64,000 bases of DNA from Salinispira sp. (GTDB lineage: Bacteria; Spirochaetota; Spirochaetia; DSM-27196; Salinispiraceae), in NCBI GenBank assembly GCA_965602015.1, contig OZ271918.1, forward strand, positions 608,001 to 672,000, in the 5' to 3' direction. The position numbers were made by a program, and so were the translations under genes. How positions within the stretch are numbered: position 1 is the stretch's first letter; every line of letters begins with the position of its first letter. A model generated the notes under the pieces. The model was not told the origin of the DNA, did not search any database, and saw nothing but the letters and a program-made list of their open reading frames with translations. This document shows positions 1-64,000 of this stretch, piece by piece.

Positions 1-384
1 AGACTGGAGAAAAAGAGAACCGAGCTGCTGAGCATAGGGAGACAAACCGAGATTCCTGAAAAATTGCGTTCGGCAATCGGTCATATACACTATCTTCTCA
101 ATGAGTATAAAACCGATCGATGGCGTCGCAGGATTGCGGTTCTCCAGCTGCACCAGAACCTTAGTAAAGCCATCGAGCTGTCAATTAACGCCCTTTACTA
201 TGCCAATGGCCTGTACTGCCCGGCGGAAGACCGGGCGCTGTATTACAGCTTTTCCTTGCCAATCAAACCCAAAAACTACGATATATGCATACAGGAGCTG
301 ATGATTATTCCAGATGATACTCTGGAATCCTATAATGATCGTGAGGCGCTATTTACCCAAAAAGTTTTCAGCTTTTTTGAGTAA
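1..384 (+). CDS. Hypothetical protein, 5'-truncated by the window edge (possibly DUF4037/nucleotidyltransferase-associated C-terminus)
   Basis: Frame 1 is open from base 1 (RLEKKRTELL...) to TAA at 384. Confidence 0.55.
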   Translation, partial: RLEKKRTELLSIGRQTEIPEKLRSAIGHIHYLLNEYKTDRWRRRIAVLQLHQNLSKAIELSINALYYANGLYCPAEDRALYYSFSLPIKPKNYDICIQELMIIPDDTLESYNDREALFTQKVFSFFE

Positions 385-405
385 GCCCCAGCCCAAGGAG
401 GAAAA

Positions 406-789
406 ATGATATACGGCGGCGATAATGTAAGCGAGTACCTCGATCGCATTGAGGATGATTGGAGAAAGGAAAAGCTCTTGGAGATACGGGACATCCTTCT
501 TTCCTATGAGGATCTCAACGAGGGCATGGCCTACGGCATGCTTTCCTACGGTAAAAAGGATGAAAATGACGAGGGACTTTTTGCTCTTAATGCCCAACGG
601 AATTATGTAAGCCTATACATCGGCAATATCGCCAAGGTTGACCCTGAGGGAGCGATTCTCAAGGGTTTGAGTATGGGAAAAGGCTGTATCCGGCTCTCCA
701 AAACCAAAGACGTAGAGGCATCGGGCCTTCCCGAGTTTATAAAAAAGTCCGTTGACCTGTGGAGAAACGGCCAGGATACAGCCTGTTGA
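406..789 (+). CDS. DUF1801 (YdhG-like) protein
   Basis: RBS GGAGG; motifs MAYGMLSY, QRNYVSLY, MGKGCIR. Confidence 0.8.
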   Translation: MIYGGDNVSEYLDRIEDDWRKEKLLEIRDILLSYEDLNEGMAYGMLSYGKKDENDEGLFALNAQRNYVSLYIGNIAKVDPEGAILKGLSMGKGCIRLSKTKDVEASGLPEFIKKSVDLWRNGQDTAC

Positions 790-907
790 TTATGTGGGTC
801 TATTCTTCAAATTGAAGCATCGCTTGTAATAGCTTGGGACCGGAAAATCTGTACAATGCAATCGGAAAAGATGCGGGAAATGCAGCAGGCGGAGCCTGCA
901 AATCGTT

Positions 908-937
908 CCGAACCCGGACTATGTGGCCCGGGTTCGG
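908..937. terminator. Hairpin between convergent genes
   Basis: CCGAACCCGG...CCGGGTTCGG inverted repeat. Confidence 0.55.
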
Positions 938-959
938 GCCAGGCTCGCTGCTTCTCGGG

Positions 960-1751
960 CTAGGCGTTTTTTCGTGAAATGATTGTTGTAACCGCCAGTA
1001 CCAACGCGATTCCTATCAGGCTAATCAGAGATGAGAGCTCCACGGCGGTGTCGGGGGGGACGTCGATTCCGCTACGTTTGAGGTAGATACCAAAGAAGGC
1101 CCAGATTACAACCAGCGAAAAGCCTATGTCTTTTCTTGTGATGATGATTGCTATGGTAATCAATGCGCCGACAATGATAACCAGGGTTGCCCAGAATGCC
1201 TCACTGAGGCCGAACCCTCCCCAGCCGATATCGACTAAAAATGCCGTGACATTTGCAATGGTTGCCACGGTGATCCACCCGAGATATACGGAAAACGGAA
1301 GTTTCACCCACCAAAAGTCTCCGATAGTGCTTTTTTCCTTTCCGATTCGCAGTTTGAGATATATCACCAGAAGTGAGGCCAGGAGACCGAGCATAAATAC
1401 GAGGGAGAGTCCGGTCAAGGTCCAGTGCCAGGCAAATATCCAGGCAATATTCGCTATGGAAGATAGCAGGAACCAGGGACCGATAGCCCCCAGGTATGAC
1501 GCGTCCCGATTCTTCGCAAAGGAATTAACCAGGCTGTAAACAACAAAACCGATGAGCAGGGTATAAATTACCGCCCATATTGCGAAGGTCAGCCCGGCGG
1601 GGACAAAGAGATTCGGATACATATCCGAAAGCTGTCCGGTATCCATTCCGTTCAATGGGAGAATTGAAGCCAAAGCATTGATGGCTATTGTGGCTGCCAG
1701 GGCTGCCGCATTGACGAACGCCCAGACCTTTGTTTGATTCGCATTTTCCAT
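960..1751 (-). CDS. TspO/MBR-related tryptophan-rich membrane protein
   Basis: PAGLTFAIWAVIY, NIAWIFAWH, PFSVYLGWITVATIAN motifs; about 8 TM segments. Confidence 0.8.
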   Translation of the reverse strand: MENANQTKVWAFVNAAALAATIAINALASILPLNGMDTGQLSDMYPNLFVPAGLTFAIWAVIYTLLIGFVVYSLVNSFAKNRDASYLGAIGPWFLLSSIANIAWIFAWHWTLTGLSLVFMLGLLASLLVIYLKLRIGKEKSTIGDFWWVKLPFSVYLGWITVATIANVTAFLVDIGWGGFGLSEAFWATLVIIVGALITIAIIITRKDIGFSLVVIWAFFGIYLKRSGIDVPPDTAVELSSLISLIGIALVLAVTTIISRKNA

Positions 1752-1876
1752 GTGCGCCTCCTTCCTTCATCATACTACTGCGGCGTCGGTATCGGTAGCA
1801 TTTTTTCCCATAAGGTCAATATGTTGCTCATCAGATCACATTGAACATGGCGCGCAATGTGTCATACTCTGTTTGT

Positions 1877-2764
1877 ATGATCTCAGACGAACTGCACGAT
1901 AGCCGCCTTGTTACCCGTTTTCGCGATCTCGAGATTTACCAGATCCATGGCACTGATGCGCCTCAAACCATGGCGGAGATCGGCCGTATCAGAGAGCATG
2001 AGTTCAGCTCCGACGGCGGCGGTACCGGGAAGGATATAGACATCGATGAGTACGATACTATGTCGTACTGCTACCAACTCCTCGTGTGGGATCCCAAATA
2101 TCAACAGATCCTCAGCGCATACCGCTATATTCCTATGTGGCGCATTCCCGCAGACCATCGGAAAAACGGATCTCCCAGTTCGAGATTATTTGATTTGTCC
2201 AATAGATTCTATGATGATATCGCGCCGGGCTGTATTGAACTTGGACGGTCGGTAGTGAACCGGAAAGCCAAAAGAAGCATTCTCGGTCTCTTCGCGGTGT
2301 GGAGCGGGCTCGGAGCCTTGATTGCCGAGCTTCCCCGGCTTCGGTGGTTTTTCGGGAAACTGACCCTGTATCCCGAGGTTCCCAAACATTTGCGGCATCG
2401 GATTTTTGCCTTCTGGGATCGTTTTTTTCCGGGAGATGAAACCTTGATGGCTCCGGTCGTGGATTATTCCATTGCCAAGGTTGAGAATGATTGGAGCGGA
2501 TATCCCGATATCGGGGATCGCGACACCGCATTTAAACGGCTTTCTGCTGAAATGTCCGATGCAGGATGGCCGGTTCCTCCGCTCATGAAGTCATACATTG
2601 CTGTTAGCAGTGAAATACAATCATTTGGAACGGCGCTGAACAGTCATTTTGGAAATGTATACGAAACGGCAATTCTCCTACCCATCGAAACCATCGGCGG
2701 AAAAACCCGGGAGCAATTTATCGATTCATATACCAGCATAAACCCCGGGCTGTTTAGCTATTGA
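1877..2764 (+). CDS. GNAT_acetyltransferase_5 family N-acyltransferase (OlsB/hemolysin-like lipid acyltransferase)
   Basis: EIGRIRE..F...GGGTGK..DIDEYD, IELGRS, VPPL..SY, FGTALN..FG motifs. Confidence 0.75.
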   Translation: MISDELHDSRLVTRFRDLEIYQIHGTDAPQTMAEIGRIREHEFSSDGGGTGKDIDIDEYDTMSYCYQLLVWDPKYQQILSAYRYIPMWRIPADHRKNGSPSSRLFDLSNRFYDDIAPGCIELGRSVVNRKAKRSILGLFAVWSGLGALIAELPRLRWFFGKLTLYPEVPKHLRHRIFAFWDRFFPGDETLMAPVVDYSIAKVENDWSGYPDIGDRDTAFKRLSAEMSDAGWPVPPLMKSYIAVSSEIQSFGTALNSHFGNVYETAILLPIETIGGKTREQFIDSYTSINPGLFSY

Positions 2765-3705
2765 GGGAAGGTTCCGATTATCTCAAGGTAGTTTTCCAAG
2801 GGGAAGCCAAATTGATGCTCCCAAATTCTTGAGTACTCTCCGCTTAACAACGCCCATTCAAAAAACCGCTCCAGAATACCCGCCAGCACGGCGTCGTCAG
2901 CCCTGATGAGCCAATGCGCAAAGTCAATGTCGCTGCCGATTGCGAATGCGATGTTGAGGTTTGGATAATTAGTCAATTCGAACAGGGCGCTAATGCCGCC
3001 CGAGCTGGTCACATCGGCTTCGCCGGACGAGACCATTCGGGCCAGCTCTTCGGTGTCGGTTGCCCGGATACGGATGGTCGTAACAGCATTTCTTTCAAGT
3101 TCAGCATTGAGAACCTGGTAGTGAGCCGCGGTGGGAAACGAGGCGAGACGCAATCCTTCAAGATCATCGATGCTGTCGATCTTACTCTCGTTGCGGCTTA
3201 TCACCACGAAGCGATCCGGAATGGTAGGGATCAGAATGGCCAACTTTTCCCTCCAGGGACGGTAGCCAAAACCGTCAACGAGTATCCGGGTTCTCTGAAG
3301 GGAATCGGGAGTGTATGGCGGCAGTTCGCCTCCGGCTATGGAATCGAGCCTGTCCGGATCAGGCACCTCCCCATTGAGTGCAAAATATCTTGAAAAATTG
3401 TCGACTATTTCATATTCCAGCTCGACGCCTAGAGTTTCCGCGAAAAGCATGGCCATTTCAAATTCCAGTCCGCCGTGTTGCCCGATTCCATATTTATCCG
3501 GTTCAAATACCGATTCCCGTACTCTCGTGGTGATCCTAAGCAGTCCGCCGAGTTCGTCCCGTACGAAGCGGCGTTCTGCTTCGCTCAAAGCAAAGCCGGG
3601 ATTCAAAACCTCCGCGGCTTGGGGAGGCGGCTGTTCGGATTCTGGGTAACAGGAGATAAGCAACGGTACAAGCAGCAGTGCCGTCAATAAGATCTGTGAT
3701 TTCAT
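2758..3705 (-). CDS. Substrate-binding (SBP_bac_3/MltF-like) lipoprotein
   Basis: Signal peptide with lipobox LISC; GLEFEMAMLFAETLGV; GEADVT. Confidence 0.7.
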   Translation of the reverse strand: MKSQILLTALLLVPLLISCYPESEQPPPQAAEVLNPGFALSEAERRFVRDELGGLLRITTRVRESVFEPDKYGIGQHGGLEFEMAMLFAETLGVELEYEIVDNFSRYFALNGEVPDPDRLDSIAGGELPPYTPDSLQRTRILVDGFGYRPWREKLAILIPTIPDRFVVISRNESKIDSIDDLEGLRLASFPTAAHYQVLNAELERNAVTTIRIRATDTEELARMVSSGEADVTSSGGISALFELTNYPNLNIAFAIGSDIDFAHWLIRADDAVLAGILERFFEWALLSGEYSRIWEHQFGFPLENYLEIIGTFPQ

Positions 3706-4053
3706 TGCGTCCACCTCTGCTGCCTTTGCGTAAAAGCTTTTCACAATGTTATGCTGCCCGACGGTTTTGTCAAGGGCGCTGCATCGCCCGATACAAGCCA
3801 TATGAATGACCAGTCGCCTGTATGGCTTTACGATCAGTATCGTTCCATCGTCATTCATGAAAAGAAACCACATATAGTGATGTATGCCTTGTTACCTTAC
3901 AGAGATATTTCAATCAGACCTGAAAATATCCGTATTGGCAACCAGATATCTGCAATGTTGGTCCCAATAAACCACAAAAAGTGATTTTATTGAAGAAAAC
4001 CGTCGCCAACGAATCACGATATGTGTACTTTTAAGAAAACACAGGAGGTTCAT

Positions 4054-4860
4054 ATGAACGCATCGTTCTTTACTCTGAGCGTAGAAGCCTACGAACTGGT
4101 AGGACATATTCTTACACTCGGATATGCGGCCATGGCCGCTTCGCTTTTGTACTTCTGGCTGACAAAAAATGACAACATGCCTAAGTACCGTATGTCTTCA
4201 GTTCTATCAGTCGTCGTCATGACGTCCGCCTTTCTTCTGCTGTTCACTCAAAAGCAGAGCTGGACCGACGCCTATGTATACGAGAGTGGCCAATACGTTC
4301 TGCGCGAGGGAGCGGATCTGTTCACCAATGGCTTCCGATACCTGAACTGGATGATTGATGTACCGATGCTTCTCATTCAGATTCTGTTCGTTGCCGGAAT
4401 CGTCGGGGCTGCTCGGAGCAAGTATATATTCCAGTTCTCACTGTCCGGTGTACTGATGATTGTTACCGGATACATCGGACAATTCTACGAGCCCGGTCGG
4501 GATAATGCAAATTTGGTCGTGTGGCTCGTGTGGGGATTCATTTCAACGGTCTTTTTTGTATGGGTTCTCATCCTCATCACCAAGGTCATAAAGGATGGGG
4601 TTAAAAATATGGGCAGTTCCAAGGCTGCCGGTATTTTCGGCGCTATTCTGCCGCTGTTCTATGTATCCTGGTTTCTGTATCCCGGCGCGTACCTCATGCC
4701 CCTGCTGCTTGAATTGGGAATTGCCGACTACCAGTTTACTATCGTAGCGCAGCAGATGACATACACCATAGCGGATATCGCATCCAAGGTAATCTACGGC
4801 GCGATGCTGAACGTGGCATCCACCATCCTCAGTGAGGAACAGGGATTCGTCGCAACCTAA
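4054..4860 (+). CDS. Microbial rhodopsin, NDQ-motif light-driven Na+ pump (NaR, KR2-like)
   Basis: Helix C RYLNWMIDVPMLLIQ (N-D-Q), helix G ADIASKVIYG with the retinal Lys, HILTLGYA, TGYIGQFYE, LYPGAYLMP; RBS AGGAGG. Confidence 0.93.
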   Translation: MNASFFTLSVEAYELVGHILTLGYAAMAASLLYFWLTKNDNMPKYRMSSVLSVVVMTSAFLLLFTQKQSWTDAYVYESGQYVLREGADLFTNGFRYLNWMIDVPMLLIQILFVAGIVGAARSKYIFQFSLSGVLMIVTGYIGQFYEPGRDNANLVVWLVWGFISTVFFVWVLILITKVIKDGVKNMGSSKAAGIFGAILPLFYVSWFLYPGAYLMPLLLELGIADYQFTIVAQQMTYTIADIASKVIYGAMLNVASTILSEEQGFVAT

Positions 4861-4880
4861 TGGCCAGTCGCGATTGTCTT

Positions 4881-4912
4881 AAAAACGCCGCGCTCCCCCG
4901 CGGCGTTTTTTT
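4881..4912 (+). terminator. Rho-independent terminator (bidirectional type)
   Basis: AAAAACGCCGCG-loop-CGCGGCGTTTTTTT. Confidence 0.85.
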
Positions 4913-5052
4913 ATATCCCCTTTGCTTACTGAGAGTTCTCCGCACTATCCCCTCCATACCCGTTTGTGATACAACCAGGGACTCTGAGCTTTTGCCTTGG
5001 CGGGGTTAGACTCATGCCGCCGAAGCTCAAGCTCAGACTGGAGACAATAATA

Positions 5053-6570
5053 ATGAATTTCAAAAAACTGGGGTTGATCCCTGAACTGTGCAAAGCCGTT
5101 GAACAGCGCGGATATGATGAACCCACCCCGATTCAGACCCAGGCTATCCCTGCCATCCTCGATGGAAGAGATGTTATGGGCGGAGCTCAAACCGGTACGG
5201 GCAAAACCGCCGCCTTCGCCCTCCCGATTCTGCAACAACTCATCGAACACCGGGGTGGAGCCCCAAGAGCCCTGGTGATAACTCCCACACGAGAACTGGC
5301 GGATCAGGTAGCAGAGAGCTACACGGCCTACGGCCGCCATCTGCGGGTACGCACCCTGAAGATTTACGGCGGCCTTCCCATGGCCCAGCAGATTCGCCTC
5401 CTCGAACAGGGTAGCGATATTCTGGTGGCAACTCCGGGACGCCTTATGGATCACCTGGGACAGAACACCGTTGATCTATCGCAGGTTCGTACCTTGGTGC
5501 TCGATGAGGCCGACCGAATGCTTGATATGGGTTTTATTAACGACATTAAAAAGATTATCCGTGCGTTGCCTGCTCATACCCGGCAAACCCTCCTGTTTTC
5601 CGCAACCTACGCCAAGGAAGTGGAAAAGCTCGCGCTATCCATTCTCAGCAATCCGGTCAGGATTGAAACTGCTCCCAGGAACGCGGCTGCAGCGGAAGTG
5701 CGGCAGGTCATTTATCCGGTCGACAGGGGACGGCGCACCGAGCTTCTTATCCACCTGATCCGGGAAAATGCCTGGTATCAGGTGCTGATTTTTGTCCGTA
5801 CCAAGCACGGCGCCGACCGTCTGGCAAAAAAACTGCACAAGGCGGGTATTCCCTGCGCCGCAATTCACGGAGACAAACGCCAGGGATCGAGAACCAGGGC
5901 GCTTGAGAACTTTAAAACAGGAGACCTCCAGGCGCTCATCGCCACGGATATAGCGGCCAGAGGGATAGATTTGACGGACCTCGGACATGTAGTAAATTAT
6001 GACCTGCCTCAGCAAGCCGAGGACTACATCCATCGAATCGGAAGAACCGGACGGGCGGGAAAATCCGGCGAGGCAATCTCCCTTGTCTCACCGGAGGAAG
6101 GAAAAAAGCTTTCGGATATCGAACGCATACTCGGTTCAGCAGTGAACCGCCAAACCATACGCGGTTTCGAGCCTACACATGCAGCCGCCGATTTTGATCA
6201 AGAGCTTAACACCCGCGACAACGAGAACAGCGAGAGTAGAATGTCCCGCGACAGTGATAAGCGCGAGAGCAGAATGTGCCGCGACAGTGATAACCCGTCA
6301 AACAGAAAACCTCGCGACAAGAAAAAGAGCGAAAACAGAGGACCCCGCAGAAACCGCAGCCGGGGAACACAAAAAACCAGCGACAGCGGCTTCCAGGAAA
6401 ATGGAAAAAACCGCGACAGCGCATACCGGGGAAGCAGAGAAACCAGCGACAGCGCGGATCGATCAGAACGCAAGGGCCACAGAACTGGTCATAAGGCCGA
6501 CGGTCAACGAAAAGCTGATAACGGGAGGCCTGGACCCACCGAACGTAATCGACGCAGACGCCGGGGATAG
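5053..6570 (+). CDS. DEAD-box RNA helicase (RhlE-like)
   Basis: Q motif PTPIQ, AQTGTGKT, PTRELA, DEAD, SAT, HRIGRTGR; basic low-complexity tail. Confidence 0.92.
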   Translation: MNFKKLGLIPELCKAVEQRGYDEPTPIQTQAIPAILDGRDVMGGAQTGTGKTAAFALPILQQLIEHRGGAPRALVITPTRELADQVAESYTAYGRHLRVRTLKIYGGLPMAQQIRLLEQGSDILVATPGRLMDHLGQNTVDLSQVRTLVLDEADRMLDMGFINDIKKIIRALPAHTRQTLLFSATYAKEVEKLALSILSNPVRIETAPRNAAAAEVRQVIYPVDRGRRTELLIHLIRENAWYQVLIFVRTKHGADRLAKKLHKAGIPCAAIHGDKRQGSRTRALENFKTGDLQALIATDIAARGIDLTDLGHVVNYDLPQQAEDYIHRIGRTGRAGKSGEAISLVSPEEGKKLSDIERILGSAVNRQTIRGFEPTHAAADFDQELNTRDNENSESRMSRDSDKRESRMCRDSDNPSNRKPRDKKKSENRGPRRNRSRGTQKTSDSGFQENGKNRDSAYRGSRETSDSADRSERKGHRTGHKADGQRKADNGRPGPTERNRRRRRG

Positions 6571-6674
6571 GTGGCACTAACAAAAGATCCCTATGCAATG
6601 TAGAAGTCCGGCCGTATATTTGCTGGGGAGCTGCTGCTATCATCGGCTCCCAATCCGCATTGGAGGGTACAATC

Positions 6675-7574
6675 ATGGGCAATTTACGAGCATGGCTTCA
6701 AGCTTCACGTCTCCCGTCCCAGACTTACATCGCATTCCCGATATTGGCCGGCCAAATGGCAGCCTTCGCAATAACCGGAAACTGGAGCTGGATGGGTTTT
6801 TTTCTTGCGCAGCTCTTTGGGATTTTCGATCAACTCTACATCGTATACGCCAATGATTGGGCTGATGTGGAAACCGATTCGGCAAATGAGACCTTCAATA
6901 TGTTTTCCGGAGGATCGCGGGTGGTGGTCGACGGGATGATCAGCCGGAAGGCACTTGGTATTGCTGCCATATTTATGGCAACGCTTTCTGTGGTCGTCGG
7001 TGGGCTGATTTCCCTGATCCAGTTTTCTGCCTTGCCGCTTGCTTTTTCTATTCTCGGCGTGCTGCTCTTGTGGGGGTACAGTTATCCCCCTTTAAAGTTG
7101 AGCTACCGGGGTGGCGGCGAGTTTCTGCAGATGCTTGGGGTCGGCGGAGTATTGCCCCTGCTCGGGTTTATGGCCCAAGGTGGTAGCTTTGAATCTTTCC
7201 CGCTTATGCTCCTCGCAGTTAGCCTGCCAATCTCCTTGGCCTGCGGCATGGCCACGAGCATCCCCGATGAACCCTCCGACCGCAGCTCCGAAAAGCGTAC
7301 TGCAAGCGTAATCCTCGGAGCCGTCCCGGTGCAAATGCCTATTATTATTCTGGCGATCTTTAGTATTTTTTTATGGATAGCGGCGCCCATGGTTCTGCAG
7401 CCCGCGTTAGCCCTGCGATTGGCTGCCGGAGCCCTTCCACTGGTCCTGCTTACGGGCTCATTGTTCTCCTACGGCGGAAAAGCCGGCAGCGGTAAGCTCA
7501 ACCGCTTCGTCACACTTTTGGTGGCCTCAAACGTTACCTTCTTTCTCGGAATCAGTGTGGTATTACTTTTTTGA
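6675..7574 (+). CDS. UbiA-family prenyltransferase (MenA-like)
   Basis: NDWADVETD, FSGGSRV, YSYPPLKLSYRGGGE, PDEPSD...KRT; multiple TMs. Confidence 0.8.
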   Translation: MGNLRAWLQASRLPSQTYIAFPILAGQMAAFAITGNWSWMGFFLAQLFGIFDQLYIVYANDWADVETDSANETFNMFSGGSRVVVDGMISRKALGIAAIFMATLSVVVGGLISLIQFSALPLAFSILGVLLLWGYSYPPLKLSYRGGGEFLQMLGVGGVLPLLGFMAQGGSFESFPLMLLAVSLPISLACGMATSIPDEPSDRSSEKRTASVILGAVPVQMPIIILAIFSIFLWIAAPMVLQPALALRLAAGALPLVLLTGSLFSYGGKAGSGKLNRFVTLLVASNVTFFLGISVVLLF

Positions 7575-7587
7575 TATCAACGGGTGA

Positions 7588-7812
7588 TTATCGGCGTTCA
7601 TTTCCGTGTTTAAACTGGCCGGTCTCCTTGGCCAGGAATAGTTGTATTTGGAACAGGTCTGCTGATTCAATTATTTTTTGAAATTTAATTGCAGAACTGC
7701 CGTGAATGGTTTTTATCAGCCTCCCATTATATTGGATCTGGAACTTGCCGTCCTTGAGTTGCTTGTATTGGAATGGTTGCTTTTCGAGTAAGATTCTGCG
7801 TCGGTCTTCCAT
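7588..7812 (-). CDS. Small hypothetical protein
   Basis: RBS GGAG; MEDRR...QLFLAKETGQFKHGNER, a recurring small-protein motif. Confidence 0.65.
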   Translation of the reverse strand: MEDRRRILLEKQPFQYKQLKDGKFQIQYNGRLIKTIHGSSAIKFQKIIESADLFQIQLFLAKETGQFKHGNERR

Positions 7813-7934
7813 TTTCTTTTCTCCGCCTGCCTTATCACTATGTCCATAATAGCAGGAAGCACGCAAACACTATACAGATGGATAAGCTGGAAACGTGGTT
7901 GAGGATGCAGTACAGTAATTGAAGGGAGAAAACC

Positions 7935-8915
7935 ATGAAACGATTAATTATCGCCCTGTCTTTTACTGCCTTCCTTCTTCTTTCCGCATGCGAACTGTTC
8001 AACAATCTCACGGATATTGTTCCACCCGACCCGGTGACGGGATTGGGGTTCGAAGATAATTTTACTTCCGGTACTTTGAGCTGGACCAGGTCATTCAGCA
8101 GCGACGTTAAAAACCTTGAGCTCAGCTGGACAGGCCAAGCTGAACCGGTGCTATTGTCAAACAGCGATGAGAACTACACCATTGAAGGGCTGATTCCTGC
8201 GACTGAATACACCTTCTCACTCGTTGTAATCGATGAAGCTGATAATCGATCGACTCCTTCAGAAATCACCGTCCCCATGGGTGGTATCAATGCAACCGAA
8301 GTCATATTTTTTGATGATTTCGATGACAGCAATTGGGACAGTTCTTCATGGGATGTCAGGGGCGGGGGAACCGCACCTGTGGAATCGAACGGTGTTCTCC
8401 GGATTTCCGGAGCATTTTCCCTCTTGATGCATTTTGATCAGGTGCTTGGTGCGGGAAGCGACGTGAGCATCATGCTTGGCATGTATGTCGAGGATAGCAA
8501 CGGCGACGGCGATACCTATGCCACGACGCTTGAAATTGCCGAACCCAGTGCAAGTGCGGAGTTGCTCGCAGAAGATCATGAACTGATCAGCTTTTATGCC
8601 TTTACCGGTACATTTAATTATTTCGACGGGACCAATCCGAATCCTGTTGAGATCGGAAGTAATTCCAGGGTTTCAGCTGGCACCGAACAATACGAGTTTC
8701 ATTGGGACTCAAGCGGTATCTCCTACAGACTAAACGGAACAGAGGTCGGTGCTGCCGCCATGACTGATTTATTCGGAGCGTATTTTTCCGATCCCGCTTT
8801 TTCGTACAGCGGTGGATATGTGGCATCGTATAATGACGGATTCAAGTTTCTGCTAAACCATTTAGTGGCGGATACAACGGAGATCGATTACATCCTTATT
8901 TATCAGCCCGAATAG
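7935..8915 (+). CDS. Lipoprotein with fibronectin type III domain
   Basis: Lipobox LSAC; YTIEGLIPATEYTFSLVVID FN3 signature. Confidence 0.75.
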   Translation: MKRLIIALSFTAFLLLSACELFNNLTDIVPPDPVTGLGFEDNFTSGTLSWTRSFSSDVKNLELSWTGQAEPVLLSNSDENYTIEGLIPATEYTFSLVVIDEADNRSTPSEITVPMGGINATEVIFFDDFDDSNWDSSSWDVRGGGTAPVESNGVLRISGAFSLLMHFDQVLGAGSDVSIMLGMYVEDSNGDGDTYATTLEIAEPSASAELLAEDHELISFYAFTGTFNYFDGTNPNPVEIGSNSRVSAGTEQYEFHWDSSGISYRLNGTEVGAAAMTDLFGAYFSDPAFSYSGGYVASYNDGFKFLLNHLVADTTEIDYILIYQPE

Positions 8916-8979
8916 GCACCCGAGGCAAACGGTTTCTAGCTCGGTAATATATTTCGATTGAAATCGAGATATCCACGAT

Positions 8980-9450
8980 TTATTTCACTCTCTTCTCGAT
9001 GGTATTCGAGTTTTCCCTCAGGATGGCACTCATGCCCGTCAGGAATCTATTAATTACCTCAAGCTCGTCCTGCGAGAAATTTGATACATGATTTCGATTG
9101 TCGTTCTGAATACTCTGAACCATATCAAACGCCACCTCGCTAAACCCCGAATCAATTTCCACAATTACCGACCTGCGATCGTTGGGATCGGGTTTTCTAC
9201 GGATGAACTGGCGGGCTTCCAGGCGGTCCAGCATTATCGTAGTGGCTCCTGAACTCAGTCCGGTAAATCGGGAGATCTCCGTCGGCTTGCTAACCTGCCC
9301 GAGCCCCAATGCGGTAAGGCATAGCGATTCTGTCAGGGAAAGCGCGAGTTTTTTTGCCATGGCGTTTCGAAACATGGTTGTTTCTATTCCAAACTCTGCA
9401 ACTGAATCTAGTACGGTTTCGTAAAGCGTTTTAATCGGATCCATATTCAT
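8980..9450 (-). CDS. MarR family regulator
   Basis: GLSSGATTIMLDRLE..FIRR..DPNDRRSV. Confidence 0.9.
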   Translation of the reverse strand: MNMDPIKTLYETVLDSVAEFGIETTMFRNAMAKKLALSLTESLCLTALGLGQVSKPTEISRFTGLSSGATTIMLDRLEARQFIRRKPDPNDRRSVIVEIDSGFSEVAFDMVQSIQNDNRNHVSNFSQDELEVINRFLTGMSAILRENSNTIEKRVK

Positions 9451-9452
9451 CC

Positions 9453-9493
9453 TTGACAGTAACTTTGTTATAAAGTATCTTAAAAATCAAGAT
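9453..9493 (+). promoter_or_regulatory. Sigma70-like promoter with overlapping inverted repeat (candidate MarR operator)
   Basis: TTGACA-17-TATCTT; ATCTT-N7-AAGAT at 9477-9493 between divergent genes. Confidence 0.5.
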
Positions 9494-9523
9494 AAAAGTC
9501 AATCATACTCAGGAGGTACGTTT

Positions 9524-9967
9524 ATGACTGATGAAAAAAACACCGGTTTTTCTGATTTCGAAAAGGCCGCCATGAAACAGAGGGCGCAAGAGCTCGCGGC
9601 AGAAGCTAAACCTTCCAAAAAGCGAATCGAGGGAGAGCAGGCTGTTCTGAAGGCTATTGAGGAAATGTCAGGGTCAGACAAAGAAATCGCTGAGAAGATA
9701 CATGCATTGGCCAGCGAACTTACGCCGAATTTGTGGCCCAAAACATGGTATGGGTTTCCGGCATACTCGAAGGAAGGAAAAAAGGTCGTCTTCTTCTATC
9801 AATCGGCGGAAAAAGGAGAAGAACGATATGCCACCATCGGATTCACCGGTCTGGCGAAACTTGATGACGGTAATATGTGGCCCAGCTCCTATGCCATCGA
9901 AAAGATAGGCCCTCAAGAGGAGCAATTGCTCAGGGAGTTACTCATCAAGGCAAATTCAATACAGTAA
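9524..9967 (+). CDS. DUF1801 family protein
   Basis: PKTWYGFPAY..GKKVVFFYQSA...RYATIGF...LDDGNMWP. Confidence 0.85.
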   Translation: MTDEKNTGFSDFEKAAMKQRAQELAAEAKPSKKRIEGEQAVLKAIEEMSGSDKEIAEKIHALASELTPNLWPKTWYGFPAYSKEGKKVVFFYQSAEKGEERYATIGFTGLAKLDDGNMWPSSYAIEKIGPQEEQLLRELLIKANSIQ

Positions 9968-10115
9968 GGGGGAAGGTTTGCGATACATCTATATCGGCGT
10001 TGTATAGATTTTATGTCAGGTTGGGGAAACCATGGGTATTCTCGGATTCATCCTCGTGGATGATTGGGCTATCCTTGCGGTATCTCCATGAGTATCTTCA
10101 TCTCGGGAGGTATAT

Positions 10116-10625
10116 ATGTTCCGCATCGTACCAAAGAGTACATTTTCCCCGGGAGGAACCGGGCAAAATCTGTTTCCGACGGTTTCCGGCAGTAATCTCC
10201 TGCGCGAGGAGATGGAGTTTCCCCGCGATTTTGGTAAGGACATAAACCTGGTGTTTGTTCCCTTCCTACAGCGCCAACAGTATGATGTAAACTCCTGGCT
10301 TCCCTTCACCGGGGAACTGGAACTGAAATATCCTCAGCTTACCCATTATGAGTTTCCAACGATTGACGATTATTCAGCCATAGCGAGGACATTTATCAAC
10401 GAAGGAATGCGGGCAGGCATAGCGGACCCGGATACCCGCTATCGCACGGTCACCCTCTATATCGACCTTCGGGGGTTTATGAAAACCCTCGGAATCCCGG
10501 ACAACAGCGAGATACATGTATTTCTGGTTTCTAAATCAGGGGAAATACTCTGGCGCTGTGCCGGCTCATTTACCCGGGACAAGGGTGATGAGCTCATGGA
10601 TTTTATTGCCTCCCTGAAGAGCTGA
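10116..10625 (+). CDS. Thioredoxin-like fold hypothetical protein (ATP10-like)
   Basis: FPTVSG.NL, Q..VNSW, FINEGMRAGI, VFLV...GEILW. Confidence 0.65.
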   Translation: MFRIVPKSTFSPGGTGQNLFPTVSGSNLLREEMEFPRDFGKDINLVFVPFLQRQQYDVNSWLPFTGELELKYPQLTHYEFPTIDDYSAIARTFINEGMRAGIADPDTRYRTVTLYIDLRGFMKTLGIPDNSEIHVFLVSKSGEILWRCAGSFTRDKGDELMDFIASLKS

Positions 10626-10634
10626 TTGCAGCAT

Positions 10635-10673
10635 TGCCCCGTAAGCCGCCAAATCAGCTGTTTTCGGGGCACT
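10635..10673. repeat. Short copy of the TGCCCC...CAGCTGAT repeat family
   Basis: TGCCCCG-TAAGCCGCCAA-ATCAGCTGTTTTCGGGGCACT; right half matches the ends at 45303, 50028 and 55870. Confidence 0.8.
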
Positions 10674-10718
10674 CACAAAAGGTTTGACTAGCCGTTGTGA
10701 TGTACTATTTTCTATCAC

Positions 10719-11243
10719 ATGCTACTGTATACGTTCCGATTCGCCGAGAAGTATCCCGATGATCAACTTCGGTTGAGAATTCTCGCCGCATTTGCGGAAT
10801 TCGGCCCCGGTATCCTGACAAATGAAAGCATAGGTATTTGGGGGCCCCCGGCCGGAACACCCGAGCACTCTGATATTATGATTTATCTCGGGACACAAGA
10901 AGACCCGGACTCCATCGGTGCAGATATCTGCATTTCAGAGGCTGATCCAAGGAAGATTTGGGCCGGCATCATGGCTGTTGCATCGGGACTTAGTAAGACA
11001 GTAGATCCAAAGCTGACAGCCGATGCTCGTGGATTGGAAGCGGCTGTCATGCCCAGTCCTCGTGAGAGGGAAGTCCTGGAGCTTCTTGCCGACGGTGAGA
11101 CCAACAAAGCCGCAGCCGACATGCTTCATCTTTCGATTTCCACGGTAAAATTCCATATCAGAAACCTCATGGATAAAACCGGTACGGCTTCCCGGGCTGA
11201 GCTGGTGGCCGAATCCATTCGGCGGGGCTGGATTGGCATTTAA
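10719..11243 (+). CDS. LuxR-type HTH regulator with degenerate receiver-like N-terminus
   Basis: SPREREVLELLADGETNK....L.LS.STVKFH. Confidence 0.85.
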   Translation: MLLYTFRFAEKYPDDQLRLRILAAFAEFGPGILTNESIGIWGPPAGTPEHSDIMIYLGTQEDPDSIGADICISEADPRKIWAGIMAVASGLSKTVDPKLTADARGLEAAVMPSPREREVLELLADGETNKAAADMLHLSISTVKFHIRNLMDKTGTASRAELVAESIRRGWIGI

Positions 11244-11403
11244 GATCGGCGGCGCCATAGCCAAGTGATCAGCAGGCTATACTGGATAGCGCGCATGGTG
11301 CCTGTTCTATGGAAGCAAATGTCTCCCGCCCGCCGCCACCTGACCAAATGGCCAGCTATCCAGATCTTCATGAGAGGATTACCTTCTTACTACGGAGGTC
11401 ATT

Positions 11404-12240
11404 ATGGAAGGACAATCAGTATTTAAATCGGCAGCGCCCTGGGTTTATGGCGTTCTTGAAAACAATCATCCCCGGGTTTCTGCCCTGCACATAGAAAAGG
11501 GGCTGTTGGCAACGGTCTCTCATCCCCTCGAAGACCCCAAGGCGATCAGTATTGTCACTGGAGACGGGAAAACGGTCTCGGCTGAGGTTCTCGGCTGGGA
11601 TAATCGCTATGATGTTGCTTTTCTCCAGGCGGAAATACCCGATGTCCCCGGAGATATTGGCAATATCACTGAGCTTGAACCCGGCCAGAGCATCTATAGC
11701 CTGGGCATGGATGCCAGGGGCTTGCGCATTCACCAAGGTCTGGTAGCTCAGGTTTCGCCTCGAAGGGATTTGCCTATGGGAGGAATCCTGGAGCCGGCGG
11801 TCGAAGTTGACGGCAGCCTAAGTCATAGTATGAGCGGGGGAGGGCTCTTCGGTTCGGATGCCAAACCCTATGGAATGAACTCCCTTCTGCCCCGGGACCG
11901 GGGTATGACTTTGGACATGCCATTACTCCAGCGCTTGGCGGCCGAGATTCGTCAACGGGGAAGTGCAAAACCGGGATTTCTCGGTGTGGTAAGTGTAGAA
12001 GCCCGGACCGGCGACGGCAGAAAAGGGCTCATAATAACCGAGGTGCGACGGGATTCACCGGCTCACAAGGGCGGATTAAAGACCGGGGACATTATCCTCA
12101 CTATCGCCGGCGAGAGCACTGAATCCTCAGCTGACTTGTTCCGCATTTTGCGCAGGATGAGCCAGGGTGAAGAAGCAAAAATCCTCATTCTTCGGGGTGA
12201 GAGTGAGCAGACTATCACAATAGCTCTCGGGAGCCGATAA
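11404..12240 (+). CDS. S1C (HtrA-like) serine protease with PDZ domain, no signal peptide
   Basis: TVSH, RYDVA, SMSGG triad region; GFLGV and SPAHKGGLKTGDII PDZ. Confidence 0.8.
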   Translation: MEGQSVFKSAAPWVYGVLENNHPRVSALHIEKGLLATVSHPLEDPKAISIVTGDGKTVSAEVLGWDNRYDVAFLQAEIPDVPGDIGNITELEPGQSIYSLGMDARGLRIHQGLVAQVSPRRDLPMGGILEPAVEVDGSLSHSMSGGGLFGSDAKPYGMNSLLPRDRGMTLDMPLLQRLAAEIRQRGSAKPGFLGVVSVEARTGDGRKGLIITEVRRDSPAHKGGLKTGDIILTIAGESTESSADLFRILRRMSQGEEAKILILRGESEQTITIALGSR

Positions 12241-12245
12241 ACCCG

Positions 12246-12416
12246 GTGCTCGATTCTCGCCAGGGGCTTGATCACCGGGGATTCGCCGATCACGGGGGAT
12301 CGTTCCCCATCACGGTGCAGGGTACCGGCGTGGTAGCTGCGATTACCGTTTCCGGGCTTCCTCAAGAAGATGACCACGCCCTGGTTGTGGAGGTGCTTGG
12401 CGCTTTTTGTCTCTGA
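12246..12416 (+). pseudogene. C-terminal remnant of a heme-degrading domain (UPF0303/GlcG-HbpS) protein
   Basis: Own translation: ...FADHGGSFPITVQGTGVVAAITVSGLPQEDDHALVVEVL*; N-terminal part missing. Confidence 0.7.
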
Positions 12417-12448
12417 AACCCCTGGCTTGTGGTCGGGAGCGAAACACA

Positions 12449-13711
12449 TTATTCGCCTAGGCCTGCATACTCCCGGGCTACAGCATCTAGAGCATCTTCA
12501 GGTGACAATTCTCCTCTCCAGGCCAGAGTATAATATTCACTGAGGATTGTGTTCATTGTCACGGTTTGGGGGTGCACGGGCTTCGCAACCCCAAAATCCA
12601 GTTGACCTTTGAATGCCGAAATAATCGGGTTTTCCTGAACCTCCGGGATGTCATACGTTGAGGAGCGGGTAGGGAGCAGGTTTGCCTCCAATGCAAATCT
12701 GGCTTGATTTCCCGGGCTGGTGAGGAACTGTATAAACTCATAAATCTCCTGCGGGTAGCGCGCTGTTGAAGATATTACATAGTGGTGACCGCCCAGCGGG
12801 CTCGCCTTGATGCCCGACGGACCTTCGGGCAACGGGGCAATGCCAAGATTATCCGGGTCTGAGAAGGCATTGAGAACCGATGCAGTTGCCCAGGGACCGT
12901 TTATAATCATGCCGACTTCTCCGTTCTGGAATGCCTCTAGAATGTAGGAATAATCCGAGGCGAGATCCGGCAGTTCGGGAAACAGCGAACCTTTGTTCTG
13001 TACGATGTACTCGAGGGCTGCCAGTGAATCATCATTATTGATAAGAATCGTGCCGTCGGGAGCCATCATTCCGCCGCCAAAACTAAAGACAAAGGCGAGA
13101 AACCAATGCCCCTGGCTACCCCGGAGCATGAACCCTTCCTTGCCGGTCGCAGATTTGATATCAGACGCTATGGTTTCCAGTTCGCTTAGAGTTCGCGGAG
13201 GGTTCGTGTGGCCCGATTCGGAGAGAAGGTGCTTGTTGAAGAACAATCCTAAAACATCGGTCACCTGGGGTATACCGTAAATGCCGCCGTCGTATCTGCC
13301 TGAGGCAAGGGTCTGAGGCAGAAAATCGCTCAGGTCACCGTCCCCGATAAACGGGGATAACTCCAGTAAGTAGCCTTGGTCAACCAGCCCGGCAATCCAC
13401 GATATTTCTGCACGGAAGAGTTCAGGAGGATTTCCCGCGCTACTGGCAAGAATATAGCTGTCCAGAGCATCGTAGAAACTAACATTTCTCACCGTGATGT
13501 CCACATCCGGGTTTATTTCGCGATACTCGTCAACCATGGCGTTTAGTATCATCGACTCTTCAACGTTCATGGTATGATGAAACTCAAACGAAACCTGTCT
13601 CTGAAACCCCTCGCCAGAGTCATTACACGAACCGAGACCGAGGGACAACACCAAGACAAAAGCCGCCGCTGACCATATTCGCACGTGAAGGGGTTTAATC
13701 GATTTATTCAT
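12449..13711 (-). CDS. Sugar ABC-type extracellular solute-binding lipoprotein
   Basis: Lipobox LGSC; YDGGIYGIPQ, FQNGEVGMIINGPW. Confidence 0.88.
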   Translation of the reverse strand: MNKSIKPLHVRIWSAAAFVLVLSLGLGSCNDSGEGFQRQVSFEFHHTMNVEESMILNAMVDEYREINPDVDITVRNVSFYDALDSYILASSAGNPPELFRAEISWIAGLVDQGYLLELSPFIGDGDLSDFLPQTLASGRYDGGIYGIPQVTDVLGLFFNKHLLSESGHTNPPRTLSELETIASDIKSATGKEGFMLRGSQGHWFLAFVFSFGGGMMAPDGTILINNDDSLAALEYIVQNKGSLFPELPDLASDYSYILEAFQNGEVGMIINGPWATASVLNAFSDPDNLGIAPLPEGPSGIKASPLGGHHYVISSTARYPQEIYEFIQFLTSPGNQARFALEANLLPTRSSTYDIPEVQENPIISAFKGQLDFGVAKPVHPQTVTMNTILSEYYTLAWRGELSPEDALDAVAREYAGLGE

Positions 13712-13794
13712 AAGCGTTCCTGAATACAGTGTATGCCAGACTTACCCGCAAAATCAAATTGCCCGGACTGGTACTTTTCAGGTTAGAATAGGGC

Positions 13795-15804
13795 GTGAGC
13801 ATTCGAGGCAAACTCCTTCTGTGGAGCTATATAATAGTTATACTCGTAATTGCGGCCCTGACAACTTCCATAATCTTTGTGACCCGATCCTCCATGGAAC
13901 AGCGGGTGATATTGTCGGTGCAGGATATTCTGAATCAGGTAAACCGGAATATAAACCTGCGGCTTCAGGATCTCAACGACACCTCATTGCTCCTCTACTC
14001 CAATGGCGAAGTCAATGCTGTCCTGGGCAGAGATCAAAATATAACCGCAGCCGAGCAGCAGTCGGATGCCGATGCCCTCTCAGCGCTATTTCGAAGAACC
14101 CTCCAAATAAAGAGCGGGCTGAATATCCAAATATTTGATGAGCAGCGGGATTTTGCCCGGGAGAATATCGGCTCAAATGTCTTTGCCAGCAATCAGACGA
14201 GTATAAACATTGATTCTACCAGACTGCGGGCTGATCGCCTGTTCATTGACTATGTAAACTCCGATGATCCCTTTACCGTTGGCTACCTGCAACCGGAAAC
14301 CTGGCTGTACGCCGAGGATTATCTTATTCTTTTGAGGGAAATCCCCGGGGGATATCTTATAGTCAATACCCGTAAATCAAATATTAACGAAATCTACAGC
14401 GGATCAAATCTTGTGCGGGAGGGCGATGTATTCCTGGTGAGCACAGACGGTGATCTGATTTCAAGCTCCTGTCTGCCCTCAGATGTATCAGACGGATGCA
14501 GTCCCGTCGGCTTCGACTTTTTTGATTCATTGGCTGAGTTTGACTCCGGCTTTACCTGGGTTGAACAGGGGGGAGATGAATACCTCCTCAGCTTTATTAT
14601 GAATCGGGATTTCGAGCTTATACTTTATGCAATGCAGCCGCGGAATTCGGTTTTTCGCGATTTCATTGTTTTGAGAAACACCATAGTCGGGGTGACCATC
14701 GGCATTCTGTTAATAGTGGTGTTCATTATTTTCTCACTATCAGCGAAGTTCACCGATCCGCTAATAATTCTTACTGAAAAACTTGAGGCCCTCATCAAAA
14801 GCAAGGAGCACAAATCAGAGATTAACTCGTCGGAGCGCTTGAAGATTGAGGATTCCATCATCCATTTCTTGCAGGAGAAGTATCAGGCTGATGATGAGGT
14901 AGGCAGGCTGGCTGCAACTTTCTCATATATGGTGAAGATTCAACAGCAGTTTGATTCGGCCTTGGAAAAGGAAGTCGCTGAACGGACGGAAAGCCTTCGG
15001 CAGACCCTCCATTCTCTGGAAATTACTCAAGAACAGCTCATTCAAACCGAGAAAATAGCCGCGGTTGGAGCGCTGGTTGCGGGACTGGCTCATGAAATCA
15101 ACACGCCTATCGGCAACGCCCTCCTCAGCTCAAGTATGCTCCAGGATTTAGCCGACCTTATGCAGAAAATTGTGGAAAAAGATCAGGTGTCCCGATCCGT
15201 TCTTTTGGAAAATGCCGGCAAAATAGCAGAAGCATCTGAAGCGGTTCTCAACAACATTAAGCGATCTGCGGAATTAGTGAACAGTCTTAAGCATGTAGCT
15301 GTCAATCAGGATTCCGGTTCCCTCTCATCGTTTAAACTTCGCACGCTGGTTGAAAATGTACTCGGCACCTATGAGCAACGTTTCCGTGAGGGCAGTATCA
15401 CCACCATTATTGAGATACCCGAGGCACTGGTAATCGAAGGGTACTCGCCGGGAATTGTTCGCATTATTTCAAATCTGATAGATAACAGTCTTCTTCACGG
15501 GTTCGCGGGAGGGGCTGCCGGGACTATCAGTATTTGTGTATCAGGGCCGGTAGATGGGTACATCACCCTGGAATACGGCGATGACGGTACGGGTATCAGT
15601 CCGGAGGTGCAGCGGAAAATGTTCGACCCGTTCTACAGCACGCTTCGTGAAGCAAGCGGCGGCGGTCTTGGCCTGCATATTCTCTACAAACTTGTCTATG
15701 ATCAAATGAAGGGAAGGTTGGAGTGGGAATCCGCCCCGGGTTTGGGGGTGCGTTTTCTTATCAGTCTTCCGGTTTCACTTTCCACGGTCTCAACGGGTAC
15801 ATAA
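13795..15804 (+). CDS. Membrane sensor histidine kinase (Cache/HAMP/HisKA/HATPase)
   Basis: Two TMs; EKIAAVGALVAGLAHEINTP H-box; NLIDNS, DDGTG, FDPF, GLGL boxes. Confidence 0.9.
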   Translation: MSIRGKLLLWSYIIVILVIAALTTSIIFVTRSSMEQRVILSVQDILNQVNRNINLRLQDLNDTSLLLYSNGEVNAVLGRDQNITAAEQQSDADALSALFRRTLQIKSGLNIQIFDEQRDFARENIGSNVFASNQTSINIDSTRLRADRLFIDYVNSDDPFTVGYLQPETWLYAEDYLILLREIPGGYLIVNTRKSNINEIYSGSNLVREGDVFLVSTDGDLISSSCLPSDVSDGCSPVGFDFFDSLAEFDSGFTWVEQGGDEYLLSFIMNRDFELILYAMQPRNSVFRDFIVLRNTIVGVTIGILLIVVFIIFSLSAKFTDPLIILTEKLEALIKSKEHKSEINSSERLKIEDSIIHFLQEKYQADDEVGRLAATFSYMVKIQQQFDSALEKEVAERTESLRQTLHSLEITQEQLIQTEKIAAVGALVAGLAHEINTPIGNALLSSSMLQDLADLMQKIVEKDQVSRSVLLENAGKIAEASEAVLNNIKRSAELVNSLKHVAVNQDSGSLSSFKLRTLVENVLGTYEQRFREGSITTIIEIPEALVIEGYSPGIVRIISNLIDNSLLHGFAGGAAGTISICVSGPVDGYITLEYGDDGTGISPEVQRKMFDPFYSTLREASGGGLGLHILYKLVYDQMKGRLEWESAPGLGVRFLISLPVSLSTVSTGT

Positions 15805-15839
15805 GTATGAGCCCAGGTCTTTTTATATCCGCGTTTTAA

Positions 15840-15855
15840 AGTTGACGATACAACT
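15840..15855. promoter_or_regulatory. Candidate MarR/OhrR operator AGTTG-N6-CAACT overlapping the -35 of the marR promoter
   Basis: AGTTGACGATACAACT; same box upstream of gap. Confidence 0.65.
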
Positions 15856-15876
15856 ATAAAGCAGTACTTTGTATAC

Positions 15877-16302
15877 ATGTTTGAAGATTGTCTGTATTTC
15901 AATCTGAATGCCTTGACCAGAAGAGTGAATCACATCTGGCAGGAATCGTATGGAAGGTTAAATCTTACTCCTTCACAAGCCTACCTGCTGCGGGTTGTAT
16001 TGCATCAGCCGGGGATATCTCAATCAGAAATCGGAGCTGAGTTAAAGCTGGAAAAATCGACGGTGACCCGGCTCATCCCAAAGCTGGAGGAAAAGGGATT
16101 TATTGAGCGGATCATACCGGAGCAGAGAAAGAATCGGGAGCTTCAGGTGTACCCCAGCGATCGTGCGAAAAGCATGTCCGGCGAGTTGGAGAGCATCGGC
16201 GAATCGCTTCGGGCCTTGATGGTCGAGACAATCGGATTGGAACCATTTGAATCCACATTGGAAAAGGTAAAAAAAATGGAAGTCATTCTGGATATGGAAT
16301 GA
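15877..16302 (+). CDS. MarR family regulator (OhrR-like N-terminal Cys)
   Basis: MFEDCLYF; LEKSTVTRLIPKLEEKGFIER. Confidence 0.88.
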   Translation: MFEDCLYFNLNALTRRVNHIWQESYGRLNLTPSQAYLLRVVLHQPGISQSEIGAELKLEKSTVTRLIPKLEEKGFIERIIPEQRKNRELQVYPSDRAKSMSGELESIGESLRALMVETIGLEPFESTLEKVKKMEVILDME

Positions 16303-16325
16303 TAAGCAATAAACCCACACATAAA

Positions 16326-16341
16326 AGTTGTAATTACAACT
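16326..16341. promoter_or_regulatory. Perfect 16-bp palindrome, candidate MarR operator
   Basis: AGTTGTAATTACAACT just upstream of the gap RBS. Confidence 0.7.
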
Positions 16342-16357
16342 ATATAAGGAGGACTCA

Positions 16358-17359
16358 ATGAAACGAGTTGCAATTAATGGCTTTGGCAGGATCGGCAGGG
16401 CAGTGTTCAAGCTGATCTCCGAGGAAACAGACCTGGAAGTGGTGGCAATCAATGACCTGCTTCCTGCCGATGCCCTGGCGTATCTGCTTCAGTTCGACAC
16501 GGTGTACGGCAGGTATCCCAGCACGGTTATCGCATCGGGAGATACTCTTCTGGTCGGCGATGCTTCGGTTTTTATCAGCGCGGAGAAAGACCCTGAAAAA
16601 CTCCCCTGGAGGGATCTTGACATCGATATTGTCGTAGAATCCACCGGATTCTTTACCAAAATGGAGAAAGCGAAAGCCCACCTTGTAGCCGGTGCGAAGA
16701 AAGTGGTTATTTCAGCACCGACAAAAAGTCCCGAGCTAGCTACCGCCGTGTACGGAGTAGCCCATCCTGAATCGTCGGAGCCTAATATATTCAGTTGCGC
16801 ATCCTGCACTACCAACAGCATCGCACCGGTGGCAGAAGTAATGGCTCGCAGAGTCGGTGTAAAAAAAGCAATTCTGACCACCATTCATGCATACACGGCC
16901 TCTCATCAGATTGTCGATCTGCCTTCCAATAAAAAGCGGTTCGGCAGAGCTGCGGCACAGAATATAATTCCGGCTACCACAGGGGCAGCCATCGCCACCA
17001 CTAAAGTTCTTCCCCAGTTGTCGGGTAAATTTGATGGCACAGCAGTTCGCGTGCCCGTCGCCGTCGGATCACTCTCGGACATCACCTTTGTGACTGAACG
17101 CCCTGTCAGCAAAGAGGAAATCAACGAGATATTCAAGGAAGAAGCAGCGACACAACGGTATAAACAGGTCTTGGCTGTGAATGAAGAGGAAATTGTATCG
17201 TCTGATATTATCGGTAACCCTCACGCTGCCATTGTGGATTTGACCCTTACCCAGATTGTGGACGGAGATTTGGTAAAGATTTTTGCCTGGTATGACAACG
17301 AATGGGGCTACTCAAATCAGTTGGTCAGGGAGATAAAAAGCAGTCTGGGCCTGCAGTAG
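16358..17359 (+). CDS. gap: Type I glyceraldehyde-3-phosphate dehydrogenase
   Basis: INGFGRIGR, ASCTTN active site, WYDNEWGY. Confidence 0.95.
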   Translation: MKRVAINGFGRIGRAVFKLISEETDLEVVAINDLLPADALAYLLQFDTVYGRYPSTVIASGDTLLVGDASVFISAEKDPEKLPWRDLDIDIVVESTGFFTKMEKAKAHLVAGAKKVVISAPTKSPELATAVYGVAHPESSEPNIFSCASCTTNSIAPVAEVMARRVGVKKAILTTIHAYTASHQIVDLPSNKKRFGRAAAQNIIPATTGAAIATTKVLPQLSGKFDGTAVRVPVAVGSLSDITFVTERPVSKEEINEIFKEEAATQRYKQVLAVNEEEIVSSDIIGNPHAAIVDLTLTQIVDGDLVKIFAWYDNEWGYSNQLVREIKSSLGLQ

Positions 17360-17401
17360 AAAACGGATTGCCAAAGGTCTCTCTCATGGGCGAAGCCCTT
17401 T

Positions 17402-17540
17402 CTATGCTATGGAAATATTCAGAAGCACGTAGTGATCGTGATCTTCCCAGGTCCCCGCTATTTTCAGATAGCGGGGACTTGGGCCTTCACAGATAAAATT
17501 GAGCCGTTCCCCTGCAATAACAGAGGCATTCATTTCATTA
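17402..17540 (-). pseudogene. C-terminal remnant of RimJ/RimL-type GNAT
   Basis: N.SV...ERLNFICEG.SPRYLKIAGTWEDHDHYVLLN resembles the RimJ C-terminus; no N-terminal part. Confidence 0.6.
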
Positions 17541-17577
17541 CCTGCGCAGGGGGTAGGCATGCAATTTCTCAACGGGT

Positions 17578-18174
17578 ATGCTCGACCGGATGGATGAGAT
17601 AAGAAATCAAACCCATGCCCAGATACTTGATGTTGCGGAGTCAATGTTTATGGAACGGGGCTTGAAGTCGGTTCGGCTCGCAGAGGTGGTAGAGAAGCTT
17701 GGGATCAAGCATTCTGCGATTTATTATTATGCTCCCGGCGGCAAGACCGAGTTGTATGTTCAGGTGATTGAGCGGAGTCTTAATCGGCACCGCCAGGGGA
17801 TAGAGCGGGTTCTCTCAAAAGCCGAGGATTCTGCTGAAGCGAAGATAAACGCTGTCGCTCAATGGCTGCTGGATCAACCGCCGATGAATGTTACTCAGAT
17901 GGAGCGCTCGGATTTCGAACTCCTGGAGCCGCGTCAGGCTGAGCGATTAAATCATTTGCTATTGGCAGCCATGCTCACCCCGCTCTCCACTGCGCTCAAT
18001 GTATACGCCGATCGAGGTGAGTTAGCCACATCTGATACCGGATTAGTAGCATTGAGTCTTCTTACCCTTGTAGAAGCGGTTCACGCGTCCCGTCACCCTT
18101 TCCTTTCGAATATCAAGAAAGAGACCGTAGCATCGATTGTAGAACTCGTGCTTAAAGGAATTCTGCCAAGATAA
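17578..18174 (+). CDS. TetR/AcrR family regulator
   Basis: ILDVAESMFMERG...RLAEVVEKLGIKHSAIYYY..GKTEL. Confidence 0.9.
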   Translation: MLDRMDEIRNQTHAQILDVAESMFMERGLKSVRLAEVVEKLGIKHSAIYYYAPGGKTELYVQVIERSLNRHRQGIERVLSKAEDSAEAKINAVAQWLLDQPPMNVTQMERSDFELLEPRQAERLNHLLLAAMLTPLSTALNVYADRGELATSDTGLVALSLLTLVEAVHASRHPFLSNIKKETVASIVELVLKGILPR

Positions 18175-18189
18175 AAAAAATTTCTTTGG

Positions 18190-18213
18190 AATTTACTTAA
18201 TTGTAAGTAAATT
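18190..18213. promoter_or_regulatory. Candidate TetR operator
   Basis: AATTTACTTA-ATTG-TAAGTAAATT perfect 10-bp inverted repeat just before the next gene. Confidence 0.7.
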
Positions 18214-18219
18214 TAGAAT

Positions 18220-18822
18220 ATGATAAGGAAAGCAATTGATAATGCGGCAACACGGATGCCGCTAGGTTGGATTCTCTTTACCATCGCAGCGCTTGTTGCC
18301 TATTGGTCAGGAATCCTTGAAGTAATTGGATCTCACTTTCTCGTAGTAGCCAATGCTCCGCTTTTGGATCTCGAGAATGTGCAGTCTATTTTGACAGCTG
18401 ATGAAGCGCTGGCCGTGGTCCAACAATATAATGGGTCAGCGCAGACGCTTTATTTGATATTCTTCATTCTGGATACCATCTTTCCGCCCATCGTCTTCGG
18501 ATCATTCGCTTTGCTTTGGGCATTCATTCTTCAAAGAACGCCGTTCTCTTGGATGAAGTTTTTTCGAGGCAGTCCTATTCTCCTCATTCCCTTTGGGGTA
18601 GGTGTATTCGACTGGGTTGAAAACCTCTTTTTTCTCAATGTAATTGCCGTCGAAACAGCCAATCCTGTGCTTTTGCTTCAGATCGGTCTTGTTTTTGTGC
18701 GTCTGAAGGCTGCCATGCTATTCTCCACTTTTGGTATTACTGTCGCTCTTTCCATCATCGGATTTGCCGGTCTTTTTCGTCGCTCTCACCACAACCCAAG
18801 CAATACGGAGGTCTCATCATGA
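18220..18822 (+). CDS. Membrane protein (paralog 1)
   Basis: About 4 TMs; LD..FP and FDWVEN motifs. Confidence 0.75.
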   Translation: MIRKAIDNAATRMPLGWILFTIAALVAYWSGILEVIGSHFLVVANAPLLDLENVQSILTADEALAVVQQYNGSAQTLYLIFFILDTIFPPIVFGSFALLWAFILQRTPFSWMKFFRGSPILLIPFGVGVFDWVENLFFLNVIAVETANPVLLLQIGLVFVRLKAAMLFSTFGITVALSIIGFAGLFRRSHHNPSNTEVSS

Positions 18823-19415
18823 TTTCTCGGTTGTCAGCAGGTTTTCGTTGGATTTCGAATCGATGGTGGAGGGTACTCGCGGTATATATTCTCAACACGG
18901 CGCTTCTGTTTACAATGCTTGCGGTGGAAGACCGGTTCACCGAATTAACGGGGTACCCGGTTTTTGACACTCAAAACGAGCTGAGTCTTGTTGAGTTTGC
19001 TGAACAGCTTCAACTCTACAGAGGTGAGGCAAGAGCGATTTACCACTCGTTCGCCGTTTTTGATTTCTTTTTTCCTCTGGTAGGAGCGGTGTTCTTTTCA
19101 TCGTTTCTCGCCTTTCTCCTACGGCTCAATCCATCAAAATTGGCAGTGCAGATGACACGGCGCAATCTTTTTCTATTGCCACTGCTCGTTGCGGTGGCGG
19201 ATTGGATAGAAAATATCGGGTTTCTTGCGGTAGTTTCGGCTGGTGAGATGAAGGGCTTTTGGCCCGGCTTGGCGATTCTCGCCAAGCGAATGAAGCTCTT
19301 TCTCTTAGGGTTTAGCGCAGTTTTGCTCGCGGCAGCTGCTATCTTTCTGGTGATCGAAGGTATTAAAACCCGTCGAAAGGAAAGGAACGGCACGCAAACT
19401 GAGCAATCGCTTTAA
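18819..19415 (+). CDS. Membrane protein (paralog 2)
   Basis: ATGA overlap; FD..FP and ADWIEN motifs shared with the upstream gene. Confidence 0.75.
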   Translation: MISRLSAGFRWISNRWWRVLAVYILNTALLFTMLAVEDRFTELTGYPVFDTQNELSLVEFAEQLQLYRGEARAIYHSFAVFDFFFPLVGAVFFSSFLAFLLRLNPSKLAVQMTRRNLFLLPLLVAVADWIENIGFLAVVSAGEMKGFWPGLAILAKRMKLFLLGFSAVLLAAAAIFLVIEGIKTRRKERNGTQTEQSL

Positions 19416-19509
19416 AACAGCAACCATCAAATTGGTAGCAAGGTGGCATAAAAATCGGCAGGAAGTGTCTTGTTTTCTACAGGCCAAGAAGAGAGCATTC
19501 CTGCCGGTT

Positions 19510-19974
19510 TCAATTCCCAACCGCGAAAAAGAAGGTAGTAAAATTGCGGCCGAGCAGCCGAGATTTCTGCACGCGCTTTGCATGACTTGCGAGGGTGTGG
19601 TATTCCCGTCGTGATTCAAGCAGGTGAAAGAGCACTTCTTTATGGCCCAGTTGCCTCGCCCACTCCATGAGGGTTTTGAAGATCTGGATCCCCGAGCCCC
19701 AGAAACGTTTGGAGAGCACGATCGCAATTTCATAGCCATTTTCATCTGGCTGAATTCCACACCAACCCGCCAAGGTTCCGCCTATGGCGACAGCACGCAC
19801 CCGGCAGCCTTCAAGGCTGTCGGTCTGATTTTTCACATTAATCCAGTCTTTTATGCCCGCTTCATCGAAGTACGGATGGTCGATTAAATGGGTTCGCACC
19901 GAATCTTCATTCAGTAGTTCTATAAGCTCTTTAGTATTAATGTCGTTGAGATTCAAGTATTGAATTTGCTCCAT
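19510..19974 (-). CDS. GNAT family N-acetyltransferase
   Basis: GWCGIQ....EIAIVL...FWGSG. Confidence 0.8.
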   Translation of the reverse strand: MEQIQYLNLNDINTKELIELLNEDSVRTHLIDHPYFDEAGIKDWINVKNQTDSLEGCRVRAVAIGGTLAGWCGIQPDENGYEIAIVLSKRFWGSGIQIFKTLMEWARQLGHKEVLFHLLESRREYHTLASHAKRVQKSRLLGRNFTTFFFAVGN

Positions 19975-19989
19975 TATTGGGTTCTCCGG

Positions 19990-20703
19990 CTATTCATTGT
20001 AGCGTATGAGCATTGCTTCTGGGATCCGGCGATCCGGATGTAGTTGCTCAATAAGTCTGATTGACGGGTAATTCGTTGTCTCGGTCACATATACCACCAT
20101 TCGTCCTGCATGTATTTCCTGATGAACCACGCGTTTGAGCAGTTCGGAACCGAATCCCTGATTGCGAAAGCGCGGGAGCACGGCAATTGATAGTTCACTG
20201 AATTGCGAATTCCGCCGGGTTATGATGCTGATTCCCGCAATTGGGCCTCCGGACCCTTCCCGTACACATGCAAACCGGTTTCCACTAATATACTCGATGA
20301 CAGTATCCGGAGCGAAGCGCGGGTAGATTTCTGCAATTTCCGATGCTGAAGGAATGTCCGGTCGATCAGGAGTATGTGTCTTGAGTTGTCGGACTATAAA
20401 CCTATAAACATTCAAAACCCTCGGTGTTTCGTTTGTGAAAATATGTTCAATCTGTTGGGGAATGTCGATAGAAAAATCAAATTCCGGCCGAGTTTCCGGG
20501 CTACTTAACGGAATCGAGTAGCAGTTTTGGTCGCGGATAGTACCACGGATTATCGGGAACCTGGCTCCAAATATATTTGTGAACCTCCGATGTTCCGATT
20601 GAAATACGGTTTTATAATACGGCATCGTTTTGCCATACTCGTTGCCAAGGTACTCATCTATCGCCGCTTCGGAATCGAAATAATTCTCTTTAATTATGTT
20701 CAC
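19990..20703 (-). CDS. GNAT family acetyltransferase (C-terminal GNAT)
   Basis: IAVLPRFRNQGFGSELL, N.PSIRL. Confidence 0.75.
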   Translation of the reverse strand: MNIIKENYFDSEAAIDEYLGNEYGKTMPYYKTVFQSEHRRFTNIFGARFPIIRGTIRDQNCYSIPLSSPETRPEFDFSIDIPQQIEHIFTNETPRVLNVYRFIVRQLKTHTPDRPDIPSASEIAEIYPRFAPDTVIEYISGNRFACVREGSGGPIAGISIITRRNSQFSELSIAVLPRFRNQGFGSELLKRVVHQEIHAGRMVVYVTETTNYPSIRLIEQLHPDRRIPEAMLIRYNE

Positions 20704-20711
20704 CTGTTACA

Positions 20712-21107
20712 CTAGCTCTGCGAAGCAAGGCTCTGGAGCTCAATTCCGTAGGAACGCATGTTTATGAGCATGTTGTTTTTTGTGTCTTTAAACGTGTATA
20801 CATCGCAAAACGCCACCGGATTGCTTCCCGCCGCGGCAATCTCCCCGTTGCAGGCTGCTTCTCGGCCGTGTGTTATGATTGAATGCAAGCGAATCGATTC
20901 GCTCTTCGCCGCTGCCATCGATTCAAGAAATTGTCTAACTTCTCCCTTACCACTCAAAGTTCTGTCACCAATCATCTCCCATTCAAAATCTTCGCTTACA
21001 TGATCGATGATGAACTCGATGTCCGCATTCGCGAAGGCAAGGTTGAAATTCTTGATGAACTGCTTGCGAGGAGAGTTCTCGCAATCCTGGGGTATATCGA
21101 TCTTCAT
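20712..21107 (-). CDS. NTF2/SnoaL-like protein
   Basis: CENSPRK, FN.AFA, WEMIGD, IITHGREAACNG, FCDVY.F. Confidence 0.8.
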   Translation of the reverse strand: MKIDIPQDCENSPRKQFIKNFNLAFANADIEFIIDHVSEDFEWEMIGDRTLSGKGEVRQFLESMAAAKSESIRLHSIITHGREAACNGEIAAAGSNPVAFCDVYTFKDTKNNMLINMRSYGIELQSLASQS

Positions 21108-21249
21108 AGTGAACTCCCGTGATCCCCGCCGAAGCAGGGTTGTTTACTTGAAACGACTTACTCAGCCTGGCTCGAATACCAAAAAGCATTGCAGATGATA
21201 GCATATTCAATTTGGCATCCGCTCCGGTCTGCGAAGGCTAACTGTATTA

Positions 21250-21935
21250 TTGATGAGAATGGGAATAATTGCGAGTGGGGATTTCCAAAGCTGGGCGCAG
21301 AAATTTAAGGATAGCCTCATTGATATGGGGGGTAAGCTCGGGGATGGCACTGTGGTAACGGATAAAGCTATCGACGGACCCTTCGTTGAAATCAAGGAAC
21401 TCGCCGGTGGATATATGATCATAGCAGCGGATTCTCTGGAAGCAGGGGTAAATTCGGGTACCGTCGTGAGGAAGAAATCGAGGACCAGTCGGCGATGCTC
21501 AAAGCAATGCAGGTTTGGGGAGAAAATGACGTACCCGATAACCCGTCCGCCTGGGTATATCGGGTGGCGCGTAACATCCTGCTGGACAATTTGAGGAAGG
21601 AAATCCGAAGATCCGAGATTATCAGCCCGGGTTGACGGTACCGGCGGTCTTGTCCTGCTTGAGGAGCAGGATAGAGATCTTTGGAACAAACAGGAAATAC
21701 AGAAGGGGCTGGGCTATCTTGCCAATGCTGCAAGGGGAGAGAATTTCTCAAAGTATCACGCTAAAGCCGCCATTGCAGCTGAACGCTGCCTCGCCAAGTC
21801 GATAGATGAAACCAACTGGTAGGGGATATTCAAATATTATGAAATGCTCGAGACCGTGGCACCTTCGCCGGTCCACCGTCTGAACAAGGCACTCGCGCTC
21901 TCCCGCTGGAAGGATTCCAAAGCCGGGAACATCAT
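21250..21935 (+). pseudogene. Decayed YciI + ECF sigma factor (DUF6596-type) gene pair
   Basis: DGPFVEIKELAGGYMII (YciI), then WVYRVARNILLDNLR, LVLLEEQDRDLW, YHAKAAIAA..C, ETNW* (TAG), SPVHRLNKALA across frames with deletions; boundaries approximate. Confidence 0.75.
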
Positions 21936-21986
21936 ACAAGAAAACCCGGCGGGCAAGCCGCCGGGTCTGAGTTCTAAGCAGGACTG

Positions 21987-22487
21987 TCAGAATTCAGAGA
22001 TGGAAAATGTCCCGTTCACAATTTCATTGTCCCAGGTACCGACCCAAATATCGTAGCGACCGCCCGGGGGATTGCTGATGGTAAGAAACGGATCGAGACT
22101 GCTTTCACTGTCATCAATCACCCACCAGTCTCCGTCTGGATCGTTGATCAGGAGGAATGTGTCGCCTGCGCCGCCGGCAACAAATTCGAAACTCAGGGTA
22201 TCCTGATCTTCGGCATCATAATAAAACCGGATATCCGGCCCCGGTCCATAGACATAACCGGCTACATCGACCTCCGAATCCCTTCGAAAATAATCAGATA
22301 GATCCTCTTCGGCATCAAAGTACATGCTACCGCCGGCTTCCATTTTATGCTGATAAGGGTCTGGCGTAAAAAACTGCTCCAGGCTGACTTCATGCAAAGC
22401 ATCGCCGAACACATCGGGCAGCTCAGCCACCAGCGCGGCGCCACACATCGTCAACATCATCAACAACGCGATAATTTTCTTCATCAT
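21987..22487 (-). CDS. Secreted protein with PPC-like (pre-peptidase C-terminal) domain
   Basis: Signal peptide; DTFLLINDPDG.W...DD, P..GRYDIWVGT. Confidence 0.7.
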   Translation of the reverse strand: MMKKIIALLMMLTMCGAALVAELPDVFGDALHEVSLEQFFTPDPYQHKMEAGGSMYFDAEEDLSDYFRRDSEVDVAGYVYGPGPDIRFYYDAEDQDTLSFEFVAGGAGDTFLLINDPDGDWWVIDDSESSLDPFLTISNPPGGRYDIWVGTWDNEIVNGTFSISEF

Positions 22488-22806
22488 TCCTCCAACTCGA
22501 GGATGTAACTGCGTGAGCCAAAGGAGATTACCTCATCAACTCAGCCCACCCTCGGTTCCGTGTTTTCTGATAATAATCATAGGAAATCCGGCAGCAGTTC
22601 GCAAGAAAAACGGCGAAATTCATCGATTTCGCTGACTAAGGATTTATGATGAAAACTACCAAGCCACATGCTGCGAACAATACGTTTATGACTGCTTGCG
22701 CGACATGGAAAAAATAGTTGATATTATGTAATAAATTGTTGATAATATGTTAAGAATAGTGTACATTGTGAATAGAATATATTGCAAGGTCGCGTGGGGG
22801 GCTCAC

Positions 22807-23247
22807 TTGAATTACCCGGAGAGAAAAAGTCTGGTATCACTGTTCAGCACAGTTTTGATAACTGGAGTGTATATCCTGTATGTTTTACATACTTATGATT
22901 TATCAATGTTAAAAACCGACCTCAGTATTTGGGGAAGAATCACCGTGATGTTTGTGATTGTTTCAATTGCGGCCAAAATTGTAATCACAATCATTTTTTC
23001 CATTCTTTCAAAGCTCACACGCGGTGAAGAAGAACCTTCTTTTGCAGATGAAAGAGATAAACTGATTGAAATGAAATCTGACAGAGCGGCGCATTTTATC
23101 TTCAGTGGGGGATTTCTGGTTTCCATGATCCTTTTGTGGGCGGGCTTAGGCGCCCATCTGACATTCCTCGTAATTCTGTCGGCAGGTTTCCTGGGAGATC
23201 TGGTTAGCAGCATATTAAGCTTTCGTTATTATCATCGTGGTTTCTAA
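22807..23247 (+). CDS. Membrane protein (DUF2178-like)
   Basis: TTG start MNYPERK; DERDKLIE motif; 4 TMs; coupled to an XRE gene. Confidence 0.7.
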   Translation: MNYPERKSLVSLFSTVLITGVYILYVLHTYDLSMLKTDLSIWGRITVMFVIVSIAAKIVITIIFSILSKLTRGEEEPSFADERDKLIEMKSDRAAHFIFSGGFLVSMILLWAGLGAHLTFLVILSAGFLGDLVSSILSFRYYHRGF

Positions 23248-23248
23248 G

Positions 23249-23467
23249 ATGAAGAAGAATCACATCATTAATACTGTGCGAAAACACCGATTCCTGGCAA
23301 ATGAAATGACCCAGCAACAGCTGGCGGACCGGGTTGGTGTGACGAGACAAACGATCGCCGCGATTGAGAAAGATAAATATTCTCCCTCGCTGGAGTTGGC
23401 TTTCCGGATAGCCAAGACATTTAATGCGAATTTGGAAGATGTGTTTAGTTGGGACGAAGAGTACTGA
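23249..23467 (+). CDS. XRE-family HTH regulator
   Basis: MTQQQLADRVGVTRQTIAAIEKDKYSPSLELAFRIA. Confidence 0.92.
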   Translation: MKKNHIINTVRKHRFLANEMTQQQLADRVGVTRQTIAAIEKDKYSPSLELAFRIAKTFNANLEDVFSWDEEY

Positions 23468-23488
23468 TATTAATTCAGAGGAGCTATA

Positions 23489-24484
23489 ATGAAAGCGTTG
23501 AAATTTTATAACTACGGCGGGCCGGAAGTCTTACAGCTGGAGGAGATGGCTGAACCGGAGATTAATGCAAACGAGTTGCTTGTGCGTGTCAAAGCCTGTT
23601 CGATCAACTACGGGGACCTTATGGTCCGTAATCTGAAGAATATGACTGTCAAAGACTTTAATATGCCGGGATTGCTTTGGATTCCGGTAAAATTGATGTT
23701 TGGAGCCAGAAAACCGAAAGTGCATATGCTGGGAAATGAGTTCTCGGGGGTCGTGCAAAAAACAGGAAAGAACGTCACAAGATTCAAAGAGGGAGATGAA
23801 GTGTTTGGCTATACCGGACAAAGCCTGGGTGCTAATGCGCAACTGATAAGCGTAAAAGAGAATATCACGATTGCACAAAAACCAGTAAACCTTGATTTCA
23901 AACAGGCTGCCGTACTCCCTTACGGCCTAATCACGGCGTATAACCTTTTGAAAAAAGTGGATATTCAGCCCGGAAATAACGTCCTGATAATCGGGGCCAG
24001 CGGCGCTATCGGCAGCGGCCTGCTCCAGTTATGTAAAGCACGGGGGGCTACTGTCACGGGGATCTGCAGCACTGCCCGGTGTGATTTTGTTTCACAGCTG
24101 GGGGCGGACAAGGTCATTGACTATAAAAAAGAAGACTATCTGCAGTCCGAGGAGACGTATGACCTGGTCCTGGATGTGTTGGGGAAAGGTTCATACGGGA
24201 AAATCAGGAAGATTATGAAAGATCGCTCTGTATACCTATTGGCTAGTTTCAAACTGAAGCAGCTGCTTCAGTCCGTTACAGCAGGCTTGTTTGGCGACAA
24301 AAAGGTGAAATGCGTGATGACCGATGATTCATACAAAGACCTCGAAGAGCTAAAAGAAATTATCGAGAACTACGACCTGAAGGGAATTGTGGAAAAGGAT
24401 TTTCCCCTGGAAAATGCTGTCCAGGCCCATAAATATATAGAATCCGGTAAAAGAGGCGGAAATGTAGTTATCAGATTTGACTGA
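23489..24484 (+). CDS. NAD(P)-dependent MDR alcohol dehydrogenase/quinone reductase-like
   Basis: YGGPEVLQL, VLIIGASGAIG, GADKVIDY. Confidence 0.88.
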   Translation: MKALKFYNYGGPEVLQLEEMAEPEINANELLVRVKACSINYGDLMVRNLKNMTVKDFNMPGLLWIPVKLMFGARKPKVHMLGNEFSGVVQKTGKNVTRFKEGDEVFGYTGQSLGANAQLISVKENITIAQKPVNLDFKQAAVLPYGLITAYNLLKKVDIQPGNNVLIIGASGAIGSGLLQLCKARGATVTGICSTARCDFVSQLGADKVIDYKKEDYLQSEETYDLVLDVLGKGSYGKIRKIMKDRSVYLLASFKLKQLLQSVTAGLFGDKKVKCVMTDDSYKDLEELKEIIENYDLKGIVEKDFPLENAVQAHKYIESGKRGGNVVIRFD

Positions 24485-24540
24485 GGGATGCGATTCATCC
24501 GAGTCTTGCATGATGGGGCCTTCATGCTAGAAGAAATCCT

Positions 24541-25012
24541 CCATTCACTGTGGCCACAAGAATTAATGCAACGGATCAGTTAAAAGGCGGTCATGATGGA
24601 ACATGATGCATTGGAAGTGGTACGCTTGCTAGACGACACTTCTATCGACCTGATCGTTATCAGTGGCGGCACCTATTTTCCGGGTGCCGAAGTTATTAAA
24701 ACCAAAACCACCGGTCCCTACTTCGCCGAATTTGCAAAAGCTGCAAAACAGCGCACATTAAAACCGCTTATGCTCACCGGCGGCATTAAACACCGGGACC
24801 AGGCCGTCAAAATTCTCGAGGCCGGCATCGCAGATGCCATAGGGCTCGCTCGTGCATTAGTCATAGACCCCGACCTGCCCAATAAATGGTTTGGGGAGCA
24901 GACATTTACTATGGATGCACAGACTGCTTTGCGGCTGTACAACGAGAGAGATAGTGACCGTTGCAAGCGATGGTTGGCTCGATTCGGCAGTAAAAAACAC
25001 AAGCGATTTTGA
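24541..25012 (+). pseudogene. Truncated, frameshifted NADH:flavin oxidoreductase (OYE family)
   Basis: RINATDQLKGG then a frameshift at ~24592 into DALEVVRLL..IDLI.ISGGTY, PLMLTGG, GLARAL..DPDLP; N-terminal part missing. Confidence 0.75.
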
Positions 25013-25068
25013 AGTATTGAAACATACTAAAGATAGGGAACAAACGCATCGCCCTGCTCAGGGAATAT

Positions 25069-25096
25069 AAAAAAATCCCCGCAGGATCGCGGGGAT
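25069..25096 (-). terminator. Rho-independent terminator of fadD-like gene
   Basis: TCCCCGC...GCGGGGA stem with an A-run on + (U-run on -). Confidence 0.7.
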
Positions 25097-25125
25097 GTGA
25101 GGTGCAGGGACTTTGCCCGGACGTG

Positions 25126-27042
25126 TCACGCGAAGATTTTGTCGATTTCCTTTTTATACATCTCGCTGATTACGTGGCGCTTTATCTCCTGTTTGCCGGA
25201 AAGCTCCCGGCCGATTTCGAAGGGACCGGGGACGACGGCGAAGCGGGCGATGCGTTCCCAGTTTTTGAAGCCGTTCTTGGTGCTGACCGCTTCGGCGATT
25301 TCGCTCTTTATCAGGTCATGAACCTCCGGGCCGTCGATGAATTTTCGGTAGTCCTCGACGCTGAGCCCCTGTTCCCTCGCCCAGAGTTTGATATTTTCCT
25401 CGTCGGGAACGATGAGGGCGCCGAGGAATTTTTGATCCTGGCCGAGGGCGACGACCTGGCCGATGTACATGCTCTCGCGCATTTTATCTTCCATTGGAAG
25501 GGGTTCGACGTTTTCCCCGCCGAGGAGGACGATGGTGTCCTTCGCCCGGCCGAGAATCCGGATTTCACCGCGGCGGCCCAGCATGGTGAGGTCACCGGTA
25601 TTCAGCCATCCATCCTTGTCGATCACCTTGGCGGTAAACTCTTCACGCTTGTAGTAACCCCGCATGATATTCTGCCCGCGGACGAACAGAATGCCTTTTT
25701 CACCGGACTTCAGCAGATTGTTTTCCTCATCACGAACCTGCACTTCGCAGCAGTCGAGCTTGGATCCGATAGATCCGGTGATCGGTTGCCATTGTGTTCG
25801 TACTGATACCACCGGGGCGGTCTCGGTCAATCCATAGCCTTCGAGCAGCAGAATGCCCACCGCAGAGAAAAACTTATCAACTCCGCTGGGCAACGCGCCG
25901 CCGCCGGAGATTCCCGCTACAAACCGGGTTCCCAGCTTGGCCTTTATTTTTTTGAAGACCAGAAGGTTACCCAAGAGGTAGCCCGGAAGAAAAAAGAGCA
26001 TGGGAAGGATTCCCAGGATGATGTCGAGAATGCGTATCCGGGGCTTGTAGGTGGGCAAAAGCCCCATCACCATGTTGAAAAAATGGCGGTACAGTTTGCC
26101 GATTCCCAGGAAAAAGAAAAACAGGCCCTTCTTGACCTTGCTGCCGGCGTTAACGCTTTTAATGACCCCAAGCCGCACTGCCTCCCAAATCCGCGGCACC
26201 GAAGCCATCCAGGTGGGATTGATCTTCTGAAAGTCATCCAGCATGATTTTCCCCACCGGTTTTGAATACGCCAGGGCGCAGCCGTAGCAGACGGCGATAT
26301 ACTGCATAACCCGTTCGAATGAGTGCCAGACCGGGAGCACCGCAAGCCAAATGTCGCCGACTCCGATCCTGATTTTGGTATCGATGAGGTCGACCTGCGC
26401 CATGTAATTGTCATGAGTGAGCTGAACCCCCTTTGGCTCCCCGGTGGTACCGGAAGTAAAAATGATGGTGGCCAGATCCTCACGGCTGCCCTTTGCAATT
26501 TCATCCCGGACGAACGATTCCTTGCCCTTAATGAAATTTTCTCCAGCGGAGCAGACATCGGCATAGGTCATCAGCGTGATGCCCGCGGGGACCTTGACCG
26601 AGGAAGGATCGAAATCCCCATCGAGAACGATGATCGTCTTGAGGCTTTTTATGTCTTTTTTTACGCTGAGAATCTTTTCTACCTGTGAGGCGTTCTCCGC
26701 AAAGCTGATTTCCACCTCGGTGAAACCAAGAATGAAGCCGACCTCATCCGGCATGGAGTCGTTGCCCCTGGGGACGTCGGCTGCGCCGAGGCTCATCACC
26801 GCCAGATCGGCCACCAGCCATTCTTTCCGGTTTTCTGATATCAGGCCGATTAAGTCGCCTCGCTGTACACCCAAGGATGCCAGCCCCGCCGCCATTTTTT
26901 CAACTTCGTTGTAGAGTTGCGCGTAGGTAATCGGTTGGAATTGCCCGTTTGCATCTTTGCTGTACTGCACGGGCTGGGAAGGAAGCTTGTCGACATACTC
27001 GACAAAGGTTTGCGTGAGATTCTTGGACATAAACACCGCCAT
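25126..27042 (-). CDS. Long-chain fatty acid-CoA ligase
   Basis: IFTSGTTGEPKG, EGYGLTET, GWLNTGD, GRAKDTIVL.GGENVEP. Confidence 0.92.
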   Translation of the reverse strand: MAVFMSKNLTQTFVEYVDKLPSQPVQYSKDANGQFQPITYAQLYNEVEKMAAGLASLGVQRGDLIGLISENRKEWLVADLAVMSLGAADVPRGNDSMPDEVGFILGFTEVEISFAENASQVEKILSVKKDIKSLKTIIVLDGDFDPSSVKVPAGITLMTYADVCSAGENFIKGKESFVRDEIAKGSREDLATIIFTSGTTGEPKGVQLTHDNYMAQVDLIDTKIRIGVGDIWLAVLPVWHSFERVMQYIAVCYGCALAYSKPVGKIMLDDFQKINPTWMASVPRIWEAVRLGVIKSVNAGSKVKKGLFFFFLGIGKLYRHFFNMVMGLLPTYKPRIRILDIILGILPMLFFLPGYLLGNLLVFKKIKAKLGTRFVAGISGGGALPSGVDKFFSAVGILLLEGYGLTETAPVVSVRTQWQPITGSIGSKLDCCEVQVRDEENNLLKSGEKGILFVRGQNIMRGYYKREEFTAKVIDKDGWLNTGDLTMLGRRGEIRILGRAKDTIVLLGGENVEPLPMEDKMRESMYIGQVVALGQDQKFLGALIVPDEENIKLWAREQGLSVEDYRKFIDGPEVHDLIKSEIAEAVSTKNGFKNWERIARFAVVPGPFEIGRELSGKQEIKRHVISEMYKKEIDKIFA

Positions 27043-27149
27043 TTTTCTATGTATATATTAGTAAATCATAGTATCACGGCGATGGATTCAAGGCCACAGA
27101 ATTCTTGAAGGGCATTCAGGAAAGAATGCTGGTTATGGGTCCGGGGATA

Positions 27150-28229
27150 TTATCCGTGGGAAAGAAGCAGCTTGCCCCGAACTGCGCCTGACTTGAGCAT
27201 ATTCCATGCGTCATTTGCCTTCTCCAACGGAATCTCCGAGTGGATCAGCGGTGAAATTTTTCCCTCGGAAGCGAGGTGCAACAGGCTCGCCAGATCTTCC
27301 CGGTACCAGTTGTTCTTTTTTTCCGGATCTATAAGATAGAGGCTTCCCCGGCATCGGGCGGTGGGAAGGAAAAACCCCAGGCTTTTGGCCACGAAGGGCA
27401 GCATCTTGAAAAAGTCCCCCCGATGGTAATGCTCGAGGAAACCGAAAACCGCAACACAGCCCCTGCGGTGAAGCAGCCTGCGGCTTGAACGGGCGCTGAG
27501 AAAACCCCTGCTTTCGAACACCGCATCGAGACCCTGGGCTTCGTCCCGTTGTATGAGTGCGTATGGATTTTCCTGATTACGGTCCAGGGGGATTCCCCCG
27601 AGCTCCCGTACAAGGTCCATCTTGCCGGCGCTGCAGCTCCCGTAGGCCTTGATGGAGAACAGCCGGGCCAGCTCGAGAAGCGCGCTGCCCACCCCGCCGG
27701 CTGCGGACTGAACGAGAATTACCGGTGGCCTTCCCCCGACGGGGAGAAGACGGGGCAATCGTGCAATGCGGAACAACAGCTGCCAGGCGGTGAGATAGTT
27801 GAGGTTTATGGCGCAGGCGGAGGAGAAATCAAGACCGTCCGGAAGCCTGGCAATCAGCTCGGTGGATATCTCAATACAGTCAGCGTATCCGCCGGTTGTG
27901 CAAAACGCGGTGACCCGGTCTCCCCGGGCCCATCCCTCATCTGCTGCCCGGCTGCCGACAGCGATAATGGTACCCGATACGTCGTAGCCCGGAACCCAGG
28001 GGTAGGAGCCGATGGGGATAGCGGTGTCGGTGGACCGGATGATGTCGCCGAAGGCTACTCCGCTGCGTTCGACCTCAATCAGTACATTGGCTTCCGAGGG
28101 CTCCGGTCGAATCAGGTTAATGAGCTCGAGACGGTCCGAATTATCCGGTCCGCAAAAGGCCATGGCTCGGCAGGTTTTTGGCAGTATTGGTGCATCGGTA
28201 TTGTTGTTCATCTCAGTAGACTCCATCAT
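27150..28229 (-). CDS. MDR family zinc-independent oxidoreductase
   Basis: VPGYDVSG, NYLTAWQ, SAAGGVGSALL, GKLLL. Confidence 0.85.
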   Translation of the reverse strand: MMESTEMNNNTDAPILPKTCRAMAFCGPDNSDRLELINLIRPEPSEANVLIEVERSGVAFGDIIRSTDTAIPIGSYPWVPGYDVSGTIIAVGSRAADEGWARGDRVTAFCTTGGYADCIEISTELIARLPDGLDFSSACAINLNYLTAWQLLFRIARLPRLLPVGGRPPVILVQSAAGGVGSALLELARLFSIKAYGSCSAGKMDLVRELGGIPLDRNQENPYALIQRDEAQGLDAVFESRGFLSARSSRRLLHRRGCVAVFGFLEHYHRGDFFKMLPFVAKSLGFFLPTARCRGSLYLIDPEKKNNWYREDLASLLHLASEGKISPLIHSEIPLEKANDAWNMLKSGAVRGKLLLSHG

Positions 28230-28270
28230 GCTTTATCAGTATAGTGCCAGAAATTACAGGAAGGAAAGCA

Positions 28271-28564
28271 GTGAACAGTAATCAACGCAATTATCTGCGC
28301 AAGGAAGCCCATGCATTAAAGCCGGTCGTCATGATTGGGCAAAACGGCCTGAGCGAATCAGTAGTAAAAGCCAGTGAGCAGGCGCTGGCATCCCATGAGC
28401 TTATCAAAATTAAATTTCAGGACTACAAGGATGAAAAGCGGTCTTTGGCAGAAGACCTGGCGGCCAAAACCGGCTCGGATGTGGTCAGCCTGATAGGCAA
28501 TATCCTCACCTTGTACCGCCAATCCGCGGACCTGGAAAAGCGCCGGTTTCGCCTCCCTTCATAG
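28271..28564 (+). CDS. yhbY: CRM-domain RNA-binding ribosome assembly protein
   Basis: QRNYLRKEAHALKPVVMIGQNGL, HELIKIK, IGNILTLYR. Confidence 0.9.
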   Translation: MNSNQRNYLRKEAHALKPVVMIGQNGLSESVVKASEQALASHELIKIKFQDYKDEKRSLAEDLAAKTGSDVVSLIGNILTLYRQSADLEKRRFRLPS

Positions 28565-28639
28565 CCGTACTTTTGTGGCCGTCCTTTCACGGCCCTATTT
28601 TCGTGAGCAGTACGCCGGGGCGGAAAAGGCCTGGTTCTA

Positions 28640-29941
28640 TCAGCGCCGCATGGCGCGCACTTCCTCGGCGATCCGTTTTAGCCCTTCTTCCACAACCTCA
28701 TCGCTCTGGCCAAAATTGATGCGGATGCACTGGTTCCCGTGGTCCCAGGGTTCTTCAAGACCGTATACGAAGTAGCGTCCGGGCACGATGATGACCTGCC
28801 GGGCTTTTAAGCGGTCGTAGAGTTCTCCGGTATCTACCGATCCGTCGTCAAACCAAAGCCAGAGAAACAGGGCCCCGCCGCTTTGATGGATCCGGTAGGG
28901 GATCCCCGTGAAATAGCGGTGGATGAGGTCCTGGGCTCTCTTCGATTTATCGCGGTAGAAGGGCATAACCACATTTCGGCTGAGACTCAGGATTTCACCG
29001 CTGTCAATTAGCGGGCGGGTGATCATTTGGCCCATGGTATTATTGGCCAGGGACATGATGGCGTTTACCGCGGTGATGGCCTGAACTATCTCCTCACGGG
29101 CGATTATGATACCGGTACGGGTGGAGGGGAGTCCGATTTTCGACAGGCTCATGCCTAAAATGATATTTTCATTCCAGATAGGCGCAGCATCGACGAAGAG
29201 AATGTTGGGAAACGGGGTGCCGTATGCGTTGTCGATCAGAAGAGGAATTGAGTTTTCTTTCGCCAGGGCATCAAGCCTGAGGATTTCATCATCGCTCAGC
29301 ACGTTCCCCGTGGGATTGGTCGGTCTTGAAACGCATATGGCAGAAATATCAGCTCCGATATTTATCGCGTCGAAATCAACATGGTATTTAAAGTAGTGTT
29401 CGCCGATCAGTTCGATTTTTGGTTTGACTGAGGTGAAGTGCCGGTGCCCGATTCCCTGGTCCGCATAGCCGATGTACTCGGGCATGAGCGGCAGCAGGAT
29501 GCGCTGGATATCCCGGCCGGCGGCCTCCCCGTGGCGACGGGTTCCCGCCCCTTCTCCGCGGCCCGAATCCAGTTCACCGGAGAGCAGGTTGAAAAGCATA
29601 AAAAATCCGCTTTGGCTGCCGTTTGTCACCGCGATATTTTCCGGCCCAAGGTCCCAGCCGAATTCCCTTCGCAGCATCGAGGACAAGGACTCAAGGAAGG
29701 CGTTTTTTCCCTGCGGGGTGTCGTAATTTGCGAGCCCCCGTTCCAGTTCATCGCCATTGGCCATGATTTCTTCCATACGCCGGCGCCATACCGCATTGAT
29801 CTCGGGTATTACCGCCGGATTTCCGCCGCCGAGCATATATTTTTCGCCGGGATCCTGCATGGCCTTACCCAGGTCATCCATTAATTCCAGTATTCCGCTG
29901 CGGGACGTCAGCTTTTTTCCAAAATCAGACCAGTTAATCAT
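28640..29941 (-). CDS. avtA: Valine-pyruvate transaminase
   Basis: SGILELMDDLG, MLGGGNPA, SRPTNPTGN, IDNAYG, SLSKIGLP. Confidence 0.9.
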   Translation of the reverse strand: MINWSDFGKKLTSRSGILELMDDLGKAMQDPGEKYMLGGGNPAVIPEINAVWRRRMEEIMANGDELERGLANYDTPQGKNAFLESLSSMLRREFGWDLGPENIAVTNGSQSGFFMLFNLLSGELDSGRGEGAGTRRHGEAAGRDIQRILLPLMPEYIGYADQGIGHRHFTSVKPKIELIGEHYFKYHVDFDAINIGADISAICVSRPTNPTGNVLSDDEILRLDALAKENSIPLLIDNAYGTPFPNILFVDAAPIWNENIILGMSLSKIGLPSTRTGIIIAREEIVQAITAVNAIMSLANNTMGQMITRPLIDSGEILSLSRNVVMPFYRDKSKRAQDLIHRYFTGIPYRIHQSGGALFLWLWFDDGSVDTGELYDRLKARQVIIVPGRYFVYGLEEPWDHGNQCIRINFGQSDEVVEEGLKRIAEEVRAMRR

Positions 29942-30018
29942 GGTCCCACTCTACATGTATCGAAGGGGACCGTGCAATGCTTCTTGCCCGACGGGCGATA
30001 ATTGGCGATTATAGTGCC

Positions 30019-30495
30019 ATGATTCTGTTTTTTAACTCCCTTGAGCAGGTGGTGATTCTGAGTCTCTCCGTTGTTTTGGGGCTCATGCTGTTTGACATGC
30101 TGGTGATGATTCCGTATCTGCGCGATCGCCTCTCCTCAGAAATCGCGAGGCTTTTCAGCGGACGGCTTTCTTCGGCTGCATTCGTTTTTCTCGCTGTGTG
30201 GAAGCTGTCTCCGGTGGTCCTGCGCTTCTCCGATGTGATTTCCCGTCCCATTTTGCTTCTGTACGCCCCGGGCGGGCCGATCGGCGGCATTGCGGGCTTG
30301 ATTGCCGCGGGCCTGTTCATGGCGCCTCTGCTTCCCCAGGGACGGCTGCTATGGGAGCGGGTGGGTGAGCAGAAAAAGCCGGTTCTGGCCGTGAATGTCA
30401 CGTTGATGATCGCCCTGGTGATTGTGGTATATTTTGCCGCGGGAGCTGCATTCGACGCCTATAACGCCTCGCGCCTCGGTCTCAGAAGCCTCTAA
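30019..30495 (+). CDS. Membrane hypothetical protein (Lgt-N-like)
   Basis: Hydrophobic segments; WKLSP, PILLLY..GG. Confidence 0.6.
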   Translation: MILFFNSLEQVVILSLSVVLGLMLFDMLVMIPYLRDRLSSEIARLFSGRLSSAAFVFLAVWKLSPVVLRFSDVISRPILLLYAPGGPIGGIAGLIAAGLFMAPLLPQGRLLWERVGEQKKPVLAVNVTLMIALVIVVYFAAGAAFDAYNASRLGLRSL

Positions 30496-31993
30496 ACCAG
30501 CGGGTTATCTGTGCGCTCGGGTCGTACCCGTTAAAAACTTGGCCGATATAATCATATTCGCCGCTGCAGTTGTTAAAGTGATAATCATTCTTCCACTTCC
30601 CGATATGGACAGCGGTCTGACTAATCGCCTCTATTATATATGAGATTTCCGCATCGCTCATTACGGGATGGAGGCTGAGACGGACCCATCCGGGTTTTTC
30701 ACTCAGGTCTCCCGAATCGATCTCCCGGGTTATGCGCACCGACTCTTCGCGGCTGACGTGCAGCAGCCAGTGACCGTAGGTTCCGGCGCAGCTGCACCCG
30801 CCCCGCACCTGAATCCCGAAATGGTCGTTGAGGATGGCGACGATGAGGTTGTGGTGAATCTCCTCCATATAAAAAGATAGTACCCCCAGCTGACCGGGAC
30901 GGGGCAGGGTGTTTTCGTCTCCCAGAATATGAAGGCCGGGAATGGCGTTCAGGCCGGCTACTGCCTGTTGGAGAAGCTGCGCTTCCCGCTCGGCCATCCG
31001 CCCAGTCCCCATGGATTCTTTTACTCCGATAGATAGCGCCGTTCTGATTGTCTGCAGAAAGGGCGGAGTTCCCCCATCCTCACGGGCTTCGATGTCGGTC
31101 ACATAGCTCCGTTCGCCCCAGCGGTTCGTCCAGTTCACCGTGCCGCCTCCGGGGTTATCCGGAACGGCGTTGTGGTACAGACTGCGGTTAAACACCAACA
31201 CGCCGGCCGAGCCGGGTCCTCCGAGGAATTTATGGGGCGAGAAAAAAATGCCGTCCAAGTATCCGTCGGGATCATCAACGGGATGCATATCGATATCAAC
31301 GTACGGGGCGGATGCGGCAAAGTCCACAAACGCAACGCCTCCGTAACGGTGCATAATCCTGGCCAGCTCCCTGTACGGCGGAACAAATCCGGTCACATTG
31401 CTTGCCGCACTGAACGAGCCGATTTTCACGCTTCGGTGGGAATACTGCTGTAACTGCCGCTCGAGTTCCTTGGGATTAACATCGAGATTTTCGTCCGGTT
31501 CGAGAACCACCACCTCCGCGGATGTCTCGAGCCAGCTGATATGGTTGGAGTGATGTTCCATGTGGGTGAGGAAGACCACCGGGGCGTCATTATCCGCTTC
31601 TCTTTTAATCGGAAGCCCCCCCCGAAGATCCAGGGCAGGGGCCGGCCGGCGGAGACCGAGTATCCGCTGGAGTTTGTTTACCACCGCGGTCATGCCGCTG
31701 CCGGCGGATATCAGAATTTCATCAGGGCCGGCATTCACATGATCTTTTATTCGCTGTTGGGCGTCGTGGTAGGCCCGGGTCATTGCCCGGCCGGTGCTGC
31801 TGGCTTCGCTGTGGGTATTGGCCACCATCGGTCCGACTTCGTTGATAAGACGTTCTTCAATGGGATGATACAGCCGGCCGCTGGCAATCCAGTCGGCATA
31901 GACCAACGGAACCTCGCCAAGCGGTCCCATCAGGCGCTTATCGACTCCTACAATGTGCTTACGAAATTCTGCGAAATGTTTATCCAGGTTCAT
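30482..31993 (-). CDS. Class V PLP aminotransferase / cysteine desulfurase-like
   Basis: YADWIASGR, MEHHSN, SPHKFLGGPG, RGGCSCAG. Confidence 0.9.
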   Translation of the reverse strand: MNLDKHFAEFRKHIVGVDKRLMGPLGEVPLVYADWIASGRLYHPIEERLINEVGPMVANTHSEASSTGRAMTRAYHDAQQRIKDHVNAGPDEILISAGSGMTAVVNKLQRILGLRRPAPALDLRGGLPIKREADNDAPVVFLTHMEHHSNHISWLETSAEVVVLEPDENLDVNPKELERQLQQYSHRSVKIGSFSAASNVTGFVPPYRELARIMHRYGGVAFVDFAASAPYVDIDMHPVDDPDGYLDGIFFSPHKFLGGPGSAGVLVFNRSLYHNAVPDNPGGGTVNWTNRWGERSYVTDIEAREDGGTPPFLQTIRTALSIGVKESMGTGRMAEREAQLLQQAVAGLNAIPGLHILGDENTLPRPGQLGVLSFYMEEIHHNLIVAILNDHFGIQVRGGCSCAGTYGHWLLHVSREESVRITREIDSGDLSEKPGWVRLSLHPVMSDAEISYIIEAISQTAVHIGKWKNDYHFNNCSGEYDYIGQVFNGYDPSAQITRWFRGF

Positions 31994-32110
31994 GGCTGGT
32001 CATTGTATCCGCCCAGTAATGCCGCGGCAAGCGCCGGTATTCCAGGCTCGCTTTCCCTTTCCGATGGTCATCCCCGCCTGATGCCGGCTTACCGGCGATA
32101 TGGGTACACG

Positions 32111-32138
32111 CTCTCCCGGCGAAGTGAAGCCGGGAGAG
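32111..32138. terminator. Hairpin downstream of serA-like gene
   Basis: CTCTCCCGGC...GCCGGGAGAG. Confidence 0.55.
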
Positions 32139-32152
32139 CATTACATAGCCTG

Positions 32153-33340
32153 TTATTTGAGATCTGCCTGAATGACATGCTCCCGGCTGCTGATTGATTT
32201 TATTACCGAGTCATGTGGGCGGTCATCGAGCTTAAGGGTACATACCGCCGCCTTGCCCCCGGAAAAAATAGAGTTTTCCATCTCTTCGATATTGATTTTC
32301 GCTCCCCGCAACTCGTCGAGCACCGATGCGAGCACACCAATCTTGTTGAAATGGCGGACAACAAGGTTGCAGGACGCGCTGCTTTTTTCCCGGGCATTAA
32401 CGCTGTTGACCGGCTTTCCGTTTTCAAAGTACGCCCGGACTATGTTGACCACTTCGTCGGCGATGGCATCGGCAGCCTGGGTGGTCGATGCACCGATGTG
32501 GTGGGTGCCGGTAATTTTTTCTGCGAGGGAACTGTGGGGAAATACTTTCTCGCTGGCTCCCGGCTCGTTTTCGTATACGTCGAGGGCTACCTTGAGCTGC
32601 TTTCTTTCAATGGCGGATTCCAGCGCTTGCGTATCGACCACTTCACCCCGGGAGGTATTGATAAAGTACGCACCGTCCTTCATGGCTGACAGGAAGTCGC
32701 TACCGATTAGGTGAGCGGTCTCCGGGGCGGCGGCAAGGTGCACGGTGACTATGTCGGCCAGCTTCGCCAGGTCTTGGGGGCTCGAGCAGTACTGAACACC
32801 CATTTCAGCGGCCTTTTCTTCGTTCAGGCTTCTCGACCAGGCGGCAACCTTCATCTCCATCGCTTGTGCAATGGCGGCAACCCGTTTGCCGATGGAACCC
32901 ATTCCGAGAATACCGATGGTCCGGCCCTTTATTCCGCGGGCCTTGCTGTAGAGCTTTTTATTCCACACGCCGTTTTTTAGATCGCTGGCGTTGGCCACAA
33001 TATTTCGGTCCAGGGCGATCATCAGGCCGATGGTCAGTTCGGCTACCGCATCGGCATTTTTTCCGGGACAATTAGCCACATGGATTCCCATGGTAGACGC
33101 GGTTTCCAGATCGATGGTATTCACACCGGCTCCGGCCCGGATAATCAGGCTGAGGTTGCGGCCGGCCTCCATGACAGGGGCCTGAACCTTAGTGGATCGC
33201 ACCACCAGGATTTCGCTGTCCCCAATGTGATTTGGCAGATCTCCTGCGCTTAGGTCCGGTTCGAAGCGGATGTCGGCGCCCAGTTCCCGCAATGCCGTCA
33301 TTGCATTATCAGACAGTTTGTCAGCGATCAGTATTTTCAT
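32153..33340 (-). CDS. serA: D-3-phosphoglycerate dehydrogenase-like with ACT domain
   Basis: RAGAGVNTID, GILGMGSIG, INTSRG, HIGAST; C-terminal ACT. Confidence 0.8.
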   Translation of the reverse strand: MKILIADKLSDNAMTALRELGADIRFEPDLSAGDLPNHIGDSEILVVRSTKVQAPVMEAGRNLSLIIRAGAGVNTIDLETASTMGIHVANCPGKNADAVAELTIGLMIALDRNIVANASDLKNGVWNKKLYSKARGIKGRTIGILGMGSIGKRVAAIAQAMEMKVAAWSRSLNEEKAAEMGVQYCSSPQDLAKLADIVTVHLAAAPETAHLIGSDFLSAMKDGAYFINTSRGEVVDTQALESAIERKQLKVALDVYENEPGASEKVFPHSSLAEKITGTHHIGASTTQAADAIADEVVNIVRAYFENGKPVNSVNAREKSSASCNLVVRHFNKIGVLASVLDELRGAKINIEEMENSIFSGGKAAVCTLKLDDRPHDSVIKSISSREHVIQADLK

Positions 33341-33537
33341 AGCTATTACAATAGGCCCAAAATACCAGGCTGTAAATGTAAATCGGGATTATTTTACTAT
33401 TGCAGAAGTAACAAAACACCGACTTCCCGAAGAGGCCGGGCACCGGAATAGTTTTTGCCGATCCATTCTGCAATCGCTATGTTATACACATAGGCGATCT
33501 TTTTTGCCTGAGATTCAATGTAAAAGGATATGTAATT

Positions 33538-34233
33538 ATGAAAACTCTGATTGTTGCAGGCGCCGGCTCAGCTATTGCCGCTGCCACTCTCGAACACCTG
33601 GCAAATAACGGAGAACAGTGGAATATAGTCGCGTATTCAAGACAAGATCCGTCAATCGGGCATCCGCACGTGAGCTGGATTGAATGGGATGTGGCCAACG
33701 ACTTCCCGGGCTTGCCGGACGAAGTGGAGTCCGTCGACGCGCTTATGTACTGCCCAGGAAATATCAACCTGAAACCCTTTAAATCACTGAAGCTGTCGCA
33801 GTTCCAGGAGGACATGCATATCAATCTCTTCGGATCCATATCCCTGCTTCAGGAGGTTCTGCCAAAAATGACGGCGGGCGGGGATGTGTTATATATCTCG
33901 TCGGTCGCCGCCTCAACTGGTATGGCATACCATGCTTCCGTGGCATCGGCGAAATCCGCAGTGGAGGGCTTTGTCAAAGCCATGGCCGCAGAGTATGCGC
34001 CGAAAAATATCCGTTTCAACGCCGTAGCCCTGTCCCTCACCGACACCCCGCTGGCTTCCCGACTTCTCTCAAGCGATGATAAGCGCCAGGCAATGGCCGA
34101 GCGCCATCCCCTTAAGAGGGTGGGGGATCCCGCCGAGGTGGGAGCCCTGGCAGCGCACATTCTTGCGGGACAGTATTCCTGGATGACCGGTCACATTATA
34201 TCTATGGACGGAGGAATCGGCGCGCTTCGATAG
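33538..34233 (+). CDS. SDR family oxidoreductase
   Basis: AGAGSAIA, SSVA, ASAKSAVEG, DGG. Confidence 0.85.
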   Translation: MKTLIVAGAGSAIAAATLEHLANNGEQWNIVAYSRQDPSIGHPHVSWIEWDVANDFPGLPDEVESVDALMYCPGNINLKPFKSLKLSQFQEDMHINLFGSISLLQEVLPKMTAGGDVLYISSVAASTGMAYHASVASAKSAVEGFVKAMAAEYAPKNIRFNAVALSLTDTPLASRLLSSDDKRQAMAERHPLKRVGDPAEVGALAAHILAGQYSWMTGHIISMDGGIGALR

Positions 34234-34257
34234 ATCCGGGCCGTCAACACGCATCAA

Positions 34258-34290
34258 AAAAAACAGCCCGGCATACGTCGCCGGGCTGTA
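34258..34290. terminator. Bidirectional terminator between convergent genes
   Basis: ACAGCCCGGC...GCCGGGCTGT with an A-run. Confidence 0.75.
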
Positions 34291-34322
34291 TTGGTATACA
34301 AAGAGTTCCGATTTGGCAGCGC

Positions 34323-35987
34323 TTAGCGGGCGGCCTTGCGCTCCAGGGTCAGGGTGATGGTGGGTTGATCGCACACTTCTGTCGGGCCGTAGTACTGAAT
34401 CGCGCCGGGGAAGAAGTAGCTGGTGGTTTTCGCCCAGCTGTCGCGCTTTGAGGCGAATTCTTTGAACGGGGCTCCATCAAGCTCGACCAGCGCCTTTCGG
34501 ATGACCGGCTTCATTGAACCGTGACGCTGCTCCATGTTCATCATCATGGTCAGGGGAATGCCGCCGGCTATCCATTGGTCCGCGCTTTTATCAAGATCCC
34601 GAACGCTTGAAATGTATCCGGTCAGCCCGTTGGCAATAAGCAGGAATGCGGTGAACCCGAGGCTGTAGGTGTAATCCGCATCGAAGTTAGAGGGGAATGC
34701 GCAGCGGCCTTCGTAACCGAAGAAATGGGCCAGGGCTTTGAATGAACCGGAGAACGAGCCCTCAGCCTTTTCTTCCCTCAGCATTTCGCCGACCATCTCG
34801 ATGAGCAGCTTCTCCGTATCGATGAGGGAGACCTGTACGTTGCCATGGGGATCCCGATCGAGCAGCAGCTGCTGGCGGATTCCCCGGGGCAGACTTCCAA
34901 AGACCTTGGCGCTGTGGTCGCTGAGTTTTCCGACGGCGAACTCAGCCTGATCTTCGAAACTGCGCAGCGTAGCAAAATAGTCGGCGTTGTGAGCTAATAG
35001 GTCGTTTAATTCGCCGATCAGGGTTTTCATTTCGGGAATGAACTCTATGAGTCCCTCGGGAATCAGGGCGATGCCGAAATTCTCCCCGTTGTTTGAACGG
35101 ACCTTCACCACGTCGGCGATTTCCCGCACAACCTGGGACAGGCTCTTTTTCTTCTCCGCCACTTCTTCGCTAATTATGGCTACATTGGGATGGGTTTGAA
35201 GGGCGGCTTCAAGGCCGATATGACTTGCCGAGCGGCCCATCAGCTTGATGAAGTGCCAGTATTTCTTTGCGGAATTTGCGTCCCGCATGATGTTGCCGAT
35301 GAGTTCGCTATAGGTTTTTACCGCGGTGTCAAAACCAAAACTGGTTTCGATATACTCATTTTTCAAGTCGCCGTCGATGGTTTTTGGAACCCCAATCACC
35401 TGAATATCCGTGCCTTCCGACAGGAAGTACTCCGCCAAAAGAGCTGCATTGGTGTTTGAATCATCACCTCCGATAACGACGACGGCGTTTAACTTCTGCG
35501 TCTTTGCAGTTTCAAGGGCGGCGGCAAACTGTTGGGGGGTTTCGATTTTGGTTCGTCCGGAACCGATAATGTCGAAACCGCCGGTGTTGCGGTACTCATC
35601 GATGGTTTTATCATCAAACTCTACGAAAGAATTTTCCATGAGGCCGCTTGGTCCGCCGAGAAAACCGATGAGTTTTGACGAAGAATTAGCCTTCTTGATT
35701 CCGTCATAGAGGCCGGTGATTACATTGTGTCCGCCGGGAGCCTGGCCTCCGGAGAGGATGACTCCGACCCGAAGTTCCTTGTTTATTTCAGGATTTTTAC
35801 CCTGTTTGAATACGGCGATAGGCGCGCCGTAGGTCTTGGCGAAGAGCTTTTTGACATCGGTCTGGTCGGCGATCGATTCTGTGGGCGTGCCGAACTCGAC
35901 TTCGATATCCCGAATGTCACCCGTAAGAACGGCGGGTAACTTGGGCTGATAGGTATAGCGGGCTTTTTGCAGGGCGGATATTTCCAT
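34323..35987 (-). CDS. pfp: Diphosphate-fructose-6-phosphate 1-phosphotransferase (long PPi-PFK)
   Basis: [31 protein letters not shown]. Confidence 0.95.
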
Positions 35988-36160
35988 GCTGTCTCCTTAA
36001 AAAATAATGGGCTTGGTTGGGGGAATTGGCGTAGATTGTAGCGGATTTCTTCCGGTCTGTGAAGAACTGCCGTACGGCTGGTAACAGCCTCGAAATAAGG
36101 CGATTGCTCAATTACTTATTAAGAAAAGTAAATATAGTAAAAAATATATCTAAAGGGATC

Positions 36161-36188
36161 TTGCCATTTTGCCCTCATCGGTTACAAT
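36161..36188 (+). promoter_or_regulatory. Candidate sigma70 promoter of the methyltransferase-RiPP operon
   Basis: TTGCCA-16-TACAAT. Confidence 0.45.
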
Positions 36189-36239
36189 GGAAGACAAGGA
36201 AACCGCGTACCGTACCGGGCCGTATACATAGGAGCAGTT

Positions 36240-36905
36240 ATGTCCGATCAATCCGTTCTCAATGCAATAGATATTCGCTATAGCGACCTCGCTGAAGGGA
36301 GCTGCTGCCTTTCCTGCGGGGGAGCCATCGACAAATCCCAGCCAAAAGCCGGAGAGGTCTGCGTAGACCTGGGAAGCGGCCGGGGAACAGACCTCATACG
36401 TCTTGCCGAAGCGGTCGGTGAAACCGGCCATGTGCATGGGCTGGACATTAGTGACGGGATGCTTGCCAAGGCGTCCCGAACCGTGGAGAAGCTGGGGCTG
36501 TCCCGGCGGATCAGCCTTCATAAAAGTGATCTCCAAACCATACCCCTAAAATGCTCCAGCGTCGATTTGCTCATTTCGAACTGCACAATCAATCATGCTA
36601 AAAACAAAGCCCGGGTCTGGAAGGAGATCCATCGAGTTCTCAAAGACGGCGGGCGGTTTGTCGTCAGCGATATCTATTCGATCACCGAGGTTCCGGAACA
36701 ATACTCAAACGACCCCGCAGCCGTTGCCGAATGCTGGGCCGGTTCGGTTACCAGGGATAGTTATCTCCGCCAATTGTCGGACGCCGGTTTTGCTCAGATC
36801 GACATTGTTGAAAAGAGCGCGCCGTATGCCAAGGGGGAGATTGAAGTCTGTAGTTGGACGATCCGGGGTGTGAAGCGCGGCAGCGGCAGTTGCTGCTCGA
36901 AATAA
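36240..36905 (+). CDS. ArsM-like (arsenite S-adenosylmethionine methyltransferase family) methyltransferase
   Basis: CCLSCG, VDLGSGRGTD SAM motif, ISNCTIN, ECWAG, C-terminal CC: Cys pattern of ArsM/AS3MT. Confidence 0.8.
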   Translation: MSDQSVLNAIDIRYSDLAEGSCCLSCGGAIDKSQPKAGEVCVDLGSGRGTDLIRLAEAVGETGHVHGLDISDGMLAKASRTVEKLGLSRRISLHKSDLQTIPLKCSSVDLLISNCTINHAKNKARVWKEIHRVLKDGGRFVVSDIYSITEVPEQYSNDPAAVAECWAGSVTRDSYLRQLSDAGFAQIDIVEKSAPYAKGEIEVCSWTIRGVKRGSGSCCSK

Positions 36906-36911
36906 GGGTTT

Positions 36912-36930
36912 ATCAGCTGTTTTCGGGGCA
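36912..36930. repeat. Repeat-family end interrupted by the IS1111 insertion
   Basis: ATCAGCTGTTTTCGGGGCA; the usual continuation CT resumes at 38236 after the IS. Confidence 0.85.
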
Positions 36931-36954
36931 TATCTGAAAGCGGTGCCCCCCCGC

Positions 36955-37105
36955 AAGAGTTTTCATTGTTCTATTACAAAAATTCTGCAAATCGGTTTTG
37001 TCCGAGTCATATCTCCGCCATCCACGTGGCATGAAAATGTCCTTCCAGGGGTGTCGCAATCACTTTGCACAGCCTCGTATTCGCGCTGTAGCCCCAAAAA
37101 CGCGC
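36955..37105 (-). ncRNA. Predicted bridge/seek RNA of the IS1111 element
   Basis: Contains segments matching target (GUUUUUGGGGC, AAAGUG) and circle junction (UUUCAUGCCA, AGAUAUGA); ends approximate. Confidence 0.7.
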
Positions 37106-38158
37106 TTACCCCTGTCTGGACAAACCCGCTAATGCAGGATCTTTGTAATGCTGTTCTTTCTGCAATATCCAAAATATTGCTTCTGCTAAGTGCCGTGCCA
37201 CGGCGATTATTGCAACCTTATGATTACGTTTAGTACGAACTCTCTTGTAGAGTTTTACCGTATGTCGGTTCGCCCAATTTCTTTGATTAAGACAGGTTAC
37301 ATTAGCTGCTTCAGTAAGTGCCCACTTCAAGTATCGATTACATGCTTTCGATGTTCGACCATAATGAGTTTTACCTCCGCTCGAGTGAACGCGCGGCGTT
37401 GTACCACAGTATGATGCAAAATGTTCAGCGGTCTTAAAGCGATGTATGTCTCCAATTTCATGCACAATGACTGCGCTGAGAATAAATCCGATCCCGGGAA
37501 TGGATTTCACCAACTTCATTTCAGCATTTTCATCAAACGCTTCATGCATTCGTTGTTCGCAGTCGGTGATAGATTGCTTAATAAACGCGAGATTATCGAG
37601 CTTGAGTTTCATCATGGTGCGGGTATGCTCGGGGAGTTTTGGCATTACCTTCTTCATGGCTTCTGTACCTGCTTTTCCGAACAGATCGCTCACATCATTG
37701 AATCGAAACCCATATTTCTCGAACCCGGCATGAATTTGGTTCTTTTCACGTATCAACTCCTGAACGAACTGCATCCGGGTTCGATAGAGTTCTCGTTTAT
37801 CACGCAATTCTCCTGGTGGAATCCACACAGTAGGCAGTGTGCCTGCTTTTTGAAGTTTATTGAGACCTTCAGCATCGAGTTTGTCAGTTTTGTTAAACAT
37901 GGCCATCATCAATTTTGACTTACCGGCATGTACCAGCAAGGGGTTCATGCCGGCCTCCTCAATCTCATCCACAATCCAGTACCAACTTCCGATCGTTTCA
38001 AGTGCGACTTCCTGTCCCGGCTCAAATTGTTGGAGAAAATCACGAATACACCCGTGAGAATGTTCTATGCGCTGTGAGGATTTCCTTCCATTTTCGTCCT
38101 CAATTGCAGCCACGGTATACCGTTTATGGCTGTCGAGGGATATAATAGTATTACTCAT
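37106..38158 (-). CDS. IS110 family transposase/recombinase
   Basis: DEDD RuvC: SLDSHK, ALET, KTDKLDA; SIPGIG; HSSGG Tnp serine; RBS GGAGGAGG. Confidence 0.95.
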   Translation of the reverse strand: MSNTIISLDSHKRYTVAAIEDENGRKSSQRIEHSHGCIRDFLQQFEPGQEVALETIGSWYWIVDEIEEAGMNPLLVHAGKSKLMMAMFNKTDKLDAEGLNKLQKAGTLPTVWIPPGELRDKRELYRTRMQFVQELIREKNQIHAGFEKYGFRFNDVSDLFGKAGTEAMKKVMPKLPEHTRTMMKLKLDNLAFIKQSITDCEQRMHEAFDENAEMKLVKSIPGIGFILSAVIVHEIGDIHRFKTAEHFASYCGTTPRVHSSGGKTHYGRTSKACNRYLKWALTEAANVTCLNQRNWANRHTVKLYKRVRTKRNHKVAIIAVARHLAEAIFWILQKEQHYKDPALAGLSRQG

Positions 38159-38262
38159 TTGGTTGTCCTCCTCCGGTATTTAATATAGACCCTGACTGGC
38201 AGGATCTCGGGGGAGGCACCGCTTTCATACCATCACTCTAATAATGTACAAGGAGGGATTCT

Positions 38263-38370
38263 ATGAAAAAGAATCTGAAGTCTCTCATACGCAAAAAGCC
38301 TCAGGGCGACAAGAAGCAGGCTCAGTGCTGTGCCAAGGTTTCTCCCGTCGTTGCGGGCTGTCACGACTGA
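38263..38370 (+). CDS. Putative RiPP precursor peptide, 35 aa (MKKNLKSLIRKKPQGDKKQAQCCAKVSPVVAGCHD)
   Basis: Not in the ORF track; RBS AAGGAGG; Lys-rich leader and 3-Cys core; directly upstream of radical SAM/SPASM gene. Confidence 0.8.
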   Translation: MKKNLKSLIRKKPQGDKKQAQCCAKVSPVVAGCHD

Positions 38371-38457
38371 ACGCGGTTACCCGCGTGTGCCCCTCGGGGC
38401 CCGAAGGGCCGCTGAAACGGCGGTCCTCCGGTTTTTCTTTTCTGTAAGGATACTCCT

Positions 38458-39852
38458 ATGGCGGAAATTCTTTCGAAACACAACATTCTCACCCGGCTTC
38501 ATAACAAAGACGAATGGCTCCTGGTCAATCTTCTTCATCAGCAGGCGGACATTATTGAAGCTGATCTCGCAGATCAGATTCAAAATGGTGAAGTACTCAA
38601 CGCTGGTATCTCCGGCCCGGAGTACATCGAGTTAAAAGAGAAGGGGTATATAATTGATGATGCCCTCGAAGAGTCGAAATTCCGGCTTGCCTACGGAGAT
38701 TTTATACGCGCCAGGGACGAATCGGAAGTTCAGGTTTTCTACGTGCCTGGGTATTCCTGTAATTTTGCCTGCGGCTACTGCTATCAGGAAGGTTATGAGC
38801 ATGCCGCCCATCCGCAACAGGACGGAGTCATCGATGCCTTTTTTTCATATATCGATCGCAGCCTTGCAGGACGGTCCTGGTACCTGACGATTTTTGGCGG
38901 CGAACCTTTGCTGCCGGGGCCCAATCAGCGTCGAATTGTTGAAAAACTGATTAAAGGCTGTAACAGCAAGGGTGTATCCCTGGCTGTGGTGACCAACGGA
39001 TACTATTTAAAATCCTATATCGATCTGCTCTCTACCGCGGACATCAGAGAAATTCAGGTGACTCTTGATGGTGTGGGCGATGTGCATAACCGGCGCCGGC
39101 CGCTCAAAGCATCGGTCCACGGTGACCGTGATCCCTCGAGTTTCGAGGCGGTTGTGGCCGGTATTGATGCAGCCCTCGATGCGGGTTTTGTTGTAAATAT
39201 GCGCACGGTTCTGGACCGGGATAATCTTCCGGCTCTTCCCGATCTGGCAGATTTTGCTATCAGGAAGGGCTGGACGGGCAGGCGGAATTTCAAAACCCAG
39301 CTCGGACGGAATTACGAGCTTCATTCATGTCAGGCGAGTCAAAAACGCCTGTACAGTCGTCTCGAAATGTATTCCGACCTTTTCGATCTCATTTGTGAGC
39401 ATCCCCGGGTCCTGGAATTCCATGTTCCGGCGTACAGCATCTCTCGCTTCCTGTTTGAAAACGGCGAACTTCCCATGCCCCTGTTCGACAGTTGCCCAGG
39501 GACAAAAATCGAATGGGCCTTCGACTCAAGCGGGAAGGTGTATGCCTGCACCGCTACGGTGGGAAAGTCTGGGCAGGAACTGGGATCTTTTTATCCGCAA
39601 CAGAATCTGGACACCGATGCTGTGGAGCTGTGGGAGGATCGGGATGTCCTCTCCATAGATGAATGCCGCAGCTGTTCGCTCAACCTCGCCTGCGGGGGGG
39701 GGTGTGCGGCGATTGCCCTCAACCGCAACGGCGGGCTAAACACACCGGACTGCCGGCCGGTTGATGCCCTCATGTCCCTGGGGGTAAGCCTGTACGCCAG
39801 CCTGGACTTACCGACGAGGACTGAACTATCAGGAGGAAGTGATGGCGGGTAA
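38458..39852 (+). CDS. Radical SAM/SPASM peptide maturase with N-terminal RRE-like region
   Basis: CNFACGYC, FGGEPLL, TNGY, QVTLDG; SPASM Cys: CPG, YAC, CRSC, CGGGC, PDC. Confidence 0.9.
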   Translation: MAEILSKHNILTRLHNKDEWLLVNLLHQQADIIEADLADQIQNGEVLNAGISGPEYIELKEKGYIIDDALEESKFRLAYGDFIRARDESEVQVFYVPGYSCNFACGYCYQEGYEHAAHPQQDGVIDAFFSYIDRSLAGRSWYLTIFGGEPLLPGPNQRRIVEKLIKGCNSKGVSLAVVTNGYYLKSYIDLLSTADIREIQVTLDGVGDVHNRRRPLKASVHGDRDPSSFEAVVAGIDAALDAGFVVNMRTVLDRDNLPALPDLADFAIRKGWTGRRNFKTQLGRNYELHSCQASQKRLYSRLEMYSDLFDLICEHPRVLEFHVPAYSISRFLFENGELPMPLFDSCPGTKIEWAFDSSGKVYACTATVGKSGQELGSFYPQQNLDTDAVELWEDRDVLSIDECRSCSLNLACGGGCAAIALNRNGGLNTPDCRPVDALMSLGVSLYASLDLPTRTELSGGSDGG

Positions 39853-41125
39853 AATACATGAAATCGATTCGGAGGAATACCAGGAGGCGGTCCTCAATCA
39901 GAACCTTGCCGTTTTGGATTTCTACTCAACCGAATGCCCTCCCTGCGAAGCTCTGGCAGCAAAATTCGAGGCTCTTAGTGAGATCTATGGCGACCACATT
40001 AGATTCGTCAAAATTTTCCGTCAGGGAAATCGGGATCTTGCCCTCAAACTCGGGGTTACGGGTAGCCCGACCCTTTTATTCTACCGGGCCGGCGAGATGG
40101 TCGGCGACAAACTCACTGGTGGCATAAGACGATCGGCAATTATGAAAAACCTCGATAGTTTACTAGGCGAAAGCCGGGCAGCGGAACTAAAAACCCGGAT
40201 TAAGGCTGTTGAGACGACGGCCGATGCGGTAATTCTCGGCGGGGGACCTGCAGGACTGACCGCCGGTATATACCTAGCACAGGCTCGCCTAAAAACCATC
40301 CTTGTGGACACCGCCCTTCCGGGAGGCTATGTAGCGACGACGCACCAGGTATCAAATTACCCAGGCTTCGTTGAGCCTCAAACCGGCATGATGCTCAGCC
40401 ATTACATTAGTGAGCAGGCCAAAAAAAACGGTGTCGATTTCCGGGCTGCTGTTGAAGTAAATGAGGTCAACCTAAAGGAGCGAACCGTCCGGATTGACGG
40501 ATTTGAGACGATCAGGGGAAAAAAGCTGCTCATCGCCACCGGATCGAGCCCACGGCCCCTGGGAATCCCCGGGGAACTCGAGTTCCGGGGAGACGGAATT
40601 TCGTACTGCGCCACCTGCGACGCAAAGTACTTCGACGGCAAGGACGTGATTGTTGTGGGCGGGGGAAACTCTGCCATTGAAGAGGCTCTTTTTATCAGCA
40701 AGTTTGCTAAATCAATAACCATCGTTCATCAATTCGATGATCTTCAGGCTAACAAATTAGCCCAGGAGAAAATCTACGCAAATCCCAAGGTTGAATTCCT
40801 GCTCAGTCATGAACCAAGGGAGTTCAAGCGCTACGGCACCATGGACATGGGGGTGGTAATCGAAAACCTCAAGACGAAGTCGAGAAGGGAAATCCGAGCA
40901 CACGGGATTTTTGCTTTCATCGGATTTATGGCAAATCTCGATGGTCTCCAGGGATTAGAGCAGGACCAGTGGGGTTACATTAAAACTGACGGAGAAATGC
41001 GCACCAATATCGACGGAGTGTATGCCGCAGGTGATATTACATCCAAGATGTATCGGCAGATTACCACAGCGGTGAGCGATGGTACCATCGCTGGAATAAG
41101 CATGAGCAAGGAAATATCAGGATAG
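39842..41125 (+). CDS. Thioredoxin-thioredoxin reductase fusion
   Basis: N-terminal DFYSTECPPC Trx domain; GGGPAG, SYCATCD, GGGNSA, AAGD; overlaps the rSAM stop. Confidence 0.88.
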   Translation: MAGKIHEIDSEEYQEAVLNQNLAVLDFYSTECPPCEALAAKFEALSEIYGDHIRFVKIFRQGNRDLALKLGVTGSPTLLFYRAGEMVGDKLTGGIRRSAIMKNLDSLLGESRAAELKTRIKAVETTADAVILGGGPAGLTAGIYLAQARLKTILVDTALPGGYVATTHQVSNYPGFVEPQTGMMLSHYISEQAKKNGVDFRAAVEVNEVNLKERTVRIDGFETIRGKKLLIATGSSPRPLGIPGELEFRGDGISYCATCDAKYFDGKDVIVVGGGNSAIEEALFISKFAKSITIVHQFDDLQANKLAQEKIYANPKVEFLLSHEPREFKRYGTMDMGVVIENLKTKSRREIRAHGIFAFIGFMANLDGLQGLEQDQWGYIKTDGEMRTNIDGVYAAGDITSKMYRQITTAVSDGTIAGISMSKEISG

Positions 41126-41191
41126 CACCCAGATAACCCCGCGCATTAATTCTATTGCACAACAATCCGGGCATACGCATAATCGGATTAT

Positions 41192-43357
41192 ATGAACGAT
41201 GCTGATGCCCGAATTTTTTCCCGGTTGTCCTCCGAACTAACCATCAATGAAAAACAGATACACGCCGTCGCCGAACTTCTCGATGAGGGATCAACGGTTC
41301 CCTTTATCGCCCGCTACCGAAAAGAAAAAAGCGGAAACCTCGATGAGACCCGCATTATAGCCATCCGGGACGGTTTAGCCAAAAACCGGGACCTGGAAAA
41401 GCGGCGGGCTTTTATCCTAGAAAGCATAGATAAACAGGGAGCCCTTACACTGGAACTTCAACGGGACGTTCAGAGCGCGGGGGACTCGAACCGTCTGGAA
41501 GACCTGTACCTTCCCTACAAGCAAAAACGGGAAACCCGAGGGTCCCGAGCCCGAAAGCAGGGCCTGGAAGATCTTGCCCGGAAACTTGCATCCGGTGCTG
41601 TCCATGACCCCCTTCTCGAGGCAGCCCATTTTGTTTCCCCTTCTGACGGTCCGGCTAGTGCTGCCGATGCCCTCACTGGCGCTCTGGATATCATTGCCGA
41701 AGATATCAGCTTAAATCCCGACCTGCGACACAGTATGCGGATTCTTTTTCGCGAGAACGGGGTATTACAATCTCTCGCCGTGAAAAAGAAACAGAAAGAG
41801 GAGGCGGCGGCAATCTACCGTGATTATTTTGAACACCGGGAAGCGATTAGTCGAATAAAGGGACATCGGCTACTGGCAATGCTCCGGGGTCAGCGGGAAG
41901 GTTTTTTGCGACTTTCCCTTGAGCCCGATCGGGAACAGGCTCTGAAGCTCATCGGCGCAATACATTTCAAGGGACTGCCCCAGCCCTTCCTCCGAACTCC
42001 TGCCGGCGAGGCATTGCGTCGCGCCGCCGAGGACGGGTATGCCAGACTGGTAAAACCTTCCCTGGAGAACGAAATACTGAAGCTCAAGCGGGAGGCCGCC
42101 GAGAAAGAAGCCATCTCGGTTTTTTCTGAGAACCTCAGACAGCTCCTTTTGTCGCCACCGTTGGGACCCCGCATTACACTGGGGGTGGATCCGGGCCTGC
42201 GAACCGGCTGCAAGTTGGTGGTGATCGGGCGGGAAGGAGAACTACTCGAAAGCTCGGTAATTTATCCGCTGGCTCCTCGGGAAGATACCGAGGGGGCAGC
42301 CAGAACCGTCCACGGGCTTGCCGATAAATACCGGATTGAAGCGGTTGCGGTCGGCAACGGAACCGGGGGGCGGGAAGCCCTCAGATTTATTAATGAACTC
42401 GCCCTGGGTCCTGAAGTTACCGTTGCCTCGGTTAACGAGAGCGGTGCTTCGGTATATTCTGCCTCGGAAATCGCTCGACGGGAATTTCCCCATGAGGACC
42501 TCACCGTGCGCGGAGCCGTTTCCATAGCCCGCAGGCTGGTCGATCCCTTGGCTGAGCTGGTGAAGATTGATCCCCGCTCAATCGGAGTTGGCCAGTATCA
42601 GCACGACGTAGACCAGAAGGCGCTACAGACCAGCCTTGCCGATGTGGTGTCAAGCTGCGTAAACGCTGTCGGAGTAAACCTCAACACCGCCAGCGACGAG
42701 CTTCTGTCCTACGTTTCGGGCTTAAGCACCCAACTCGGTCGTAAAATTGTCGAGTATCGAGTAAAAAAAGGAGGCTTTCGAACTCGTCAGCAATTGCTTA
42801 ACGTCCCTGGACTCGGGGAAAAAACCTTCCAGCAGGCTGCCGGTTTTTTAAGAATACTCGACGGAGACCACCCGCTGGACGCCTCGGCTGTTCACCCGGA
42901 GCGCTATGCCCTGGTGGAGCGCATGGCGAAGTCGGGGGGGTATGGTCTTGCCGACCTGATACGCGATTCTACGCTGCCCTCAACAATTCCCATTGATCAA
43001 TTCGTCGAAAAAGAGGTGGGACTGCCCACACTGCAAGATATCATTTCTGAACTTGAGAAACCCGGAAGAGATCCCAGGCCGCCATTTGAGGATTTTGCCT
43101 TCTCAGAAGACGTCCATACTATAGAAGATGTAAAGCCCGGTATGCGGCTTCCCGGCCTTGTGACGAACATCACAAAGTTCGGCGCATTCGTCGACATCGG
43201 CGTACATCAGGACGGCCTTGTCCATATCAGCCAGATGGCGGACCGCTTCGTCTCGGACCCGGGAGAAGCGGTGCGGCTCGGCCAAAAAGTGATCGTCAGG
43301 GTATTAGAGGTAGATGCCAGGCGCCGGCGGATATCTTTGAGCTTGAAGAAAACATAA
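41192..43357 (+). CDS. tex: Tex-like RNA-binding transcription accessory protein
   Basis: TVPFIARYRKE, DPGLRTGCK, ESGASVYSAS, IGVGQYQHD, S1 domain. Confidence 0.93.
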   Translation: MNDADARIFSRLSSELTINEKQIHAVAELLDEGSTVPFIARYRKEKSGNLDETRIIAIRDGLAKNRDLEKRRAFILESIDKQGALTLELQRDVQSAGDSNRLEDLYLPYKQKRETRGSRARKQGLEDLARKLASGAVHDPLLEAAHFVSPSDGPASAADALTGALDIIAEDISLNPDLRHSMRILFRENGVLQSLAVKKKQKEEAAAIYRDYFEHREAISRIKGHRLLAMLRGQREGFLRLSLEPDREQALKLIGAIHFKGLPQPFLRTPAGEALRRAAEDGYARLVKPSLENEILKLKREAAEKEAISVFSENLRQLLLSPPLGPRITLGVDPGLRTGCKLVVIGREGELLESSVIYPLAPREDTEGAARTVHGLADKYRIEAVAVGNGTGGREALRFINELALGPEVTVASVNESGASVYSASEIARREFPHEDLTVRGAVSIARRLVDPLAELVKIDPRSIGVGQYQHDVDQKALQTSLADVVSSCVNAVGVNLNTASDELLSYVSGLSTQLGRKIVEYRVKKGGFRTRQQLLNVPGLGEKTFQQAAGFLRILDGDHPLDASAVHPERYALVERMAKSGGYGLADLIRDSTLPSTIPIDQFVEKEVGLPTLQDIISELEKPGRDPRPPFEDFAFSEDVHTIEDVKPGMRLPGLVTNITKFGAFVDIGVHQDGLVHISQMADRFVSDPGEAVRLGQKVIVRVLEVDARRRRISLSLKKT

Positions 43358-43436
43358 GACCAGCCAAGACGAAAAATCCTCGCGGTTCAGCGTAGATGGA
43401 TTTATACTGGAATCATTGAGTGATGCAGGAGGAACG

Positions 43437-43601
43437 ATGTCCAGGAAAACCATTACCGTGAAAGAATTTGCGGTGGAGTTGGCCGAAAGACTCAACGCAG
43501 GAAAAGATGTAAATTGCTGCAAGCAGGAGATTCTTAACCTGGTGAACATAGTTGTGAAGCGTATTCCCGCTGAGCCCATCGAAGTGGAGTGGAAGGATTG
43601 A
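43437..43601 (+). CDS. Small hypothetical protein (54 aa, CC motif)
   Basis: RBS AGGAGG; MSRKTITVKEFAVELAERLNAGKDVNCCKQEIL... Confidence 0.7.
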   Translation: MSRKTITVKEFAVELAERLNAGKDVNCCKQEILNLVNIVVKRIPAEPIEVEWKD

Positions 43602-44071
43602 AAGTGGGTGAAGGGGATAAACGCGGACTGCTTACAGAAATTGAGGCTTTGGAAAAAAAAGCACCGGGCCTTGATGACCTGCATCACGCTTTCGGCGGGG
43701 TGTTTGCGGATTATTTATCTGAGGCGTTGAAGAATCTGCGAATCCGGGAAGTGTTTCATCCTATTCTGCTCGACCCCTGGAATATTGGTGACCCGAAATC
43801 CTTCGTCGTCTCGAACAACATTTCGTTCCATCAGCTTTTCGAACTGCAGCAGGACATGCGGGCATTTATGTGCGAGCTGCGCAGGCGTTATATGTGCGAT
43901 ATTGATGAAATTATCGATTACGCCGGGCCCCACCTTCCATCGAGTTTGAGCTATAGCGAGAAGAGTCTGGTACTGTTATACATCCTCAACCGGATGTGCG
44001 AGGCCCAGAATGATCTGCTTGAGAAGTTGGTTTCTTCATCTGATATCAGCCGCGATGTGTATGACCATTAG
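43598..44071 (+). CDS. Hypothetical protein
   Basis: TTG start overlapping the upstream stop (TTGA); 157 aa open frame. Confidence 0.6.
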   Translation: MKVGEGDKRGLLTEIEALEKKAPGLDDLHHAFGGVFADYLSEALKNLRIREVFHPILLDPWNIGDPKSFVVSNNISFHQLFELQQDMRAFMCELRRRYMCDIDEIIDYAGPHLPSSLSYSEKSLVLLYILNRMCEAQNDLLEKLVSSSDISRDVYDH

Positions 44072-44073
44072 TA

Positions 44074-45324
44074 AGTGCCCCAAAACAGCTGATCGAATCA
44101 ACATAACTCTTTTGCCAGTAGTCTTCTATGACACGATTACCGCTCATAGGAGATTACCATGGCATTTTACCCCCGATTCTGTCCGTACTCGGACTGCTCT
44201 CAGCATCATCGCGACAGAGAATCAAGCCGATGCTGGTTTGTCCGAAACGGCCACTATCACTGTCGCCGCCTCGGTTCTTCACAGCGCTATCGCTGTAAGC
44301 ATTGCCGTCGATACTTCTGCGAAAGCGCGTTTCACCTCGATTATCGCGCACATCATCGCCTCGATTACCGGCGCATCTTCTCTTCGATCAACTCGGCTTC
44401 CGGCATCCGCGACATTGCCCGGGAGTTTTATGTCACCGACAAGGTCATTCTCAATCGGCTGAGCCGATTGTCCCGTCAGGCAATCGCTGCCATGGCCCAG
44501 TTATTGAGCGATCATACAATCGATGAGGATATTGCCGTTGATGGGTTTGAAAGCTTTGTATATAGCCAATACTGGCCGAACAACTTCACCCTCGCGGTAG
44601 GTTCCGACAGCCAGGTTGTCTATGCGTGCGACTATGCGCAGATGCGGCGCAAAGGGCGGATGACCCCCGCACAAAAGCGCCGGCGCGATGAGCTCAATCG
44701 CCGGTATCCTATTGCAGGGGGACAAATTGCGCGATCTTTCCGTGATGTGATAAACACCATTCTTCCCAGGTGGAGGGCTTATTCATCGAAGAAGCCATGC
44801 TATCTCTTGAGCGATGAAAAACTCGAATACCGCCGTGAGCTGTTCGCTCACCGGGACTGGGCGGCGTTGGAAAATGCAGGGAAGGTACTCCATCACCGAA
44901 CCTCATCGAGGGTGGTCAGGACCACTGAGAACCCCCTGTTTCCGGTGAATTACCTGGATCGGGAGATACGAAAGGATCAATCCTGTCATGTCCGCCAGAG
45001 TGTGCAGTGGTCAAAATCGGTGAACAACAGCATGGAGCGGATGATGATTTACATCGCCTATCATAACCTGCTCAAGCCGTATCGGATAAACGGACGAAAC
45101 GATATCAGCCATGGTGAGGTTGCGGGGTTTGACCGAAAGCGGGTACTCACGTTGGCAAAAAGGATGTTTACACAGCGGGCCTTCGTTCATCATCTGGTGC
45201 TGGACATCAGCCAATGGAAGACCTGGCACCGGATCTGGAAGACACCGGTGAGTGCGCTAAAGATCGACCTACCCGATTATGCGGTGGCCTGAGGAGCGGG
45301 AAATCAGCTGTTTTGGGGGCACTT
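44074..45324 (+). mobile_element. IS1/IS1595-like insertion element with ~20-bp terminal inverted repeats
   Basis: Left AGTGCCCCAAAACAGCTGAT (44074-44093), right ATCAGCTGTTTTGGGGGCACTT (45303-45324), enclosing a single transposase-like ORF. Confidence 0.8.
44159..45292 (+). CDS. Putative DDE transposase (InsA-like zinc ribbon + HTH + RNase H-like domain)
   Basis: CP..DC...RNG.....QRYRCKHCRRYF; GIRDIARE HTH; VDGFE, LSDEK; YHNLLKPYR...SHGEVAG tail. Confidence 0.75.
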   Translation: MAFYPRFCPYSDCSQHHRDRESSRCWFVRNGHYHCRRLGSSQRYRCKHCRRYFCESAFHLDYRAHHRLDYRRIFSSINSASGIRDIAREFYVTDKVILNRLSRLSRQAIAAMAQLLSDHTIDEDIAVDGFESFVYSQYWPNNFTLAVGSDSQVVYACDYAQMRRKGRMTPAQKRRRDELNRRYPIAGGQIARSFRDVINTILPRWRAYSSKKPCYLLSDEKLEYRRELFAHRDWAALENAGKVLHHRTSSRVVRTTENPLFPVNYLDREIRKDQSCHVRQSVQWSKSVNNSMERMMIYIAYHNLLKPYRINGRNDISHGEVAGFDRKRVLTLAKRMFTQRAFVHHLVLDISQWKTWHRIWKTPVSALKIDLPDYAVA

Positions 45325-46617
45325 TCAAATAACCCTCAAGCATCCCTTTTCCCGGGGGAAAACTGGTAGCACACTCAAATAGTCGAAAAAGCGTTTGATG
45401 AGGGTTTCGAAGTCTTTTCCTTTATCGGCTTGAATCATAAAAAACGCCTTCGATTCTATACCCGCACCGAATGGTCCGTGGATGACTTCCACATTTTCAC
45501 CGGTTTTATAGATTGAAAAGATGCTGTGAAGTAGTTCAAGCTTATCGTTGAAATTTCCGCTCTTTCTGTTTATCAGGTTAATTATATGCCGGTATTCATG
45601 GAGATATTCCTGATAGAGATAAGAAATTTTGGCATGATTTCCGCTTCGCAGGCCACGAATTATTTGCTGTGTCCGGTGCCGCTCGGTTCGGAAGAAATGG
45701 ATTAGAACGATGTCCTCATGGCTAAATCCTGAGAATGTCCCGGGATTCAACAAATCGTCATATTCCAGAGTGTGAATCCTCCTCAGCTCATCGTGAAGGT
45801 GAAGATAGGCTTCTTCGGTCCCCGGTCCTGAACTGAGGCTGTCAACGATATATTGGCGGCGGTCGAAAAAACCGCCGTTCTGTTCGATTCGTGAGACGCT
45901 GAAATCCGGAGTATTAGTACATATCTGGAGTCCGCCGTTCCAGATAATGGCGCCGCTGGCAAAATCGCCCTCTTCGCCAAAGTAAGATTCTTCGACTGAT
46001 TTTATCATAGCGGCAAGTTTATTGCCTTGGCCGGCCAGGGGATGCTCTGCGCGTGTTTCTGGCTGATCCGATAGGCAGTAAAGCATGAGCGCGGTGAATG
46101 ATGCCGAGGCATTTAATCCTCCCCCGGGAAGCAACTGTGAGTTGCAGTATGCATCAAATCCTCTAATGCTTATGTTATTTTGAAGCAGCTTTGCTGCTGC
46201 GCCACGGATTAGCGCTGATGAACTCGCGGCTTCACTTTCGACGGGTTCAAGTTCTGATATGTCGAGATGAAATGGATGTTCATACCCGTCGGAGTACAGC
46301 ACAACCTGCTGATCATCCCGGTGTCTGAGGATTAATAGGATGTCCGGATTAACCGCTGTTCCAAGGCTTAGACCTCCCCAGCTCTCCGCGTGGTTTCCCG
46401 CGTACATCAGTCTGCCCGGCGAGCTGTAGATGTAGACCTGATCACTCTCATTGATGTTTAAAAGTGAGCGGGCATTTTCACAGAGACTGTGGTATCGCAA
46501 CGGCAAATTGCCACGGTCAGCTTCGTCCAGGATTCCCGAATTCAGCCCCAAACTGGTTACCAGGCGGCTGGGGAAACCGGTGGACCCTACCAGTTGACGA
46601 ACGTCACTGAATTGCAT
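45325..46617 (-). CDS. Galactokinase-like (GHMP) protein with degenerate motifs
   Basis: SPGR...GNH, PGGGLNASAS; RBS GGAGGA. Confidence 0.65.
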   Translation of the reverse strand: MQFSDVRQLVGSTGFPSRLVTSLGLNSGILDEADRGNLPLRYHSLCENARSLLNINESDQVYIYSSPGRLMYAGNHAESWGGLSLGTAVNPDILLILRHRDDQQVVLYSDGYEHPFHLDISELEPVESEAASSSALIRGAAAKLLQNNISIRGFDAYCNSQLLPGGGLNASASFTALMLYCLSDQPETRAEHPLAGQGNKLAAMIKSVEESYFGEEGDFASGAIIWNGGLQICTNTPDFSVSRIEQNGGFFDRRQYIVDSLSSGPGTEEAYLHLHDELRRIHTLEYDDLLNPGTFSGFSHEDIVLIHFFRTERHRTQQIIRGLRSGNHAKISYLYQEYLHEYRHIINLINRKSGNFNDKLELLHSIFSIYKTGENVEVIHGPFGAGIESKAFFMIQADKGKDFETLIKRFFDYLSVLPVFPREKGCLRVI

Positions 46618-46716
46618 GATTCCTCCGGATTCGACAAAGCCCATTGGCTTTCTTATAATCAACTATAAGCAATCCCGGCCAAAGTTGCCAAACCGTCGGG
46701 GAGCGAGGATGGAAAA

Positions 46717-47949
46717 TTGGCTAGTAACAGGCTTATCTGGAAAATCGAACCGGCGGTTATGAACTATCCCTGGGGAAGTAGGGATTCAGTTGAAAGGCTA
46801 TTGAACAGAAGCAATGCATCGGGTGAGCCTGTCGCAGAACTTTGGTTTGGGGCTCATCCCAGGGGGCCCAGCGTCGTGAGCGGAAGCAAAGCTACCCTGG
46901 CGGATCTGTTATATGCGGATCCGAAGGGTCTTTTGGGTGATAAGACTGCACAGCAGTTCTCGGGAAGATTTCCCTTTCTCTTTAAGGTCTTATCAGCTAA
47001 AAAGGGGCTGTCCATTCAGGCGCATCCGAGCAAGACACAGGCCGAAAGGGGATTTTCCCGGGAAAACAGCGAAGGTATCCCCATTGACGCACCTCATCGT
47101 AACTACCGCGATGACAATCACAAGCCTGAGTGCATCGTTGCCTTGGAAGATTTTTGGGCACTCTCAGGCTTTCGTCATCCCGAGCATATCGCCGGTCACT
47201 TCCGGGGGTGCTCACAAAGTCCTTTGGGGCTAAGGCTTGAGACCGCCCTCGAAGCAACGGGAGCACATGATGAGCAGCGACTTCGGGAATTCTATTCGAT
47301 ATTGATGTCTGCACCCGTCGAGTCCCAACTGGAACTATTATCTTATGTTTTGGATTATCAGAAAACCGTACCCAATAGAGATGATGCTAAAGGCCCCTGG
47401 TACTGGTTGGGAGAACTGAACCGGCAGTTTCCCGATGACCCCGGGGCCCTGGCCCCCTTGTATCTCAACGTAATCAGGCTTCGTCGGGGAGAAGGTCTAT
47501 TTATGAACGCTGGTTTGTTGCATGCATATCTTCGGGGCACCGGTCTGGAAATCATGGCTAATTCTGATAATGTCCTCAGGGGAGGCTGCACATCCAAACA
47601 TGTCGATCCTCCCGAGTTGGTGAAAGTTTTAAACTTTGTCTGCGATGAGCCCCATCTGGTACAAGCCGACGAAGCCGGGTGGTATCCAAGCCCTGTGCCG
47701 GAATTTCAGCTTGCGAGAATTGAACAGGATGGTGAGTTGCCCCGCTCTGTCCGGCATGATTTTGGACTTGCTTTGCGACCGGCTGTCGTGCTTGTCGAAT
47801 CGGGTGTACTGGAAATAAGGGCAGGAACCGAAACCCTGGTTCTGCAAAAAGGCGAATCGGCTTTTTTAGCTGCGGGGCAGCATGAAGTTGAAAGTATGAC
47901 TCCTGAAGGGGATGCGGCTTTTGCCCTGGCGAGTGTGAACCGACTGTGA
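46717..47949 (+). CDS. manA: Mannose-6-phosphate isomerase, class I
   Basis: YPWGS, AELWFGAHP, LSIQAHP, YRDDNHKPE, HAYL.G, EIMANSDNVLRGG. Confidence 0.93.
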   Translation: MASNRLIWKIEPAVMNYPWGSRDSVERLLNRSNASGEPVAELWFGAHPRGPSVVSGSKATLADLLYADPKGLLGDKTAQQFSGRFPFLFKVLSAKKGLSIQAHPSKTQAERGFSRENSEGIPIDAPHRNYRDDNHKPECIVALEDFWALSGFRHPEHIAGHFRGCSQSPLGLRLETALEATGAHDEQRLREFYSILMSAPVESQLELLSYVLDYQKTVPNRDDAKGPWYWLGELNRQFPDDPGALAPLYLNVIRLRRGEGLFMNAGLLHAYLRGTGLEIMANSDNVLRGGCTSKHVDPPELVKVLNFVCDEPHLVQADEAGWYPSPVPEFQLARIEQDGELPRSVRHDFGLALRPAVVLVESGVLEIRAGTETLVLQKGESAFLAAGQHEVESMTPEGDAAFALASVNRL

Positions 47950-48416
47950 GCGCCGTCATCATTTATGTTGATGCTGATTCCTGCCCTGTAAGGGTGAGGG
48001 AGATCATCGTAAAGGCCGCCCGGCGCAGGGACTGCATAGCCCACTTCATCGCCGCACGGGAAATTCCCCTACCCAAAGCCACTGAGGTTCGATTCACCCA
48101 AGTCGAACCGGGAGAAGATGCGGCTGATAAGGCTATCATACAGGCCGCTAGTCCCAGAGATTTGGTCGTCACCCGGGATATACCCTTGGCGGCCCAATTG
48201 GTAGAGAATGACGTCACGGTTATCAATGACCGGGGAGACCACTTCACCCGTGAAAACATCCGTCCCAGACTCAGCGAGCGGGATTTTATGGCGGATTTGC
48301 GGGCCATGGGACTTGAGAGTATGAAAGATCGCAGCTATTCGAACAGGGAACTCCAGGCCTTTTCTGCAACCTTCGACCGAGAACTCAGCACACTTATTCG
48401 AGAGCATAATCTATAA
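47946..48416 (+). CDS. YaiI/YqxD (DUF188) family protein
   Basis: IYVDADSCPV, DAAD, VVTRDIPLA. Confidence 0.9.
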   Translation: MSAVIIYVDADSCPVRVREIIVKAARRRDCIAHFIAAREIPLPKATEVRFTQVEPGEDAADKAIIQAASPRDLVVTRDIPLAAQLVENDVTVINDRGDHFTRENIRPRLSERDFMADLRAMGLESMKDRSYSNRELQAFSATFDRELSTLIREHNL

Positions 48417-48628
48417 TCTTCGATGCCGCCCAAAAGAGGCAAATGGACGACCCATTGGAGAAGAAAAGCCACGGAAAAAGCCAAGCTTCTGCTTGATTTT
48501 TTAGCTAAATGGTTCTAAATTTATCGAAATAGTATTGAAAAATAGTAAGGAATTATCGCGCTCTGCGTTTTTTGACGTCTTCGGGGCCGATACCCCGCCA
48601 CGCGAGTTCCAGGTCACAAGGAGTATAT

Positions 48629-49882
48629 ATGGGAATGCATGTAACTGAAGTAACTGATGGAATCTTTCGCCTTTCTGCCAATGCCGCACCGAATTCACTA
48701 TTATTCGAGGGCATCTGGCCCATACCCAACGGGGTAAGCATGAACAGCTACATCGTCAAAGGCGAGAAAATTGCAATCGTGGACGGTGTCTGCGGATGGG
48801 ATGGTGTTCCGGAAACCCTTCTCGAGCAGTTCAATCAAATGAATCTTGACCCAAACGATATCGACTACGTTATCGTGAACCATCATGAGCCTGACCATAG
48901 CGGCTGGCTGGAGGCATTCAAACAGGTGAGGCCGAAATTCCAGATTATCACCAGTGTGAAAGGGGAAGCCCTTCTCGAAGCGTTTTACGGTATAGATCAG
49001 GATATCCGGACAGTCAAAACCGGCGACACTCTCGATCTTGGCGATGGAAGGATTTTGGCATTCGCCGATATCCCCAATGTGCACTGGCCTGAGACTATGG
49101 CGACCTTCGATACAAAGAGCGGCACCCTGCTACCCTGTGATGCCTTTGGTTCATTCGGAGCCATCGATGACGCACCATACGATGATCAGTTGAGTCAGGA
49201 ACAGATTGATTTCTTCGAAAATGAGGCTGTAAGATACTACTCAAACATCGTTGCAGCCTTCTGCCTGCCTGTTAATAAAGCAATCAAAACCGTGGAAAGC
49301 CTTCCGGTAAAAATCATAGCTCCCGGCCATGGAATCGTCTGGCGGAAAAACCCTCAAAAAATAATAGACGACTACAAGCGCTATGCCAGCTATGATAAGA
49401 ATCCAGCCAAAGAAGAAGTCACCGTAATCTGGGGTTCAATGTATGGCAACACAGGCAAAACCATAGAGCCCATCGTTGAGGCAATGGAAGCCGAAGGGGT
49501 CAAGGTCCACGTTCATCGAGTTCCTGAAAGCCCTATGGGCGATATTTTAGCTTCGGTGTGGACATCCACGGGAATTGTCCTTGCCATGCCGACCTACGAG
49601 TATAAAATGTTTCCTCCAATGTTCGCAGCTCTGGACGAGCTAGTCAAGAAAAAGGTTAAGAACCGGAAGGCCTTCAGAATGGGTAGTTACGGCTGGTCCG
49701 GTGGCGCTCAGAAAGAACTGGACGAATTGATGACTGCTCATAAAAGCGGATGGGATTTTCTGGAACCTGTGGAGTTTAAAGGCGCACCCAGCGCAGAAGA
49801 TATTGAACTTATCCGCCAGAGGGGCAAAGAACTAGCCGCAGAGGTCAAAAAAATGGTCGCTGAAGCGCCAAAAGTGGTGTAG
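48629..49882 (+). CDS. fprA: Flavodiiron protein (FprA/A-type flavoprotein)
   Basis: HHEPDHSG, HWPET, CDAFG, PGHG; flavodoxin SMYGNT, GSYGWSG. Confidence 0.92.
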   Translation: MGMHVTEVTDGIFRLSANAAPNSLLFEGIWPIPNGVSMNSYIVKGEKIAIVDGVCGWDGVPETLLEQFNQMNLDPNDIDYVIVNHHEPDHSGWLEAFKQVRPKFQIITSVKGEALLEAFYGIDQDIRTVKTGDTLDLGDGRILAFADIPNVHWPETMATFDTKSGTLLPCDAFGSFGAIDDAPYDDQLSQEQIDFFENEAVRYYSNIVAAFCLPVNKAIKTVESLPVKIIAPGHGIVWRKNPQKIIDDYKRYASYDKNPAKEEVTVIWGSMYGNTGKTIEPIVEAMEAEGVKVHVHRVPESPMGDILASVWTSTGIVLAMPTYEYKMFPPMFAALDELVKKKVKNRKAFRMGSYGWSGGAQKELDELMTAHKSGWDFLEPVEFKGAPSAEDIELIRQRGKELAAEVKKMVAEAPKVV

Positions 49883-49902
49883 CCTCAGGGAATTATTCTC
49901 AC

Positions 49903-50045
49903 TGCCCCGAAAACAGCTGATTTTCCATCTGTAGATTATTGTGGTAGAAAGAGAAGGGTAAGTTTCTATAAGATTTGAGTAAAATATCAGCTATTTTTTT
50001 TCTGGTCAGGTAATTAGCGAATTTAAATCAGCTGTTTTGGGGGCA
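49903..50045. mobile_element. MITE-like non-autonomous element (143 bp)
   Basis: TGCCCCGAAAACAGCTGATTT ... AAATCAGCTGTTTTGGGGGCA, same ends as 44074-45324. Confidence 0.8.
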
Positions 50046-50055
50046 CTTCAAACAG

Positions 50056-50082
50056 AAAACCGCCGTTTCGACGGCGGTTTTT
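50056..50082. terminator. Rho-independent terminator
   Basis: AAAACCGCCG-TTTCGA-CGGCGGTTTTT. Confidence 0.8.
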
Positions 50083-50137
50083 ATGTCGACACATGACCTG
50101 AACTGATTGCCGGGGATATGTCGATGGAGGAGTCTTC

Positions 50138-51010
50138 GTGGTTTGGGAGAACGAACTCATAGACTGGAGAAAGCGTCGGGAAGATGAGCTCCGAGCTCCT
50201 TTTTCCTGGCTGAGTCTTTCGGCATTGATTTGGCTCGACGATAAGGCCTCGGTGCTCGGTGGTGCCGGAGCGTCACTGTCTCCCTGGCGCAGACTGCCTC
50301 GGTTTGGTTGTTTGGAACCTCGCAGCAGTGAGGGTCACTGGCAATTTCATCCCGAGCCGGATTTATCGTTTCGTTCCTGGAACCCGGTCTTACCCGGAAC
50401 TCAAACCGAATCATCCAAGGACAGCAAGCTCACGCTTCTTTCCGATGACCGGAACGGAGCTGCGACTCTGCTCGAGGTTCATGACCTGCGGATGTGTATA
50501 ATTCGCAGGCGTTTAGCCGGTGAACCGAGGCAGGCGCTTCGGGTCTGGGATTCCAGGAGTCCTCGAAGAACCGAGCAGTCTATTGAATGGTTTGAAGCTG
50601 ATGAACGCTGGCGAAAACCCGGCCGATTTATATCCGAAATAAAAAACATTGAAGTTCCCGATGCCCTGGGTTCCACAGAGTTTGCAAAATCTGTGGGTTC
50701 TGTGACCTTTGACCACGCTGACCGGACGTTTTCACTGGTATGTATGGACGGTGGTAATGACGGCCTGTTTATAATTTTCCGCGATGTGCTTTCTAATTCT
50801 GGAGGGCAGGGAGGGGTCTACCCCTCAGCTCGCTATCTTACTGTCGAAAAGCCTGGCGATGACGGCATGGTAGAACTTGATTTTAACAGGGCTGTTAGTC
50901 CGCCCTGTGCCTATAGTAGTTTTGCGACCTGTCCCTTCGCTCCCGACGGAAATCACATGGATATTACCGTTCCCGCCGGCGAGCGCTGGGTTAAAAACGT
51001 CGAGCGCTAA
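50138..51010 (+). CDS. DUF1684 family protein
   Basis: SWLSL, LFIIFRD, YPSARYL, LDFNRA.SPPCAYS.FATCP..P..N. Confidence 0.88.
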   Translation: MVWENELIDWRKRREDELRAPFSWLSLSALIWLDDKASVLGGAGASLSPWRRLPRFGCLEPRSSEGHWQFHPEPDLSFRSWNPVLPGTQTESSKDSKLTLLSDDRNGAATLLEVHDLRMCIIRRRLAGEPRQALRVWDSRSPRRTEQSIEWFEADERWRKPGRFISEIKNIEVPDALGSTEFAKSVGSVTFDHADRTFSLVCMDGGNDGLFIIFRDVLSNSGGQGGVYPSARYLTVEKPGDDGMVELDFNRAVSPPCAYSSFATCPFAPDGNHMDITVPAGERWVKNVER

Positions 51011-51974
51011 ATCCATCCTCGATCATCAGTTCTATCAAACTATCCGGTCCTACAAGGTGAGCGCTTCCAACAACCACGAAAAAAGTATCCTGGCTGCGCT
51101 GACTGAGAAGGGAATTCAGGGTATCTATCCAGTCTATATTTCGATCGACAAGCAAGCGGGAGAAGTACTCCTGGCCGGCATCGCTCTCGAAGTATTCAGC
51201 AAGAAGTAAATCTTCCAATGCCGCCACATCACCGGCAACCCAAATTTCTATGAGATCGGAAATATACTCGCTGATAGAATCGAATTCCCTGATACTGTCT
51301 TCCAAAGACCATAATTGGGCTTCCATTGAGAAGGAGTTGAGCATTTCCAATTGTCCGACTGCGGTTTCAAAGGCGAGTGTCTCAATCCCCGCTTCCATCG
51401 CCCTGGTGGCAAAGTGAATATCTACTCCCAGGGATGGGTCCAAGTTGGCTTCGAAAGTGGATATGGTAGCAAGGGTATTGGCAATAACCCAGGGCTGCAG
51501 GTTTCGTATGCCGTTGTAATCTATCCCGTAGCTTTGAAAAATCTCCCGCAGGGTCAGTGAATCTTCCGGAGTCAGGTAATCTTCAATATCTTCGCCGTCC
51601 GCAAGGGTTGAGTTTTGATTGATAAATGCCTGTACTTCGGCAATATCAACATTGATGATATCCGCTTCGACGATCAGGGCGTCGGCCATGCTAAACTTCT
51701 CATATATTCGCTGATCAAGGGGATACAAGAGCTCTCCCCCCAGATGAACCGAGCCCAAAACAAAAACCGAAGATTCGTCCCGGGTCATTTCCCATAAAAA
51801 CAGCTCGCCGTCTGCCCGTCCAGGATAATCGGGTGCCTGCGACCTCTGTGGGGGGGGAAGGATGTCACTGGTCTGCATTCCTGGGTCTTGGATTGACGGT
51901 GGGGGGCTTGCACAGCCGGCAATCACAGCAATCATTATTGTAAGGAGAGAGAAGTTTCGAATGATTATTTTCAT
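50991..51974 (-). CDS. TraB/GumN family lipoprotein
   Basis: Lipobox IAGC; LGSVH, GVD, RNIDW, VVGSAHL.G. Confidence 0.88.
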   Translation of the reverse strand: MKIIIRNFSLLTIMIAVIAGCASPPPSIQDPGMQTSDILPPPQRSQAPDYPGRADGELFLWEMTRDESSVFVLGSVHLGGELLYPLDQRIYEKFSMADALIVEADIINVDIAEVQAFINQNSTLADGEDIEDYLTPEDSLTLREIFQSYGIDYNGIRNLQPWVIANTLATISTFEANLDPSLGVDIHFATRAMEAGIETLAFETAVGQLEMLNSFSMEAQLWSLEDSIREFDSISEYISDLIEIWVAGDVAALEDLLLAEYFESDAGQEYFSRLLVDRNIDWIDTLNSLLSQRSQDTFFVVVGSAHLVGPDSLIELMIEDGFSARRF

Positions 51975-51995
51975 TATTGCCTCCCGGTCATGAGT

Positions 51996-53396
51996 TTAGA
52001 AATCGGCGTTTCTTGGTGTTCTGGGGAATGGAATGACGTCTCGAATGTTCTGCATTCCTGTAACATACTGGATGAGGCGTTCGAAGCCCAACCCGAATCC
52101 CGAGTGCGGCACTGTGCCGTATCGGCGAAGATCGAGGTACCACCAGTAGTCGTCGGGATTTAATCCGTTCTCCCGTATGCGGCGGGTCAGGACTTCGAGG
52201 TTTTCTTCACGCTGGCTGCCGCCGATTATCTCGCCGAGCCGGGGTACCAGAACGTCCATGCCCCTGACGGTTTTTTCATCGTCGTTGAGCTTCATGTAAA
52301 AGGCTTTGATATCTTTCGGATAGTCGGTGACGATGACCGGGCCCTTGAAAACCTCTTCAGTGAGGAACTTTTCGTGTTCGCTTTGGAGATCAACACCCCA
52401 GGAAACCGGGTACTCGAACTGTTTTCCGGACTTTTCCAGTTCGGAAACCGCTTCGCTGTATGTGAGCCGCTGAAACCGGCTTTCGGCGACGCTCCGCAGC
52501 TGGTCGATAATGCCTTTTTGAATCCGCAGATCAAAAAATTCCATATCATCAGCGGCAGTTTCGAGGACTGTGTTGAGGATGTACTTCAGGAAGGACTCCG
52601 CCCAGTCCATATTTTGATGAATGTCGCAGAAAGAGATTTCCGGTTCAATCATCCAGAATTCAGCGAGGTGACGGGTTGTATTGGAGTTCTCAGCCCGGAA
52701 GGTCGGGCCAAAGGTGTAGACCCGGTCCATGGCAGTGGCGTAAATTTCCGCATTGAGCTGCCCGCTGACGGTGAGGTAGGACCGTCGACCGAAGAAATCC
52801 CGTCCGTAATCAATACCCTGCTTGAATTTTTCCGGGGAGGTTTTAGCGATGCCCTCCAGATCGAGGGTAGTTACCTGGAACATCTCGCCGGCGCCTTCGG
52901 CGTCGCTTGCAGTAATAATCGGCGTATGCACCCACAGGAAACCGTTATCCTGGTAAAACTGATGGACTGCCTGAGACATGACGTTCCTCACGCGGGCGAC
53001 GGCGCCGAAGGTGTTGGTTCGGGGGCGGAGGTGGGCGATCTCCCGAAGGTACTCGAAGGAGTGACGTTTTTTTTGCATGGGATAGGTTTCCGGATCGGCG
53101 CTGCCGATCAGACGCAAGACACTGCAGTGCATCTCGACTTTCTGTTTCTTTCCAGGGCTCTCCACCAGTTTGCCCTCTATCTCCACACTTGCGCCGTTCT
53201 GTAACGCGCTGAGATCCTGCTCGCCGAAGCGGTCCTTGTCCAGAATGACCTGAAGGTTTTTCATGCTTGAACCATCGTTAACTTCGAAAAACACGATATT
53301 TTTCGAATCTCTGGCGGTGCGAACCCAGCCCTTGCAAAGAACCGCACTATCTGTGGGGTCCATCTCCAATAATTCCCGTACGCGAAATCGTTCCAT
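51996..53396 (-). CDS. asnS: Asparagine-tRNA ligase
   Basis: [46 protein letters not shown]. Confidence 0.97.
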
Positions 53397-53539
53397 AAGG
53401 ATCGAGAGTATCAGCAGTCTGTAAAACGGTCAATCAGGGCTCGGGAAATGCAGCGGAGGCTTGCTTGCACGCCGGCAAAAGGGATAGTATATGCAACGCA
53501 TTTTTTCGACTATTCCCGAGCATATATACAGGATTTATC

Positions 53540-54607
53540 ATGGAACAAACCAGCGACTTACGAATACAATCGGCCCAGCCCCTGACGACCCCTCGGGAAC
53601 TCTTAAATGAACTTCCCGCCGGTGAAGACAGCATACAGACAGTCGTCCGGGGTCGGCATAGTGTGGAAAACATTATTAGCGGGCAGGACCATAGGCTACT
53701 CGCCATCGTCGGACCCTGCTCTATACACGATCCGGAAATGGGTCTTGAATACGCGGAAAAACTTAAAGTTCTGGCCGAAGAAGTGGCGGATCAGATCTAT
53801 ATAGTAATGAGGGTCTATTTCGAAAAGCCCCGCACGAAACTTGGATGGCGGGGCCTGATTCTCGACCCGCACCTCAACGGAAGCAATGATATTCAGGAAG
53901 GGCTTCGCATAGCACGAAAGCTGCTCTTGGATATCACCGCAATGGGCCTTCCTGCGGGATCGGAAATGCTCGATCCGGTTGTTCCCCAATATATCGATGA
54001 TCTACTCAGTTGGGGGGCGATCGGAGCCCGTACCACAGAAAGCCAGACCCACCGTGAAATGTCCAGCGGTCTGTCCATGCCGATTGGTTTCAAAAACGGA
54101 ACCGACGGCTCGGTGGACAATGCGCTAAACGCTCTGACCAGCAGTCGACACGGCCATTCGTTTATCGGGATCGATCTCGAGGGAAAGACCTGCGTGCTCC
54201 ATACCACGGGAAATGACATGGGACATCTCATCCTCCGCGGGGGAAAGAACGGGCCGAACTACTACCGGGATCACGTGGAGAAAGCGGGCAATGCCCTGCG
54301 GGCAGCCGGATTGCACGACAGAATCATGATTGATTGCAGTCATGCCAATAGCGGTAAAAATCACCAGCGTCAGCACATCGTTCTGGAAGATATTCTCCGT
54401 CAGCGGCTCAGCGGTGTCAAAGAAATCATGGGCTTTATGCTCGAGAGCAACCATCATCCGGGAAATCAGGCCATTCCCGAGGATATCGGCCAGTTAAAAT
54501 ACGGGGTGAGCATCACCGACGCGTGCATTGGCTGGGATGAAACCGCAGAGCTGCTCAAACGAAGCCATGACATGCTGGCCCGGGGTATGGACAGGCTGAG
54601 GGCCTAA
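53540..54607 (+). CDS. 3-deoxy-7-phosphoheptulonate (DAHP) synthase, class I alpha (AroF/G/H type)
   Basis: GPCSIHD, RVYFEKPRT, IGARTTESQ, DCSHANS, SITDACI. Confidence 0.95.
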   Translation: MEQTSDLRIQSAQPLTTPRELLNELPAGEDSIQTVVRGRHSVENIISGQDHRLLAIVGPCSIHDPEMGLEYAEKLKVLAEEVADQIYIVMRVYFEKPRTKLGWRGLILDPHLNGSNDIQEGLRIARKLLLDITAMGLPAGSEMLDPVVPQYIDDLLSWGAIGARTTESQTHREMSSGLSMPIGFKNGTDGSVDNALNALTSSRHGHSFIGIDLEGKTCVLHTTGNDMGHLILRGGKNGPNYYRDHVEKAGNALRAAGLHDRIMIDCSHANSGKNHQRQHIVLEDILRQRLSGVKEIMGFMLESNHHPGNQAIPEDIGQLKYGVSITDACIGWDETAELLKRSHDMLARGMDRLRA

Positions 54608-55671
54608 TCCTGCCCGGGGCTCCATCGTCCGTCGTCCAGATCGAAGAAATACTCCTCATCGCTCAATGACTCTTTCGTTTCCTCAACGGGCGAGGGAGGC
54701 GTAATTCCGCCACCCTGATAGCCGCTGTCTTTTTCTATTCGCTCAATCTGCTCCTCGAGATCGTTAAGAAACTCTTCCCAATACTCGCTGCTTCCGAAAC
54801 CGGGAAAACTGCGCTGAATTGCCGGATCGTCTCGTCGACGGGCAATCCATCCATTATAGGCAATGTAACGGAGAGCCCTTAAAAGCTCCCGAAAGCGGAT
54901 ACTCTCCATGGGGAAGTCGGCAAAACGCTGATAGCCCGAAAGAAATGCGCTGGTTTTTCGTTCCTGCTCATCGGGGCTGTCGGACACCACCATCCACATG
55001 TCCTGCAGCACCGGTCCGGACATCGAATCGTCAAAGTCGAGAAAAAACAGCCCATTTGAGCCGAGAAGCATGTTGCCGGTGTGACAGTCACCGTGAATCA
55101 TCTGATACCTGGTTGCGGCGTAGAGATTATCTGCGGACTTCCCAAGGTACTCCGACATGTCCGCATAGCGGCGGGCCTGCGCCGGAGGTAAAAGACATTC
55201 CTCTTCGATATACCGCCGGTGGCGTTCCACCATATACTCCCGGTCCATCTGCGGGCGGTGATTTAGAGCCAGGTCTTTGGCTGCCAGGTGAATTCGTCCC
55301 AAGTAGCCCCCTATTCGCGAGAGAATCGAGTCGGAAAACTCATCGATGAGTCTGCCGCCTGTTCGGGGCCAGAGAGCGAAGTGCATGCCCTGCATCTCAA
55401 AGAGGCTCTCTCCGTCCCGGGATATTGGGGCACATACCGGAATCTCCTGATCGGCGAGGTGAAAAAGAAAGCGGTGTTCGTCAAGGATGGCATCTCGGCT
55501 CCAGCGTTCGGGCCGATAAAATTTTGCAACCAGATGATTGCCGTCCTCCAGCTTTAGGTCGAAAACCCGATTCTCCAGACTATTTAACTGCTGGAGATGA
55601 CCGCTGCATTCAAAACCCACGGATTCCGCCGCATTAAAAATTGTCTGTGGATCGAGGCTGTAAAAATCCAT
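54604..55671 (-). CDS. srkA: Stress response serine/threonine kinase (SrkA/RdoA)
   Basis: LNSLENRV, KFYRPERWS, HGDCHTGN, DFDD, QDMWM, DPA..FP. Confidence 0.88.
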   Translation of the reverse strand: MDFYSLDPQTIFNAAESVGFECSGHLQQLNSLENRVFDLKLEDGNHLVAKFYRPERWSRDAILDEHRFLFHLADQEIPVCAPISRDGESLFEMQGMHFALWPRTGGRLIDEFSDSILSRIGGYLGRIHLAAKDLALNHRPQMDREYMVERHRRYIEEECLLPPAQARRYADMSEYLGKSADNLYAATRYQMIHGDCHTGNMLLGSNGLFFLDFDDSMSGPVLQDMWMVVSDSPDEQERKTSAFLSGYQRFADFPMESIRFRELLRALRYIAYNGWIARRRDDPAIQRSFPGFGSSEYWEEFLNDLEEQIERIEKDSGYQGGGITPPSPVEETKESLSDEEYFFDLDDGRWSPGQD

Positions 55672-55744
55672 GGCGGCTCCCGGTTGCTGTGAATGCCTGC
55701 TTCAATGGGCAAGGTTAGGCCGGGTCAGTATAATAAATATTGAC

Positions 55745-55888
55745 TGCCCCGAAAACAGCTGATTTTGTGGCGGTAACTCCTTATGTGGTAAATTACTAAT
55801 CGGGTTCTTTCAATAGGGTTGGATTGATGACCGGCAAATCCTAATCAGTGAACGGTTTGGATGCTTTAAATCAGCTGTTTTCGGGGCA
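55745..55888. mobile_element. MITE-like non-autonomous element (144 bp)
   Basis: Perfect IR TGCCCCGAAAACAGCTGATTT / AAATCAGCTGTTTTCGGGGCA. Confidence 0.82.
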
Positions 55889-55917
55889 CTGCCTATAAGC
55901 CGCCAACGGGAGGAAAA

Positions 55918-56262
55918 ATGGAAATCGGATTTGAAGGCTTGCGGATTCCCTGCGTTGTCGGGGTACTCGATCATGAACGTCAACGGGAACAGGTCATTGA
56001 AGCTGACCTGATGGTGCAGATCGATGTACAGGAAGCTGTAATGACCGATGATATTAGCCTGACCATCGGCTATGACATCCTGGCCGACCTCCTCATTAAC
56101 CATTCACGAGAGGGAAAATTTTTACTGCTTGAAACTCTTGTCACCGAGTTCAGGAATGTTCTCGGGGAAAAGTATCCGCAGATTTCCGGTGGCAGCATCA
56201 CGGTTCGCAAACCCGGTGCTCTTCCCCTTGCCGCTGCTGCTGTGGTCCGGCTGCGTTGGTAG
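55918..56262 (+). CDS. folB: Dihydroneopterin aldolase
   Basis: VGVLDHER..EQ, DDI..TI.Y, LLETL, VRKP.A. Confidence 0.85.
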   Translation: MEIGFEGLRIPCVVGVLDHERQREQVIEADLMVQIDVQEAVMTDDISLTIGYDILADLLINHSREGKFLLLETLVTEFRNVLGEKYPQISGGSITVRKPGALPLAAAAVVRLRW

Positions 56263-56324
56263 GGGAAATACAAGCTTGAACTTTCGGTATGCAGGGTCTA
56301 TAATCCACTAGAAACCAGAAATGA

Positions 56325-56504
<180 letters not shown>

Positions 56505-56527
56505 TCGCCCGAAATTTCGCAATATAC

Positions 56528-56574
56528 AGCGCCCGAATAAGAGGATTGCTCCTCTGAACCCGGGCGCTTTTTTA
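56528..56574 (+). terminator. Terminator after ferredoxin
   Basis: AGCGCCCG...CGGGCGCT followed by a T-run. Confidence 0.6.
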
Positions 56575-56696
56575 TTCTACGAGCTTGAAACTCCCCGCGC
56601 TTTCTGCTACAAATCTATTCCCTGTAAAAAATATGGTTGCACCCTTTACGCGATTTCTGTTTAGGTGTAGCCTTTGTACGATTTCAAGGAGAAATT

Positions 56697-56867
56697 ATGG
56701 CTGGAAATATTTCTAAAAACGCCCGCCGAGAAGGCGCTCAGGAACTCATGAGCCGCTGGGGCGGAAAAATTATTATGAAGTCGGTGTTTGAAAAAGGCCG
56801 GATGCGTCATTTCGCAGTCTGCGAAAAGACCGGCAATCAGGCCCGAAAACCCAAGGATCTTATGTAA
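56697..56867 (+). CDS. Small basic hypothetical protein (56 aa)
   Basis: RBS AAGGAG; MAGNISKNARREG...CEKTGNQARKPKDLM. Confidence 0.7.
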   Translation: MAGNISKNARREGAQELMSRWGGKIIMKSVFEKGRMRHFAVCEKTGNQARKPKDLM

Positions 56868-56956
56868 TTCATGCCGCCGAGTCCCCGGTATGCGGGGACG
56901 AGGCCTATGGGTCTCTTTCATTCGGGACCGCCTTTCCCATTTGTCAGGAGCTGTCA

Positions 56957-57478
56957 TTGATACTATCCGGTTTAGAAATCCAAAAACGGTTGGGCTCCGA
57001 CATCATCATCGATCCCTTCACTCCCGATCAACTCAACCCCAATTCCTATAATCTTCGCCTTCATCAGGATCTTCTGGTTTACGATGAACCGGTGCTCGAT
57101 ATGAAAAAGGCAAACGCCGCCAGTTCCTTAAGCATTCCCGAGGAAGGGCTCTTGCTGGAGTCAAACCGGCTGTACCTCGGAAGAACACTCGAGCACACCC
57201 GCACGGAAAACCTGGTTCCCATGCTTGAGGGCCGTTCCTCCATCGGCCGTCTGGGTCTTTTTGTCCACATCACCGCTGGTTTCGGCGATGTGGGATTTAA
57301 CGGATTTTGGACCCTCGAGATTTTCTGCGTTCAGCCCATCCGGGTGTATGCCGGGGTCGAGATTTGTCAAATATTTTATCACAGTCTTGAAGGGGAGCAT
57401 GCCAGCTACTCAAGCGGCAAATATCAGAATAACAAGGGCATTCAACCCTCCATGCTGTACAGAGATTTCGAGAAGTAA
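56957..57478 (+). CDS. dcd: dCTP deaminase
   Basis: QLNPNSYNLRL, EGRSSIGRLGL, GDVGF.G.WTLE, KYQ. Confidence 0.93.
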   Translation: MILSGLEIQKRLGSDIIIDPFTPDQLNPNSYNLRLHQDLLVYDEPVLDMKKANAASSLSIPEEGLLLESNRLYLGRTLEHTRTENLVPMLEGRSSIGRLGLFVHITAGFGDVGFNGFWTLEIFCVQPIRVYAGVEICQIFYHSLEGEHASYSSGKYQNNKGIQPSMLYRDFEK

Positions 57479-57578
57479 CGGCAGTATTCCCTTTGTGTTT
57501 TACTTCATAATATTGGGATGCGCCTGCAATTAATGCGAAAATTTAGTTATTATGTAAAAATAAAAAGGAACACCAAAT

Positions 57579-58409
57579 ATGGAAGTACAGGGACAGGTGG
57601 AGACATCCTCTCCAAAGCAGACAGCCCCTATTAAACCTCATCACGAATCGAGCAGGATTATTTTCGTAAATCCTGAGGAATGGGTTGTAGAAAATTTTCT
57701 CGGACTGCTTATCCGACTGGAATACAAGGCTGTAAGCCTCTATGATGCGTCTCAACTCGGCGATGCGGTGAAGGCATTCCCCCACAGTGTTCTTTTTTTC
57801 AACATCGATAAAAATCCCGAGGGAGGGACCTGGTTCGCGGCAGTTAAAGAGAAGCAGGATCTTTTCCGGGAGCTGCGAAGCCTCCCGGTGTTTATCGGCA
57901 AGGATACCCGGGAAAAAATCAAGTCCCGGGTTGAACTGGACATCCCCTTCGACGGATTTGATATGGGCAAGAGTCCGAAACAGGTTTTTCTTCTTATGCA
58001 GGCTCTGATTCAGCAATGGTATGACAAGGGCAAGCGGCAATATATTCGGGTTCGCTGCCCATCCAACGGCCGTTCTCGTTTCAATTTGAGAAGCGACGGC
58101 GATATGTATCAGGGTACTATTTTGGATATCAGTTCGGCGGGCATGGCCTGTGAATTCGACGGCGGCTCAGCCCCGCCGCGTTTGCGCAAGGGCAGCGTCC
58201 TTGCAAAAATTCAGCTTAAGCTCAACTCCCGTCTCATCCTAGTAGACGGTGTGGTTATGGGGTCCCGAGCTGGGGGAAGCGGTCAGGGTGAGAATCTCTG
58301 GGTAATCATGTTTCGCAATCACGAAGACAGCGGAGCGGTACAGAAAATAAAAGATTTTGTCAGGGAACAGCTGCAGCTTGAGTTTAATGAGCGGCTGAAA
58401 TACGCTTAG
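57579..58409 (+). CDS. PilZ domain protein (spirochete type)
   Basis: KRQYIRV and DISSAG c-di-GMP motifs. Confidence 0.82.
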   Translation: MEVQGQVETSSPKQTAPIKPHHESSRIIFVNPEEWVVENFLGLLIRLEYKAVSLYDASQLGDAVKAFPHSVLFFNIDKNPEGGTWFAAVKEKQDLFRELRSLPVFIGKDTREKIKSRVELDIPFDGFDMGKSPKQVFLLMQALIQQWYDKGKRQYIRVRCPSNGRSRFNLRSDGDMYQGTILDISSAGMACEFDGGSAPPRLRKGSVLAKIQLKLNSRLILVDGVVMGSRAGGSGQGENLWVIMFRNHEDSGAVQKIKDFVREQLQLEFNERLKYA

Positions 58410-60043
58410 ACCTCGCTCGATGCTGTTGTCCAGAAGGCACCCTGCAATTTTAATCGGTAAGCTTCTCTCATTAGCCTTAAAAAACCTTGATGAAGTTTTG
58501 ATGCGCTATCCCGCAGCTCCTCGGGGAAATTCTCATCCTCAGTTTTAAGACCGCTGGTCATGAAATTTTCAAGGAGAAGTTTGCCCGCAAGGAATCGCTG
58601 GTACTTATTCACTCCGAAGGCGGTAAAGCCTTTTATCAGACCCATGACCTCCCATGTCACTTGCTCGGCCTGGCTGTAGCGGCCTGCATCCTTATCTTGG
58701 TCACTGACTCTCAATGGCAGATTCTGCTGGATCGATGGCAGTTCTTTAATGAGATAGTCGAGATTAAACAGTCCGGTGGCGCAGTTAAACAGAATAGGCA
58801 GGTTTTTTTGCTCCGCGCTGGCAACCTCGGCGGGACTGATGGCAGGTCCGATGTCAGCGCAGTTCAGTCGACCGTCCTTTTGGCGTATCAGGACGCCACC
58901 TTTAATGTCGACCGCTGTCTTGAAGGAGAAATCGAAACCCGCCGGGCTACCCGTCAGCAGCATGACGGCGATCTCAAGGGGATCCGGTAGGTAACCCAGG
59001 TTGTCAACATTGCCCAGGTATACCAGCTTTTTCCCGCTGCCGTGTAATTCCCGATATACGGATTCCAGAGCGAAGAAATTCTGTCCGTGACCCCCGGGAA
59101 GGGCAAGGGGGGAATCCCTCTTTCCCCAGGCCTCGAGGAAAAACCTCCGGAGAGAAGCATTGGTGTCCAGCAAAGAGCTATGGGTAAGAGCGGCGATGAG
59201 TGGTTGGACTCCGGTGAGGAACCAGGGTTCCACCAGGCCGAGCTCCCGGGAAAGTCCTCGCAATGCTCCGCTGTCCCGATACTGATTATATGCCAGGGCC
59301 AGCTCACTGTCGTTTCCGCTGCTGGACATTTGAAATAGGGGGAATAGGGGTTTGGACCATCCGCTTTCTCCCGAGTCGTGAATACTTTGGCTTACCGGGA
59401 ATCGCCTGTAATGTTCTCTGGTCAGCAGCATGGCGTTTCGCAGCTTGAGTTCGATGTAGCTGTAACCGGGAGAACCGTCGGGGTTGATATACCCCGGCGT
59501 TAAGCCCTTGGCCCGCCCTCGGCAGGCTGCGGCCTGACGGGAAAAATCATCACTGTATAGTTCAAATAGTCCTGCATTGAGACTGCGGTTTTTCTTCTCG
59601 TCGGCATAACTTGTTGCGGACCCCCCGTTGAGAATTCCGTAGCTCACCAGCGGAAGGGCCGCAATTCCGATGGTCTCAAGTTCTGCAGCGGAGACGCTCC
59701 AGATTCCCGAGGTCGGCATCCTAGTTTGCCTGAGGATTTCATCAAAAACAGGTTGAGGGATGCCTGCGTCTCGCAGGCGTTCTCCGGCGAGACCGGCATC
59801 GATGGACAGGCTAACGCCATTCCTATCGCTGATATCAGCGATCAGGCTTACCCCCGCTTGCGGTTCACGCAGTTCGCCTGGCTGGGGAACGGGAAATCCG
59901 TCCACCTCCACAGCTTTTTTACCGACTCCTCCGGCATCCATCTCCCTCACCTTGTTGAGCACCCAGGTGCTCAGCTCCGGGTCAATGCCGGCGGATTGCA
60001 GAAGAGCCTGGGTCCGGGCTTGGTCTCTGTCTTTCGAACTCAT
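58406..60043 (-). CDS. UTP-glucose-1-phosphate uridylyltransferase, UDPGP (eukaryote-like) family
   Basis: LNGGSATS, PGGHG, GNVDNLG, KGG, FNC; start at 60043 after RBS GAGGAG. Confidence 0.75.
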   Translation of the reverse strand: MSSKDRDQARTQALLQSAGIDPELSTWVLNKVREMDAGGVGKKAVEVDGFPVPQPGELREPQAGVSLIADISDRNGVSLSIDAGLAGERLRDAGIPQPVFDEILRQTRMPTSGIWSVSAAELETIGIAALPLVSYGILNGGSATSYADEKKNRSLNAGLFELYSDDFSRQAAACRGRAKGLTPGYINPDGSPGYSYIELKLRNAMLLTREHYRRFPVSQSIHDSGESGWSKPLFPLFQMSSSGNDSELALAYNQYRDSGALRGLSRELGLVEPWFLTGVQPLIAALTHSSLLDTNASLRRFFLEAWGKRDSPLALPGGHGQNFFALESVYRELHGSGKKLVYLGNVDNLGYLPDPLEIAVMLLTGSPAGFDFSFKTAVDIKGGVLIRQKDGRLNCADIGPAISPAEVASAEQKNLPILFNCATGLFNLDYLIKELPSIQQNLPLRVSDQDKDAGRYSQAEQVTWEVMGLIKGFTAFGVNKYQRFLAGKLLLENFMTSGLKTEDENFPEELRDSASKLHQGFLRLMREAYRLKLQGAFWTTASSEV

Positions 60044-60086
60044 AAATACTCCTCTTCCCCCGCAAGCCGGCAGGTCCACGAAGCCG

Positions 60087-60346
60087 AGGCGGGCAGCCGG
60101 CGCCGGCGGTCGATGCAGGTGACTGATCCCGCCCGTCGATTCAGGTGACCGATCCCGGCGGCTGACTATGGCAGCCAGGTGGGCAGCCGGTGCCGGTGGC
60201 TGATAGCTGGGGCGGACACCGCAGGCTGCAGCCGGTGGCTGATGGCGGGGACAGTTGCCGGTGACCAATGCCGAGGGCCCTTCCTGGCGACTGCAATAGG
60301 CAGCCCGCGGTGAACAGTGCGAACCGCCGGCCGCTGTCCGGTCACC
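60087..60346. repeat. GC-rich intergenic region with nested degenerate direct repeats
   Basis: 60087-60114 vs 60177-60204; 60109-60130 vs 60135-60156; GCCGGTGGCTGAT again at 60231. Confidence 0.55.
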
Positions 60347-60362
60347 ATGGTTAGCCTGGCTT

Positions 60363-61445
60363 CTATCGGTGAATAAATTTGGTCAGCTGCACGTAGGCGT
60401 GGGCCGCTCCGTACAGGCTGATTTTGTAATCTTCGACGATGTAGACCGGTATGCTTTCCAGTACCGGGCGGATGCTGGACTGATAGTTAAAGAGAAAGTT
60501 TTTCATAAACAGATCGTCGCGAATGAAGAATTCCTTGTTTTTGGCGGCGATCCCCCCGGCGAGAAACAGTCCCTTCCTCGGAATAAAACTGAGGGCGAGA
60601 TTATGCGCGGTCCGGGCATACATTTTGACGAAGGTTTCCATTATGAGCCTGCAGGTTTCATCCTGCTTTGCAGACATGCTGATTGCCGGGGGTTTTTCCA
60701 CATCCGGCAGGTCGGCGATTCGATTCAGTTCGGGGCTATCGGCGCCTTTTTCCTCCCGCATGAAGCGGAATATATTGGCTATTCCGATGCCGCTTACGAA
60801 CATTTCCGGTTCCGGGGCTGCTCCGTTGCGGGCGGTCATCCAGTTTCTCAGTTCGAGGGTGATATCGTCGAATGGCGCGAAGTCCGTGTGGCCGCCCTCG
60901 GCTGGGAGGGCGAGGATGCGGTCCTGCTCTTCGATGAGGTACCCTACGCCCAGTCCGGTGCCGGCCCCGACGACGGCCTGTATGCCGACGCCCGGCAGGT
61001 ATTCCTTCCATCGGGGGAAATTGCCGTCGGGATGTATCAGAGGCGTAATTTCATCGGGATTATCGGGATTCAACAGGGGAATTCCATAACATATCGCGGT
61101 GAAATCATTGATGACCAGGGCGGGGAAGCCGTATCTGTCCTCGATGTCCCGTCCATCAAGGGTCCACTTGATGTTGGTGGGTACACAGCGGTTATTCTGT
61201 ACCGGCCCGGCAATGCTCAGACAGGCGGCCTGGATATCGATATCCCCCAGTTCCTGTCGAAAGGCTTCGAGTGCAGGGGTGATGGCCTCAGCGAGGTTAT
61301 TGAGTTTTTGGGTTGCATACACTTTGCGGGAATGTATTGTGTATTTCCCCCGGTCGTCCTGAACCAGAGCGAGGCTGGTGTTGGTTCCGCCGATATCTCC
61401 GGCGAGAATGTAGAGGTTTCGATTATCGTTTCCGGTGAATTCCAT
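60363..61445 (-). CDS. glk: Glucokinase
   Basis: AGDIGGTN, IAGPV, INDF, GAGTGLG, EGGH, AGGIA. Confidence 0.92.
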   Translation of the reverse strand: MEFTGNDNRNLYILAGDIGGTNTSLALVQDDRGKYTIHSRKVYATQKLNNLAEAITPALEAFRQELGDIDIQAACLSIAGPVQNNRCVPTNIKWTLDGRDIEDRYGFPALVINDFTAICYGIPLLNPDNPDEITPLIHPDGNFPRWKEYLPGVGIQAVVGAGTGLGVGYLIEEQDRILALPAEGGHTDFAPFDDITLELRNWMTARNGAAPEPEMFVSGIGIANIFRFMREEKGADSPELNRIADLPDVEKPPAISMSAKQDETCRLIMETFVKMYARTAHNLALSFIPRKGLFLAGGIAAKNKEFFIRDDLFMKNFLFNYQSSIRPVLESIPVYIVEDYKISLYGAAHAYVQLTKFIHR

Positions 61446-61526
61446 GGTGGGTATTCTATCCCGAGGGCGGGATGAGTGCAACTTGCAAAGCTTGTGCTAA
61501 TGGCTTACGATTTTGTCGGGGGCTTT

Positions 61527-62462
61527 ATGGCAGAATCTTCACCCGATGAGTATAGACTTATTACCCGCAGCGATTTCGACGGTTTGGTCTGTGCGGTGCT
61601 TTTGAAGGAGCGGGAACCCATCGGAGAGATCCAATTCGTTCACCCCAAGGATATGCAGGACGGGCTGATCTCCGTCGGTCCCCGCGATATCTCCGCAAAC
61701 CTGCCCTATGTTCCCGGGATATTCCGGGCATTTGATCACCACCTTTCCGAAACTTCACGGGTTGGCGAACGGCCGGATAATCACATAATCAATCCCGACG
61801 CTCCTTCCGCCGCCCGGGTTATCTATGAGTTTTACGGGGGCAGGGCGGCTTTTCCCGATATTTCAGAGGAGATGCTCATCGCAGTGGACAAGGGCGATTC
61901 GGCGGATTTCAACATCGAAGAAGTTCTTAATCCACGGGATTGGGTTTTGCTGAACTTCATTATGGATGCCCGGACGGGACTCGGGCGATTTCGCAATTTT
62001 CGTATATCGAATTATCAGCTGATGATGGATCTGATCGATTACTGCCGGGATCACAGCATTGATGAAATTCTCGAGCTGCCCGACGTCAGGGAACGGGTTG
62101 AGCTGTATTTCGAGCATCAAAAGCCCTTCAGGGAGCAAATCCGTGCCCGGTCGACGGTGCATGACAATGTTCTCCTGGTCGATATGAAGATTGATGATGC
62201 GATATCCGCGGGTAACCGTTTCGTAAAATACGCCCTCTATCCCGAGACCAATATCTCAATCCAACAGCTTTGGGGATACAACCGGGAGAACACGGTTTTC
62301 ACCGTTGGAAAGAGCATCTTTAACAAGAGCAGCGAGGTGAATGTCGGCGAGCTTATGCTGGAATACGGAGGGGGAGGCCACATGGCGGCGGGCACCTGCC
62401 AGGTACCCAACGAGCGGGCGGAAGAGGTTCTCGAGACTCTTATCGGGAAACTCCGCGACTAA
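61527..62462 (+). CDS. DHH-family phosphoesterase (exopolyphosphatase-like/NrnB-like)
   Basis: TRSDFDGLVC, HPKDMQDG, FDHH, GGGH..AGTCQ. Confidence 0.85.
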   Translation: MAESSPDEYRLITRSDFDGLVCAVLLKEREPIGEIQFVHPKDMQDGLISVGPRDISANLPYVPGIFRAFDHHLSETSRVGERPDNHIINPDAPSAARVIYEFYGGRAAFPDISEEMLIAVDKGDSADFNIEEVLNPRDWVLLNFIMDARTGLGRFRNFRISNYQLMMDLIDYCRDHSIDEILELPDVRERVELYFEHQKPFREQIRARSTVHDNVLLVDMKIDDAISAGNRFVKYALYPETNISIQQLWGYNRENTVFTVGKSIFNKSSEVNVGELMLEYGGGGHMAAGTCQVPNERAEEVLETLIGKLRD

Positions 62463-62552
62463 GCGCGACGGGAAGCAGTGCTGCACCTATTGATCAAGGC
62501 CGGTAATTTCCGCTATATTAACAAGATGCAAACAGTGTGAGGAGAGCTCCTG

Positions 62553-62744
62553 ATGATCATACCTCTCGATTACCTTGAGAGCGAAGAAGGAAACATGTAC
62601 GAGTTGACCTGCGCCGCCGTACGGCGGGCGTATCAGCTCACAGTTACCGGCGATACGGAATCCGAAGATGAGCAGGCGAAAATCGTGTCCAGCGCGATTA
62701 AGCAGATACTTACCCGCAAGGTTCAGTACCGCCTGGAAGAATAG
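62553..62744 (+). CDS. rpoZ: RNA polymerase omega subunit (spirochete type)
   Basis: GNMYELTCAAVRRAYQL, K.VS.AI..IL; upstream of miaA. Confidence 0.75.
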   Translation: MIIPLDYLESEEGNMYELTCAAVRRAYQLTVTGDTESEDEQAKIVSSAIKQILTRKVQYRLEE

Positions 62745-63748
62745 TGAATCAATCAATCCGCCAGCGCGGATCACAGCACAAGAAGCCGTCTGAGCGGGAC
62801 CCGGCGCCTGCGAGGGCGGTTTTTCTTTTTGGTCCTACTGCCGTGGGTAAGACCAAGGCCCTCTCGGTCATATCCCGCAGTCTCCCCGGGGTTGAAGTGA
62901 TTTCTGCGGATTCGGTACAGGTATACCGTGGGCTTGACATCGGAAGCGCAAAACCCGAAAGCGATGATCTGGCATCCCTTCCCCACCATAATATTGATGT
63001 GCGCAATCCCGATGAAAACTACTCGGTAGCTGATTTTGTCGCAATTGCCGATGCTGCCATTAGTGATATTAGCTCCCGCGGAGGCATTCCGCTGGTGAGC
63101 GGCGGGACGGCATTTTATCTCAAACACCTGTGGTTCGGCCTCCCCGAGAGCCCGCCGGCAAACCCCGTGGTCGCCGCGGCCCTGGCCGAGGAGCTCAAAC
63201 TGCGGGGCATCGATGCCCTGCGAAGTGAACTCCGCTCAGTGGATGAGGTTTCCTGGGACCGCATTGCGCCTGCCGATCACTACCGCATTCTTCGGGCCTT
63301 GGAAGTTTTCCGGTCGAGCGGCCGGCCCCTGAGCAGCTACGCCCTTCCGTCCGAGCCCCGGGATGGACTGGATGTGCTGGCCTTAGGTTTAACGCGGGAC
63401 CGCCGCGAGCTGTATGAACGGATCGACCGCAGGGTGGAAGTCATGTTCGACCGGGGCCTGGAGGGTGAAGTAGCCGGTCTTCTGAGGGCGGGGTACGGAC
63501 CCGAGGCGCCGGGTATGAAGGCCATTGGATACCGGGAATTTATGGATATAGATATCCGCAACCGGCTGCTCGCCTGTAAACCCCTCGAGGACCTGCAGAG
63601 GCAGAATCTTATCGGGGATATTCAACAGGCCAGCCGGCGCTTTGCCAAGCGGCAATTGACCTTTTTCAGAAGCCTTCCGTCGGTACATTGGCTGGAGGCG
63701 GACGATACAGAGGGTATTACAGACTTGGTCCGCGGTTTTTTTCCCTGA
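62744..63748 (+). CDS. miaA: tRNA dimethylallyltransferase
   Basis: GPTAVGKT, ISADSVQVYRGLDIGSAKP, GGTAFY, AIGYRE, FAKRQLTFF. Confidence 0.95.
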   Translation: MNQSIRQRGSQHKKPSERDPAPARAVFLFGPTAVGKTKALSVISRSLPGVEVISADSVQVYRGLDIGSAKPESDDLASLPHHNIDVRNPDENYSVADFVAIADAAISDISSRGGIPLVSGGTAFYLKHLWFGLPESPPANPVVAAALAEELKLRGIDALRSELRSVDEVSWDRIAPADHYRILRALEVFRSSGRPLSSYALPSEPRDGLDVLALGLTRDRRELYERIDRRVEVMFDRGLEGEVAGLLRAGYGPEAPGMKAIGYREFMDIDIRNRLLACKPLEDLQRQNLIGDIQQASRRFAKRQLTFFRSLPSVHWLEADDTEGITDLVRGFFP

Positions 63749-63877
63749 TTCCGCTGCTTGACATGGGCGGACAGCTCGGTCATAATGGCGCCTCAATAAC
63801 TACTGGTGAGAACAGGGAATACCTCCTTCGCCGGTATGGAGCCGAAGAATCAAAATCAATAAGGAGCAGAGCACACA

Positions 63878-63967
63878 ATGCCTTGCGGAAAAAAGAAAAA
63901 ACGAAAAAAAATAGCCACTCACAAGCGTAAGAAAAAACTCAGAAAAAACCGACACAAGAAAAAATAA
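63878..63967 (+). CDS. AURKAIP1/COX24 (bS22-like) small basic protein, 29 aa
   Basis: MPCGKKKKRKKIATHKRKKKLRKNRHKKK; RBS AAGGAG; not in the ORF track. Confidence 0.85.
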   Translation: MPCGKKKKRKKIATHKRKKKLRKNRHKKK

Positions 63968-63974
63968 ATCCCTA

Positions 63975-64000
63975 CCCCGGCGGCATTTCCGCCGGGGCTT
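63975..64000 (+). terminator. Terminator hairpin (cut by window edge)
   Basis: CCCCGGCGG...CCGCCGGGG. Confidence 0.65.

Follow-up and report, generated by a model that had tools for sequence, protein, structure and literature searches.

The window analysed here, a stretch of 64,000 nucleotides from Salinispira sp., carries a cassette of four genes that encode a compact ArsM-like methyltransferase, a short cysteine-rich peptide, a radical SAM/SPASM enzyme and a thioredoxin-thioredoxin reductase (Trx-TrxR) fusion (Table 1), and all four open reading frames lie where the initial annotation had placed them. The peptide gene, which that annotation had singled out as a hidden ORF, does possess the ribosome-binding site, basic N-terminal motif and C22-C23-x9-C33 pattern attributed to it, and the proposed overlap between the Trx-TrxR fusion and its upstream neighbour was also recovered, the fusion starting within the end of the radical SAM gene. 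The operon is split by an IS110-family element, a recent insertion, whose boundaries were set from eight other near-full genomic copies and from contigs with loose ends at 36912 and 38237/38238; the layout of its subterminal repeats is what we take to be IS1111-type. The joint of an empty site was not found in four runs of one sample, in which contigs cannot show its absence. Without the element, the methyltransferase stop and the peptide ATG would be separated by 31 nt (6+25), and not by the 52 nt originally computed; the conclusion that all four genes were once a single operon nonetheless holds, since two genomes of the same genus present it uninterrupted, with spacers of 51 nt (G001, L156) and 59 nt (G002, L155). 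In the genome studied here, the insertion may have severed the last three genes from their upstream promoter.

Table 1. Features of the cassette and of the element inserted in it (positions in the window).
Feature	Position	Strand	Remarks
Candidate sigma-70-like promoter	36161-36188	+	Upstream of the methyltransferase gene; 10/12 consensus matches, a call by consensus match only, with 8 such sites found in the region against 3.1 expected
ArsM-like methyltransferase gene	36240-36905	+	221 aa
IS110-family element	36912-38237	-	1326 bp; splits the operon
Subterminal inverted repeats of the element	36936-36947 and 38215-38226		
IS110 transposase	37106-38158	-	350 aa; NF033542, 227 bits (cut-off 140)
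Ribosome-binding site	38250-38256	+	AAGGAGG; 6 nt 5' of the peptide ATG
Peptide gene	38263-38370	+	35 aa
Stable hairpins	38371-38437	+	Between peptide and radical SAM genes; terminator-like stem at 38405-38427 with T run; z -3.5
Radical SAM/SPASM gene	38458-39852	+	464 aa
Trx-TrxR fusion gene	39839-41125	+	428 aa; overlaps the end of the radical SAM gene

The peptide opens with a basic motif that is conserved in the family (consensus MKSLIKKK), continues with a variable linker and ends in an invariant core that runs up to the stop codon. In all 29 loci anchored on the radical SAM gene that carry the peptide, the core reads AQCCAKxSxxxAGCHD, with 12 of its 16 positions invariant, and at every one of these 12 positions the 28 distinct DNA sequences differ by synonymous codon changes only. 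Such invariance, accompanied by purely synonymous variation, argues that the peptide is not a chance ORF. A metagenome scan with a pattern that ended at the last Asp of the core returned 120 matches, all of them followed directly by a stop codon (68 TAA, 39 TGA and 13 TAG), and the TGA of the window peptide is therefore a plain stop. Read-through of this codon as selenocysteine was considered and rejected, given that 81 of the 120 homologs end in TAA or TAG and that SelA was not found in this genome. In 25 of the 29 relatives, a strong hairpin also lies after the stop codon of the peptide. Profile searches of the NCBIfam and Pfam type yielded no family model match for the peptide, and its database copies are annotated only as hypothetical proteins.

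The genomic neighbourhoods of radical SAM homologs, which the initial annotation had put forward as the ground on which its proposal might fail, turned out to preserve both the peptide and the methyltransferase in 29 of 30 loci, together with Trx-TrxR in 26. Anchoring on the peptide led to a similar picture in loci with enough flanking sequence (methyltransferase and radical SAM enzyme in 50/52 each, Trx-TrxR in 30/35), and in 32 wide loci the first three genes were always present and Trx-TrxR was present in 31. The cassette occurs in 36 of 301 genomes sampled from the Spirochaetota, as well as in Bacteroidota and metagenomes, and its genes are kept together across both phyla even when their order is rearranged. 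The four genes are thus confirmed as a real gene set that travels together. The 'arsenite methyltransferase' label that databases assign to some homologs could be taken to mean that an ordinary arsenic-resistance arsM and a thioredoxin system merely happen to lie beside an unrelated pair of peptide and radical SAM genes. This co-conservation largely refutes such a view, which we regard as highly improbable; against it also stand the separate canonical ArsM carried by 9 of the 36 cassette genomes and the decayed appearance of the short methyltransferases lying elsewhere. The short methyltransferase is found almost only in the cassette, and two copies away from it, one beside a TrxR fragment and the other with an altered cysteine motif, look like remnants.

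The methyltransferase itself has arsenic methyltransferases as its best solved relatives (E 2.6e-23; PDB 4kw7, 4fr0) and the ArsM model NF008823 as its best family match, yet its score against that model (165.4 bits) is below the cut-off of 263. Most ArsMs require four conserved cysteines, according to PMC8552651, and four conserved catalytic ArsM cysteines are present in the cassette enzyme. C26, C115 and C165 align with C72, C174 and C224 of the solved algal ArsM, and C22/C23, which align with the CC of canonical ArsM, form the N-terminal pair by position. With 221 residues against the 272 of the family model, the enzyme has lost about 30 residues after this pair, which joins C22/C23 to C26 in a CCLSC motif; the row of L199 in the alignment used for this comparison was out of frame and was disregarded. 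Among 92 homologs, C115 and C165 are invariant, C26 is kept in 90 and C22 and C23 in 84 each. The short methyltransferases branch outside the group of canonical and fused ArsMs (support 95) in a quick tree with long outgroup branches and an unsure root, in which the mis-cut row of P0445 carries no meaning. The apparent fusion of methyltransferase and radical SAM enzyme in P0445 was likewise discarded: it is probably a read-through that stems from a frame error, since its linker corresponds to the other frame of the peptide.

The radical SAM enzyme shows the traits of a radical SAM/SPASM peptide maturase: a CxxxCxxC motif (C101/105/108), SPASM cysteines and a co-conserved short precursor gene. 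It matches PF04055 and TIGR04085 (41.3 against a cut-off of 27), and its seven SPASM cysteines (C346, 364, 403, 406, 412, 416 and 432) follow the pattern of CteB. Across 120 homologs, 10 of 11 cysteines are invariant and C432 is present in at least 90%; an additional invariant motif, H289-x-C291, was also identified. The suggestion that the enzyme is RRE-like fared less well. An atlas lead (0.91) links its N-terminal extension to a cluster in which 11% of members have PqqD, whereas no Pfam PqqD match was obtained for the N-terminus and a profile comparison with ScfB-like N-termini did not rise above shuffles; the extension may possibly be an RRE. In the plasmid collection only distant radical SAM enzymes appeared, the ten matches listed having 23-31% identity. 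The Trx-TrxR fusion combines a thioredoxin CPPC with a thioredoxin reductase CATC, and it is a second TrxR in this genome, beside the housekeeping one. It falls below the TIGR01292 cut-off (300.5 against 343.45 bits), and an HQF, shared by 52 of 58 homologs, replaces the usual HRR-type NADPH motif, which reads VRR in the housekeeping copy.

Comparison with known peptide maturases situates the cassette close to, and yet apart from, several of them. The top-scoring NCBIfam models for the radical SAM enzyme, CefB (NF038107) and TIGR04463, align near full length, N-terminus included, but the scores are far from sufficient (132 vs 600 and 124 vs 525 bits). The SCIFF/CteB and PapB systems also pair a short Cys-rich peptide with a radical SAM/SPASM enzyme, and CteB (PDB 5wgg) is the closest solved relative (E 1.7e-19). 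Nevertheless, the cassette enzyme scores far below the corresponding cut-offs (58 vs 425 for TIGR03974 and 83 vs 340 for NF047865), its peptide has three core cysteines and an invariant GCHD end and lacks CX3D, and the extra H-x-C motif and the obligate ArsM-like and Trx-TrxR partners set the cassette further apart. The affinity to CteB, an enzyme with an open site at auxiliary cluster 1 whose seven-cysteine pattern is shared, speaks for a chemistry in which arsenic takes no part. The radical SAM enzyme would then form a CteB-like thioether from a cysteine to a carbon, for instance within C-x3-S or near G-C-H-D, and the ArsM-fold enzyme would methylate a peptide thiol, a persulfide or sulfide, so that the product would serve inside the cell as a thiol-based cofactor or carrier for the handling of sulfide and persulfide.

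The neighbours of the cassette lend further weight to such a role. In the first 110 loci the recurrent ones, which share a thiol and persulfide theme, are thioredoxins (25), rhodaneses (18), DUF1847 (15), DUF6132 (15), MarR (11) and DUF302 (10), and CoA-disulfide reductase/rhodanese proteins, SQR-like oxidoreductases, DsrE, YedE and BigR-like regulators can be added. Nor is any protease or exporter conserved among cassette loci, which would suit an intracellular product. What arsenic-free chemistry leaves unexplained is the invariance of the ArsM arsenic-binding cysteines, the fusion of related enzymes to an ArsM-lineage domain in a sister clade and the one cassette set in an ars island, and the invariant H289-x-C291, which lies outside the CteB pattern, may fill the open site. 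On balance, we consider it a doubtful explanation, if one to be taken seriously.

Some of the partners point instead to another soft metal or metalloid (antimony, selenium, tellurium, bismuth or mercury), which the peptide would bind and which would be methylated or trapped. A DUF5714/MbdU-like gene lies directly upstream in four divergent loci and is fused to the radical SAM gene in P0279 and P0285, and the partners also comprise C_GCAxxG_C_C proteins, a member of the YedE selenium-transporter family and SaoE/ArsP-type permeases. PMC13188914 counts MbdU and ArsM fusions as selenoproteins and ties many new selenoprotein families to mercury and arsenic resistance. Among the neighbours of 125 representatives, on the other hand, no recurrent mer, ter or antimony-specific gene was detected, and the sole complete resistance island observed is of the arsenic type; we deem this explanation improbable.

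That island, in genome G095 (L226), is formed by arsR, an ArsP-type permease, a canonical ArsM, Acr3 and ArsC, which the cassette abuts, and the presence there of a canonical ArsM beside the short methyltransferase suggests different jobs for the two. It is an exceptional setting. In agreement with the initial annotation, which had noted the absence of resistance, protease and exporter genes and had judged that this was no plain resistance operon, the cassette has no gene for ars resistance, a protease or an exporter beside it in the window, its operon contains no arsR, acr3, arsC or arsP, and only 3 of 142 cassette loci, some of which are near-duplicates, possess a transport or reductase gene of the ars type. 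A separate acr3-arsC pair resides in the same genome, about 207 kb from the cassette. Canonical arsM genes of the same phylum served as a control: acr3, arsC or arsP lie close to them in 1 of 22 short loci (the L226 island) and in 0 of 20 wider loci. Because canonical arsM genes, too, lack such neighbours, their absence around the cassette is no argument against arsenic here. The co-occurrence of cassette and canonical ArsM across genomes (9/36 vs 13/265, Fisher p 3e-4) was not used, as seven of the nine genomes belong to one genus.

A further link to arsenic comes from eight proteins (P0304, P0424-P0430) in which a related radical SAM enzyme is fused to an ArsM domain. The CC, GCG and SNC cysteine motifs are present in all eight domains; seven of these were placed in the tree, where they cluster with the canonical ArsMs (support 95). 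Four of the fused radical SAM enzymes were compared with that of the cassette and are 30-32% identical to it; in a FastTree analysis, fused halves and cassette enzymes fall in one 98-supported group of 50 of the 96 rows, within which the fused clade is only near-sister to the cassette enzymes. Clusters that unite a radical SAM enzyme and ArsM are also known for arsinothricin (ArsL and ArsM) and arsenosugars (ArsS and ArsM), and both characterised bacterial pairs make organoarsenicals (bioRxiv 10.1101/2024.02.01.577332; PMC8552651). ArsL is described there as binding arsenite via an RCCLKC tail (bioRxiv 10.1101/2024.02.01.577332), which the CCLSC start of the cassette methyltransferase resembles, a likeness of motif only, and as having a single cluster and acting on free arsenite (PMC8552651). 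In contrast, the cassette enzyme belongs to the SPASM-type peptide maturases and has a putative peptide substrate, and no ArsQ-type exporter is conserved.

We therefore favour arsenic-linked peptide chemistry, that is, an intracellular peptide-based organo-arsenic pathway, as a tentative reading to which we would grant somewhat less than an even chance. The peptide would be made in excess, as the hairpin after its stop codon hints, and the radical SAM enzyme would use its N-terminal domain to hold the basic N-terminal motif of the peptide. The three invariant cysteines of the peptide would bind trivalent arsenic, to which the compact ArsM-like enzyme, through its ArsM-type cysteines, would transfer a methyl group from SAM. 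The radical SAM/SPASM enzyme would remove a hydrogen atom from one of the invariant residues of the core (S27, A31/G32, H34 or D35); the bond that it then closes would be either C-As, to the arsenic already bound, or C-S, a thioether by which the binding site is fixed. The dedicated Trx-TrxR would keep the thiols of peptide and methyltransferase reduced. This reading gains support from the retention of the ArsM cysteines, the near-sister fusions, the ars island and the organoarsenical precedent. It is weakened by a methyltransferase that is below the ArsM cut-off, shortened at its N-terminus and placed outside the canonical ArsMs, by the scarcity of ars neighbours and the mostly thiol and persulfide ones found instead, and by a cysteine pattern typical of a thioether former, since a thioether would consume cysteines needed for arsenic. 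Its most specific form, in which the product is an arsenic-containing ribosomal peptide with a C-As bond made by the radical SAM enzyme from backbone or side chain to Cys-bound As(III) and with arsenic methylated by the ArsM-like enzyme, strikes us as rather unlikely.

The same idea has reportedly been proposed in student or conference abstracts under the name 'AsRiPP', for a cluster of arsM, SPASM and precursor genes believed to be from Roseimarinus sediminis (Bacteroidota). No description of either 'AsRiPP' or the cassette was encountered in the largely open-access papers and preprints searched, nor, for the cassette, in NCBIfam. The Tso/SAO selenoprotein systems gave no family match, and the bioRxiv SAO paper, in the passages searched, mentions neither ArsM nor SPASM nor RiPP. 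The cassette is an unnamed gene set of many anaerobic bacteria. Since it is common and its peptide nearly invariant, it more probably serves a conserved function in the cell than acts as a diversifying antibiotic. If the product did carry a C-As bond, the cassette would provide a third biological route to such bonds and the first to build one on a peptide, and it would be widespread in anaerobic sediment and reactor bacteria. More generally, were arsenic the target, the cassette would add a class to the known organoarsenicals and a reaction to those known of enzymes, and some short 'arsM' annotations in anaerobes would denote peptide chemistry and not simple arsenite methylation. If arsenic is not the target, the cassette would still stand for a class of radical SAM peptides yet to be characterised, one in which the methyltransferase is unusual.

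The window (C1:608001-672000 of a complete 3.87-Mb genome) contains all the ORFs claimed in the initial annotation: a 221-aa methyltransferase, a 35-aa peptide, a 464-aa radical SAM/SPASM enzyme (rSAM) and a 428-aa Trx-TrxR fusion whose gene overlaps that of the rSAM. The peptide ORF does have the good ribosome-binding site ascribed to it, and all four reading frames are intact in this strain. The idea that the four genes formed one operon before the arrival of an IS110-family element (IS) is borne out by both same-genus genomes, where the cassette is uninterrupted, with spacers of 51 and 59 nt. The bounds of the IS were set by alignment with eight other near-full copies in the genome and with loose ends in public contigs, and its removal leaves 31 nt between the methyltransferase stop and the peptide start, instead of the 52 nt first calculated. 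The IS, with its transposase ORF on the strand opposite to the cassette, separates the promoter candidate from the peptide, rSAM and Trx-TrxR genes and may silence these last three genes in this strain. The element is active, with nine near-identical full copies (98.7-99.9%), one of them directly after the stop of an apparent copy of the IS1-like ORF of the window. After the Tex gene come small ORFs of 61 and 160 aa that match no Pfam or NCBIfam family, the shorter carrying a CC pair. The closest named relatives of the rSAM belong to the Spirochaetota, and the cassette is patchy, since a close match is absent from the other 38 of the 40 relatives searched.

Location of the cassette and of associated features
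Feature	Location	Content or extent
ArsM-like methyltransferase	window 36240-36905 (+)	
Peptide	window 38263-38370 (+)	
rSAM	window 38458-39852 (+)	
Trx-TrxR fusion	window 39839-41125 (+)	
IS110-family full copies	window 36912-38237; C1:1234146, 278032, 1214807, 238293, 360768, 3402551, 331361, 3400974	
Two small ORFs	window 43416-44071	
IS1-like ORF	window 44159-45292	
ars island, G095	L226 (G095:C75:1-17000)	arsR, ArsP-type permease, DGC, CcdA-like, arsR, canonical ArsM, Acr3, ArsC
MarR-family regulator	L001:3731-4138, L050:1546-1971, others	
142-aa IS1595 zinc-ribbon protein	L014:3388-3816, L078:4983-5411	and 20 more Bacteroidota-type loci

The peptide is a genuine gene. Among 30 loci fetched with the rSAM, conservation of the peptide and of the ArsM-like gene, both anticipated in the initial annotation, was found in 29 loci each, and the single locus devoid of them has merely 258 nt upstream; Trx-TrxR is present in 26 of the 30, two of the misses ending at a contig edge and two having 5 kb and no Trx-TrxR. 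The core AQCCAKxSxxxAGCHD is invariant in the 29 peptide-bearing loci, encoded by 28 distinct DNA versions with synonymous variation only. When metagenomes were scanned independently for this core, at least 120 loci came up, and the last Asp is followed by a stop codon in 120/120 of the matches listed, with a pattern that did not require one. Partners were counted in 80 of the matches listed, with flanks: the methyltransferase lies on the strand of the peptide in 50/52 loci that extend 1.5 kb upstream, the rSAM in 50/52 that extend 1.5 kb downstream and Trx-TrxR in 30/35 that extend 3.5 kb downstream. Within the phylum, the rSAM occurs in 36 of 301 genomes, and in 32 wide loci (31 of these genomes plus the same-genus G002) the methyltransferase, peptide and rSAM are each universal and Trx-TrxR is found in 31, including a divergent subgroup with 34-36% rSAM identity and a peptide still ending in GCHD. 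Accidental adjacency of the cassette genes is thereby nearly excluded. Members of this subgroup (L199-L204) show a second CC within the peptide linker. The anatomy of the peptide is that of a RiPP precursor, with a conserved basic start, a linker of variable length and an invariant C-terminal core, and a hairpin follows its stop in 25 of 29 loci. No conserved protease or exporter emerged across the cassette neighbourhoods scanned, which suggests an intracellular product. Short methyltransferases lacking peptide and rSAM at two other loci (L281, G079:C132; L283, G146:C16), one with the C-terminal part of a TrxR behind it and the other with an altered Cys motif, are probably decayed cassettes.

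The best matches of the methyltransferase are ArsMs, it scores under the ArsM cut-off, and its C26, C115 and C165, kept in 90/92, 92/92 and 92/92 homologs, align with the catalytic C72, C174 and C224. Compared with canonical ArsM, it lacks about 30 residues following the N-terminal CC, and cassette methyltransferases form their own branch in the tree. ArsM-like matches with an internal in-frame TGA (L255 and L258, also L254, L256 and L257; genomes G081, G055, G120, G237 and G103) could represent either ArsMs with selenocysteine or the ends of frames. The Trx-TrxR adds a second reductase to the housekeeping one; in 52 of 58 homologs the TrxR domain reads HQF in place of the NADPH motif HRR, and hence the fusion may draw its electrons from a donor other than NADPH. 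HQF-like motifs are linked to ferredoxin-dependent reductases. The rSAM exceeds no family cut-off save that of the SPASM domain, and an N-terminal RRE is no more than a candidate. Its closest solved relative is CteB, a thioether-forming SCIFF maturase whose auxiliary-cluster cysteines, as listed in PMC10177961, match C346/364/416 and C403/406/412/432; H289 and C291 likewise show no variation across 120 homologs.

The most likely reading, which we hold tentatively and whose every reaction step we infer, is an arsenic-linked peptide chemistry engaging all four partners. The three cysteines of the peptide would bind As(III), the ArsM-like enzyme would methylate the bound As(III), the rSAM would make a C-As or C-S bond within the core and Trx-TrxR would reset the thiols. 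An arsenic-free thioether or S-methyl thiol carrier is a less likely alternative, and another metal(loid) as the target is less likely still. In a survey of 142 loci that span 1.22 Mb and include some near-duplicates, two have Acr3-type genes, one ArsC and two ArsP-type permeases (three loci altogether), and this scarcity was counted against the arsenic reading, as was the usual company of the cassette: thioredoxins, rhodaneses, DUF1847, DUF6132, MarR and DUF302. Nonetheless, canonical arsM genes that exceed the family cut-off in the same 301 genomes have acr3, arsC or arsP within 1.5 kb in only 1 of 22 cases, and wider loci show them in 0 of 20; two of these arsM genes lie behind a MarR-like gene. 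Canonical arsM genes of the phylum are thus also mostly without ars neighbours, and neighbourhood is therefore not decisive in it. Counted for arsenic are G095, where a rearranged cassette, its peptide and complete Trx-TrxR genes facing the opposite way from the methyltransferase, rSAM and a truncated Trx-TrxR, adjoins a full ars island including its own canonical ArsM, and G137, with ArsR and an ArsP-type permease downstream of TrxR.

DUF5714/MbdU-like proteins, a fifth partner encoded just upstream of the methyltransferase in four divergent loci (L199, L200, L202, L203) and joined to the rSAM within a single protein in P0279 and P0285, are in keeping with soft-metal handling. Arsenic was also favoured by a search of 1.84 billion protein representatives, plus a second search, in which eight proteins of about 790 aa (P0304, P0424-P0430; one labelled Acidobacteria) fuse a related rSAM/SPASM to an ArsM domain. 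P0304 stays under cut-off with both the ArsM model NF008823 (222 bits) and the arsinothricin ArsM model (220 bits). The seven fused ArsM domains placed in the tree all group with canonical ArsMs, and the rSAM halves form a well-supported group with cassette rSAMs, as a near-sister clade (FastTree, midpoint root); hence, this rSAM lineage has paired with two kinds of ArsM-like enzyme. The fusions are a candidate organoarsenical pathway in their own right. Among rSAM+ArsM pairs that have been characterised, both radical SAM enzymes, ArsL and ArsS, generate C-As bonds, according to bioRxiv 10.1101/2024.02.01.577332 and PMC8552651.

The peptide matches no NCBIfam or Pfam family, its database copies are annotated as hypothetical, two cassette enzymes are described by no such family at its cut-off, and a full-text literature search returned no description of the cassette. 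Unpublished abstracts on "AsRiPP" reportedly deal with a similar cluster, and the arsenic-peptide idea may already be held by others. A conserved 142-aa protein, encoded upstream of the cassette in divergent orientation in 22 of 110 loci, has an IS1595 zinc ribbon as its sole domain and looks like a domesticated regulator, not a transposase. A MarR-family regulator with a conserved cysteine close to each terminus is present in 11 of 110 loci, and 15 of the 32 wide loci have a MarR-like gene; the ligand of this regulator would tell what signal the pathway responds to. More generally, the cassette is a real, widespread and uncharacterised variant of radical SAM peptide system, and there is a fair chance that it holds new arsenic chemistry.

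Follow-up and report, generated by a model that had tools for sequence, protein, structure and literature searches.

An IS110-family element of Salinispira with a predicted right-end bridge RNA aimed at the terminal repeat of another insertion sequence

The targeting of transposon ends by other transposons has been known since IS4321 and IS5075. A window of 64,000 nucleotides from the genome of Salinispira sp. (the whole stretch of DNA that was analysed; the genome is called G000 here) contains an IS110-family element inside a terminal repeat that also bounds an unrelated DDE element. The locus raises the question of what directs the element to this repeat. A sequence-only reading had proposed that a natural IS110/IS1111-type recombinase is guided by a bridge RNA from the right end of the element, programmed on a dispersed host repeat and acting at a TG/CA core. 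Both the insertion sites in the genome and the covariation among homologues agree with this proposal. We consider it very probable that this is an active bridge-recombinase element of the IS110 family with an IS1111-type layout, whose predicted RNA is aimed at the end-repeat of its host.

The element belongs to the IS110 family in the broad sense by the features tested (Table 1). Its recombinase scores above the Pfam cut-offs for both DEDD_Tnp_IS110 and Transposase_20, and it reaches 227 bits against NCBIfam NF033542 (cut-off 140). Across 66 aligned sequences, residues D9, E54, D92 and D95 never vary and S260 hardly does. The transposase forms a long branch without a close relative in a 51-row tree of its own clade only, and no named close relative was found in plasmids, where the best matches are about 32% identical. 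The CA core described on both sides of the element is present at 36929-36930 and 38234-38235, followed by CTCT. The subterminal inverted repeats (sTIRs) are perfect over 12 bp; over 18 bp, they carry one mismatch in the window copy and are perfect in seven of the nine full copies. Non-coding DNA measures 175 bp downstream of tnp, which encodes the transposase, versus 75 bp upstream.

Table 1. Features of the IS110-family element, its predicted RNA and the host repeats in the window
Feature	Position	Strand	Remarks
IS110-family element body	36931-38233	minus	1303 bp between two CA/TG cores
Right target half	36912-36930	+	solo host terminal repeat, inner part; CA core at 36929-36930
Second core CA + CT	38234-38237	+	CT is the invariant left target flank (AG-TG on the transposase strand)
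DEDD recombinase	37106-38158	minus	350 aa; D9/E54/D92/D95 and S260-G261 motif
RBS-like GGAGGAGG of recombinase gene	38167-38174		
Left sTIR	38210-38227	minus	starts 6 nt inside core
Right sTIR	36935-36952	minus	ends 4 nt from core
Possible -35 (TTGCGG)	36951-36956	minus	-10 (TATGAT) formed only at circle junction; 8/12 consensus matches, weak
Predicted bridge RNA	36987-37125	minus	target loop, then donor loop; 5' stem overlaps tnp stop codon
Predicted target guide 1	37091-37101	minus	pairs top strand right of core (CCCC[CG]AAAAC) and core G
Hairpin between target guides	37068-37090	minus	
Predicted target guide 2 (CAAAG+UG)	37061-37067	minus	pairs bottom strand left of core
Predicted donor guide 1, corrected register ACAUUUUCA	37032-37040	minus	pairs left-end top strand and core
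Donor-loop hairpin	37016-37031	minus	holds most of UUUCAUGCCA
Predicted donor guide 2 (AGAUA+UG)	37008-37014	minus	matches right end and core
Host element	44074-45323	+	unclassified IS1-like DDE insertion sequence; terminal repeats of about 19-21 bp
Host transposase	44159-45292		377 aa
Short unit, 143 bp	49903-50045		bounded by host repeat; empty potential target
Short unit, 144 bp	55745-55888		bounded by host repeat; empty potential target
Further solo host repeat	10656-10671	+	empty potential target

The narrower label of an IS1111 element holds in part. The seekRNA systems ISEc11, ISKpn4 and ISPa11, as described in the sections of PMC11187229 used here, share with it a non-coding region downstream of tnp, a top-strand guide placed 5' of the bottom-strand guide, a transposase within 330-350 aa, natural reprogramming among relatives and sTIRs, which at 12 perfect bp fall within the approximately 11-13 bp given for strict IS1111 elements. 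Unlike those systems, the element has terminal extensions of 6 + TG + 4 = 12 bp rather than 7+3 or 6+3, and its C-terminal motif reads GT-P----SG as opposed to GL-P----S(t)G. Because it departs from the 7/3 extension rule of the same source, it is not filed under strict IS1111.

The flank of the IS110 element had been identified as the terminal repeat of the element at 44074-45323, and this identification is borne out: the window has seven matches where chance would give 0.05. The host protein has no Pfam match, with sub-threshold scores for IS1 and ISL3 only, and obtains 34.8 bits against NF033558 (IS1 transposase), below the cut-off of 100. Its structural model (pLDDT 90) bears a weak resemblance to DDE integrases and transposases (TM 0.22-0.29). 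Target duplication is typical of the IS1 family, and none was seen adjacent to the full host copies. Given the sub-threshold IS1 score, the DDE-like model and the lack of target duplication, we describe the host as an unclassified IS1-like DDE element. By the source labels that homologues of the neighbouring transposase carry, the organism is probably a free-living spirochaete.

The genome contains 12 full copies of the host, three of which bear the IS110 element at one end, and 124 ends of its main repeat, CAGCTGTTTT[CG]GGGGCA. The left repeat of the window copy (44074-44095) is one base short of the consensus. The host repeat also bounds 29 pairs of ends that form short units, 141-145 bp long in 28 of the 29, and it occurs in 42-bp perfect palindromes and as about 36 solo repeats. 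The interiors of the short units are highly divergent and unrelated to the host; their origin as internal deletions of the host was rejected, with only 10-nt matches found for the 143-bp units. A sister member of the host family (34% identity, with its own repeat) lies interrupted at G000:C1:2757300-2760735 and has short units of about 108-110 bp. At loci orthologous to that of the window host copy, genome G001 (locus L242, G001:C149) has a unit of about 143 bp with a variant host repeat, and genome G002 has a short stretch like its own family repeat; neither genome yielded an empty site of the host.

Nine full copies of the IS110 element (0-15 differences) and one broken copy are present in the genome. 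One of the ten is a tandem duplicate, so the copies represent nine independent sites. All nine carry AG-TG-CCCC in a single orientation on the transposase strand. The expectation that every copy lies in GGGGCA-CT is thereby confirmed at 9/9 independent sites, eight of them in host-family repeats: seven in the main host repeat and one in the repeat of the sister element, at the end of a 110-bp unit. The ninth, a single-copy site (G000 331373), matches only the 10-nt span of the guide without the rest of the repeat. The occupied sites give the target consensus AG-TG-CCCC[CG]AAAAC. Of 36 non-repeat AGTGCCCC sites left empty, not one has AAAAC next, a sequence with a chance of about 0.0008 at each site. 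Occupied ends of the main repeat are all of the AG type (7/7), compared with 75 of the 124 ends overall (P 0.026). Were AGTGCCCC all that mattered, eight of nine insertions in repeats would not be a significant excess (P 0.16), since 81 of the 118 AGTGCCCC sites lie in repeats. There was no support for a bias towards wobble as opposed to mismatch sites (3:4 vs 16:48, P 0.37) or towards full host copies (P 0.37).

The window copy occupies a solo host repeat with no partner end nearby, just 3' of the stop codon of an ArsM-like methyltransferase gene (a match below model cut-offs). The same spacer in G001 and G002 contains neither the host repeat nor the IS. On its other side, the IS is followed by a 35-aa Cys-containing ORF (38263-38370) that is conserved in both genomes, and it therefore lies between this ORF and the upstream methyltransferase gene. 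A radical SAM/SPASM protein (38458-39852), most like peptide maturases at scores below cut-offs, comes after the ORF. Judged by their sequences, the two are a possible RiPP precursor and maturase.

Contigs covering the element are about nine times as deep as those of its flank; they probably come from the source sample itself, so the figure is not independent. The tenth copy (G000:C1:1707002-1709278) is interrupted by another element, presumably IS3-like from its end motif, and has lost part of tnp. A distant IS110 fragment (35%) lies near it at 1709857-1710216. The tandem duplication (G000:C1:3399670-3402532) comprises the element and 255 bp of left flank, and its new junction joins the right end, TG and the chromosome at a non-matching target site. 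This arrangement fits the half-match or tandem expansion published in two preprints, to the extent that their available parts describe it (bioRxiv 10.64898/2026.08.31.748434; 10.64898/2026.08.14.744561).

The insertion sites also bear on whether an RNA selects the target at all. The repeat might be found by the protein or through structure, either the CAGCTG palindrome or a host transposase complex, leaving the RNA match as a by-product. Eight of nine sites lie in repeats of one transposase family, as this would predict, the single-copy site could be a decayed repeat, and an extra structural layer is reported for ISPpu10 in the portion of bioRxiv 10.64898/2026.03.19.712850 consulted. Site 331373, however, is without the inner palindrome, so the palindrome of the repeat is not needed; the sister repeat carries a different palindrome; and homologues at 44-56% identity use unrelated targets, each matched by its own guides. 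We regard target finding by protein or structure as very improbable.

Guidance by an RNA, in turn, calls for a recognisable RNA. Its location in the right end stands as proposed, but the scaffold begins at about 37125, in the last tnp codons, and not within 36955-37105. The consensus fold consists of a long outer stem whose start is inside tnp, a target loop centred on a hairpin, and then a hairpin-bearing donor arm. In this fold, 96.3% of cells are paired, compared with 28-41% when it is slid, and 16 of 23 pairs show compensatory changes. The single-sequence fold of the element's own RNA is no better than shuffles (z -1.46). An Rfam search returned two chance-level matches only, and a search of the genome with the RNA model found only the ten element copies and no stand-alone bridge RNA among the 150 of 808 candidates scored. 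In a sample of the phylum, a bridge-RNA match was present in one of 150 other genomes (L244, G158:C6:140153-140284).

The match of GUUUUUGGGGC (37091-37101) to the target, read earlier as a target guide, is upheld: 10 of 11 positions are identical to the target bottom strand, which 3 of 2000 shuffles of the non-coding region reach. Its odd position was described as a G-U wobble; this is true in the window, but a U-C mismatch takes its place at four of the seven occupied main-repeat ends. This guide U faces the sole polymorphic base of the repeat, where G, C and T are all accepted, and it pairs perfectly with the A-bearing version of the sister repeat. The ACAGC/GCUGU hairpin noted between the target guides corresponds to a covarying helix. 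The left target guide, drawn as AAAGUG (37061-37066), is indeed there, though the geometry of the homologues makes it CAAAG+UG (37061-37067). Only AGUG of this second guide is matched at all nine sites, and the other three bases average 1.14 of 3 matches at occupied ends versus 0.65 at empty ones (P about 0.07). Guide 1 forms nine of ten Watson-Crick pairs at eight of nine sites, a number that only 2 of 52 homologues reach. At occupied main-repeat ends, guide 2 is matched at two to four of five positions; four or more are matched in 47 of 52 homologues. Specificity is thus shifted to one side.

Homologues provided a test of the guides. A single-protein search of the genomes gave no relatives, but a search with the 66-sequence alignment retrieved 161 loci, which with four added made 165. 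The 153 near full length were scanned for inverted repeats without an assumed geometry, and the 6-TG-4 layout recurred in this unsupervised scan; in one subgroup, where the repeat is two pairs longer, the sTIRs are 8 bp apart. A second pass, which assumed the 6-TG-4 layout and rewarded TG, yielded 120 elements, 115 of them with TG on both sides. The RNA scaffold, anchored on scaffold letters only, was parsed in 92 of these (28 failed). Short flanks, a core other than TG or a poorly parsed hairpin removed 25 more, and the remaining 67 reduce to 52 unique guide pairs besides the element itself; filters and duplicates thus left 101 of the 153 scanned loci outside the final test. The null distribution consisted of 2000 shuffles of DNA among elements. 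Relatedness among the homologues means that the z values exaggerate how independent the data are.

Target guide 1 covaries with the right target half (z 11.5, 0/2000 shuffles), matching at 1.00, 0.92 and 0.83 in positions 1-3 and fading beyond position 6. Target guide 2 covaries with the left target half (z 14.3, 0/2000), at 0.87-0.94 over four positions. Donor guide 2 covaries with the right end (z 10.7, 0/2000) and matches it in 52/52. When each target class (27) or donor class (21) is reduced to a single representative, all four guides hold at 0/5000 shuffles, values that relatedness continues to inflate. Fold and covariation, the checks proposed for the first model, thus leave three of its four guides as drawn and place one donor guide 5 nt out of register. 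Homologues at loci L031-L190 target other repeated sequences. TG-AC sites, which we take to resemble REP-like palindrome ends, occur in 49 of the 120 elements, and several homologue flanks are presumably tRNA genes.

The misplaced guide is UUUCAUGCCA (37027-37036), which shows no donor covariation (z 0.3; 834/2000 shuffles reach it). With one representative per class, 2818 of 5000 shuffles reach its score. The cause is that CAUGCC belongs to the constant scaffold; what resemblance there is stems from the sTIR letters TTTCA. A register ending on the core, ACAUUUUCA, lies 5 nt away and gives z 9.6 (0/2000 shuffles); in the window copy, its nine positions form five Watson-Crick pairs, two G-U wobbles and two mismatches. 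Of the other donor segment, AGAUAUGA, AGAUAUG (37008-37014) is retained as a donor guide, with 5/5 positions matched in 52/52 homologues, and only its final A is reassigned to the handshake position.

These donor guides decide how much of the RNA is likely to be used. The target loop alone might be functional, as a processed RNA of about 80 nt, with the ends recognised by protein through the sTIRs and the donor guides incidental. The sTIRs of the element are long and strongly conserved, its donor guide 1 is imperfect, and an 82-nt ISEc11 RNA with target matches is enough for movement according to the part of PMC11187229 considered. Against this, donor guide 2 tracks the right-end variants GAGA, GATA, TAGA, TACA and GAGG in 52/52, donor guide 1 covaries at variable positions (z 6-8), and the base after donor guide 2 tracks the target. 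An RNA that only seeks the target is therefore improbable in our view, and a bridge RNA with both loops in use is the reading we carry forward.

The handshake bases add a further layer. Bases AU after target guide 2 (37059-37060) match the incoming left end; the base after this guide follows the left end in 52/52 homologues and varies in only a few. Bases AC follow donor guide 2 (37006-37007). The base after donor guide 2 follows the first base of the target in 46 of 52 homologues (z 7.5-8.1, 0/2000 shuffles); that it follows the circle junction or donor was rejected (z 0.7). Since it is the bottom-strand guides that the handshake bases come after, we infer a complex with the IS621 geometry applied to the opposite strand. 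In the element itself, the donor-loop handshake A faces a target C, as in five of seven homologues with C-starting targets; it pairs with the donor before exchange and not with the target after it. In the available text of PMC11208158, the analogous change in IS621 (G166A) strongly lowered recombination, and IS621-type handshake settings are given there and in PMC13626964 as having an inverse effect on excision. In IS621, a handshake setting like this A holds back insertion; if the same applied here, it might limit insertion or favour excision. The element has clearly spread in the genome despite it.

Taken jointly, these features might describe a large and distinct IS1111-like subgroup, with a TG core and a 12-bp sTIR spacer, whose bridge RNA has all four guides plus handshake bases and acts on the opposite strand from that used by IS621, and in which the donor-loop handshake A of most members with C-starting targets naturally restrains insertion or promotes excision. 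We put this composite reading forward tentatively and think it rather doubtful as a whole.

By analogy with the work on IS621 and ISEc11, the element would circularise by joining its right end, TG and left end, and the circle junction would create a promoter for transcription of tnp and the RNA, which the recombinase would then bind. The 5' loop would open the target, where guide 1 would take the top strand to the right of the core and guide 2 the bottom strand to its left, and the 3' loop would open the circle junction, followed by strand exchange at the TG/CA core. In IS621 terms, the core would be CA and the first strand exchanged would be the + strand of the window. Programming of the target loop on the end-repeat of an unrelated DDE element would offer approximately 75 suitable intergenic landing sites, and specificity would come mostly from guide 1 (nine of ten Watson-Crick pairs) and AG, with a mismatch tolerated at the polymorphic repeat position. 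Sigma-70-like matches of at least 10/12, counted as consensus matches, appear at the computed circle junction of 82 of 120 elements versus 2 of 112 integrated right junctions. No circle joint was found in four contig sets from one sample, and contigs drop rare forms.

What an insertion does to the host depends on where the host ends, since the repeat is split if the end is AGTG and not if it is TG. In a reading compatible with the guide model, the element could make harmless safe-harbour insertions at the outer edge of the host, with the repeat left whole if the host ends TG...CA. TG and the entire inner repeat are regenerated by insertion, the pair of bases beyond TG differs from one short unit to another (CT 75, GT 28, other 21; n=124), and the element of a relative (L195) has AA outside its left TG, all as expected of a harmless site. 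In contrast, the 12 full host copies have AG outside TG at each of their 24 ends, A[CG]TG ends occur in several related elements, and AG...CT is also found at the unit in the orthologous G001 locus. We see the harmless outcome as a real possibility, if somewhat short of an even one; disabling of the host end, implied by the earlier term parasitising, is plausible.

Like IS4321 and IS5075, the element is of IS1111 type with sTIRs, and its insertions, in a single orientation, fall at one base within the terminal repeat of another element. Unlike them, its host is a 1.25-kb unclassified IS1-like DDE element with short units and solo repeats instead of a Tn3-family transposon, and its target sequence differs. 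With IS621 and ISCro4 it shares, so far as the excerpted accounts go (PMC11208160, PMC11208158, PMC13626964; PDB 8wt6, 9t56), a DEDD and serine recombinase, a 2-bp core, two loops with four guides, handshake covariation and a guide mismatch that is tolerated against a repeated natural target, in the case of IS621 one mismatch against REP (PMC11208160). It differs from them in carrying the RNA in the right end, in guides that read the opposite strand relative to tnp, in a TG/CA core in place of CT, and in a donor loop that is an open arm with a hairpin. Protein similarity to them is weak (E 1.7e-11) and mainly C-terminal. The donor guides and handshake bases visible here by covariation are not described for the seekRNA systems in the sections of PMC11187229 used, and in the IS1111 literature, including PMC13604230, handshake pairing is discussed only for IS621 within the text covered. 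A literature search found nothing on IS110 bridge RNA in spirochaetes; members of the clade may already be listed in Durrant's Supplementary Table 5 or in Siddiquee's supplements.

The main habit of the element, homing on the ends of another transposon, is already known from IS4321 and IS5075. The present analysis adds a recently active, multi-copy recombinase-guide pair with a TG/CA core, for which the predicted guides are mapped in full. Natural reprogramming across 52 members supplies direct sequence evidence in the dispute over whether IS1111-type RNAs seek the target only or also bridge the donor: donor guides and a handshake base alike covary within the clade. A concrete prediction is also gained, namely which strand would exchange first.
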